A DNA stretch of 55,930 nt, counting the filler, from Bipalium vagum (Eukaryota), in the NCBI GenBank assembly GCA_037834085.1. It is 3 parts of 3 records of this genome, joined end to end, with 100 filler letters (N's around TTAATTAATTAA, not from the genome) between each part and the next. Parts side by side here need not be neighbours in the genome. Positions count along the whole stretch, not along the records: positions 15,912 to 36,335 come from JBBMKC010253504.1; 2 more parts are not named here. One strand, 5' to 3'. The notes beneath the pieces are model-generated. The model was not told the DNA's origin. It made no database searches and saw nothing but the letters and a program-made list of their open reading frames with translations. Shown piece after piece: positions 1 to 55,930 of this stretch. The translations under genes and the position numbers were made by a program. How positions within the stretch are numbered: the first letter of the stretch is position 1; every line of letters begins with the position of its first letter.

Positions 1-59
1 CAAACTTCGATCTTTTGCATACAATACCGCCAAATAATAAAATATGTAATTTTTTGTAA

Positions 60-270
60 ATATATTCTTATTACGTTCCTGGGTATTCATAAATTTTGTG
101 TTTAGCTAAATAAATGCGGATTTCATAGCTGTATTTTGCCGACCAGTTTTTTTCGAATACACCCTTTATATGTTGAGGTTTCCCTGAGACTCGAGCTGTT
201 TCACTATGAACTGTTTGATCTGTCAAACGCACAACCTTAGCTTGTACTCAAATTGCACTATAAGTACTTA
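60..270 (-). mobile_element. Possible Tc1-like transposase N-terminal (HTH) remnant
   Basis: Minus-strand reading TYSAI*VQAKVVRLT...TGR resembles the Tc1 paired-like HTH/GRPR region; heavily frameshifted. Confidence 0.3.
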
Positions 271-1029
271 TCGATTGAAAGATGACCTTCAAATAATCAA
301 TTTTAAATTAAATTAGAATCGGACTCAAAAAAATTTAAATACGATTCATAGATAAAAATCAGCACAATAAATAAAATATTTTATTATGACTAAAATATTG
401 AAATATATTTTTGAAATATCACAATTGCAAACTAAATAAACTTAATTAAATATAAGAATAATCTTTCCCTTTCAAGTTAAATGAAGAGTTCGTCAGATAA
501 AAAATAAGTTTCAGCTCACTAGTTCGAATGAGATATAAACAAAAGACAAAAACTCAAGAGCTATAAAAATATAAGAATATTATTAGTTAATCGATTCAAG
601 CCTTATTCTTAAACAATTGTAGGAATTACACTGACAGCAAGATTACTTAAAAATAGCTGTCACTTTATTTCAAATTTTACGAAGTTTCGTCTCGGTATTT
701 ATAATATTTTTACTATTTCATTTACTTTTACAGACTTATCATATATAAATAACATAATGTATGCTTAATGGTGTATTTATGCATAAACTGCAAGATCACC
801 ATTTAACCTGAAACCCATTTTATACAATGTTTTTTCATTTTTGATAAATTAAATAAACAATAATATTAATAATCTTTAAAACTATAGATATATTTATGTA
901 TTTGATTTTAAATATCCAACTGAAATAAAACAGAAAAGAAGCTAAAAGATGAAGAGGTTTTAGGAGACTTTTTTAAAAAATTATTACACAATTCATTTTA
1001 TTGAAAAAATTAGATGTTTGGAAAAGACA

Positions 1030-1870
1030 AAATATAAAAAAAGAATTTAAAAAGCCTAAACAATATCTTGAAGTTAAGGTTCTTCAAGAAAAAAAAGATA
1101 AAAAAAGAAATTAAAGATATAAAGATGACATTTGGAGTGCATATTTAATCTTTGTACCATGTGAAAGAAACTATAAAATGATATTAACAATTATAGATTT
1201 ATATAGATTTATATACAAAATATGCTTTTGCTATTCCTTTAAAAAATAAAACTGGAAAATCTATAACAGAAGCTTTTGATGAAATATTTAGTGAAAGAAA
1301 ACCTAAAAAACTTTGTTGATAAACATACTGAATTTTATAATAAAACTTTGGAAGGTTTTTTGATAAAAATAAAAGAGAAATTTATTCAACAGAGAATGGT
1401 AAAGCTGTTTTCATTGAAAGATTTAATAGAACTTTGAAGAATATGATGTTTAAAAAATTTAGGGAACAAGATAACAAAAAATTGTTAAATCTATTACCAA
1501 ATTTAATAAATATTTAATATAATCAACCACTTAGTGATCTTAGGTCTTCGACCGATAAAGTTTGATCGGAATGATCGAAATTACACCTGAAGAAGCATTT
1601 AAAAATCTTCAAATTTATAGATTGAGAAAGAAGAAAATCATAAATCAAATTATTCTTTAACTTCTAAATCAAAATATAATATGTAAGATCATGTAAGAAT
1701 TTTTAAATATATATAATAATAGATTTGAAAAAGTTATACAATAAAATGGACAGAGGAAATATTTATTTATAAATGAAATTTATTATTATCAAATCCAATA
1801 GTTTATGATATTAAAGATTTAAATGGTGAAAAAAAAGGTAGATTTTATGAAAATGAGTTGCAACAATGTT
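1030..1870 (+). pseudogene. Maverick c-integrase (retroviral-like rve) pseudogene
   Basis: Frameshifted motifs KDDIWSA(Y)L, YKMILTIIDLYTKYAFAIPLKNKTGKSITEAF, VDKHTEFYN, STENGKAVFIERFNRTLKNMMFK, KWTEEIF, YDIKDLNGE..GRFYENELQ; a 10-bp tandem duplication tatagattta at 1192-1211 breaks the frame. Confidence 0.93.
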
Positions 1871-2891
1871 ATTTGAGAAGTAAGACCGAGATTTGAAAAA
1901 TGATTTTTTTATAAATTAATTTGAAAATATTCATTTGTCATCTAATATATTTAATTCATAATATTTTTGAGAATATTTAGACAATTCTAATTTTTATAAA
2001 GTGAATTAAATTAAATATTTATTTTTAAAGGTTGTGGTTTAAATTTAACAAGTATTTAGTGTTTTATGGCTTTTAGTATTGGTAAATTTCATAATATAAT
2101 TAATAAAAACTTAAATTAAAAAAAATTAAAACAAAAACGGTTTACCATTTTAAGGTTTCATTTTTTTCAATTTTATTCTAACTCAAAAAAATGAAACCAT
2201 AAAATCGTTGACCGTGTTAAATCAATTGCATGAATAAACATGCGTAAAACTATTTACATAGAGAAAATTATAATTTCAATCTATTATTTGAAATATTTTT
2301 GTATATGATCTAGATCAAACTTAAATTCTCTATCTACTGGTATATTTTTCATTTTGATCCGATTATTGATTTTTAGTAATATCTCAGAAAGTAAATAAAT
2401 GACATATTTTTAATTTATGATAATTTTCAGCATATAATTCTCTATCTCATTGCACAAAAAATTTTCTACCGAGATTCATGATTTCAATAAGATATGCTCT
2501 ATGTGATAGAAGCAAAATCTTTTAGTTTCGATTACATAAAGAATATTCGAATTTCACATGTAGCTTAATTGAAGAGAAACTAAAATACCTAAAAAAATAA
2601 AAATTTTTTGAAGAAATATTAAGCTACATACAAAAATCTACCAGTAAAATCATAATCGATTTGAAAAATTAAAATTTTTTGTTGATATAATTATTCGAAT
2701 TTTTATACATTGGAATATCTGCTAAATGAAGATATATATAACAAATCTGTTGAAACTTGATAGTACACCTTCGAATGAGATGTTTCATTTTTATTGGATC
2801 AATGTTTGTTGTTTAATTAAAACAATAAAGTTTAAAATATAATATTTTCTTATTTATTATTAATTATGACAACATTGTTTTTTTTATAAAA

Positions 2892-3500
2892 ATGACTGAA
2901 ATCACAAAAATAACAAAAGAATATGAAGACATTCATAAATTAATAAATAATATGAAGATAAAATTAAAAACCATTTTGCAGTTGATGATTATAAAACAAG
3001 CCAGTATGAAAAAATTACACGTATTATTTTTTGGTATTTTTATTGAAAATTTTAAACAAGAAATATTATAAATTCTAGAAATCAATTTAACCGAGTTAGT
3101 GTATTTGGTTTGAAAGAAAAAATATTATTAAAAAAGAATTTACAATAATATTAATTGCAGATAAAAATGAATACACTATTAATAATGTTACAAATTTTGG
3201 ATCAGCAAATAATTATCATGTTTTCGGTTGATATAACACATAAAAATTATTTTATGGTTGATGGAAAACCTTTACAGAAAACACCTGTTAAACATAATAA
3301 GAGAAGAGATTTAATATTTTTATGCTATAGGAGTTTAAAACAACTAGGTCCACCTACAAAATATTACTTTGATTATAATTCTGAAAAATATTTAAGTGAA
3401 TGTAAAGAAAATATTAGTAATATTAAATTAAAAATTTAATTAAGACATAAAATTTATGAAATTCTATTTTTCATAGTTTTTTAAAAGATGAAGAACTAAA
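2892..3500 (+). pseudogene. Uncharacterised Maverick ORF remnant
   Basis: ATG at 2892 and broken frames including ORF 3155-3439; K/I/N-rich like its Maverick neighbours; no motif recognised. Confidence 0.3.
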
Positions 3501-3588
3501 AGAAAAAGAAATTTTTATGAAATCATTTTCTCCTAGTCTACCTTACAATGTAAAGTTCTTAAGACTTTAAAATTTTTTATTATAAAAA

Positions 3589-4400
3589 ATGGAAGACAAA
3601 TTTTATGATTATACTATTATAAAAAGATAATGAAATTTTTTTTAAAAAAATGAAAATTCCGAAGTTATTAAACCAAGCCCCTCTTTATCCAAAATTAGGA
3701 AAATAAGAAATGGACATATTTTCAAATCAAATAAAGTTTGTGGAACATCTTCGGTCTACATTTCAAATTATTGATCAATTAGAAAAAATAAAAATTAAAA
3801 ATTTTGTAAAGGAGAAAAGGTTTTAGAGGATTTATTAATACATTTTAAAAAATTAAAATTCAAATATACTTTTATAGATTCTCATTTAAAACTAAGAAGT
3901 ATTTTTATTGGAGGAATTTTAGGAATTGGAACTGCTATTATGATAGGTATACCAACATCTGAAACTAGTTTATTAGTTTAAATTCATATTGAAATATAAA
4001 TTTTTGGAGCTGTAATTTACTTATTGGAGAATCAATTATTATAGGAATTACTTCTAAAAGGAAAATGATTTATAGAGAAATTTGTGAAACCATAGAATCA
4101 ACAATTAGTAACTGTATATATTTCAATTAAAAGCATTAGAAGATAAAATATGGTCTAATGAAGAAATTGAACAAGCAAAAATATTAATTACTGAATTTAA
4201 AGAAAATATTAAAAAAAATAAAATCAGGGAATATTATTAAAAATGTAGATAAGGAAGTTAAAAAAGCATTGAAACAAAGTTCTCATGACGAAATAGCAGA
4301 ATCCAAACGACGTTCCCACAATGCGAGAGCAGAATTGAAACAAGAGTTTAAAAAGATTATAGAGAGAAGATGCAAAGCCTTTAAAATATGCTCTTTTTAA
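3589..4400 (+). pseudogene. Maverick/adintovirus predicted membrane protein (gasderminX-like) remnant
   Basis: Basic helix, Gly-rich hydrophobic hairpin SIFIGGILGIGTAIMIGIPTS...GESIIIGITSKRK, then YREICETIESTIS and KALEDKIWSNEEI (KALxDxxISxEE-type motif). Confidence 0.55.
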
Positions 4401-4410
4401 AATTTAAAAA

Positions 4411-5140
4411 ATGGATGATAATCAAAATTCAATTGATCTTAAAAAAAAGAATTAAAAAATTATAAAAATTAATATAAACAAAAAATAATTGTGAAAATAA
4501 CGAATTAAACCAATGGAAAACAAAAAGAGGATTAGAACAAGATTTAATGCATTTCCATAAACCATTTACTGATGCTCCAAGCATAAATATAAAAATGAAA
4601 AGACTAATAAAGAAAATATAATAGTTGAAAAACCTTCAATAGATTTTAGTATACAACTTTATTATCTTTAACTTTGGATTTATATGCTGCTTATTTAACA
4701 CTAACCATAACTCCATCAATTATAGGTAACACATTAATAATAAATGACATCCCAAAATGAAAAAATATTTTCAAAAAACTCTGATCAAGATAATTTTGAA
4801 CCAAGTGATGAAAAATTATTTGAATTAACTAATGATTTAAAATTAATAATAACTAAAAGACTAATTATCTTCAGATAATAAAATTATCAAAATCTAGTTT
4901 AACTAGTATTTACATTTAAAATATAAAAAAGAATTAAAAATAAATATAAAACTAAAGAGGTGGACAAGGATATAAAATTTATAAACAAAAATATATACTT
5001 GGTCAATTTGTAACTTTAAGAAAATATTTATCTGCTAAAAAAGCTGGTCATAATAATGTAGATCATTAAATTTCTAAAATTTTTAATAAATTTGAAAAGC
5101 AAAAAAGTATCTTTAATGATTATTGTGAAAAAAATAAAAA
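4411..5140 (+). pseudogene. Conserved Maverick/adintovirus protein with C-terminal KAG[H/N]NN motif, remnant
   Basis: N-terminal LEQDLMHFHKPFTD and C-terminal LRKYLSAKKAGHNNVDH*ISKIFNKF; lies directly upstream of the penton. Confidence 0.6.
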
Positions 5141-5185
5141 TTAAATTTTATGTAGATTCTGATTAAAATATTTTATTTTTAAAAC

Positions 5186-5390
5186 ATGGAAGAATCTCTA
5201 CAAAAAATATTAAATATTTTATCTCAAAAATTTTGATCATGTATTGTAGAAAGAAAAAACTCGGATAAAACATTTAAGTTAAGATACATCACTAAATCTT
5301 GATCCAAATTTTAACTATGAATCTAATTTATTTTTCAACTTATAATTCTATTTTTAATATTACTGAAAAAATTAATAGAATAGATATAAC
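5186..5390 (+). pseudogene. Maverick minor capsid protein (penton) N-terminal fragment
   Basis: MEESLQKILNIL...LDPNFNYE..IYFSTYNSIFNITEK-N matches the penton N-terminal YExxL..YxSIxNIxxxNN pattern. Confidence 0.7.
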
Positions 5391-5399
5391 TCTTACATA

Positions 5400-5730
5400 T
5401 TTTACCAAGAAAAACAAATTTATTATGAAATATATGTTTTTACAAGAAAACTATATAAATTACAATAATCTTACTATTTTTTCAACCAGAAATTAAATAT
5501 TTAAGATATTTTCTTGAATATGGATTATCGAAAAAAAGTTTATGAAATTTTTAAATGTAAAATAAAACCCAAATTTGAAAAAATGATTATACAATAGAAT
5601 GAGAGTGAAGCTCCCAAGAGACCACATCTAATAAGGGTAACTTGGAAATATATAATATAATAGTCAATATCTAAGTAATCATAAATATCTTGTAAACTTG
5701 ATATTTGAAAATCTAATAAATCAGGATATA
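5400..5730 (+). pseudogene. Probable Maverick packaging ATPase (FtsK/A32-like) fragment
   Basis: LQENYINYNNLTIF..QPEIKYLRYFLEYGLSKK.VYEIF resembles the region after Walker A; Walker motifs themselves are not intact. Confidence 0.4.
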
Positions 5731-5798
5731 AATCCTATAAATATAAAATTGTATTTAATTTATTGTATTTTTTATCTACACAACTGCAAAAAATAATT

Positions 5799-6244
5799 CT
5801 AAGGTAATTTTGTAATAGTTTTCTTACGATCTTTAATGATCTCAAATTTCAGTTTATTGTTATCTCGACTTGTAGTTTTTCTGGGTCTACCTGAGTCTGG
5901 TTTTCTTTTTACAGAACCTGTTGTCTTGAACATTAAGCCAATTTTTTGTATAGTGGATAATGGAATTTGAATACCATATTTCTTCAAAATATTCTGCATT
6001 TCAGGATATGACAGTTTTGTGTAACAAAGGCCACATATATCCGATTTTTTATTTCGACATTTAAATGTGTCAGTTATTTTATTTATAACTTGAATTATTA
6101 AAACAAACATAACAAAAACACCAAATTACATACATATTACGTGCAAAAGCTTAAATATTAAAAATGTAATAAATGCTAACCAATTTAAACATTTTTATAA
6201 AAATGTTTTTTTTTGTGTAAGCCTCATTTTTTTGTCCAGCAGTG
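5799..6244 (-). mobile_element. Tc1-like transposon 5' end inserted in Maverick A
   Basis: ORF 5799-6110 contains an HTH and GSVKRKPDSGRPRKTT; minus-strand terminus TA-CACTGCTGGACAAAA at 6244. Confidence 0.85.
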
Positions 6245-6383
6245 TATTTCACTCATTTTTATATAAATAAAATATTTATTATATGAAAATTTTTAATCAA
6301 TATATTATTTGGAAAACATACACTCATTAGTTCAAGAAATAACTTCTACTTTATTACAATTATTCCATTTTACAATTATTATA

Positions 6384-7010
6384 TTAAATTGTATATCCAT
6401 ATGGAAAATAATAATCAGGAGTAAGATTTTATTTTGTGCTATTTTATTTTGTTGATATAAATAAATATTGTGTTTCTTAGATTTAATTCCATGATTTGCT
6501 TTCTTAATTATTTCTCCATTTAATGCATTTTCATAATCATTTAAATTTGTTTTAACTCTTTTATTAATATTTTTCATTCTTTTGCAAAATAATATTTCTT
6601 TAGTTTTATTATCGATTACTTCATAAGCATAAAATTTATAAAATAGGCTTCTTTAAATGTCTCATTTGGTTTCACATCTTTAAATTGAAATAATTCATTT
6701 TCTAAATAATTTAATAGTTTATTTTCATTTATTCTTAAGACATTCGTTTGTATCTAATTTATATTCTAATTTATTTATAATAAAGAATCAACAAAATGAA
6801 TTTTATATTTTCCAGATAATTCCTTTTCTAAAAAATTATATACAAAATCTTACATTATTAATTTAAAGTATTCTAAAATCCTACATAATTAAATTTATCA
6901 AATTTTATATTAGATTTTTATGTGACATGCAAGTATATTTTCTGAAAATATTTTTGATATCTCAAATAATAATTTTGATACATTTAATTCAAAGTTTTTA
7001 TAATTTCTAA
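6384..7010 (-). pseudogene. Protein-primed DNA polymerase B (pPolB) C-terminal fragment, type 1 (K..YVGF.ILE..K..MY.F.Y type)
   Basis: IKFDKFNYVG..LEYFKLIM*DFVYNFL..IHFVDSL, FKDVK, YENAL..NHGIKSKKHNIYLYQQNKIA, terminal FPYGYTI*. Confidence 0.85.
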
Positions 7011-7049
7011 CTATTTCAGATTCCAAAAAAAGAGAACAAACGATGGAAA

Positions 7050-7190
7050 AGTGCTCAAGCCAGAACTTGAGGATCATATAATTTTTTATTTTCGTTTCTA
7101 TTATATTTTTTGTCTTTTACTGTTCTTATTTCACACGCTAAGAAGGGCGATGAAATAAATTGTTTTCCAAATTGAGGAAATTTTTCTGAA
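7050..7190 (-). repeat. Dispersed repeat family, copy 1 (inverted relative to copy 2)
   Basis: Reverse complement aligns with 14180-14320 (cttagcgtgtgaaata...atgatcctcaRgtYctggcttgag). Confidence 0.85.
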
Positions 7191-7365
7191 TTAAAAACTC
7201 TAATAATTAAATTCCAAAACAAAATTATAAAAATCCATCAATGACGATAACACCAATTAGATTGTAAAAACTATTTTTATTCAAAATACACTTAATATAA
7301 GTAGCCTTTGCTCCAAAATCGATAACTCCTCACTTTATAATGTTGTGTTCTTTTACTACTGTAGT

Positions 7366-8149
7366 TGTTACAAATTTAAACTCAATTTGAATCAAAACCC
7401 AACAATGGAACTTTATTCGCACCCTAAATGAATCAAAAACAGTCACAATAAAACTTTATTGATATACAAAATTACACCTTTACACAGAATTCTCAATCAC
7501 CTACAGAATCAGTATTAGTCAAATGTCTAATAAGCACAACGTCAAAATGTTCCACTGTCCGCAAAATATCGACAAATGAATAAAAATAAAATATAATATG
7601 TAATCGAATAAATACCAAAACCAATTTACAATTAAAGAAAAACATTATGACTTTCAATTAGTTATCACAAAAGAAAAACAAAAAGAAATAGATAAATAGT
7701 CTCACCAGGAGCGACAAGGAATCCCCGGGTTGTTTATTAGGTTTTTTTCAGGTCACTTGGGGATTCCCTAACTCGCTGGGTCCCATGGTAAATCCGTTGG
7801 CATCGTCATCATGTTGAAGAAAATTGAAATCAAATTACTGGAATAATCAAATTTCTCGAAAGTCTTTGCCTTTGTCAAATAAAAATCAAATTTCATGAAT
7901 ATCTTTGTTTAACTATGGGCGAATTTCTGGGAATAGCCGTTTATTTATATAGCTGTAGAGATTGATCTACGATCACCAATCCCTCAGAGACGGCTATTTT
8001 CCTTAATAGACATTAATCTGACTCAATCAATCTCCACGCCGAGATAAACTATCTATAAACTATTATCTCTTTAGAAAAGTTGAAGATTTTAATTAATAAA
8101 ACTGATTACATATTTTAAGAAATAATTTTTATTTACAAATATATTTACA
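7366..8149 (-). other. Candidate solo LTR or divergent promoter with hairpin-rich leader
   Basis: Minus strand: TGTAAA...GTAACA ends, GC box, TGAGTCA, CCAAT, TATATAAATA (~7950), donor CCTG|GTGAG (7724), branch/acceptor ACTAAT..TGTAG, two AATAAA; no target-site duplication found. Confidence 0.35.
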
Positions 8150-8215
8150 TCACTTATAATCTAAAATAAAGTTTTAGTCAAGTAGATAATATTCTATCAA
8201 AAAATTAATCTAAAA

Positions 8216-11200
8216 ATGAGAAATTCAAAATTCAAAAACTATTCATCTTGTTTAAATAAGAATTATTTAGTGACTACTTTAAATGTGATGTTAAATAATT
8301 TATTAAATTTTGATTTTTTTGAAAACGAATTTCATAAATGTACTTCATCAGAGTTAACATTAAATACACAGCTATATTTATGTGGTTGGTATATAAAATT
8401 TTATTATCACATTTTATTATTTATCATTAGATTTTATATATAGAACAGAACTTGCTTGTATTAGTTATGATGAATTTGAAAAACTTAGAACTATTTCTAT
8501 TTATATTAAGTCATGGTGGATATATTTTATAATAACGAAAGTAAATAGTAAACTTAAAGATAATTTTTTCAATTATCAAATTCAACAAATCGAAATGATT
8601 TTAAAGCAACATTTAGAATTTATTGAATTTCACTTAAATGAATTAAAGAAGTATTTACATCATAAAAATGTAGCAGAAGACATAATTGATAGTTTCATTT
8701 GTCAAATTAATATAATTAAAGTTAATTAAAGCTGATTTTGTTTTTATACAATTAATTATTTTTAGAAACCAATTTTTGCAGGAATAAGTGAAAAGTTAAA
8801 TTCTTATCTGGAATCATTTAAACACGAACTTTTCGGTTTCAAGAATTTATTTATTGAATTATCTCCTCCATTTCTAACTAACGTTAGTTATTATGATAAA
8901 ATTACTTTTTATTTTCAAAAATTCTAGTATGAACAATATTTGAAAAGATCAGTCCACGAAAATCTTTTAAAGAACACGTAATATATTTTTTACAAAACTA
9001 TTGATCAAAAATTAAATAGAATATAAATTATTGAACTTATTTATTTTTATTAAAAGCTTTTTTTTTATTAATTTTGTCTTTATTTTAAAACCTTTTAACT
9101 TGAAAGTTAAATTAAATATAGATTGAATATTTTTTATCAGTCAAAATTATTATAGTATTAGTTTATATTTAAAATCACGATTACCATTTGATTTATGGTC
9201 ACAGTTATGGAATATTCATAGATATTCGTCCAGTAAAATTTTTTGAATCTTGGAATTTGCAATAGGAAAGAATAAATATTTATTAAAATTTTTCAAAATC
9301 TTCAATAAATTTTTTGTTTTCTTTTATAAATTATACCACTGTTTGTTGTAGTAATATTTTATTTTAAAAATTCTTGTTTGTTAAATAAGTTTTCATTTTT
9401 GAGTAGGTGTAGAATAAATTTAATAGATAAATTAAAACGAGGAAAAATGTGAAATCATTAATTTTTTAATTGACCTATTTTTGATATCAGAAAATCAATT
9501 CATTTTACTTATCACAGAAATGAATCTAAAACTTCGGTCAACTTTTGTTTTGTGAAGCTGATAACTTCGAAAATTGTAAAAAGGAATGTTGGTAAGATCA
9601 ATGAGATGCAAGGTTGATATTTAATTTTTCATCGATAGAGCTTACCGAAATTCATGAATATTGTAATGAAAAGAAAATGAGAGAAACCATTCGAAAAATT
9701 ATGAAAGTGAAGGAAGTTAATAATTTTTATTATTTTATGAAAGGTGAATTATCATTTTTGTTAGTGTGGATCTGGTGGAGTAGATCCAGAATTAGTAAAG
9801 GAAATCCAGGAATCTTTCAGGGATTATGGAAAATTTGTTTTTTTATTTGACAGTGAGTGTAATTGAGTTGATTCTTGAAATAAAATTAAGAATCTTTGAT
9901 TTTAAAGATATTTAAATTTAAAAGAAATTTGTTTTTCCTTTTAATGAAACAGAATATCGATTTCCAATATTTATTAAGAAAATTCAATGAAAACTAAGTC
10001 TTAGTTTCAAAATAATCGATTGTATGAGATTTCGTTGATCAATCTTCCTTTTAATTTTTAGAAGAATTTTGTTGTATCAAATGTAAAAGTCAATAGTAAT
10101 TTTGTTTCTTCATTAAATGGTATTATTATCATTATATAAATTAAGCGATTCAAACCACTACCTGCACGATTTCATCATTCATGATCAGTATTGCAATGAA
10201 AGTATAATTTTCATTTTTTAATTGGAAATCAAATAAAGCCATTGCATATGCTTAGATGAGGATGATGACGATTATCGGAATAAATTTAGTGATGGAGAAA
10301 CGAAATTTATGGATGATGGAAGCTCGATCAAATCAGTAAGCGAAGAAAATACCGGAAAATCAATAGCGACCTGTCAACAAAAAATTTCTTCAGCTACTCC
10401 ACAAATTTTAAAGATTGCCGAAATAAGCAATCCAAGTAAAGCAAAGGTCTCAGTAACAGATTCATTAAAATCTCCATCGTTGAGGAAAAAGAGAACAAAA
10501 AGAAAGCTTCTTGTGACACTAATGTCAAACCTTTCCGATATTTCACCGAGTAAGCTTATGGGCATTTATTCATAACTTTTGTACCATTGAGATTTTATAG
10601 TTCCATCTCCCAATCTTGAAAAATCACCAAAAAACCAGAACTCTGTGGCAAGCGGTTTTCCTGTTCAGCAAGTCTCAAAATGTATTTATTAAGTTTATTT
10701 TATCATTATTTTTCCTATTTATTTTATTTAATTTTTATAATTATTATGTTGAATATTTTCTTATTGAATTGAATTGATTCTTTCTGTTTATTCTAGCTAA
10801 TAACGACGCTGTCCATGATAGTGACTTTGAAGATTTATCTATAGGTAACAAGTTTTCCATTTAGCTTTCTGATACTTATAAAATGTCTTTCAGTTTATCC
10901 GAAAAGAAATGTAAACAAATCATTCCAGAAGAATGTTATTTCACCAACTAGTGAGGATTGTCTATTATTGATTTTCATTTCCATTCTTTTCATATTTCAA
11001 GAGAAATTACTAATTTCTGTTCATTAATTATATCTCTGAATATGATTTTAATCATTTTTAAATGATTAATCTTTATTCTTTTTGTTTTATTTTAATATTG
11101 ATTTTTTACAATTTGTTGGTGCTTTCAGATTTGACCAAAACAAGTTTTTCGACATTCTCAGGTAATTTTATGTTCAATGTTTTTTGGTATTATTTTCTTT

Positions 11201-12231
11201 TATGAGGAGTTAGCTAAAATTTGATAGGTCTGGATGTAAAGGACGAGGCTTAGTAATTATAAGTGAAAGCTATTTCATTTTGGTTTCCGACCTGTTGAAC
11301 TGACGAGATACTGTCCATATCATTTTGATTTTCGTTTGGCGCTCCTAATTTCTCTATCTAATTTCACATGTGTCGATGAAATTTTACCCAGTGATACATA
11401 TTTAATCGCCTGCTGTTTTGAGTTACAGTATATTATTCATATTTTCCCCACGCAATTCTTTGTCGCCTCCCATAATTGTTTCTTGCCTTTGGTGAACAAC
11501 CTCTCCGATTTCTCAAAAATTAATCAATTATTATTATCCCGGGTTTCGTTCCTATTTACGCATAAATTCATCTTTACATTAAGTCTGTTGTCGGTCACCA
11601 ATATCTGGAACCAGAAATGAATAACTTTTACACTCTTTTATACGGGTGTCAGTAAAAAGTTAACTTGTTGACCTTGTGACAGTTCCAGGAAAAAAGATAA
11701 TCAAGACGATGAGGTTCTTCTTGGAACTGTTGAGATAAAAATAATTGTTTGACGTGGCAACTTTATAAAAATATAAATTGTCCAAGACTCGGTTTCAGTA
11801 AAAAGAAATTTGTTAATTGATTAAATTTATTGATTATATATTTATATTGCATCAGTGATGTTCATGAGATAGTAAATAAAAGTGACTTCAACCTCTTTTG
11901 ACCACAATAAACGCAATTTTCTGACCCTATTATACTTTCATGGTCGTCCAGCGATTCGTGGTGGTTGCGTGAGTGGTGATAACGGAAAAATTGTCACCTT
12001 CAAACACTTTTAAGATCATTTTTAGGCATGCGTACTCAGTGGTCTCTGGACGAATCCTATTTGATTTTTAAAGGAGTCCAGGAGGGACGAACTTGGGCAT
12101 CTATTAAAGCTGCTTATTTCAAAAATTCATATCGTACAAATGTCAATATTAAGGATCGGTGGCGGGTAATTCTGCAAAAGCCTACTATAATGAAGGAGTT
12201 GCAAATGTTTCATGAATCCAAGCCAAAATAA
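8216..12231 (+). CDS. TRF1/TRF2-like telomeric repeat-binding factor (helical N-terminus, S/K/P-rich hinge, C-terminal telobox Myb), ~515 aa
   Basis: Phase-consistent GT-AG model: 8216-8384, 8431-8720, 8766-8882, 8928-8977, 9491-9591, 9639-9743, 10256-10549, 10601-10681, 10797-10844, 10894-10950, 11129-11161, 12026-12231 (extra small exons near 9156-9230 and 9407-9448 possible). Last exon W-SLDE-..GV..W..I...F..RTNVNIKDRWR matches the TRF telobox (cf. RT[SA]VM[LI]KDRWR). Confidence 0.8.
11290..11800 (-). mobile_element. Possible LINE ORF2 remnant in the last intron of the TRF-like gene
   Basis: Higher GC than flanks; minus-strand QLWEATK...VKLDREIRSAKRK resembles the endonuclease-RT linker; weak. 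Confidence 0.25.
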
Positions 12232-12619
12232 ATTTCATGTGTTCATTGTAAATTTTCAGTTTCTGTCTTGATCTTTTTAGTTTTCGAGTATGTGTAGATT
12301 TTAGGTTATTCGAGTTATTAATTAGTATCAAATTTTAACCTAGTAAATATAGGGTTCAGCACCTGTATTCCATTACAAAATTATATTTGTACATTTGATC
12401 GTATTTCTTCAAATTGAAATATGTGTTTTCATGAATTTTCAAATCATATTTTTAAAAATCAATGAATTAATGTAACAATAAATAATGGTAAATCAATAAA
12501 TTTATGTGATGATGTGATTGTAATTTAAATTTGCCATTCAGAGTTTATCCGTTTATCTAATTTTTTTTCTTAGTGTCGTTTGTTCAACACAATTGGGTCA
12601 TTTATAGGTTCTTATATCG

Positions 12620-12900
12620 ATTATTTGGATCATTTCTCAGTGTGAGACTGACCAAATTCCACCAAGCAGATATAATTTTCTTTGGATGCAAACCTTGTTT
12701 AATTATTGAGGTTTCCTGGTGAAGCGGAAACCAACTACGTGTACTTCAAGCTTTTAAGCAAACACAATTTCTAATCTCCCGTCATGATTCGACAAAGAAG
12801 TCGCTTCATGTGCTTGCGTATCGAGGAAGAATTCGAACTGATATGGCATACGAATATCTAGTTTTGACCATATCAATTTGATTTCCTGTTCACGTTGTAT
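12620..12900 (-). mobile_element. mariner transposase remnant
   Basis: Degenerate (T)GD-EK region followed by SPG..IKQGLHPKKIISAWWN. Confidence 0.65.
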
Positions 12901-13069
12901 TATGTATAACATCTAAGATTGTTCACTAGATAGCAGACCATGAAAGCTGTTGATTAAAAAACTTATAACGATTTAAAAAACTTTAAACAAAACTATTGCG
13001 TATTTTTTGTGCTTTACTTCTAAAGTAAAATTATAAAATACACAATTACACATGAAAGATAATATTGTT

Positions 13070-13800
13070 CAAATGACTGCCGAGACTTCTCAATGTCTTA
13101 TTCTGTCCTCAAATTGTTTTTCGCTTTCATACATAAATCTGGTTAATTTCGCTTATCACTTCTTGAGTAGTTTGTGGGTTGGTTGTGTAAACTTTTGCTT
13201 TTAACATAGATCCAAAGAAAATAATCCAATGGTGTCAATTTTTACGATTTTGGCGGCCAGTTGAATCACCGTACTTGGAGATAATTTGGTCTGCGATAAA
13301 GATATTGTTGTTTTGGTTGTGTGGAATGTTGCACCGTCTTGTTGGAACCTTAAGTTAATTAAATTTATGTTCAAATGAGACCATAGAAAATCGTTTAGTA
13401 TTTGTCGATATCGTTCCAAATTCACCATACATGAAATTCTTTCTAACCTCGAAAAAATAAGATCCAATCACACCTTCAGAAAAAACCACAATGAACAACA
13501 GCATCATATGAATGCACGATTTATCTTTTAATTCCTCTAGGATTATAAGAAGACCAAATATGACAATTTTGTTTGATTACAAAGCCGTTGAGTTGAAAAA
13601 TGGCTTCGTCGATAAAAATGGTCTTCTGGTAGAAATTCAACCTAGCCGCTTTGTTTCCGAGAACCAAATCGACAAACGCACGATGTTTACGGTGGTCTGG
13701 AGGTTTTAAAAACTGAGTCAATTGATTTTTAAGTTTTTCTTTGAAGTTCGTCACATTGATGTTGATGAAGACCCAACTGTTGTTTAGTTACATTTATATT
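13070..13800 (-). mobile_element. Tc1/mariner-superfamily transposase remnant (DD41D/rosa-like)
   Basis: DEAIFQLNGFVIKQNCHIWS, FQQDGATFHT, WPPKS*KLTPLDYFLWIYVKAKVY. Confidence 0.85.
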
Positions 13801-13959
13801 GAAATTAGATTTCTATTATTTGAAGCAATTACGAAAAATATTTCGAAATATCTTAATATTTTATTCATTTGTTGTGTTGACATAAGTCAGCGCACCTGAC
13901 CTACATTGAGGTTTCTGTGGGCTTACCTAAAGAGCTCGTTATCTCACTCTAACAAAAAC

Positions 13960-14320
13960 ACTGTTAAGATCCTAAGATGATGGTTAAGTTGATTTTTGAG
14001 GTGGAGCTTTCTGTTACACCTAGGCCTTAACGGTTGAAGGTTGCTAATGAATGTGTTCGGTTAGATTTAGAAAACGATTTAACTTTTAATACTTTTATTT
14101 TGGTTCAAAATCGATATTGAGTGATAAATTTGATTTTGTTAATTGTAATTATTATTTATGAAAAATCCTCTCGCACTTAGGCTCAGAGGTCCTCGATTAA
14201 GAAGAAAAATATATTTCACCATCCTACTTAGCGTGTGAAATATGAACAATAAAAAGAAAAAGGTAATAGGAAATAGGAACAAAAAAATTAAATGATCCTC
14301 AGGTCCTGGCTTGAGTATTT
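13960..14320 (+). repeat. Dispersed repeat family, copy 2
   Basis: 5' half matches 15670-15811 (gttaagatcct..atgatgg..ggagctt..aacggttgaaggttgc..gtgttcg..agaaaacgattt); 3' half matches 7050-7190 inverted. Confidence 0.85.
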
Positions 14321-15669
14321 AGTTATTTATTTACTAAAAACTGTGTCTTGTCTAACAAGACAAGCCTGTTTTAATAGAGTATTGAAATAACACAAATATG
14401 AATATAAAACTTATTAAAGATCGATTCTAGTCTTGTGAACCTTTGGCTCCAAGCTAGTTATATATTATATTATTAATATAGATATAAAACTTAATAATAG
14501 TAAGACTTTGTTACATAAATGCAACAAGTATTAATACAATTTTTTATTATTATAAACCAAATTCTTTTACTTAAAACTTTCCAATATCTATGATTTAAAT
14601 TTTACTAATAATGACAAATAAACAACAATGTGCAAAGATAAAAATTTATTATTATAATAAAAACTTTGTTACAAATATGCAACAAGTTTTAAATATAAAA
14701 ATTTTACTCTATCAAAAAAAGCATATAGTTGTCCACTTGATTGATTATCTCCGGATTTGATTCCTCGTACTTGTAATGTTGTCCTTTGGTATCAGCTAAC
14801 GGTGTTGAACTTTGATCGTTTCTACTGATTTACCCTTCAGCGATGTTTTCAGTATTTAATAATTTTTTCTTCTTTTTTTCGTGTTAATACTTTAATACTT
14901 AAATACTTTGTTCTTGTGGGTGGGGTTGCGTTGGCCAATTCTTGCAATGGTCGGTTATCAGATGTGGGTATGATGTCAGTTTTGGTGAAGCTTTTTCAGT
15001 TGGTTCCAGTGGTTGGTTTGCTTTCCGTGGGCTAGAATGCTGATTTGATTCTGTCTGCGTCCGTTTGCTCGAATATTGAAATATAATTTTTCTTTTTACT
15101 CCTGTTTATTTTTTGTCTGATTTTCTTGTAATTTCTTCTCGCTTTAATATGCTTCTTTAATCCTTCTCTTTTAAAATTGGTAATAATTCTATTGGTAATA
15201 ATAATTCTATTACCCTTCTTTTTTCTATTTTTATCATTTTTTCATTTTTTGATATAAAAATTCTTTTTGGTTTTCTATTAATAGTAACCATATTATTATT
15301 TCTCTTTAAAATATAATTTACAGGTAGTATTAATAATAATTCCTACATATAAATAAATAAATAAATAAATATAATCGCTACTAGTACTAATACATGTTAT
15401 TACTATATCTTATCTTATTTATTAATACTAATATTCATACATGTCATTACTATACCTTTATTATGCTATTTCACTTCCTTTTGTTTATTATTTATTATCA
15501 TTTAATTATCGTTTTATTATTTATAAATCAGTCAAAATCGATTTTTCTTTAATACATATATCAATAAAAAAGGAAATACAATGCCACAAATATACAAAAC
15601 AATACAACAATAAGGATCACTTGATTATAGAAGGTCAATACAACATTAAGAATCACAAATATATAAATA

Positions 15670-15811
15670 GGTTTGTTAAGATCCTGGATAATGATGGACA
15701 AAAAGGATGTTAAAGATCGGAGCTTAAATATCTCTCAGGTCTCAACGGTTGAAGGTTGCGTTTGTGCGTGTTCGTTTAATTAAAATTCACTGAGAAAACG
15801 ATTTTTAGTTT
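15670..15811 (+). repeat. Dispersed repeat family, copy 3 (cut by assembly gap)
   Basis: Direct diverged match to 13960-14085. Confidence 0.8.
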
Positions 15812-15911
15812 NNNNNNNNNNNNNNNNNNNNNNNNNNNNNNNNNNNNNNNNNNNNTTAATTAATTAANNNNNNNNNNNNNNNNNNNNNNNNNNNNNNNNN
15901 NNNNNNNNNNN
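15812..15911. other. Assembly scaffolding gap/linker
   Basis: 44 N + TTAATTAATTAA (stops in all six frames) + 44 N. Confidence 0.97.
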
Positions 15912-16338
15912 TGATGATGATAATGATGAACCAAGCTTGCAAATAAAACCATCAATGACTAATGCAATGGGATGTCTAAAAATCTTATATATAATTATAT
16001 AATTTTTAATGACTTGGATTCAGCAATACCTTCTTTATCTAAATTACAACGAATAATATTATCTAAAAAGATAACTGTATTGAAAATAAACACCATTGAT
16101 CAATACTTTAATAAAGAATAAATATTTACATATTCGTTATTTAATTTTCTAGTACTTTAAGTTGTTAAATTTAATTACCTTATTTTTACTTTTCGAAAAC
16201 CTTGTAAAATTGAACAAAAGTGTAAACAGATGTGTAATGTAAATTGTTAAACTTGAACACCTTAATTATCTGAACTCCTCTTTAATTTGAACTTTTCAGC
16301 AAGGACATTATGGTGTTCAATTTAAGCAGGTTTCACTG
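15912..16338 (+). mobile_element. pogo/Tigger transposon 3' end
   Basis: Acidic DDDNDE stretch, C-terminus LSKLQRII..LKINTIDQYFNKE* (PIP-box-like end typical of pogo/Tigger), subterminal TGAAC repeats, terminus AGCAGGTTTCACTG followed by TA. Confidence 0.75.
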
Positions 16339-16646
16339 TAAATAATTCTTACTATTCTTTAAATCCTGTTCAATTTGATAGAGGAAAAAATAATAGAACT
16401 TATTCGAATTATATAAAAGCTTGTAAATATTTTTCAAACAATCCTCAATTATCTTTATCAGAATTTCAAAATTTATATTCTATATTTTGTTTTGATTTGA
16501 AAGATAAACCAGAAAATTTGTGTTTACATGGAGTAGTTATAACTTTACATATTTTAAAATATATGCATTTTAAAGGAAAAATAAATGTTGTTTTATTACA
16601 AGAGCAATTTAAGGAAATGAAATTAAAGGAGGAAAAACAAAAGTAA
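16339..16646 (+). pseudogene. Maverick major capsid protein (double jelly-roll) C-terminal fragment, element B
   Basis: About 100 stop-free codons missed by the ORF track: NNSYYSLNPVQFD..TYSNYIKACKYF..LSLSEFQNLYSIFCFDLKDKPENL..VITLHI; matches the MCP LYPxFxFDLxxxxE pattern; truncated by the Tigger end. Confidence 0.7.
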
Positions 16647-16987
16647 AAAGTAATTTGAAATTGATTTTTTCATAATGTTTAATATTATTAAATAATATAT
16701 TAATTATTAATTTTTTAAACATTTCTTTATTGCCCTTTTTACGATATATTTTTTAACTTTTTTATTTTTTCATTATTTTTTTTAAAATATTTTTTTAGTA
16801 TAGGTATATTAACATGTTTTTTAAATTTTTCTAAATTAAATCTGATGGGTATTTTTTTATTTATATTTTTTTATAATTTTCACTCGGTTTTCTAATACCA
16901 AAAATTCAGAAATTTTGAAAAAAATCTTTTTTTCATTTATTTTTTTTATAAATATGTTATATAAAAATTACACAATTTTTTCTTTGT

Positions 16988-19900
16988 TTAAAATCCATGT
17001 GGTTAAGTTATTACATTACCATTTTCTAAATATTTGATCTGTCTTTTATTAAATTCAAAATCATACGTTTTTATAACATATATTGATTATATCCTATTAA
17101 ATTTTTTAAAACTATTTCATGTTAACTTAAATTTTATACTTTCAACTATTTCATAATTTTATTTCTTACTTTTGTTAAGTGGATTATTAGAATTATATAA
17201 TACTAAATTCCTTTTCTTTTCAAAAGTTAGTTTATCTGAATTAATATTATTTTTGACAAATCCTTTTGTTTTAGCTGTTGTAACTATTTCTTTTTTATTA
17301 GTACTCTAAATTTTTATATGATAATCTTTTGGAGCAGGTACAACTATTTCTGTTATATAAGATCCAATCCCACAATCTTTTTCAACTTATTCTGTTAAAT
17401 CTCCTAAATTTTCTTCTTGTAATTTTTCTATTTTTCTAACCGGCTTACATTCTTCATTGTGAGATAAATTGAAAATTAGTAGGGGGATGTAGCTCAGCAG
17501 TTAGAGCAGTGCATGCGCATGTGAAGGTCCTGGGTTCGAATCCCGGTATCTTCGATTAAGTTTCAACTAACATTCATGACTACAATTTTTATTTTCACAA
17601 GAATCATCAATAAATATTGTACTATCAGTATCACAATAAATTACTCTTTCATTTATAGTTTCTAAAAGATTGTATAATCTTAATCTTGCATGAGCAGTTG
17701 TAAATAATTCTATATAAATATTTTTAGTTTTATTTGGTTTTTTCCATTCTTCTTTTATATGATATTTCATCATCCAAACTTCTTCATTTAAAATAATTGG
17801 ATTTGATTCTTTAATTTTGTCATCGAATATTATTTTACAAATATCATTATAATTATAAACATATGAATATTGTTCAAAATCATCTCTCATTCCAAAATAT
17901 CTCCATAAACTAACCAAAAAAATTTTAGATTTAAATCGTAAACCAGCATTAAATTTAATATTATCAATATCAAATATTATCAATATTTTCTGCTACAAAT
18001 TCAATTTTTGTAGTAAAATTATTATCATTTTTACAATCTTTGTTACAATGTTTATTACAACCTGGCGAACAACTTTTAGAATGATGTTTACATTTACAAC
18101 CAGAGGCTTTCAATTTATATTTCAAAAATATATTTACATAATTTTCAAATAAACCTTTTTTAGTTTTTTCAAAATGTTCTATTTCATAAATTTTTAAAAT
18201 TTTATATCCTTTTTCAATTGCTCTATCTATTTCAATTGTTGACCATGTTCAATTAAAGATCTCTCTTCATCATTCTGATTGCATTTTTATTTCTAAAATT
18301 ATAATTATAAAATTATATATTTTAAAATTTCTTTTTGCATGAATTAAGTTATATTTATTATTTATACAGATTTTGCATCTATTTGTTTTGTGATCAGAAA
18401 TTTCAATATTTGATCAACAACTGCTTTTAACATAGTGATTACAATTAATATATTTTTTTCCATACATGTTTTACATAATCTAAATAATAACTTGTGAGCA
18501 TTTCATATTTCTTGTTTATAAGGTAAGACTGGTAAATGTAAATTTCTTGGTGGTAAAAGTTTACATTTTATAACTCCAAAGTAGCAATCTTCGCTTGCAG
18601 CGGCTTTGCTGGAATTTTTATTTAAATATTCTTCTGGTGAAATATTAAATATTTTTATAGGATGTTCAATTGGATATTTATCGTATTTATTTACTGTTGG
18701 ATACAAAGATACAAAATCAGTTTTTCAGTTTTACTTTTATGATATAATTTTATAGTTTCAGTTCTTCCTCCATAAAATGCTTCTTTTGGTTTTAGTTTAG
18801 ATAATTCTGGATCAATTGTAAAATTTTTAAAATCAGGATTTTCTAAAAGCTTTTAATATTCACATTCTCATAATTCTATAAATTCTAATTTTAAATTTAT
18901 ATCTTCACAATATTTTATAATATTATTCTTTTTTTCTAAAATTTGATTATTTAAAAATTCCATTGTTTTATTTCCTTTTTTGCAAACGTCATCTTTGTTA
19001 TAACATTTTAAACAACCATGAAAATAACAACCATTAAATTCATAAATATTTTATAAGTTTGATCATAATAAAATCCGTCAACTTTATATGTTTTATTATT
19101 AGCTCTAATTGTTTTTTCTCCTCTTCTTTTTGCATGTTGAATGGAGAGCAGAGCTCGTATTTATATTATCAATTTTACTTAAATATTCTAACCAATGAAT
19201 ACATTTATAAGAATATATATTCAAAATTACTTAATCTCTGTATTCCAATGTCTTCATTGTTTATCATGGACATAAATATTTTTATACAAATTTGTGTTAT
19301 TATCATATATTGAAAAGGATTCATATTTAAAACGTTGTCATTTGAAATATTTATATTTAAAAATAAATCTCTAAAAATTAAACAACTTTTTGTTAAAACC
19401 ATAACATCTGTTAAACAATAATAAAAAACTTGAATTTGAAAATTAAAAACTTCATTCTTTTTTATTTTTTCATCATGCCATTGTTTTATTAATTTTTTTT
19501 CTTTATTATTATCGCTCATATAACTATAACCATAACATTCTAAATCCGGTTATTTACCAATGTAATTTTGATATTTTGTTGTATTAAAATAATGCGGAAA
19601 ATATCCTTTGGAAGCTTTAAAACCAAATGTTTCTGGAAAAGCTTTTAATGGACATAAAGTAAAAATTTTTAAAAAAGTAAATTTTTTATTTGCATAAAAG
19701 TTATTTTACTATCAGAACAATTTTTTTCTACTGGTAGTTTATTTTGAATCAACCAACCTAATTTTGGATGATTATCATATCTTTTTGCATAATGTGATAT
19801 AAAAGTATATTTTTAAAAATTTTGCAAAAAAATTCACAAAATGTATCAACTAAAAAATTTGAGTTTTCAATTATTATTTTTTTTTAAAATTCTATATTAT

Positions 19901-20100
19901 CTAAAATATTTTCAATTGTTAAATTTTCTAAATTTTCAGTAATAAGTTTAACATATGATATTATGTTTGTTTGTATTTTAAAATATATTTTTCTTTCTGA
20001 ATCATAAGCAATTGCATAATTCATTTCATGATAACCAGCTGTTTCTTGTGTTGCTTCAAAGTCAAAAAATATATATTTATTACTTTGTTTAAATTTAATA
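16988..20100 (-). pseudogene. Near-complete protein-primed DNA polymerase B (pPolB), type 2, Maverick element B
   Basis: Ordered motifs: ExoI YIFFDFEATQE, ExoII ISHYAKRYD, KGYFPHYFN, ExoIII YCLTDV, Vsr-like VDG..YEFNGCYFHGC, AFYGGRTE, DFVSLYP, KIFLVSLWRYFG, YCDTDS, APKDY, KTKGF, terminal PHGF*; many stops and frameshifts. Confidence 0.95.
17483..17554 (+). tRNA. tRNA-Ala(CGC)-derived pseudogene or SINE-like head inserted in pPolB
   Basis: GGGGATG/TATCTTC acceptor stem with G3:U70, D-stem GCTC/GAGC, A box TAGCTCAGCAG, T-arm CTGGG-TTCGAAT-CCCGG; anticodon stem broken, D-loop GG lost, G73. Confidence 0.8.
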
Positions 20101-23100
20101 TTACAATTCCAATAAGCAACGATACGATTACTTTTTGAATGAACTGGGAGTCATCCAGAAAGTTAATGTGAAGAAATTAAGCTAACGACCGGTAACGACA
20201 GGAATATCTTTGTTTTCTGTACATAGCACTGGGTAAATTAGAGGATGGGGGCTCTCGCTTATATTATCTCACAACGGAAAAATGATAATTCTTTCTGGAT
20301 TCATCAATATATCGAGTTATCTGGCATTCTGTTCCACCATATGGCAAACTAGAAATTTCTCAAAGAATCCAATTCCTACAGGTACTCATAGACATTTGAT
20401 TAGAAATATATCGGAGTTGTAGACCGCACCTATACCAGGGACGCTTCGTAGTATTCACTTCCCATAAGAGCATCATTCCATCTGCTAAGGTAGTTTTCTG
20501 AAACTGAAATAAAAATCTTGAACCGGAATGACCATCCGGACCACTGAAAGAGGATCGAAACTCGAACAGTTTACATTTAATATTAAAATAATTTCTCAAT
20601 CTCTAGTTTTAAATTGAATAATAATAATAATAATAATAATAATCAATTGAGTTTTAACCAGTTTTTATTATAGTTACAATTAATATTGAAAACCAGTATT
20701 AAGAGGATAAAAAACCCTGAAAATTTAAAACTTAAAAATAAAATTTCGAGGTTTCCATTCCTCCATGCACTACTACTTTTTATTAGTTTATTTTTTTCTA
20801 ATTTTGATTAAAACTTCTTGTTAATAATACTGGATCTAATATTATTTTATTTATTTCATTATATATATTTATATTTTAATATAATTATTTGAAAAAATTG
20901 ATCATTTAGATTTTTTGTGACCCAAAAATTCTATAATTATTTATTTTTAAAAATTGTGAGTATGGAGGGAAGACAAATGTTGAATGTATGTATTGACAAA
21001 AGAGGCGACCACGCTAGTTATTAATTGTCAAATAATAAGTGTTTGTATGATGACTAATACACTTTTTTGTTGAAATCTCGTTTTATAATATTGTAGTACC
21101 TTTTTGTGGATAAGTATTTTTTGGAGAAAAAGCAATTTCCATTTTTCAAAGATGAAAATAGATTCGAAGTAGTTAAATTGCCTCTAAATATTTGAAAATC
21201 CATTCTGAAAAGAAAATTCGGTTTCTTCAAAAATTTCGCTCATTTTAGGAAATATTCTGCTAATTATAATAATAATAATAATAATCGTTTATTTCAGTTT
21301 GCTATATTATTTTATTAACTTTAAATAAAAGACGAAATTTTCATTTTCTCAGTTTTTGTAAATTTACAAAATTATTATTTTAATGAAAAACTATTATTTA
21401 TTTTAAACATTTATTTGTTAATTTTTAAAAAATTTTTATTAAAATACTTCAATAAATATTAAAAAAAACTACTTAATTAATTTTAAAAATATCAAGTATT
21501 TCTAGCAAGTTGATTACCAGAGATAATGAGCGCTAGTAGACACTTTGCCATGGTGAAGGGCTATATTTTGTTGATATATCTGTATATGACTGAACGTCAC
21601 AGAAAATCTGATCTAATAACACTGATAGTTATATGCTACTATCTAGCGAATGCACAGATTGTTAGTTTTGACTGAAAATTAAATCACGGAAATAATTGAT
21701 GCGACAGTCAACAGTTGAAATATTAATGATTGGATTTTCTTTAAAAATGTAAGCCAGAATCATGTAAATTATTTTCTTTGGTTTTAGTGTATTTTTCTTC
21801 TTCCCCTTATTTATTTTTGTTAGAAAATCTCAAGAAATCTGGAAATTATAAAAAATATAAATTATTGAAAAAAATGTAACTGAAGAAAAGAAGAAAATTA
21901 TGAAAACTTTATTTATGTTAATTTTAAAAATATAATCGTATAAAAAGGAATTAAGGAGAGAAATATTTAAAACCAAAAATTTTCATCGAATTAAATGAGA
22001 AAAAATAACGCTTATTTTTTAATAATGTTGGGTTAGACAAGGGAACATTCCTTTTAACCCTCTTAAATTATCTTTTGAAGACCGCTAAAGGTCTAGAATA
22101 TTGATAATAATTATAAATTATTTATTGAGTCTATAATACATTTGTGTCCTCAATGGACTGGCACAAAAAAGAGAACGAATAAAATTTGTACCTTTTTAAA
22201 TATTTATCGGATGAATTTTTCAGAAGAATTTATTGAAAAAAATTTGTCAAAAGACGTTATCGGAAAATTTTGTCCGAGGAATTTATCAGAAAACAGTCGT
22301 GGGAAGAAAGAGATTTAATTTGCTGAGTATTTGTTATGCCCAATTTTATGCAACAGGAGCCAACGATAAGTGAACAAGATTAGGATCATTAAACGATCAT
22401 TGGACCCATCGTCTTCTTGATTGGTGAGATCTGTATGCATTGTTTTTTTCTTTTTTGTTTGTTTATAATTAATATTAGCCCTATTAATTAATATTTTTTT
22501 GTTAAGTATTTTGACTAAACTTTTACTGATGCGTATATTATTGATAATTTGATTGTTTTGCTTTTCAGTATTATTTTATTGATTCTGACTATTTGAAACA
22601 TTTCACCTTTTGCTATTGTGTAATTACTTTTGTGTATTTGTGATTAAAGGAATTAAATTTTATTGTAGTCGTTTGATTCAATTATTGTGAAAACGTTATT
22701 GACAGAAGTGATAGGGCCAGTAAAGTTACGAGCTAAGGTTATGAATAGTTTCATAGTAATATAAAAGCGTAACAATAAAGATAGTGTATCTTTGATTTTG
22801 TTTAGTTATATTTATACTAGTCTTGATTTAGAGTTTGAGTCTGTGATCAAGTTGCTCAAATTAATTACGTACCGAAGAAGAGAGTTTCTAAAAGGCGACT
22901 GATTGGAAGAAACGAGATCAACAAACATAAAGCAGAAACTTCACTATTAACAAATAAAAAATTAGAAACAATATCATTTAGGATTTATCCCGATATTACC
23001 TAATTAAAAACTTAATCAACAAATTGCGTGATAGTTTTGTTAAAATAAATTTTTTGATATTTATTTTTGCTTTTATGAAGACGAAAGTAAAAATTTTAAT

Positions 23101-23829
23101 TTCATAAAACAGCGTAATAAAATTAATGATCAGTCACGTAGTTTTCTTTGTGATAAGCAATTCACAACAAGGTCATCTTCAACTGTAACAAAGAAATGCA
23201 TGAATAACAACAAAAAATCCTTTGTTTAGATATGACTTAACTGACTTTGTCTGAGTAATAGATTATTTCAAAGGAAATAAAAAAAAAATTCTGGAAAGCG
23301 AATATAAAAACATGATAAAATCGAAATGTGACCAATTATCTTGTCACCATGAATCTATAAACGATCAATGAATTAATTGTTAAAAATATTAATGGTTAAG
23401 TTAAATAATAATTCAGTAACAATTCTTTATTTGTAATAAAGCTTATAATAAAAACCAATTTTTCATTTCTTCAAACTTGTTTTCAGAATATCTTTTCCTT
23501 TTATTGATTTGTATCAATCTAATTAATAATAAATAAATAAATAAAAATCCAGTTCATTGAAATATTTTGCTATTTTGTGCACCTAGAGATGAAATGTAAC
23601 AACAAAATTTTCTCTTAAAATAACTTCATTATCTGGAACTAAGATGTCAAGGATCTTGTTGATAAGCTCATTTTCACTTGTAATTGTCAGTTTTCGTAGC
23701 CTCTGTCTAATCTCTGTTCCTAGAATTTTAATTGGGTTCATATCCAGAAAACTGGATGTACATTTTTATTATTGACTGATGTTAATTAATAGATACATAT
23801 ATATCTTTTAGTAAAATCAGTGTCACATC

Positions 23830-24270
23830 TACACATGGATAATTCAGAAGAGAACCGAATAAGCATCATTTCTTTTTATAAGTGTGCTGGTTTGTCACAA
23901 ATTAATTTGCCACAGTCTACAGTCATCAGAATGATTAAGCGGTACAATGAGACTGGAAATTTTATTCACATTGATAAACCAGGAAAATTTGGTATAAAGT
24001 GGCTATTAATGATGTATAATAACCTATTAATTCTCAGATCAAGTATGAAAAGCGCTCGACTAACTGCTGTTCATATAAAGAAGTGAGTTCACATTTATCA
24101 GTCCAAACTATCCGAAGAAGGTTCAGTGATAGAGGAAGAATGTTGTAAAGCCAATTCCAAAAACAAACATCCATCAACAAGAAAATGCATTTACCATGGA
24201 CAAAACAACACAGACAATGGACAGCCCAACAATGGAGAAAGGCTGTATTCTCGGATGAGCACACAAAATA
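23830..24270 (+). mobile_element. Tc1 transposase N-terminal remnant
   Basis: LPQSTVIRMIKRYNETG, VQTIRRR, WTKQHRQWTAQQWRKAVFSDE. Confidence 0.85.
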
Positions 24271-26714
24271 GTAATTTCTTAAAATATTGATATAAAAAAT
24301 GAATATATTTTCTAAAATGATCCTAAATTTTATCAGTCTTTGTTATGTAATAAAAGTTTTAATAATTAACATTTTGATCATACAAAAAATAATTGATCAT
24401 ATCAAACAGAACGGAAATCATAATCAATTCAAATTTTTTGAGTTTTCATATATCATGCGTTAATTACATAACTTTCGTAAATTTTCGTGCTTTTTGTCCA
24501 TATGAATTTCAGTTAAAATTGCAAGATCATTTAACCACCGAAATTTTATCTTATTTAATTCATAAACACTTTAAAAATTTATTAAAATTAATAAAAGAAA
24601 TTTCAACTAAAAAATAATTTTAAAGATTTTATTTTGCGAACAAAATTTGGCTAAAAATGGTAGCGATAAATATTGTAATAATAAAGAAATCATAAAAGTA
24701 ATATTCTAAAAAAAAGAGTTAAATAGTTAAATTTAGGGTCTGTATTAATTAGTAATTATTTTCATAATTGATTTAATTTAATTGACATAAGATTCCTTAA
24801 GAGAAGTCCTAAATAAGACAGGTTGAATAAAAATCTGAAAAAAATATATTTTCCAGATCTTTTATCAAGATCACCACCGTATTATTATTATTATTTAACG
24901 AAAATTAATTATACTATCACTTAATAAATCAAAATCAATCTTTAATTAATCAATAATTAATTAATTGATAAAAAGATAAAGTGTTGTTTTTCGGAAAATA
25001 GAGATACAAGAAATTATTAAAATTCAAATTAACTAAATAAAAATTAATCTTATTTGTTAAAACTAAAATGTGATAATCGGATCAATTTTTTCCTTTTACC
25101 TTAAGTGAAAATTGAACTTAATTTTTAAATTTGAATATATTTATATTTTTGAATGAAACTACATTTTCTAAAATGAAACTGTTTTCAATTAATATTTAAT
25201 TATTTTTCTTTCAAAAATTTGCACTAAATAAATTAAGGAGTCTGGGGTCAAAGTTGAACACAGGCCTACTTGTACTGCTAAAATTAGGTGTTTTAACAAT
25301 ACAATTTTTGGAGATTATTTTATTTTAAGCCAATAATATTTTGTGAATTGCGATAAATTACGATAATTAAATTGTATATTTACGAAATCGAATATATTTA
25401 TTCAGTTCTCGTTTTGTAGACCATAAAACTTTGAAATTCAAATATCTCCCGGTTATTCTTTTTGAGATTTTCTTTAAAAATACATTTTTTGGTATAACAC
25501 GTTACTCCCACCATACAGTTAAAAATTAAATTTTAATTTCCATAAACTACTTCACTCTTCATAACCAATTAGGAATATCAAAAGACATTTGATAAAAAAA
25601 AATTTATCTCAGATTTTCTTCCGTTTCACTGTCATTTTAAGAATAAAACCAAATATTCGCCCAGCTTTGGTAATTTGGGATATTTCATTTTCATTCTGAA
25701 AATAAACTTTAAAAACTGAATAATTAATTTCATCTTTGCTTTCTTCGGATGCTAAATCTTTCCCATATCAAAATATTCTCTCAGACAGACTTTGAGGAGT
25801 TTCCCAAGGAATTATTCAATAATATTAGTGATTTATTCTACCTTGAAATCATTTCCTTTTGAATTAACTTAGTGTCGTAATACACTCATTATAAATGTCA
25901 ATTTGACCAGGTAACGGATATTTAAATAGATAATCTAAAAGGAAAACCTGAGACCATAATACCTTTTACAAGTTATTATAATGTGGAATGTCATCCACAT
26001 ATTTAAAGGATATAATTTGAAATTTCACTTTTCGCTGTTCTTGTACATCCATCATTGAATATCAATCCGTGACAGAATATAAATAAATCATTATTCTATT
26101 TTAATGATTTTTAGATGTATAATAAAATAAATAAATCATTGTACTTTAGACTATCCCTACATATTCAATATGAAAAGGCAAAAATGAGTTTTGAGAAAAA
26201 TAATTTTCAGAAAAACCAATGCCACTTGTTTTAATTCATGCATGTAGCACGAGAAATTTTCCCAATTAATTCCTAAAGATCAGAAATGATCCATTAAGTA
26301 TTCTGTATATTTTCATTCAACAAAAGCTTGATAAATCTAACCTCATTTCCCACTTTGATTTTCAGTCTACATTTTATACAATGAAACCCCAAAATGAGGC
26401 GGAAAATATTCATTTATACAAATCGATACGCATATCTTAATCATTCCAATTCCACCCCAACCCCTCTCGTTTACAATCAATTATCGACACGAATGACTGA
26501 CGACGATCTCTGATCATTACATAATCAACATTTAACCCGTGTGCATCCATGCTTCAATATCTTCATCGATTATCAATAAAAATTCGATAGATCTTGATAA
26601 AATAAAATTCAAAAGACACACTCAGTTTGAGAATTAAGATATTTATTTTAGATATTTTATTTATTGATTTTTTCACTATTCGACATAAAAATGATCTGAT
26701 CTTGTGTGGCGGAA

Positions 26715-27776
26715 TCACCGGAACCGTTGCATAGACATCATTGTGTTCATTCCGCGCGCGTTCTCGTTGATGAACTTACCGATCGAAATGAAATTGAATT
26801 TGATCAATAAGCCCAATATTGCCATCAGGATCTGAAATTGGTAAAAAGAAATTGATAATGGTGTTTGAATTTTTCAATATAAAATATCATCGATCCGTCG
26901 TGAAAAAAAACTGGGTGGGGCAAATGACTCACTTCGATAACGATCACGAGTATCACGACGGAAAATAAGACGGGGCTGACGCTGGACGTCAAAATCGGAA
27001 AACATCCGTGATCCTAAAACGATAAATTTATTAATCGATAAAAACGTGAATCAATTTTTAAGAAGATTTACTACTATATCGATTCCCGTTGTGTTCAATA
27101 GCTTGTTATTGCAGGCACCAAAGGCTCGACAGCACGATTTTGGAAGGGCTTTGAAGTCGTCACTGTATTCTAGGTAGCTGGTTTTGCCGCAGCAACTCAA
27201 CTGTAGGTGTCGGAAATCAATGATAAATAGAGATTAATCAAATCAAAACAGCCCCACAGAATATTGCAAAATGTCCATATATCGCACGAATCTTGTTCCC
27301 ATGTACTCCTTCTCGTCGACCAGGGCATCCGTCAGCAGTTCATCGACACTTTTGACCAGCTAATGAAATGTCTCGTAAAAAACCAATCTGTTCTATATAA
27401 ATGTCAAATCTCACAGTTTTCCTGAAAATGCTGCCCACTACCAATGCGCTGATTTGCAGAACAAGGAACATCAGGACAAGAACAGAAAATGCTTTGAGAA
27501 ATTTTGTGTTTCTTTTCCTTAAACCATGGAAGCTCAATGAAGAGTATGTGATGATGAATAGACCAATTGTTAGTAATATGGAGCTTAATATGAATATTGA
27601 ACTGGTAATGGTAAAGTTGACCAACCAAAGGGTCACAAGAAAGTATGATGATAATATTATCATAAACAATCCGATAACCTTAATATATTTATTAATAATA
27701 ATATACAGGATGTGTTAATACTTACCAAGTTTATGATATTGAATGCACCTAAAGCTATTTTTAAAAAATTCCCCAT
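26715..27776 (-). CDS. Tetraspanin (~245 aa, 6 exons)
   Basis: Exons 27776-27726, 27678-27415, 27359-27258, 27200-27075, 27013-26933, 26831-26715, all phase 0 GT-AG; four TM segments; EC2 with LQYSLSCCG, LPKSCC and HGC. An alternative 3' end via a GTAAG donor at ~26780 is possible. Confidence 0.93.
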
Positions 27777-28855
27777 TTTAAAAATATTTTAAAATATTTT
27801 CGGCTTCGCTATTCAAAATGTATAACATTTAAACAAATATTTAAAATTAAACTGATAATTTTTTCATTTTATTATAAAGAAAGTATGGAACTTATTTATT
27901 TCATATTGAAATTTTTACATAACTCAGGTGTTGAGCACTTAGTTTAATAATAATCGAATATTTAATTCATTAAAATTTAATTTATCAATTTTAATAGATA
28001 AAAATTTAAGATCTCATTAATTATAAAAGGTACATAAGAAATTTAACAATTCACATTAAATTAAATTGTTAATTTCTTAACATTTTTAAAATTATACCTA
28101 ATGAAAATTTTCAATTAACAGTACTTCAGACAATTAAGAACATATAATCTTACGAAATATTCCCTTAAATTGATATGTTTTTCAAAACTTTGTCAAATTA
28201 AGTTGATTTATCGTTTTATATCAAATTAATTTCTCTTTTAATAATTCTGTGGTTAATTTTTAACACAAAATAGATCATCAAGGGGTCAATTACTTATCGG
28301 ATCAAGTTTCTTTTGTTTCGTTATCAATTTTTTTAGAGTAAAACCTAGAATATCACATTACTGCCAAAGAAATATTATTAATATTTGAAAATTATAATGA
28401 AAGGTGTACATTAAGAAAAAAGCAATGAACTATAAAATTAATATTTCAATATTAAAAATACAATGATTATGTATAGTCTATTATTTTAGTTAACCTTCTC
28501 AAAAAAAGATTGGTGGAAAATGTTGGAAATATTGAATTCAAATTAAATTGATGATAATATATAAAAAAAATTTTAAAATTTCTCTAAAATATTTTTTCCA
28601 ATTGAATCATTTCTACAGAAAATATTCATTGTGATCATTATTGATAATATATTTAATGATTTTTTAAAAATTTTATAGAATTTATCAAATTTGGATAAAT
28701 AGATTGTGCATATTAATATATCAATTAAATGATTGATAATAATTATTCATTAAATTATAATTGATTCATAAAGCTCGCTCATTTCATCAATTTTTCGTCA
28801 CATAATATTAAAATTTGATATGATAATTTAGTAATTTAATATTTTAGTATATAAA

Positions 28856-31800
28856 ATGCCACGAAGAATCATTTTTGAAAAACCAATGTACTTGAGAGTT
28901 CTATTAGTTTTATCAGTATTCTATTTTACCTTCGTAACATGTCTGATCCCAAGGATTTGTAGTGCTAATGCCACTCTTGAAGTGGCAATTTGTTGTCCAC
29001 AATTACAAAGTAAGACTTATAGGGTTGTTAATGTTTTTTACTTAGAGAATTGCTTTTTCATTGATCAGATTTCTCAGGAGTCTGTGGAGGAATAGAAAGA
29101 GGAACTTGTGAACAAATAAAATCACAAAGAGATCATAAGTCACTGAATTATGTTGTTAATACAACGTTGGAAGACGATGACAGACTCAACTGGCCAAAGA
29201 GATTCTTTCATTTTATGTGTTCCTGCAAAAAGAATTTCGCTGGTATTGGTTGTGAGACTTGTAAATTTGGATGGTATGGTGAAAAATGTGGTGATAGATT
29301 ATCAAGAACGAGGAAAAATATTGTGAAGTTGACTGATTATGAAAAATTCATCTTTAGATCGGTTCTCAATATCAGTAAATATCAATTGTCGGAATATATG
29401 ATTTTAAATTCGACTTCTCATTCTCATTGTGATCCTGTGAATCCGGAAACGATTCAATTAATCAATGCATCAATATATGACACAATGGTGTATTTGCATT
29501 TTTATTCCTCTAGAAGTACCATATCTAAAGATGAAATGGAATCATGTACTACATCTGATAATATACTTAATTTTGCTCACAAGGTAGGAAGGGTTCATTC
29601 TTTTTCATTTATACTTTGTTTCATTTATTTATATTAAACCTTTTTATAATAATAACACATCTGGCATTCAACAACTTGTTCAATTCTTTGATGATTCTAG
29701 GATTCTGTGTACATATATCAATATTTTAGGGCCCAGCCTTTTTCACTTGGCATCGTTATTATTTGTTAATGTTTGAAGATTTGCTGGGAAAAATCGCTAT
29801 TGAAAAATTTCAATATTTTAACTTCAGCCTACCTTATTGGGACTGGATCAATGAAACTTCATGTACAATTTGTGTCGATGATTTGATGGGGTCAATACCT
29901 ATTAGTGTTGAAAAGTCAGGAATTGGACTTGACAATTGGATCCCTATCTGCCCTCAGATTTCACAAGATTTTGATTGTCATATTTGCGATCCGGGTTTAC
30001 AACAAACTTCATTATGGAGGGAATATTCACATACAGTAAAAAGACTGCCGCTACAGGAGGAAGTAGATGAGCTACTAATAATAAATGAATATGATTCTGA
30101 ACCTTTCAATTCGGAAACATACAGCCGAAAAAGCTTTAGAAATTTAGCTGAAGGATTTGTTCGAATGAATCCGAAAATCAATGATATAAAGATTAAACAG
30201 TTTTTTTCAAATGTGCCTAATGAAAATGTCTTTATGCATAATATGGTTTATTTTGATACATAATTTAATTAATAATTGATTAACTTGGTAGGTTCACTCG
30301 TTTATCAATGGAACTTGGTTGGATCCAACGACCAGTCCAAATGATCCCTTGTTTTTATTACATCATACCTTTATGGATAAAATATTAGAAATGTGGATAC
30401 TTAAGAATCCCCAAACCACGGTAAAATTATATTAATTCTACCACGAATCTCATGGTTCTTTCTACAAGGTTTATTAGAGTTTCAAGCGAAAATACTGAAT
30501 ACTTAACAAAAATATCAATATTGGACATTAATCTTTATTTCGCGGCAATATCTAAAATTAACGAAATATAAAACTTAAAAAAAATAATAATGACCGAATT
30601 AAAAATAAAAATAGTTTTTGGATTTGAGAAAAACATTTTAAGAATTTTATTATTTTACTTCTTTTCAATTGGAAATGGTCACAAAAAGTTTTTCAGACCC
30701 AAATGAATTAAAAAATTTTATCTGAAGAAATAAGAGAACATTTATTAAAACACAAAACATTACATTTAATATGAAAATTGAATAACTTGTGCGAAAAAGG
30801 TTAACTTCTACCTGGCCAGCCAACTCAGCAAGTAGTTTCACCAGATCACTTCGAAAGAAAGTGATGTTGTGAGTTTGGTGGAATTACTAGGGAATTACCA
30901 GTGGAATTACTGTGCACTGGGAACTTGTTCCGGATGGTCGAGCTATCGATAGTAAACTTTATGCTGAACAACTACAGCTAGTTCATGATACTTTGAGCAC
31001 TCGTTACCAAGCATTGTTGAGTCGCTGTAGAGCACTCCTACAGCATAATAATGCTCCAGCTCATACATCACGAATAGTGAAGCGGAAAATTCAGGAACTG
31101 CAAGGCAACGAAGTCATCTCCTACCCAGCGTATATCGCGGATCTCGCTCCTTCTAATTATCATATGTTTCGCGCTCTCTCACATTTTTTACGAGTGAGAC
31201 GCTTTGGTTCAGAGGAAAAGCTCAAAAATGGATTTGCCAAATTCTTCAAAAAACCTGATTGGTATCGCCATGGAATTGAGCAATTTGCAGAAACATGGCG
31301 TCGGGTTATAGAAACAGATAGACTATATTTTGAGGATTAATGTGATCTGTGTTAAGCAAATTTTGTAAATTAAGTATTTGCTTAAAAAGAAAAAAAACCT
31401 GATCCCGTGATAATGATGTTGAAGTGTGTAAGTAAAAGTGGATTTAACGATTTAAATAATATATAAAGTTCATTTAATTTTGGAACATTCACAATTAATT
31501 GAGGCTAGAAATTTATAATGTGCTTTAATTTGAAATTTTGCAGAAATAGTGAAAATATAGTTTGTTGTCGAGATTTGAGCCCAATGGGGGGGGGAGTCAA
31601 GGATGAAAATATTTTTATTAAAAGAGATACCACAAAGTATTTTTACGGTGATATCTTTGAGAAATTAAAAGGTACCAATGTCGTATTTTCCAAAGATTGC
31701 AATTGTGGCAAATTGGAACTGATTATCAAAAAATAAAGTGTATTCAAATTGTAAGACTGAAATTGACAATAACAGAAACTTGGTTTGTGAGATGAGTTTA

Positions 31801-34800
31801 CTTCGTTTTTCTCTTTCATATTGTTCAGTCCAGTCCATGTTGCACCATCAGCTTTATCAGTTATATATTTGATTTTTTTTATTTTGCGAAGATTTCAACT
31901 ACGAAGTCACGAAAAGGAACATTACGCGGCATATTTAAATTTAGTATTTTAAAGAATAAACCTAGTAGCGAATTCACAATATCATATTTCTCTTAAAACT
32001 AATTGACTATTTCATGATCAAAAACATCAAGCTATCACCGATCAATATAATAAATACCAAAATGTTTTTTTTCGTTGCAGCTATACAAAGAATGTCGGAT
32101 AGATGTATGAAAATTCATGGGTGCAACCTGAAGTTAGTAGGATGACAAAATGGGTTGTTCAGGAAGTTTTGTGTCAACAAAACAAGTGTTAAAAGATTAA
32201 TGTAAATAAATTAATAATAAGTAATAATTATTTCTTTATTAAAAATATTATTTTTTTAATAGAGACAAATTAGTAAAAGTATAAAATTATATTAATATTT
32301 TTTGGTTTTTATTAATTTCTAATTATAAAGTTCTCTATACCAAGAATTCAATTGATATTTGCAAAGCAGTTCTTGATATATAGTTCAGATATTTTTTCAT
32401 GAAGTCCATTCAGAATTACTTGGAGACATTTTCCTTTTGTCAAGCATTACATGTTACAGTAAAATATGCCTTGGTGATATTTTATTAGAAATTGTGATTA
32501 AGGTCTAGTAATAATAAGAGATTTATTAATCAACTATATTGTTGATAATTATCCAGAGACTAGAAAATCTATTGCTTTGTGTCACTTGTAATAATAGTTC
32601 TGAGAAAATTTTGAAATTTTTGTCTCATTGAAAATATTTTTCAAATGTCATATAATAATAATTTTCATACTGTATTATTACTGTTAGGAGAAAAAAGAGT
32701 TTTTTGTGACGAATTGTTATGAGCGATGAAAAATTGATTCATTTACATTATGTTTAACGAAAGAAATCATGGCATGATCCAGGACAGACATCAACTCCCA
32801 CCATAATGATTATGATAATAAATTTATGCTTTGTATTTTGTGGGATATGGAAGATGTCATGTACCACGAGCTTTATGAAGTCGAAAGAAACAGTTACAGG
32901 AAAATGATATCAACCTCAAAAAAAAAGATTAAATGATGAATTGATTAGGATAAGATCTGCAATAGACAGTAATCGAGGGAAAATCTTTTATTTGCATAAC
33001 AATGCGAGATCATATCTTTCTTCAAGCAAATAGTCAGACCTGCAATGGGAATTTTTTCTGTACCCAGTGTACCCTTCAGATATAGCTCCAACAGGTTTTT
33101 ATTTATTCAGGTCAATGAAAAATTCTCTGGAACAAATGAAATTGAATTCGTACAAAAGATGTTCAAAATTTGGTGTCAAATTTAATTCATTCTAAAGAAA
33201 AATCATTTTATCGCCGTGGAATAACTATATTAACAAATTTACTGGAGAATTCATTTTTAACGATAGAAAATATTATGATCGATTTTAGTGTGTCAATTGT
33301 CATAAAATAAAAATTAAAAGTTGTTTAAAAACTGAAAACTTAATACACTCTCCTCCTAATATTTGAAATTTATCATCATTTTAGATATCAAAGCAGTTAT
33401 TAAGGTTACCGAAATTAATAAAAAATATATTTTGATAAAAAATAACGTAAAATATTTCTGTAATTTTTGAATATTTTTTTTTGAACTTTTATAAAATATT
33501 TATTAATCATTTTATTAGTTTCCCAATAGTTCTAAAGTTTCACCTGGACATCATTTTATTGACAATTTGGTACCATTCATACCTATCATTAAAAATGGAA
33601 ATATGTTCAAGAAGTCAACAGCATTTGGTTATGCTTATGATGATTTTTACTTGGGAAATCATTTGGTATTTAGTAAGTTTAAATTCATGGTTGTCAAAAT
33701 TATGAAACCTTTTAATAATCCTCGTCCTGGTTTTTCCTTAATATTAAAATTTTTAAAACATAAATCATGATTATGTAAAAGGAATATTATTTACAATTTT
33801 ATTCATAGTGGGTGGGTGAGATAAATTGGCGAAAATGTTAAGGTTCTGTACAAGAATAAAAATATTGTTAAACCAAAAAAATAATATATTTAAAGTAAAA
33901 AATACATAAAGACGATCATTAATGATTGATTTGTTCAATCCTTAGCAGCAATAATTGCTTCAACTCGGCTTCGAAATCTGCAGCAAGCTCTAACTAAGTT
34001 AACCTTATTGTGTGTCACTTTTAAAGAGCCAATTGTCATACAAGGCTCATTATTAACATCTCTTTCGTCCCATACACAATATTCTAAAGTATTAATGTCC
34101 AGTGAGCTTGCAGGCCACATATCCTTTTGCCAGAACTCAGGAACATTAGCCCGGAGAAAATCTTGAACCTTCTTGGCGTTATGTGCAGGTGCACCGTCTT
34201 GTTGGTATATAAAATGACGCCCATTTGACCACTTTCTTCATCTATGGCACAACGACATCCCTGAAAACTTCCAAGTATACATTTTTTGTTTATCTTTAAG
34301 CCTGGAGAGAAGAAATACGAGTTCATGATATCCCTTCATTATATTATGAAATATTTTTTGAAAATCAGATTGAAAATTGAATTAATACTTTTATGAATAA
34401 TATTTATTATGTTAAATTTATTAATCTTTATATCCTCAAAAGTAATAATATACCAAGTGTACCTTAAGCATTTCTAACTTAAATATTTTAAATAAATTAC
34501 TTTATTCTGATTTTGAAGTCTGTTTGAATTAACAGTTTTAAAAAATTGGAATTTATTTTCCTGCCTTTTGTTCACTGATGAATCATATTAATTGAAACAA
34601 TGATTTGTTCCTTAATATTTGGCTTTTAGTATTTTTCATCTCCCGTTATCATTCGATGCAGAAAATCCTTCTTATCTTGGAAGCAGCATTTCAAAAATGC
34701 TTTTTCGGCGCTCTATATCCCTTTCCTTTAATTGTTTTCTGATCACCTCCAGGTTCTGAAGCATTTTCAAAATGCATTGATATCTTAGTTTTAGTGTAAC

Positions 34801-35661
34801 TGACAACTCTTGAGTTTGAAAAGGATCTTTTTCAAGTAATTTGGTCTGTTCATCATCATCAATTTTTTTGGGAGGTTTCCCATGTGTTTTGTTATCGGTG
34901 TTGAAATCTCCAGTTTCGAATAGTAAAAATCACTTTTTGCATGCTGTCCTATATAGGGGTTGTTCAACATATACTTCCTGAAGACAACTATGTGTTTCTG
35001 ATCTACTTTTCTTCGAAATGAAATGATGCACAATAACTCCAAGGAAAATGCTCGTCATAAGTTTCCATTTTGAAATCAATTAATTAATAAATGAGTCGGA
35101 GTCGGCCTTAAAATGGCAAACTATTTCAATGCATCAGAAATCAATCATTCTAAAAAAAGGACGCAGTTAAAGTTGTATATGTAATATGTTTGTATTGTTA
35201 AAACGATGTATAAATATTTTAATAATTATTTAGCACAAGATTTTGAGGACATTCAGTTAATTAAAATAGTAATTATTCACATAAAATTAATTTAGAAATA
35301 ATAAAATAATCAATAATTCTTCTCGAAAAGAATCGATAATTTTATCTATCATTAATTATGTTAATATTGAATTAACAAAAAATTTATAATATTCAAATTG
35401 AAATAACATAAATCTTAAATAATTTTTATATTTTTCCCAGAGCCTCATGGCATATATCAAGAATACGAGAGATTTTACTTTTATATTATTGGCTGGATGA
35501 TGCTTTTCGGATTTGTTTTAATTATCATTTGCCTCTGCTACAAATGTTGGTGTAGATGTCAACATCAGAAATTGAAGTTTCCAAAACGTAAGAAGATTTT
35601 AGACGGAAAATTTGGCTACTTCACTGACAACGAAAAAAAGCCTTTACTTGCACCTTATTAA
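28856..35661 (+). CDS. tyr: Tyrosinase (type I membrane, Cys-rich/EGF-like N-terminus, CuA/CuB), ~560 aa, 6 exons
   Basis: Exons 28856-29009, 29069-29583, 29730-30245, 30292-30420, 33519-33672, 35441-35661; signal peptide, IPRIC..CCP, DDRLNWP..CSCKKNFAGIGCETC, CuA YLHFY / FAHKGPAFFTWHR, PYWDW, SFRNLAEGF, CuB MHNMVHSFING..SPNDPLFLLHH, GYAYD, TM helix, tail EKKPLL. Confidence 0.95.
30790..31340 (+). mobile_element. mariner (DD34D) transposase C-terminal remnant in tyrosinase intron 4
   Basis: KVML*VWWN, LLQHNNAPAH, YPAYIADLAPSNYHMFR, W..VIETDRLYFED. Confidence 0.92.
32690..33300 (+). mobile_element. Second mariner remnant in tyrosinase intron 4
   Basis: RIVMSDE, KFMLCILWD, LHNNARSY, YPVYPSDIAPTGFYLFRSM. 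Confidence 0.85.
33935..34330 (-). mobile_element. Tc1/mariner-superfamily remnant (maT/DD37D-like) in tyrosinase intron 5
   Basis: YFFSPGLKIN, YQQDGAPAH, WPASSLDINTLEYCVW, RACCRFRSRVEAII. Confidence 0.85.
34640..35075 (-). mobile_element. mariner transposase N-terminal remnant in tyrosinase intron 5
   Basis: Degenerate HTH (RSETH..QEVY), HGKPPKK and WVP-like linker region. Confidence 0.65.
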
Positions 35662-36335
35662 TAATAATCAATAATTTCTTCAATTTAATTTTGTTATAAA
35701 TGATTATTTTTAAAAAACTTGATATTAGTGTTCTTGATTTTTAAATTAATAACAAATATTTTTCATTATTAAAACTTTGAGAAAATAAAATTTCATTATA
35801 TAAATAACTTTCATAATAGTATTATAATAAATGAAAATTTAAGTTGTAAAAATAATAAAAATATTTGGGGTTGATAAAAATAAAGACTAATCAATAATCT
35901 TAAGTAAAAAGAAGTTAAATATGAAAGTAAAAAATACTTAAAATCATTTTAGTATTAAATCGGGTTCAGAATATCGATAGTGGACTTTTTAGGAACTTAA
36001 CATAAAATATATGCAAATTCAGAATGATTTAGTGCCCGTACGTTCGAAGTTAAAATATGAGTGACAAATAAAATGTTGATTACGAAAAATTGAACTCTTT
36101 AAACCTCTTAACAAATACTGATTGCAAAACCTTTTATCTTTATAAACGAGAGACGAGAAACTTTTAAACTTTTAAACGATAGAATTTTAATCGATCAACT
36201 GAGCTAACGAGTTGTTTTATAAAATATATTTTATATAAATCTAACAACTTTATTTTTAAATACAATTTTACTTTGGAGTTAAAACCCGAGATAAAGAGTT
36301 AATAGAAAAGTCAGATCACCCTTCGGTATCTTACT

Positions 36336-36435
36336 NNNNNNNNNNNNNNNNNNNNNNNNNNNNNNNNNNNNNNNNNNNNTTAATTAATTAANNNNNNNNN
36401 NNNNNNNNNNNNNNNNNNNNNNNNNNNNNNNNNNN
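36336..36435. other. Assembly scaffolding gap/linker
   Basis: 44 N + TTAATTAATTAA + 44 N, identical to 15812-15911. Confidence 0.97.
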
Positions 36436-36660
36436 TCTTATTGTTATTAATGTTATTATTACTAATAATAATATTTTTTTTTATTCTTGTTATTATTATT
36501 ATTATTATTTTAATTATTACTAATATTATTTTAAACATTATTAATATTATTAATAAAATTAATAATAATAATATTTTCATCATTATTAGTATTATTTATA
36601 TTTTTTAATTATTATTATTACTACTGTTATTATTAATATTAATATTATTATTATTATTAA
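36436..36660. repeat. Degenerate (TAT/AAT)n low-complexity tract
   Basis: Near-continuous ATT/AAT triplets abutting the gap. Confidence 0.85.
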
Positions 36661-39199
36661 AATAAGTGATACGAGGTTTTCGGAAAATAAATAAATGAAA
36701 ACAAAGAACGATGAAACGTGATACAATACAAAATCATTTTCAGAACCCTTTTCTACTTGTTAGATTTTCCATTTCTAAAAAATTTCTTTCTATTCAACAA
36801 TATCAGATTTCTCTCTTTTGATGTTGTCTTGCTTTTTATATTACTTCTGATGAAATATTATTTTTTTTCAAAAAAACTCTTTAAACCGAAAATAATTTTC
36901 AGATGTCAAATTTCCCCTCATTTATTATACATAAGATTTCGAAGTTGTGTCCCACATTGAGGAGAAAAGTTAAAAAAACCAGAAGAAGAAGAAGAAAGGT
37001 TTCTAATTTTATTTGATTTGATTAAAACAAAAAATCTCCCTGATTTTCTAAGACAACTCTGCAAATCTCGTTTCGACGAGATTCCCAAGCCGACAGCAAT
37101 TTCTCCCATCTGCTCCCAAATTCTTTTGATTGTTTTATACTTTTTATTGCTCCATTTAAATTTCAATCAATAATCCCAGATGTCGAGTGAAATGATTTCG
37201 TTTCATAATCGATATTCTCACCGTTTTCCAATATGTGACATGAAATAATTGATTCGTTTCAGTAATTAAGAGAAGCATAATTTCCTGCTTGAATTTATGT
37301 TTTGATATTACTTTCAGGCTTATTTTACTGGGGAAATTTTCATAATGATCTTAAAACAATTGAATTCCGATATTAAATCAATAAAAATGAATTATTATAA
37401 GTAGCATTTATTCACATTACCGGTCTCCTTTTATCCTTTCCGCTTGTTAATAATTAATTTATATAATGAAAAATAAAAATAATTCTCTATTTAATTTGTT
37501 TTATTAATCCTCAAAGAAAAGATCATCGCAATTTTTATCGATATTTCACACTATATTTATTTTCTATAATAATATTTGTTTTATTAATAAAAATTGTTTA
37601 TTGGTTGTAATTAAATATGATTTCGCTTATTTCCTTTTGTTATAATTTTATTTGTTCAATGAAGCTGAAAAATATATTTTTTTCAAATAATCGATAAAAA
37701 GTCGCGGGAAATTTTGACAATAATTTCATTTGTCTTTTTAAATATTATTATTATAATTTATAATAATAATTAAATAAATTAAATTTTCTAAATAAAAAAA
37801 AAAGAAAATTGAAAAAAATTTTTTTCAGTTAATATAAACAAAAAAATGAAAGGAAACGACTTCGAGCAAGACTTATCATCAATCTTTTTATGCTCGGACG
37901 ATATGTAATTTTCCAAATTTAATTTTTCGGAAAAATTTATTAATAAATTAAAAAGAAAAATAAAATATTTTCATTTTATAAATTGAAATGGAAAATCTGA
38001 TATGAATTTTCAATCATTTTTGGAAAACTTTAATTCTTTTTCATGTAAATAATTAATAATAGAGATATCTGACAATTGTTTGAATGGCAGAGATTTGTGA
38101 ATAGGTCTGGGGAAAAGATTGGCATATTGGTTAATAATTGATGGGTAAGGATTGGAGAAATAATAAATTAAATGAAAAATCAATAATCGTCGGTGGAATA
38201 TCGTCACATAAAAATTAATTTTATTTCACATGCAGAATCAATTAATAATTGATCTTTATTGAAAAAAATTGAATAATTTTTTGATTAAAATTTTTTTTTA
38301 TTTTTCCAATGTGAAATTAAAACAAATTAATGAATAATTAATTTGTGATTTATGTGAATTTTTTCCCGTTACATTTTTTTGATAAATCGTTGATATGTTT
38401 TTATTTATAAATTATTTATGAATATTATTATTTTTACAATTATAAATTTAATTAATTTTCCATCCGAACCTTTCCTGGAATATATGAAATTTTGTTTGAA
38501 AGACACGAAAAAAAATAATTTCATTAATAATGAATTCAACAAATAAAAATTAAAAAAGCACGAACGTCAATAATTATAAAAGATTATTTCTCTCCCAATT
38601 CCAGTGATAGCTGGAAAATAAAAAAATATTTTTAAATTGTGAAAGATAAAGAAAAATAGACAAATAAACTTTAATTTTATTATTTAACAATATTTTCTTT
38701 CCTGGTGCAATCAATATTAAGGGTTTTGAAACCGATTAAAGTGTTGAATTAAAAATTATTTCTGTTCTTTATCTATAGTAAAGTTTTCAAAAATTCGAAA
38801 TTTCCTTTTTCGAATGTCCTTTATCATGGGCATCAATTATTCTTTGTCGTATGTCATTTGTAAGCATGCTAAATAACAAATTAAAAGCATGTAAAATTAC
38901 AAATGTTATACAATGCATAAAATGTAAACTTGCTTTTCAATTTTAATTATGTAAATTTTGAGATATGCAAATAATAAATTAGTCTAATTAGTGTAATTAA
39001 ACAATGTAGCTGAGAAAATATGTATTTGAAATAAGATTACAAAAATTTGAAATGAGGTTATAAACCATGTAATAATATAGGGTGTTTCTGAAAAACCAGA
39101 ATTTAAAAAAAGGATCATCTTTTTTTTCTGAACATAGTGGACAAAATAAAAAGATAAAGTTAATCGACTTAGTCAAAATAAGATGAGAAAATCTATAAA

Positions 39200-40130
39200 C
39201 CTAAATATTTATTAATAACAAAATTTCTAGTTGATTTTTCCTTTGAATGTTTTGTCTCCACATCCATTCGTACAGGAATGATTGTAGAACTGTACCATAT
39301 ACACCTTTTATCGTGACAACCTTGTTTTTGAGGTGTCCCCATATTTGTGTATGAGCACCGGTCTCTGTATTCACAAAATTCATTTTATGATTCACCGTTA
39401 GGTGTTCTTCGCCAATTGTGAGCATGCTCGCCATTCATCACTCATTATAGTTGAATCATGGGTAATAATGTTGTGGATTTTCGATCTTCCAATAATTGTA
39501 AAACAATGGTTGCTATCTTCGAGTCATCAAGCATGCAAAACAACAATAACTCATGTTCAGGAGCAAACCATTTATGATTTTCGAGTTTGTACCTTAAAGT
39601 GGATTACAAGTAATTATTATAAAGAAAAGTAAAACTTACTTAATTTGAGATTCTTCTAATTGAGCTACTCCACCAACTTCACCAAGTATAATAGGGTCTT
39701 CTGAGAAAAATAAATGAGACTGTTGTGTTATTTGAGCATAAAACTGACGAATAACAGATTTTGAAACTCTTGGGTCTTCAATGGCAGACTTTTGGGATCT
39801 ACCCAGGCCACAATAATATATTAAATGAATACACTTGTTCTGAGAAATTTTAAATTTTTAGAAAAAGATTTTCTTCTGATTGAAAAATATTTTTCTTTAT
39901 TTTTGCAATCTCGTTGTTAACACCGTCATGAAACATCATCACTGTTTCTTTTTGATGTTGATTTCTTAAAAATGGTAGCCACAAAGATCACATTTACCTA
40001 ACAATTATTATTAATAAATAATTAACTAACATTAAAATACCTGATAATAATAAACCATTTTCTCTTAAGAAGCAAATTGTCTCGGCAGGAAGACCAATAA
40101 TTTGATGTTTAATTATCTTTGAATCCATAT
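39200..40130 (-). mobile_element. Merlin (IS1595/ISXO2-like) transposase remnant
   Basis: N-terminal CDLCG Zn-ribbon, SIRRKSF, LGEVGGVAQLEES, HLTVNHKMNFVNTETGAHTQ..WGHLK, LQSFLYEWMWR. Confidence 0.85.
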
Positions 40131-40936
40131 TTCGTAAAGTAAGATAATTAACAATAGTATATCTTTTGGTATATCTTTATCAATGGCAATCCCTTTCGAT
40201 GAAAAGTTGATGGTGATGAAAACAGATGACATGTTGCTGGTCATAAAAAAGATGATTCAAAAATTCAATAGAATAACTGACTCTTCAGATGTCAATGTCT
40301 GTAATAAATGAATCAAACTTATTTGTTTTATTAAATCAATTATTCGAATTGTCATTATCATAAATTTAAAATTAGTAATAAACCCCAAAACTGAAAATAA
40401 TTATTTTCTCGTCCAGATTTAACCACAAATGTTAACTATGCGTTGGAAATAATCAAGTTTTACAGTATGCTGGTGAAGAAATAGGTTCATATAATTGTTG
40501 ACTGCAATCTTTGTTGTAATTTCCACTTTCAAATTTTAGATAGTAAAAACTATTATTGCTGAAAGACATGTGGATTTCCTTCAATAGATTCTGGATTTCA
40601 AAAGAGTTAAACATTTAGATCTTATACATAGCAGTGATAGTCACTAACTGGCTGTCATGGGACAAGTCTTCTATGAAAAATATGAAATTAAAAGTCTAAC
40701 AACCTTACTACTCAAATATAAATTTAATGGACAAGTGTTTGTTCAGAAATATAAAAGGGGAAAAACATAATTTCAGAATATTATTTCTCTCTCGGGAAAT
40801 CTGAAAAATTTCATGAAAAATAAAATCATAAAATTGAAGCTATCTACAGAGTTTGGACACCTAAAAATCAACATAAAGTAACAAAGAAAAATAGAAATTA
40901 TACCTAACTGCTTGCGTTTGTATAAATAAAAAAATA

Positions 40937-41401
40937 CAGAGTGCATCACTTAAAACCGGAAGAAATTTTTGCAATAAACCTTAATTAATAATTCTGGAAC
41001 TGAGTTTATACATCGTTTAAAAAATAAATATATTGAGTAACTGTTAATTATAAATTAATTTTTAGATATGAGTAATGAGATCGAATGCAGGACTGCAGTA
41101 ATTGATGTTCTCCTTAAAGAATGTAGAAAGTTGGAAATTCTTAAATTTTTGAACCTATCTAAAACGACAGTGCATAACATTGCTCATAGGTATTTCAATA
41201 CAGAAGATTCCAAGAACTGCATTAGAAAGATTCATGATCGATTTATGTTAAAGAAGCGGAGCTCCGTCATCAAAGGAAAAGAGGCTGGATTTAATGATAT
41301 GAAATATTAATTTAGAATTCAAATTAATAAATACACTGATCATTTCTAAAATAGACATTTTTGTTTTTGAACATTTTTTCGGATTTAAGTGGTGTACCCT
41401 G
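40937..41401 (+). mobile_element. Internally deleted Tc1/mariner-superfamily element with both TIRs (maT-like)
   Basis: TA|CAGAGTGCATCACTTAAAACCGGAAGAAAT ... ATTTTTTCGGATTTAAGTGGTGTACCCTG|TA; HTH ORF 41068-41310. Confidence 0.85.
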
Positions 41402-43341
41402 TATATATATTAATATTGTTCTGTTGGATATTTTGAATATTTTAAAAAACCCTTTTTACTTATAGTCAATTCGTTATAAATTATTTTTTACTAATAAAAA
41501 TAAAAATCAATTTTATTTTGTTGAAAAATTTTTGTTTACATTATTAATGAGCATTATATTTTAAAATTTCAAAATAATAGCTTTTGAAAACCTGAGATAT
41601 AAAACTGAATGTTAAAATATCTTCAAAAGTAAATTATTGGATAACTATGAATACAGATAATATTATAATACTTTAATATCTTTCTCGCTGTATTTTCCTA
41701 AATTATTATTTAATATTTAATTAATTAGTTTTCTTCCATTCTTAAGAAACAATCGAAATAATAGACCCTCTCTAATCTGAAAATGAACCACAACATCAAT
41801 ATTGCATATTTGTCTTCAAGTACTTGGTTAATGAATATTTTTAAAAATTTTAACGTGTATTGTCTTAACATTTTTTTATATAGGTCGTGTTATTTAATTT
41901 AAGATTTAGCTAATTACAATCTTAATTTAAATCAAAAAGTTAAATTTACACTAATTTAGATTGAAATGTGCGCTTTAAAGTTATATATAAGAAGCGATTT
42001 AAAACAAAAGATATTTTTTTAAAATAATGTCTAACAAATGATTATGACATTAAACGACTTATTTTTTGAACAACCTTATATTTATTTTATTTTTAAATTT
42101 TTTTTTCATTTTTTTCATTATTTAACTTGATTTTATAATCAACAATTCATATAACAAGACTGTAACCTCTTATAAACTTCATAAAACCAATTTTAATTTT
42201 CTCTAAGTTTAATGAGATTTACATATACCAAAAAATTTTGAATTGATCAGGGCAAAGTGAAATTTAGATAGGGTTGCATTAAAATTTGTCTGATCCTTCA
42301 AACCATGAACGAATTGTTATGAGCAACAATGAAATATGCTGTCATGAGGTAACTTTATCTCTCTTTACAAATTCCTGACAATTTCACGTATTTAAACCAG
42401 AGTTATTAAATGTTATTTATTTCTTTGCTGAAGTCTTTCAATCTTCACCTAGGACTGGAAGTTTAAATTCAGAAACATTGGACCAATTGACACTTAAAAT
42501 AATCTTTCAATACTTATAAAATAAAATAATAATATTTTTCAAAAAAATAAAAATGTTTTTTAAATTATTATTTAACAAAAACCTCCATACAAAATCATTT
42601 ATTGTCCTTTTATTTGGACATAAAAAAGACAGTTCATGGATGGTTGAAAAGTACTGATCTTGAAATGAGATCTGATTACTTTCAGTACATACGAAAAATA
42701 AGGAACTTTCCGAAAAACACAGATAGAAAAGTTCCCGTCATGACATGTACTAGCAATTATTTTCTTCAAAATCATTATTTATTGAAATTATGATTGGCTT
42801 ATAATTTTTTTAATTTATACTTGAAATATAAATGAGAATAAAATTCATTAATTACTACATTTTGTCTATTTTATTATCAATTTCAAAGGTTTTTAATCAG
42901 TATTTCTGTTTTTATGTCTTTTAATATAACCTGATGATCAATCTCTCTCTGTAAGATTAAAGAAAATTAATTAATTATTAATTACTGCTTAATCAAATAA
43001 GTCAAATACATTTAATTAAATGGATATTGGCAATAGGAAAGATCATTATAGCTTATAACATAAAGAGTAGTTTCTATTGCTTTGTTCATTGGGGTCCAAA
43101 ATGGATATCAAATTCACAAAAGAGAATTATAATACCTTCAAATCAAAAATTATAATATAAAATTTTAAATAATAAATAAAAATAATATTTTTTGTATTTG
43201 AACTTTCCAAAAAAATCAGGTATGAAAGTCAAAATAGAAAATTGATCACTTAAAATGTGAAAATATATCTTAATTAAAATTTCCATTTGAAAATAATAAT
43301 AAAATAATTATTAAAAAGTTTATAAATGGTACAAAAAATTA

Positions 43342-43951
43342 TTAGGTATATTAGTATGATTTCAGATTTTACAAAAATGAGTTAAAATTTGTGGTTCAAT
43401 AAATAAATTAAATTGGTATCACATAATTTCTGTACGATTATACATTAATAATTCAATAAAAAAATTCAATAACTTTATTTAAAGAGATATTGCTTAAATA
43501 ATACAGAAATTCCAAATGGACAATTTTGTTTCAAATAAACGTCATTTGTGAGAAGTAATAGACATGATAAGATAATTTTACTACAAGATAACGCTAGACA
43601 GCATGTTTATTTTATTGTAAATAATTACTTAGAAGGTTCAAACTGTGAAGTCTTACACTACCCGTCATATTCACCAGGTACTGGTCCTTCGGATTTCCAT
43701 TTTTTCTGCTCGATGCAATCTGTGATTTCTGGGAAGCGGTTCAGTGCCGATGAAGACCTTAAAAAATGGATTGGTAGCTGGATTTCTTCAAAAGAACCAA
43801 AATTCTTTTTGTGGAATCCATTCATTGTCTAAAAGATGGTCCAATGTCATATCTGTAAATAAAAAATATTTTGATCAAATGTTATTAAATAAAACTTTTA
43901 AAAATTGTCTCTCATTTATTAAAAAGTCCGGAATCATACTAATATACGTAA
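43342..43951 (+). mobile_element. Internally deleted mariner with both TIRs and TA target duplication
   Basis: TIRs TTA[G/C]GTATATTAGTATGATT[T/C]C[A/G]GA; start MDNFVSNKRHL joined to LLQDNARQH, YPSYSPGTGPSDFHFF. Confidence 0.92.
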
Positions 43952-44279
43952 TACAAAAAATATTTTTATAAATTTTATTTTTAAAATTTTTCATGTAAAA
44001 GTAAAATCAATATTGTCAAAATATTTTTTTAATATGTAAGGCTCTGATAAAATAAAAATATAAATAATTAATTTGAAAATATTTTTCAATGTATCAAATG
44101 GGATTTCGAATATTCTTAAATATTAACAATGATTTAAATTTTTGTTACATAAAAAATAAATAAAATTTTATAATCACAATATTATTATTAAGCAGAAGTA
44201 AGTTTCGGGTTTCCAGAACGGTCATAATAAGGAAAAAGCTTTTGAGTAATATGTGGTATCTTAATTATATTTAACTGTG

Positions 44280-44730
44280 GTAAGCTCAAAACATTCATGA
44301 TCAAAAGATCATTGTGTATAGTTGATGGTATCAGTTGGATATATTATATTATTAGTTGTCACGGGGAATCGCTATCAACTTTAATTTATGCGTTAAAGCA
44401 GAGCATGAAAGGATAAATGTCATTACACCCACATATCTGAAAAATTCATGTTGCAACATGACAATGCTTGTCTAAAAGCTTCACAGCCGGTTAAAGTATA
44501 CTTAAAAACCCTTCAGAATAAATAAAACTCCATCAGCCGTATTAATCAGACATTACAACTATCGATTATGACCTGTTCCATTCGATGTAGTATAGTCTGG
44601 CTGACAAGCACTTTACGTCGAAAGAAACTGACTTGAATCTTGGATCTTCTCAAGAAATATGGATTTCTTTTAAAGAGGATCCGTAGGTGGGAGATGAGAC
44701 CAGGTAATGGAAAAGGATGGACAATATATA
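44280..44730 (+). mobile_element. mariner C-terminal remnant
   Basis: LQHDNA, HQPY*SDITTIDYDLFHSM. Confidence 0.75.
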
Positions 44731-44879
44731 TGCCTTTTTTGTAATAAACATTATTCATTTTAGTTATTTCGTAGTTAACACTAGTAGCATAAGATTTTTA
44801 AACAATTCTGTAAACTTGAAGGCTTTTCTAAACAGACGTACTCGTATGATATTTAAATTCATATGAATTCCATTTTAGA

Positions 44880-45860
44880 ATAGAGTCGTGTAAAAAGAAA
44901 TGTACACACCTGTTTAAATACATATATTTTACCATTTTTGAAATAAACATAAACTAATAACTTTTTATATCACCAGAAATGTTATAAAAAGTCTTAATAC
45001 GTTCAATCATGGATTCAATCTAAATAAGACGATGTTGTGTTCTGCTTATTAAGTCATTTATTTTCATTGGAGCTCATATCAAGACTAATACTAGGCTCTG
45101 AAAAACCATAAACATCATAGACCTCCAGAAATGTCTTTGTTGATCTGTAGGCATTTACAGAATCATTGTCAGGTTGAAATTGGTTTCCATTTGGTAAAAG
45201 TTTGTACATAAATGACAGTAAACCAGTTCTGAATTAAACGTTCCACTTTTAACCATGTATATTCATTCAAAGAGAAAGCACGAAAAATCATACAACTGCT
45301 TGTGTTTCGATTCACATGAGTAAGTACACATTTTTCATTTTTCTATACGCCGGTGCACATACCGAACAGCATCAGTGCTTAATGAAATCAATGCGAGACC
45401 AGTCATCTAATATCCAATGTAAGTTATTGAGTACCCACTTACTTCTTCGATCTTTCAGTTCTTGATTTAGATTTGGTTTCTCGCAGGTGTATACATACAT
45501 GGTTCATTTTTACAAAGTAGTCTACTCACAATTCGTGAGAAATATTATAGATAATTTCCTTTCGTATTTCGACAGTACTTCTAAAGCGGCGATTAACTTT
45601 ACAATTTTGTACGATATGACGTTCTTCTTGCTCACTTGTGATTTCAGTGGTTCCGCATTGTGATATATTACTCTTCATTGGCGCATTACTTCTTTGCAGT
45701 CATTGGTAACATTTAATAACTGTATTTCTAGACATCTTAAGTAAACCGTAATTTCCTGGTAGCTCAATTGAAAATCAAATTCCAGTGAATATATTCTTCA
45801 ACACATAAAATCTGATAAATTTGCACCTCTTCATTTTTTTGTTTGTATCCATTTTAAATA
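44880..45860 (-). mobile_element. Tc1 transposase remnant
   Basis: Start MDTNKK, HTH-like region, SCMIFRAFS, FQPDND; TIR-like gtcgtgtaaaaagaaatgtacacacc near 44885. Confidence 0.65.
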
Positions 45861-46218
45861 AATATTTAGTTAAACAAATTTAGAAAACATCTGATTTGCT
45901 TTATATTTTTTCATTAGTTGCCTTTTTCCTTTAGTTAAATAGTTTCAACAAATAAATAAGAAATAACTTTAAGAAATGCATTATTTTTTAAAAATATATG
46001 GGTATTATTTTATTCATATTATTATTCATATATTCATATTCATATTATTTATTTTTTTTGTAATTAAAAATTTCCTTTAGTGTTTTGAAATAATTTAAAC
46101 AAAGTACCTCGTGATAGATTATTTATAATCATTTAAAAATGAATAAGACTTTACAACTAAAAAACTAAAAATCACAATAAAATTAATTATTACCACCACT
46201 ACTACTACTACTAATACA

Positions 46219-46220
<2 letters not shown>

Positions 46221-46278
<58 letters not shown>
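46221..46278 (+). repeat. (AAT)n microsatellite
   Basis: About 19 perfect TAA units preceded by (TAC)n. Confidence 0.95.
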
Positions 46279-47149
46279 TGACAAAATAGCTATTTGCTTG
46301 ACAAAGCTATGTGTACAAATACCTGAATCAGATTTCGTATTGTAAAATTCATAAAAAATAATATAAAATCATAATGAAATAAGTAATCCTTTTTTCTTGG
46401 AATAAGTAAATAAAATAATAATAATAAATAATTTAAATTATTCACATTTTCAAAAAATATTTCTTGTGACCTGTAATTAAAAAAGAAATATTTCTAAAAT
46501 AAATAATTCAGTTACTTCGAATGTAGAAATTAAGAAAAGTTTTTTGTTAACTTTTAAAATCTAAAAGAAAATTATTTCACTTATAAATTAATTTTTAGTT
46601 CTCCTAATGTCCAACATTGTTCTCCTTCAGTGTGAGTACGATAAATTGGCAAGAATAATTAACTTCAATATATCCAGTGTTTCTAATTAAAAATTCATAT
46701 GTTGTTTAAATAATCATAAATCTGCATCACTTAAATTTATTTTTCATACATAATTTACGAATCAACCAAAATAAAAGATCTAACAATCATTGTCAGTCAA
46801 TAATTATAAATACCTTAGATTATGATTTTCCTCTGCAAAATACAGTTTATTCTGTATTATTTAATTATTTTACTGTATGATTTGGATCTTCAAAATTCTA
46901 AATGAGCAGTAAGACATTATTCAACAGTTGCTCAAGAGAAATTTTTGTAATCACGAAGCACATTTCGGAAGAGAAAAATAAATAAAACTGATTATTCTCC
47001 CGAGAAGCAGAATTCTTCAATTCTATACTTAATATCTGATTATAGGTACGTAAAAATGGGCTAGTTAAAGAAAATCTCAAAGAAAAAATATATTTATCAT
47101 CTTTTTTATAAAATTTTTATCTTAACATTTTAAGGCTTAATATTACAAT

Positions 47150-48250
47150 TGATTATTGTACGAAAAGATATTACTAGTCAAAGGAAAAATTTCTTTCATG
47201 AAAATAGTTGTATGGATTTAATTTCTTAATTACTCTTGTTCAGATGGACTGTACTTCTTCAACTTATCCTTTAGTTTGGACTTCGATGGTTTCTCAAAGT
47301 GAATAATAAGATAATCCATAACCCATAAATAAAATTAGAGAAATATCCACAATTCACTGTTGAATAAAACAGCCAAAGAGTTTGATATATACAAGAACGG
47401 CAAAGGAGATTCCAAATTTTAAATGAATACGTATTTTATTAGTAACAATTTTTTTGATTAACATGGAATACTGTTCATAAAGCACCAATTTATTCATCTG
47501 AAACTTTTGGCCAGATACATGTTCCGCAACTTAGAATTTGACACACGAAGAATTCAATTTAGCACCAAGAAAGAACTTGAATTAAATCTGAACAAGTTCA
47601 ATCAAAAATAACACGAGTCAATTCAAATGGACAGTAGTTAGATCATTTAAAAGGAGACATAGGAGAAGTATAGTTGATATTGAAGGTGAATACCTAGATT
47701 TGTGTAAATACCTCTTAAATATTAATAAACTTGATCTGTATTTATATTTAACATTTTTGAAAATAAATTCGGTATGAAGTATTACAAATTGCAACAGCAC
47801 TTGACTCGCGATACAAAAATTTAAACAGGTTGTCCAAAGAATTTGAAAATTATACATGGAAAAATGTCAATAGATGTATGTCTCAAGAGATTTATAATTG
47901 GATTGGTAATCAGCTAAAAGTAGAGATTAACAAAACCATTTTAAAACAAATGAAACAGATTGACTCACACTGAATCCGAAGAAAGTTTTGAAAATAATTT
48001 GGACGAACTATATGTATAGGAAAGTGAAAAAACGAATTCCAAAATTGACTGATCCATTACAATGGTGGAAACTAAATGAACATCATTACCAAAAATTACC
48101 TGTTTTAACAAAGAGAGCTTTGAACATTCCGTAAACGTTGGTTTCATGTGAACGAATCTTTAGCTCTGCTGGTTATATTGTTAACAAGACGTATTCATCA
48201 CTCGAACCTAATTCCGTTAACTTGCTATTTTGCTTAAGCAATTGCTTATA
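47150..48250 (+). mobile_element. hAT transposase C-terminal remnant (dimerisation domain)
   Basis: TWNT, PLQWWKLNEHHY..L..ELLNIP..VSCERIFSSAGYIVNKTYSSLEPNSVNLLFCL. Confidence 0.88.
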
Positions 48251-48307
48251 AAATGATATGCATGTAATGAACTGTGTCGTTTTCGCATAAATATATATTA
48301 GTTATTA

Positions 48308-55930: not shown

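Follow-up and report, generated by a model that had tools for sequence, protein, structure and literature searches.

Which protein binds the duplex TTAGGG repeat at the telomeres of flatworms, and is it encoded by the gene described here? The window (the whole stretch of DNA analysed, 55,930 nucleotides from Bipalium vagum) contains a spliced reading frame that ends in a Myb domain of the telobox class. This recalls the layout of a TRF, a helical N-terminal domain followed by a long hinge and a single terminal Myb (Myler et al. 2021, PMC8653790, section 5). In planarians no telomeric protein beyond a POT1 homologue could be predicted, according to the accessible text of Yin et al. 2016 (PMC5032016), and the animal shelterin survey includes no flatworm, either in the main text or in the accession table searched (PMC8653790). 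Telobox proteins as such are known; a flatworm TRF is what was not found in print, and the literature searched (mostly non-subscription) contained no paper describing one or the fluke and tapeworm Myb family considered below. Our answer, which rests on sequence comparison and to which we give a probability of about 70%, is that the gene encodes the likely flatworm counterpart of TRF1/TRF2, a protein that would bind duplex TTAGGG at telomeres.

Gene model, homologue and composition of the assembly

The gene lies on contig C144599, the first part of the window (about 25% GC). With splice sites read by hand, a 527-aa frame of 13 exons extends from an ATG at 8216 to a stop at 12229-12231. All 12 introns are GT-AG, and 7 of the 12 measure 45-51 nt. 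The features are as follows.

8216..12231, +: whole gene; helical N-terminal domain, low-complexity hinge and C-terminal telobox Myb with extension (homologue and chance control)
8216..8384, +: exon 1, aa 1-56; the phase-1 intron after it aligns exactly with one of the homologue
8431..8720, +: exon 2, aa 57-153; the N-terminal domain is best conserved here
8766..8882, +: exon 3, aa 154-192; contains the LSPPFL motif (8859-8876)
8928..8977, +: exon 4; from the gene model, alone not significant against the homologue
9518..9591, +: exon 5; required by phase, alone not significant against the homologue
9639..9715, +: exon 6, with another possible donor after 9706; the next, phase-0 intron lies no more than one codon from an intron of the homologue
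9765..9852, +: exon 7, closing the conserved helical region (aa 288); the next, phase-1 intron is at the homologue's aligned position
10256..10549, +: exon 8, hinge, acidic at first and then rich in S/P/K; includes RKKRTKRK (10483-10506), a basic patch resembling an NLS
10601..10681, +: exon 9, hinge, phase 1-1; gene model
10797..10844, +: exon 10, hinge with a small acidic patch, phase 1-1; gene model
10894..10950, +: exon 11, hinge, phase 1-1; gene model
11129..11161, +: exon 12, hinge, phase 1-1; gene model
12026..12231, +: exon 13, telobox Myb, C-terminal extension and stop; PF00249, E 3.7e-6; phase-1 acceptor common to the homologue and to the partial copy L003

A second ATG in exon 1 (8288, Met25), no more than four codons away from where the homologue begins, may be where the protein really starts. 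In exon 13 the arm Arg is at 12031 and KDRWR at 12151-12165. Each of exons 8-12 is phase 1-1 and a multiple of three nucleotides long, so that dropping one leaves a 12-exon frame and the exon count is uncertain. The initial annotation had described twelve exons joined in frame: the joining is retained and 12-exon frames are possible, but the best model has 13. Likewise, the helical N-terminal block is present but comes to about 288 aa in this model instead of some 275, and the extension after the Myb, given as about 18 aa, amounts to 21 residues after KDRWR. The hinge is acidic and then S/P/K-rich with RKKRTKRK, as had been described; GVQEGRTW is found at 12073 and NVNIKDRWR at 12139. A 14-exon version including 10062-10119 was rejected, as its frame is broken (some of the trial borders were off by one).

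The gene is real, and its 527-aa spliced frame is far beyond chance. With up to 12 introns allowed, the best stitched frame is 606 aa at the locus and 109 aa on the reverse strand, compared with 98-411 aa in all 20 other 4-kb strand-stretches (411 being the tyrosinase gene) and 140-298 aa in all 20 shuffled sequences; the splice rule for this control was set after seeing these introns and therefore favours the locus. The only read run listed (X1) is DNA-like and covers the introns unspliced, so that the junctions rest on homology. The contigs of X1 do not include the homologue locus, for which a filter may be the reason.

That homologue is a second telobox gene (L005:5232-9141, on contig C49956) with 7 exons and an open 445-aa model. 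Its Myb exon is 52% identical to that of the window gene. A 160-codon exon lies 3.6 kb upstream of this Myb; apart from itself, nothing in the 441-Mb assembly matches it better than exons 2-3 of the window gene (E 1.6e-4). When the N-terminal regions are joined, the local alignment score is 150 (64/231 identical, z 13.9), against a mean of 44 and a maximum of 80 in 1000 shuffles. The introns after aa 56 and aa 288 (both phase 1) are common to the two genes, as is a phase-1 intron four codons ahead of the first Myb Trp; that near aa 259 (phase 0) is also shared, one codon apart. The intron near aa 233 is of unlike phase, and three window introns are missing in the homologue. An RKKRT stretch near L005:8440 is in another frame of the homologous gene.

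Could the 5' exons be foreign to the Myb gene, or the model be stitched together by chance in AT-rich DNA? Exon 2 is the only exon significant alone against the homologue (0/500 shuffles), exons 1 and 3-7 are not, and the junctions were read from DNA sequence. The stitching control nevertheless contradicts this, as does the presence of the same N-terminal domain upstream of a homologous Myb in a gene that is on a different contig and has four intron positions in common with this one. We therefore regard it as highly improbable. The shared Myb, N-terminal domain and four intron positions tie the 5' exons to the Myb, and the earlier proposal that one gene joins them to a telobox-class Myb is borne out.

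Two further copies are partial. One (L003) is a Myb-exon copy, 91-97% identical, with the acceptor kept and three amino-acid changes in 37 codons. The other (L010:1082-1300, on C224352) is a 73-codon frame like exon 2, with the motif C..LD.YERLR (match at C224352:1115-1300, E 0.97); no linked Myb was found on its 2-kb contig. Word-index searches that took exon 2 or the Myb exon as query gave no homologue.

Whether the homologue is a paralogue or an orthologue depends on what was assembled. There are three open COX1 sequences (L037, L038 and L039), only 74-79% identical; at the protein level L038 is 81% and L039 68-71% identical to L037, in which 5/5 AAA codons align to mammalian Asn, as in the echinoderm/flatworm code. 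Single-copy genes occur as diverged pairs (L045/L046, L050/L051, L055/L063), and GC content is 0.30 in C49956 versus 0.25-0.26. The simplest reading is that the assembly probably combines sequences of two flatworms and of a third animal; an old genome duplication is the alternative. Either bears on all copy-number claims from this genome. We lean, at somewhat better than even odds, towards the homologue being an orthologue from the second species, which would fit the rule, given in the accessible text of PMC8653790, that an invertebrate has a single TRF. That it is a paralogue (a second TRF in one invertebrate) was dropped in view of how far the COX1 copies diverge and of the pairs formed by single-copy genes. 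Four tandem TTAGGG units gave 73 matches on 15 contigs, some at contig ends (control, 0), and there is a POT1 family match (E 2.6e-17), POT1 being the one sought among the shelterin partners POT1, TPP1, TIN2 and RAP1; with an assembly that looks mixed, the arrays and POT1 need not be this organism's. Two POT1 copies were seen (L042 and L043, on C216913 and C211860), 89% identical in DNA.

The rest of the window includes the tyrosinase gene, with an EGF-like region (29065-30263, +; closest PDB match human TYRP1), a tetraspanin exon (27340-27714, -; PF00335, E 5e-6), pieces of a DNA polymerase B of the protein-primed type (17567-20150, -; PF03175, E 9e-6 at 18503-18724), which are probably a decayed Polinton-like element, and mariner-type transposase remnants (for example, 30891-31340).

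The telobox Myb and its relatives in flukes and tapeworms

In PDB, 13 of the 14 matches of the Myb exon are Terfa, TRF2 or TRF1; the best single match is Trichomonas MYB21 (E 2.6e-7), which is not a TRF. With a flatworm Myb profile, the first 22 of 25 PDB matches are telomeric Mybs (best E 1e-7). Human TRF1 contacts bases through Arg380, Lys421, Asp422 and Arg425 (PMC2377444, Table 3), and by alignment 4/4 are matched in the window Myb; the homologue has Lys in place of Arg380. Section 5 of PMC8653790 defines a TRF by K-D-R/K-W/Y-R in helix 3 of a C-terminal Myb, and the window gene has such a Myb. Compared with Terfa, the turn between helices 1 and 2 is two residues shorter, as the initial annotation had noted, and that between helices 2 and 3 is one residue longer. 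The 60 residues before the Myb (hinge exon model; 5 acidic, 6 basic) include no Trp-containing acidic patch of the iDDR type, a mark of the TRF2-like subtype that the accessible text of PMC8653790 gives as absent in molluscs also.

A fish TRF query matched only the homologue's Myb in the assembly (E 0.12), and a telobox helix 3 is missing from all 25 of the other Myb loci (of 30) that were inspected. Together these reveal no better TRF candidate in the assembly; the Myb family search recovered neither of the two known telobox loci and is thus incomplete.

A search with the two Myb exons returned 111 proteins, of which 17 were judged by reading to have an extension after helix 3 like that of the window gene. 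The 11 of these 17 that were identified are all from flukes or tapeworms and are annotated as hypothetical, Myb-like or paramyosin (for example, KAK4469026.1 from Schistosoma mekongi, KAH9285637.1 from Echinococcus granulosus and CAH8843591.1 from Trichobilharzia szidati). In a 38-row tree (70 columns, 23 outgroups hand-chosen from 83) the window gene, its homologue and 13 fluke and tapeworm Mybs lie on one side of a branch with values of 96/94, and a 98-row quick tree gives the same grouping (87, unstarred). Raw Myb identity is 52% to an unnamed non-flatworm protein (P0032) versus at most 39% to the flatworm group. The fluke and tapeworm proteins, an uncharacterised family, resemble the window protein in layout, Myb clade and the extension after KDRWR; they differ in their longer helix1-2 turns as well as in this low Myb identity.

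Outside the Myb, similarity between the window and fluke proteins is borderline. In four settings the N-terminal comparison gives E values of 0.012, 0.13, 0.00077 and 0.069 (reversed control, 16.5 vs 17.4), where 0.00077 is an optimistic value since it is the addition of L010 that shifts 0.069 to it. A stretch like LR.I..W[IL]Y falls at the same alignment place in all four fluke comparisons, and exon 2 aligns weakly to a predicted four-helix bundle of the fluke relatives. Fluke and tapeworm N-termini are themselves not significantly similar (E 0.31-0.44).

The public 'paramyosin' labels of members of this Myb family in Echinococcus and Schistosoma japonicum (P0112-P0114 and P0121) are apparently wrong, and the window gene and its relatives correct such labels on parasite genes.

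The N-terminal domain

The initial annotation read the N-terminus as a diverged TRFH dimerisation domain. With the TRFH family PF08558, nothing exceeds the cut-off in the assembly, in the 25 flatworm relatives or in separate scans of exons 1, 2 and 3. The flatworm profile matches no TRFH-only crystal in PDB at E<=10, and exon 3 alone has no PDB match. In the AlphaFold model of a fluke homologue (P0122, 469 aa) the helices at 11-159 are mostly of pLDDT 80-90, and an extra helix (427-442) follows the Myb. Foldseek with the whole model gave no match at E<=0.001, and fold searches returned generic four-helix bundles with no TRFH entry among the best 50. The model of the 160-aa homologue exon has a pLDDT of 43, too low for a meaningful fold search. 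The fluke proteins score 17.0 with the TRFH profile, below the reversed control (19.7).

Against this must be set a weak hint from the L..PFL motif. Aligned with 13 animal TRFH-type sequences by hhalign, the window gene and its homologue give E 0.021 (score 21.5, reversed 10.5), a score reached in 0/60 column shuffles, and the alignment lies on the C-terminal PFL motif of TRFH. The F-L of this motif is invariant in 10/10 animal TRF-type proteins. LSPPFL in exon 3 resembles the end of animal TRFH domains (its region has an HMM score of 8.9 against TRFH, reached in 3/200 shuffles) and is absent from the homologue. At the other end, YLCDF..SYDEF resembles the TRFH start by eye, unscored.

The TRFH claim has this one weak hint in its favour, and we put at about even odds the descent of the N-terminal domain from TRFH. 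In its explicit form, a special case of our preferred reading and the form given by the initial annotation, the protein would have a telomeric role, and its N-terminus would be a genuine TRFH that has become shorter and has diverged (about aa 50-200, with LSPPFL at its end), followed by an extra helical module at aa 205-288. Fission yeast Taz1, with a TRFH plus a separate dimerisation domain, offers a precedent (accessible text of PMC11032478). We consider this form possible, at somewhat less than an even chance.

Certain tunicate-type proteins (P0027 from Clavelina, P0082 from Phallusia, and P0003, P0006, P0038 and P0070) combine a TRFH-like N-terminus with tandem Mybs, and their N-termini match a fish TRFH set with an hhalign E of 0.001. 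The accessible text of PMC8653790 states that no TRF was found in tunicates.

Proposed telomeric function and its alternatives

The gene was proposed initially as a candidate double-stranded telomere-binding protein, and this is still the best reading: the Myb retains the TTAGGG-reading residues. Judging from these conserved residues, DNA would be read as it is by TRF1, in the major groove through helix 3 (Lys-Asp-Arg-Trp-Arg) and in the minor groove through the arm Arg. Beyond the Myb, the conserved extension at the C-terminus is a predicted fourth helix that would pack on the Myb and, by analogy with plant NgTRF1, might stabilise it. From the layout, the N-terminal domain (about aa 25-288), which consists entirely of helices and is predicted to have a four-helix bundle at its core, would dimerise the protein and dock partners, so that two Myb domains could grip the repeat. 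The hinge is presumably disordered, and its RKKRTKRK patch would be the nuclear import signal. The accessible text of PMC11032478 names dimerisation as a hallmark and gives examples of dimerisation modules other than TRFH.

Comparison with known systems shows both likenesses and differences. Vertebrate TRF1/TRF2 and the TRF2-like TRF that invertebrates have as their only one share with the window gene the layout, K-D-R-W-R, the four base-reading residues and a length of about 500 aa, whereas the window gene has no detectable TRFH and no iDDR-like Trp/acidic patch, and its Myb (about 35-40% identical) is in a single exon with a shorter helix1-2 turn and a conserved extension after helix 3. Plant TRFL proteins and NgTRF1 also have a fourth helix after the telobox Myb (here predicted in the fluke model); the plant helix follows a long DNA-contacting loop, as described in the accessible text of PMC2377444, while here it comes almost directly after helix 3. 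The PDB alignments to plant proteins end at helix 3 and, with no significant match to plant TRFL over the extension, the fourth helix is likely convergent. Taz1 and the Caenorhabditis elegans proteins TEBP-1/2 are precedents for proteins that function like a TRF but dimerise through a module distinct from the canonical TRFH interface; the TEBPs differ in having three Myb-containing domains (both from the accessible text of PMC11032478). The searches run gave no sequence match to Taz1 or TEBP.

Not every telobox protein acts at chromosome ends. Yeast Tbf1/Teb1 and plant TRB/TRFL proteins bind interstitial TTAGGG-like sites, and the window gene could similarly encode a transcription or chromatin factor with no main role at telomeres. 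The lack of a demonstrable TRFH would fit such a factor, as would plant TBP1 Mybs among the PDB matches (E 0.008-0.08) and a fourth helix resembling that of plant TRFL proteins (accessible text of PMC2377444). We nevertheless think it unlikely, since animal TRF Mybs outscore plant Mybs by about five orders of magnitude and the searches of the assembly turned up no other candidate for a TRF despite its TTAGGG arrays and POT1. Far less probable is orthology to TERB1, a meiotic telomere anchor with ARM repeats and a terminal Myb. TERB1 is ancient in animals and its terminal Myb is telobox-like (accessible text of PMC7227075), but no ARM family match was found in exons 1-3 or in any of the 25 flatworm relatives, and the predicted fold is an up-down bundle and not a solenoid. 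In addition, PDB 1x58, which we take to be the mouse TERB1 Myb, is not among the matches at E<=10.

A wider proposal, which we hold only tentatively and consider rather doubtful, is that flatworms as a phylum, both planarian-like and parasitic, protect their telomeres with their own TRF replacement, with a telobox Myb, a convergent fourth helix and a non-TRFH four-helix-bundle dimeriser. This would explain the lack of a flatworm TRF in homology searches.

Planarians are one of the main models for how telomeres are maintained in immortal stem cells. As the likely counterpart of TRF1/TRF2, the window gene, together with its fluke and tapeworm relatives, provides a concrete candidate for the missing flatworm duplex binder. 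If its N-terminal domain is not a TRFH, it would represent a new solution to the dimerisation of a telomere protein in an animal with canonical TTAGGG repeats.

What the first reader, a model, noticed from the sequence alone, without database searches (positions are those of the whole stretch)
17465..17570. 100-bp tRNA-Ala cassette with TIR-like ends and TAA flanks inside the viral polymerase: a tRNA-carrying MITE?
Seen: TAA|ATTGAAAATTAGT-AG-[tRNA-Ala-like, 72 nt]-ATTAAGTTTCAAC|TAA. The 13-nt ends are inverted repeats (10/13), and the insert splits pPolB just after YCDTDS (..CSHEC / SHNEECK..). A and B boxes are intact, the anticodon arm is destroyed, and there is no poly-A/SINE tail or T-run terminator. 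Known: TAA/TTA duplications typify PIF/Harbinger-Tourist MITEs, whereas tRNA-derived mobile elements are normally SINEs. Inference: possibly a minimal DNA-transposon-mobilised Pol III promoter (TFIIIC site), antisense to the viral gene. Caveats: short AT-rich repeats arise by chance, and removing the insert plus one TAA leaves a 1-nt frameshift.
Basis: partly seen in the sequence, partly recalled or inferred. Interest (0 to 1): 0.7.

Follow-up and report, generated by a model that had tools for sequence, protein, structure and literature searches.

The report
Solo LTR carrying a tRNA look-alike
The insert in this dead viral-type polymerase gene is one end-repeat of a tiny, gene-less retrotransposon whose end-repeats contain a broken alanine-tRNA gene that likely serves as its promoter; this kind of element was described in 2024, but here it sits in what is likely a flatworm and makes 5-base rather than 4-base target duplications.

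Summary
The insert is real and mobile, but it is not a MITE. Its true ends are 17458-17572 (115 nt, TG...CA), flanked by a 5-bp duplication. 18 of 18 sister polymerase copies with both flanks carry that 5-mer site once. The 'TAA flanks' and '13-nt TIRs' lie inside the element. It is one LTR of a ~360-nt TRIM: LTR, primer site, 131 nt, purine tract, LTR. 5-bp duplications are perfect in 9 of 9 two-LTR and 15 of 22 solo-type copies. The LTR core derives from host tRNA-Ala; the primer site matches host tRNA-Arg(ACG). This fits Helenus/TRIMp3 (PMC10886601). Departures: the host is likely a flatworm, a phylum not listed there, and listed animal Helenus make 4-bp duplications. Chimeric junctions point to a coding Ty3/Gypsy family as likely helper. 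Pol III transcription is untested. This scan noted tRNA-bearing solo LTRs before, in this genome and others. Verdict: new variant of a known kind; interest 0.35.

The parts
17453..17457 (+). Left copy of the 5-bp target-site duplication (TTCAT)
   Evidence: Same 5-mer at 17573-17577; present once in sister copies
17458..17572 (+). Solo LTR, 115 nt, TG...CA, of a ~360-nt TRIM (family 1)
   Evidence: Shared extent of copies; 92-93% identical to both LTRs of two-LTR copy L060; loose ends of contigs pile up at 17456-58 and 17572 (run may be the source sample)
17458..17482 (+).
   Evidence: Constant in copies; U3 label inferred from position
17468..17480 (+).
   Evidence: 10 of 13 with 17555-17567; predicted stem in 5 of 5 folded LTRs of both families
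17483..17554 (+). tRNA-Ala-derived body with A- and B-box sequence and a broken anticodon stem
   Evidence: Rfam RF00005; 56 of 73 columns identical to host tRNA-Ala(TGC) gene L139
17490..17501 (+). Box A-like motif; this copy has A for G at 17499
   Evidence: Sequence against copies
17512..17521 (+). Perfect 10-nt palindrome CATGCGCATG centred on the former anticodon loop
   Evidence: Intact in 50 of 59 family-1 bodies; also in family 2, absent from 2 of 2 host tRNA-Ala genes
17533..17543 (+). Box B motif, intact
   Evidence: Sequence; Rfam alignment
17555..17572 (+). U5-side part of the LTR; holds the right 13-mer, the right TAA and the terminal CA
   Evidence: Followed directly by the primer site in 5' LTRs; U5 label inferred from position
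17573..17577 (+). Right copy of the 5-bp target-site duplication (TTCAT)
17000..19800 (-). Decayed family-B (protein-primed type) DNA polymerase gene of a multi-copy Maverick-like element, the insertion target; limits approximate
Evidence: Many stops in all frames; DNA_pol_B_2 hits below cut-off; flank has 450 first-look candidates, best 39 non-self hits 92-96% identical.

Best explanation
The insert is a lone 115-nt LTR of a ~360-nt non-coding LTR retrotransposon (TRIM) whose LTRs contain a tRNA-Ala-derived body; it likely arose when a full element inserted here and then lost its middle by LTR-LTR recombination, and the family is likely transcribed by RNA polymerase III from that body and likely copied in particles of a coding Ty3/Gypsy element. 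Steps: (1) Shown: anatomy LTR-PBS-131 nt-PPT-LTR, TG...CA ends, 5-bp duplication, empty site. (2) Shown: the primer site is complementary to the 3' end of host tRNA-Arg(ACG). Inferred: reverse transcription is primed by tRNA-Arg. (3) Inferred (about 0.75): A/B boxes in the 5' LTR drive Pol III through the T-poor middle into the 3' LTR, so that the tRNA body serves as the terminal repeat. (4) Inferred (about 0.6): the helper is the Gypsy family with a 250-nt LTR found here. (5) Inferred: this copy is inert. It has a damaged A box and sits in a polymerase gene that has many other lesions.
For: Empty site: 18 of 18 sisters with both flanks have 5 nt where this copy has 125; 1 further sister lacked the left flank. 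5-bp duplication perfect in 24 of 31 copies, 4-bp in 1 of 31, 6-bp in 0 of 31; mismatched-pair control 5 of 930. Nine two-LTR copies of 317-362 nt. Primer site matches tRNA-Arg gene L089 plus CCA at 18 of 18 (L031, L106) or 17 of 18 (L060). Two sister families keep the tRNA body at 65 of 73 but the U3 side at 17 of 29 and the middle at 108 of 149 (one pair of copies). The middle has no run of 4 T in 9 of 9 copies, against 277 of 2216 background windows without one. Helper: domain order gag-protease-RT-RNase H on L193 and L194, with an integrase-like piece after RNase H on L195; same TAACA end directly before the primer site; 5-bp duplication in 5 of 9 copies; L143 joins its LTR to the TRIM middle and a TRIM 3' LTR; L144 joins its LTR to a 39-nt complement of tRNA-Arg, 38 matching; L184 has a hybrid primer site.
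Against: 51 of 55 family-1 LTRs have TTTT just after the tRNA body, which could stop Pol III inside the 5' LTR; read-through has to be assumed (host tRNA-Arg gene L089 ends in a longer T run; family 2 has no T4 there). The helper's usual primer site differs: 18 of 19 gag-fetched loci carry it and it matches tRNA-Arg at only 9 of 18. Its LTR starts TA, not TG. The L143 chimera could be DNA-level recombination at the shared 9-nt junction. The integrase hit is weak (E 0.044). A fourth LTR-like end with the Arg primer site was not characterised. 7 of 22 solo-type copies lack a perfect 5-bp duplication (3 of them have one mismatch; L028 looks like a 3' LTR). Copies examined were the best-scoring hits, not a random sample.
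Confidence: 0.8

Rival explanations
1. Same TRIM, but the tRNA body is a passenger or an RNA structure (packaging, dimerisation) and transcription comes from Pol II read-through or a Pol II promoter.
For: TTTT follows the body in 51 of 55 family-1 LTRs. Acceptor, D and T arms can still pair, which a bare promoter would not need. Kojima states that Pol III function of Helenus is not validated (PMC10886601).
Against: Only 25 nt lie upstream of the body, little room for a Pol II promoter. A/B boxes are kept in both families while the anticodon arm is broken. The middle avoids T runs. Cassandra is reported as Pol III-transcribed (as cited in PMC10886601).
Confidence: 0.15
2. Same TRIM and promoter, but the helper is another autonomous family (for example the uncharacterised fourth LTR-like family, or a Copia or BEL element); the chimeras with the 250-nt-LTR Gypsy family are side products.
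For: The Gypsy family's usual primer site is not the Arg one (18 of 19). Five loci show another LTR-like end before the Arg primer site. In PMC10886601, Helenus with 5-bp duplications are tied to Copia.
Against: tRNA-Arg copies sit directly behind the Gypsy LTR (L144, L184), and three such loci continue into gag, protease or RT-RNase H of that same family. L143 joins the two elements exactly at the LTR/primer-site border.
Confidence: 0.3
3. One reading: a 100-bp PIF/Harbinger-type MITE with 13-nt TIRs and TAA duplication that carries a tRNA.
For: The 13-mers do match 10 of 13, and the left and right parts of the LTR form an imperfect inverted repeat in both families.
Against: TAA is constant and internal; the sister site is a single 5-mer and 120 nt are extra; copies pair up around a primer site and purine tract.
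Confidence: 0.02
4. A SINE head or tailless tRNA retropseudogene inserted by a LINE.
For: The core is tRNA-derived and short. Kojima proposes SINE insertion into an LTR as the origin of such elements.
Against: Fixed TG...CA ends, fixed 5-bp duplication length, no tail, and constant sequence upstream of the tRNA body.
Confidence: 0.01

Closest known systems
Helenus (TRIMp3), Kojima 2024, PMC10886601 (seen: main text parts 1-4 of 6, figures-and-tables section, supplement parts 1, 10, 11 of 11, term search over the whole supplement)
   Same: TRIM under 1 kb with a tRNA-derived sequence in both LTRs, primer site and purine tract, solo LTRs, several families per genome, 3'-end tRNA primer and Gypsy as suggested helper in animals. 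Size (LTR 114-115, middle 131, total ~360) lies within the listed range of 311-1263.
   Different: Host phylum is not among the six animal phyla listed; no flatworm term in text or supplement. 5-bp duplication, whereas animal rows of Table S1 list 4 or n.d.. Primer tRNA-Arg(ACG)-type; the motif TGGCGACC has 0 hits in the supplement (line breaks could hide one). Helper supported by chimeric junctions, not only by primer-site likeness. Sequence relationship to listed families was not computed.
Ajax (5S-derived TRIMp3 of nemerteans; PMC10886601 Table S2)
   Same: Animal TRIM with a Pol III-type small-RNA piece in its LTRs and 5-bp duplications
   Different: Ajax carries 5S rRNA sequence and a tRNA-Leu primer site; this element carries tRNA-Ala and an Arg primer site
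Cassandra (plant 5S-bearing TRIM; known here only through PMC10886601 and search listings)
   Same: Small-RNA gene inside the LTR proposed as promoter; transcription from 5' LTR into 3' LTR
   Different: 5S, plants, 565-860 bp; Pol III transcription shown there, untested here
ta-TRIM of taeniid cestodes, PMC4558846 (seen: passages only)
   Same: Flatworm TRIM with TG...CA LTRs, primer site, purine tract, many solo LTRs and a candidate helper (lennie)
   Different: ~198-bp LTRs, ~590-bp middle, 8-9 nt tRNA-Leu primer site, mostly 4-bp duplications, reported absent from S. mediterranea; no Pol III term in its text
PIF/Harbinger-Tourist MITEs (recalled; no call)
   Same: Short, AT-rich, non-coding, with inverted repeats near the ends
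   Different: No TAA/TTA duplication, inverted repeats are internal, and the element has retrotransposon priming signals

Membership tests
TRIM (non-autonomous LTR retrotransposon) | Two direct LTRs with TG...CA ends, total under 1 kb, no coding capacity | tested here: met
   9 two-LTR copies of 317-362 nt, all TG...CA; TG 28 of 29 and CA 26 of 29 in L002-L030
TRIM (non-autonomous LTR retrotransposon) | Primer-binding site after the 5' LTR, complementary to a host tRNA | tested here: met
   18 of 18 or 17 of 18 to tRNA-Arg(ACG) L089 plus CCA
TRIM (non-autonomous LTR retrotransposon) | Polypurine tract before the 3' LTR | tested here: met
   Purine run ends the 131-nt middle in the loci; a few are degenerate
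TRIM (non-autonomous LTR retrotransposon) | Short fixed-length target-site duplication and empty site | tested here: met
   5 bp in 24 of 31 copies, control 5 of 930; empty site in 18 of 18
Helenus / TRIMp3 | tRNA-derived sequence with boxes A and B inside the LTRs (the paper's defining criterion) | tested here: met
   Rfam tRNA hit; 56-59 of 72-73 columns identical to host tRNA-Ala L139
Helenus / TRIMp3 | tRNA part unlikely to be a working tRNA | tested here: met
   No ARAGORN call in the window; family copies called 'tRNA-???'; changes cluster in the anticodon arm
Helenus / TRIMp3 | Transcription by RNA polymerase III | not testable with these tools
   No expression data were available to lay; sequence evidence is mixed
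Animal Helenus as described in 2024 | 4-bp target-site duplication | tested here: not met
   4 bp in 1 of 31 (a T run), 5 bp in 24 of 31; family 2 has 5 bp in 4 of 5; animal rows of Table S1 list 4 or n.d.
Animal Helenus as described in 2024 | Mobilised by Ty3/Gypsy | tested here: inconclusive
   Chimeras and shared ends support it; the helper's usual primer site differs
Animal Helenus as described in 2024 | Common descent with a listed family | not tested
   Published sequences were only viewed in part, not aligned; the paper itself argues for several origins
PIF/Harbinger-Tourist MITE | 3-bp TAA/TTA target-site duplication | tested here: not met
   TAAs are internal and constant; duplication is a variable 5-mer
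PIF/Harbinger-Tourist MITE | Inverted repeats at the very ends | tested here: not met
   The 13-mers begin 10 nt inside the left end and stop 5 nt inside the right end
tRNA-derived SINE | tRNA head at the 5' end, simple-repeat or poly-A tail, variable-length duplication | tested here: not met
   25 constant nt precede the tRNA body, no tail, fixed 5-bp duplication

The most novel reading that the evidence does not exclude
The captured tRNA is more than a promoter. Its anticodon arm has been turned into a self-complementary 10-mer that pairs two element RNAs, like a retroviral dimerisation signal, while the D and T arms keep folding. A stem that encloses the tRNA body can form only in the 3' LTR copy of the RNA, and would let Pol III read through the first T-run and stop at the second. 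One 72-nt tRNA would then supply promoter, terminal repeat, dimer signal and terminator to a 360-nt parasite of Gypsy particles. Basis: palindrome in both families and not in host tRNA-Ala (1-6% of shuffles reach that length); predicted dimers of 3 of 4 element copies pair 12 bp there, gain -15.7 to -19.9 kcal/mol against -9.4 for host tRNA-Ala; the enclosing stem differs in sequence between families yet pairs in both, with two double-sided changes among 9 pairs by my reading. Against: one template switch can create such a palindrome, the two families exchange sequence (L137), family-2 LTR folds are not better than shuffles (z -0.3, -0.6), and the window copy's predicted dimer does not use the palindrome.
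Probability: 0.15. Interest if true: 0.7.

Novelty: new variant of a known kind. Interest (0 to 1): 0.35.

Why it matters
It corrects a MITE call and extends tRNA-bearing TRIMs to what is likely a flatworm. It breaks the published pattern that animal Helenus make 4-bp and fungal or plant ones 5-bp duplications, so duplication length follows the helper's integrase and not the host kingdom. The chimeric junctions name a candidate helper, which the 2024 paper could infer for animals only from primer-site likeness. At about 360 nt with two sister families, it is a small test object for the open question whether Helenus LTRs are really Pol III promoters. Practically, many tRNA-Ala-like hits in this genome are LTRs and should be masked in tRNA annotation. 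The mechanism class is known, so a specialist would be interested but not astonished.

Tried and rejected
MITE/TAA reading rejected. SINE reading rejected. First pattern for host tRNA-Ala genes found nothing; a looser one found 9 places, of which 2 are tRNA-Ala(TGC) genes, 1 a tRNA-Cys gene, 2 element copies and the rest fragments. Sequencing-run search: no RNA holder listed; this says nothing on expression. The one DNA holder laid may be the source sample and is not counted as independent. Folding of the middle part gave no excess structure (z -0.05 and -0.94), so no packaging hairpin is claimed. Alignment A1 had one row in the wrong orientation and was not used. Pfam found nothing for the open frame next to the insert or for two sister frames across the site, and the PDB sequence search gave only an E 0.72 hit; the polymerase call rests on YCDTDS and two sub-threshold hits. 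The integrase-like piece has no Pfam hit at 1e-3. Look-up of earlier findings by sequence was blank. PMC7962491 (passages only) does not mention such repeats among the terms searched. No family consensus was built; all comparisons use real copies. Copy numbers were not determined: 2062, 613, 450, 1233 and 1970 are first-look candidates. LTR-pair divergence (1-5 substitutions in 8 of 9 pairs, 13 in one) was not turned into an age, because no rate is at hand and short-read assembly favours pairs that differ.

Full report
Observation. Rfam finds a tRNA at 17483-17554 (39.4 bits, gathering score 29) with the anticodon arm unaligned; ARAGORN finds no tRNA in the window. The surrounding - strand holds a decayed family-B polymerase frame with YCDTDS just upstream of the insert; two of seven open window pieces hit DNA_pol_B_2, below cut-off. 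The stretch is G000:C253504.

True ends. A search of the own genome with the 106-mer gave 2062 first-look candidates, 40 scored, 30 fetched. Both TAAs are inside that unit (left 25 of 29, right 29 of 29 full-length copies in L002-L030). Outside it lies a variable 5-mer, here TTCAT on both sides. Of 19 sister polymerase copies fetched with the right flank, 18 had both flanks, and all 18 have 5 nt where this copy has 125; 10 of the 18 have exactly TTCAT.

What the unit belongs to. Some copies are followed by TGG-initiated sequence or preceded by a purine run, and some come in pairs. A search with the 131 nt between one pair gave 613 candidates, 40 scored, 30 fetched, which show the order LTR, primer site, middle, purine tract, LTR. 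Across 58 loci (L031 and L048 dropped as repeats of L012 and L004) a motif scan found 22 solo-type units, 9 two-LTR elements of 317-362 nt and 16 LTRs with a primer site or purine tract on one side. Perfect 5-bp duplications flank 9 of 9 two-LTR and 15 of 22 solo-type units (the window copy is among the 22); 4-bp matches 1 of 31, 6-bp 0 of 31; flanks paired across copies match in 5 of 930. This is a TRIM and the window holds a solo LTR. That it arose by LTR-LTR recombination is inferred from established LTR biology.

Primer and source tRNA. A pattern search found a host tRNA-Arg(ACG) gene, L089. The primer site matches its 3' end plus CCA at 18 of 18 in L031 and 17 of 18 in L060; the two variants occur 9 and 12 times among 21 exact matches, perhaps two isoacceptors (inferred). 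Host tRNA-Ala(TGC) genes L132 and L139 match the LTR body at 56-59 of 72-73 columns; the differences cluster at about positions 25-34 and 56-65. The anticodon stem is broken in the whole family, and the changes create the palindrome CATGCGCATG, intact in 50 of 59 bodies.

A second family. A search for the same primer site with another next base gave 36 places, 30 fetched. Many belong to a sister TRIM with a 118-nt LTR, the same primer site and 5-bp duplications in 4 of 5 checked copies. Between one copy of each family the tRNA body is 89% identical, the U3 side 59%, the U5 side 78% and the middle 72%. This fits selection on the body, but exchange between families also occurs: L137 has a family-1 left end on a family-2 body.

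Pol III. For: boxes A and B are kept, only 25 nt lie upstream, and the middle has no run of 4 T in 9 of 9 copies where 277 of 2216 background windows lack one (the nine are one family, so this is close to one observation). Against: 51 of 55 family-1 LTRs have TTTT right after the body, so read-through must be assumed. The window copy has lost that run and one G of box A. Transcription was not tested.

Helper. Another LTR of about 250 nt also ends TAACA directly before a primer site. It starts TA, shows 5-bp duplications in 5 of 9 copies without a recognised primer site, and heads a coding element with zinc knuckle, protease, RT and RNase H in that order, with an integrase-like piece behind RNase H on L195: Ty3/Gypsy order. 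Its usual primer site differs from the TRIM's (18 of 19 loci fetched with its gag; 9 of 18 match to tRNA-Arg). Three kinds of junction link it to the TRIM's primer and RNA. L184 has the first 10 nt of the primer site in the Arg form. L144 carries 39 nt of tRNA-Arg complement behind the LTR (38 match), longer than anything the TRIM holds. L143 joins the LTR to the TRIM middle, purine tract and a TRIM 3' LTR, without a duplication across it. Eight loci fetched by pattern have this LTR end with the Arg primer site, three running on into gag, protease or RT-RNase H of the same family; being fetched by pattern, they give no frequency. I read this as tRNA-Arg and TRIM RNA being present in this family's particles (inferred, about 0.6).

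They are real but internal. As RNA they are predicted to extend the acceptor stem in both families; the arms differ in sequence between families and still pair. Family-1 LTRs fold better than shuffles (z -1.8 to -3.0), family-2 LTRs do not. With the palindrome's predicted dimer this is the basis of the novel case, which I rate 0.15.

Host. The genome has many Wnt genes, so it is an animal. Three different COX1 sequences read best under table 9, with AAA at positions that read as conserved Asn. Table 9 covers flatworms and echinoderms; low G+C and the T-rich coding strand favour a flatworm (recalled knowledge, not tested). Three COX1 types may mean a mixed assembly.

Comparison with the known. 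Helenus is defined as a TRIM with tRNA-derived sequence in its LTRs (PMC10886601); all sequence criteria are met. That paper lists six animal phyla without flatworms, and its animal rows give 4-bp duplications or n.d.. The flatworm TRIM in print that I found, ta-TRIM, is larger, Leu-primed and mostly 4-bp (PMC4558846, passages). Five literature searches listed no flatworm tRNA-bearing TRIM; Repbase, Dfam and most subscription journals are not covered, main-text parts 5-6 (except the tables) and supplement parts 2-9 of the Helenus paper were seen only through term searches. Earlier notes of this scan reached the Helenus reading for other pieces of this genome and for another planarian; I looked them up after stating my reading and do not count them as support.

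Verdict. Solo LTR of a tRNA-Ala-bearing TRIM (about 0.97), likely Pol III-driven and likely Gypsy-mobilised. New variant of a known kind; interest 0.35.

Noticed in passing
L091, L106, L109, L115, L134 (own genome): A sister TRIM family with a 118-nt LTR, the same tRNA-Ala-derived body and Arg primer site, a ~144-nt middle and 5-bp duplications in 4 of 5 copies.
   Followed up: partly
L137:12-113 (- strand): LTR with a family-1 left end and a family-2 body and right end: a chimera or intermediate subfamily.
   Followed up: no
L166, L170-L195: Abundant Ty3/Gypsy family (1970 first-look candidates for its gag piece) whose LTR starts TA and whose gag-like frame appears to begin inside the LTR and read through the primer site.
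   Followed up: partly
L095, L103, L107, L108, L118: A fourth LTR-like end, without a tRNA body in the part seen, followed by the Arg primer site and then unrelated sequence.
   Followed up: no
L087, L088, L144: Primer-site copies that run 38-40 nt into the tRNA-Arg complement, up to the anticodon arm: likely footprints of reverse transcriptase copying its primer past the usual stop.
   Followed up: partly
L055, L057, L143: 3' LTRs followed by a further, partial primer site; tandem arrangement or aberrant strand transfer.
   Followed up: no
L004, L012, L032, L034, L040, L044, L052, L056: 8 of 9 two-LTR copies have 10 or more gap columns between their LTRs; could be real instability of the body or assembly bias against identical pairs.
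   Followed up: no
L121, L122, L123: Three clearly different COX1 sequences, all fitting mitochondrial table 9; the assembly may hold DNA of more than one animal.
   Followed up: no
L084-L086, L090, L133, L135: Half tRNA genes (Arg 3' halves, Cys 5' halves) joined to unrelated sequence, mostly on short contigs; real fragments or assembly chimeras.
   Followed up: no
window 29065-29634 (+): 190-aa open frame with a weak laminin-EGF hit (E 0.0046, below cut-off).
   Followed up: no
window 17573-17950: The polymerase flank has 450 first-look candidates, the best at 92-96% identity: a large burst of Maverick-like copies, most sampled ones decayed.
   Followed up: partly
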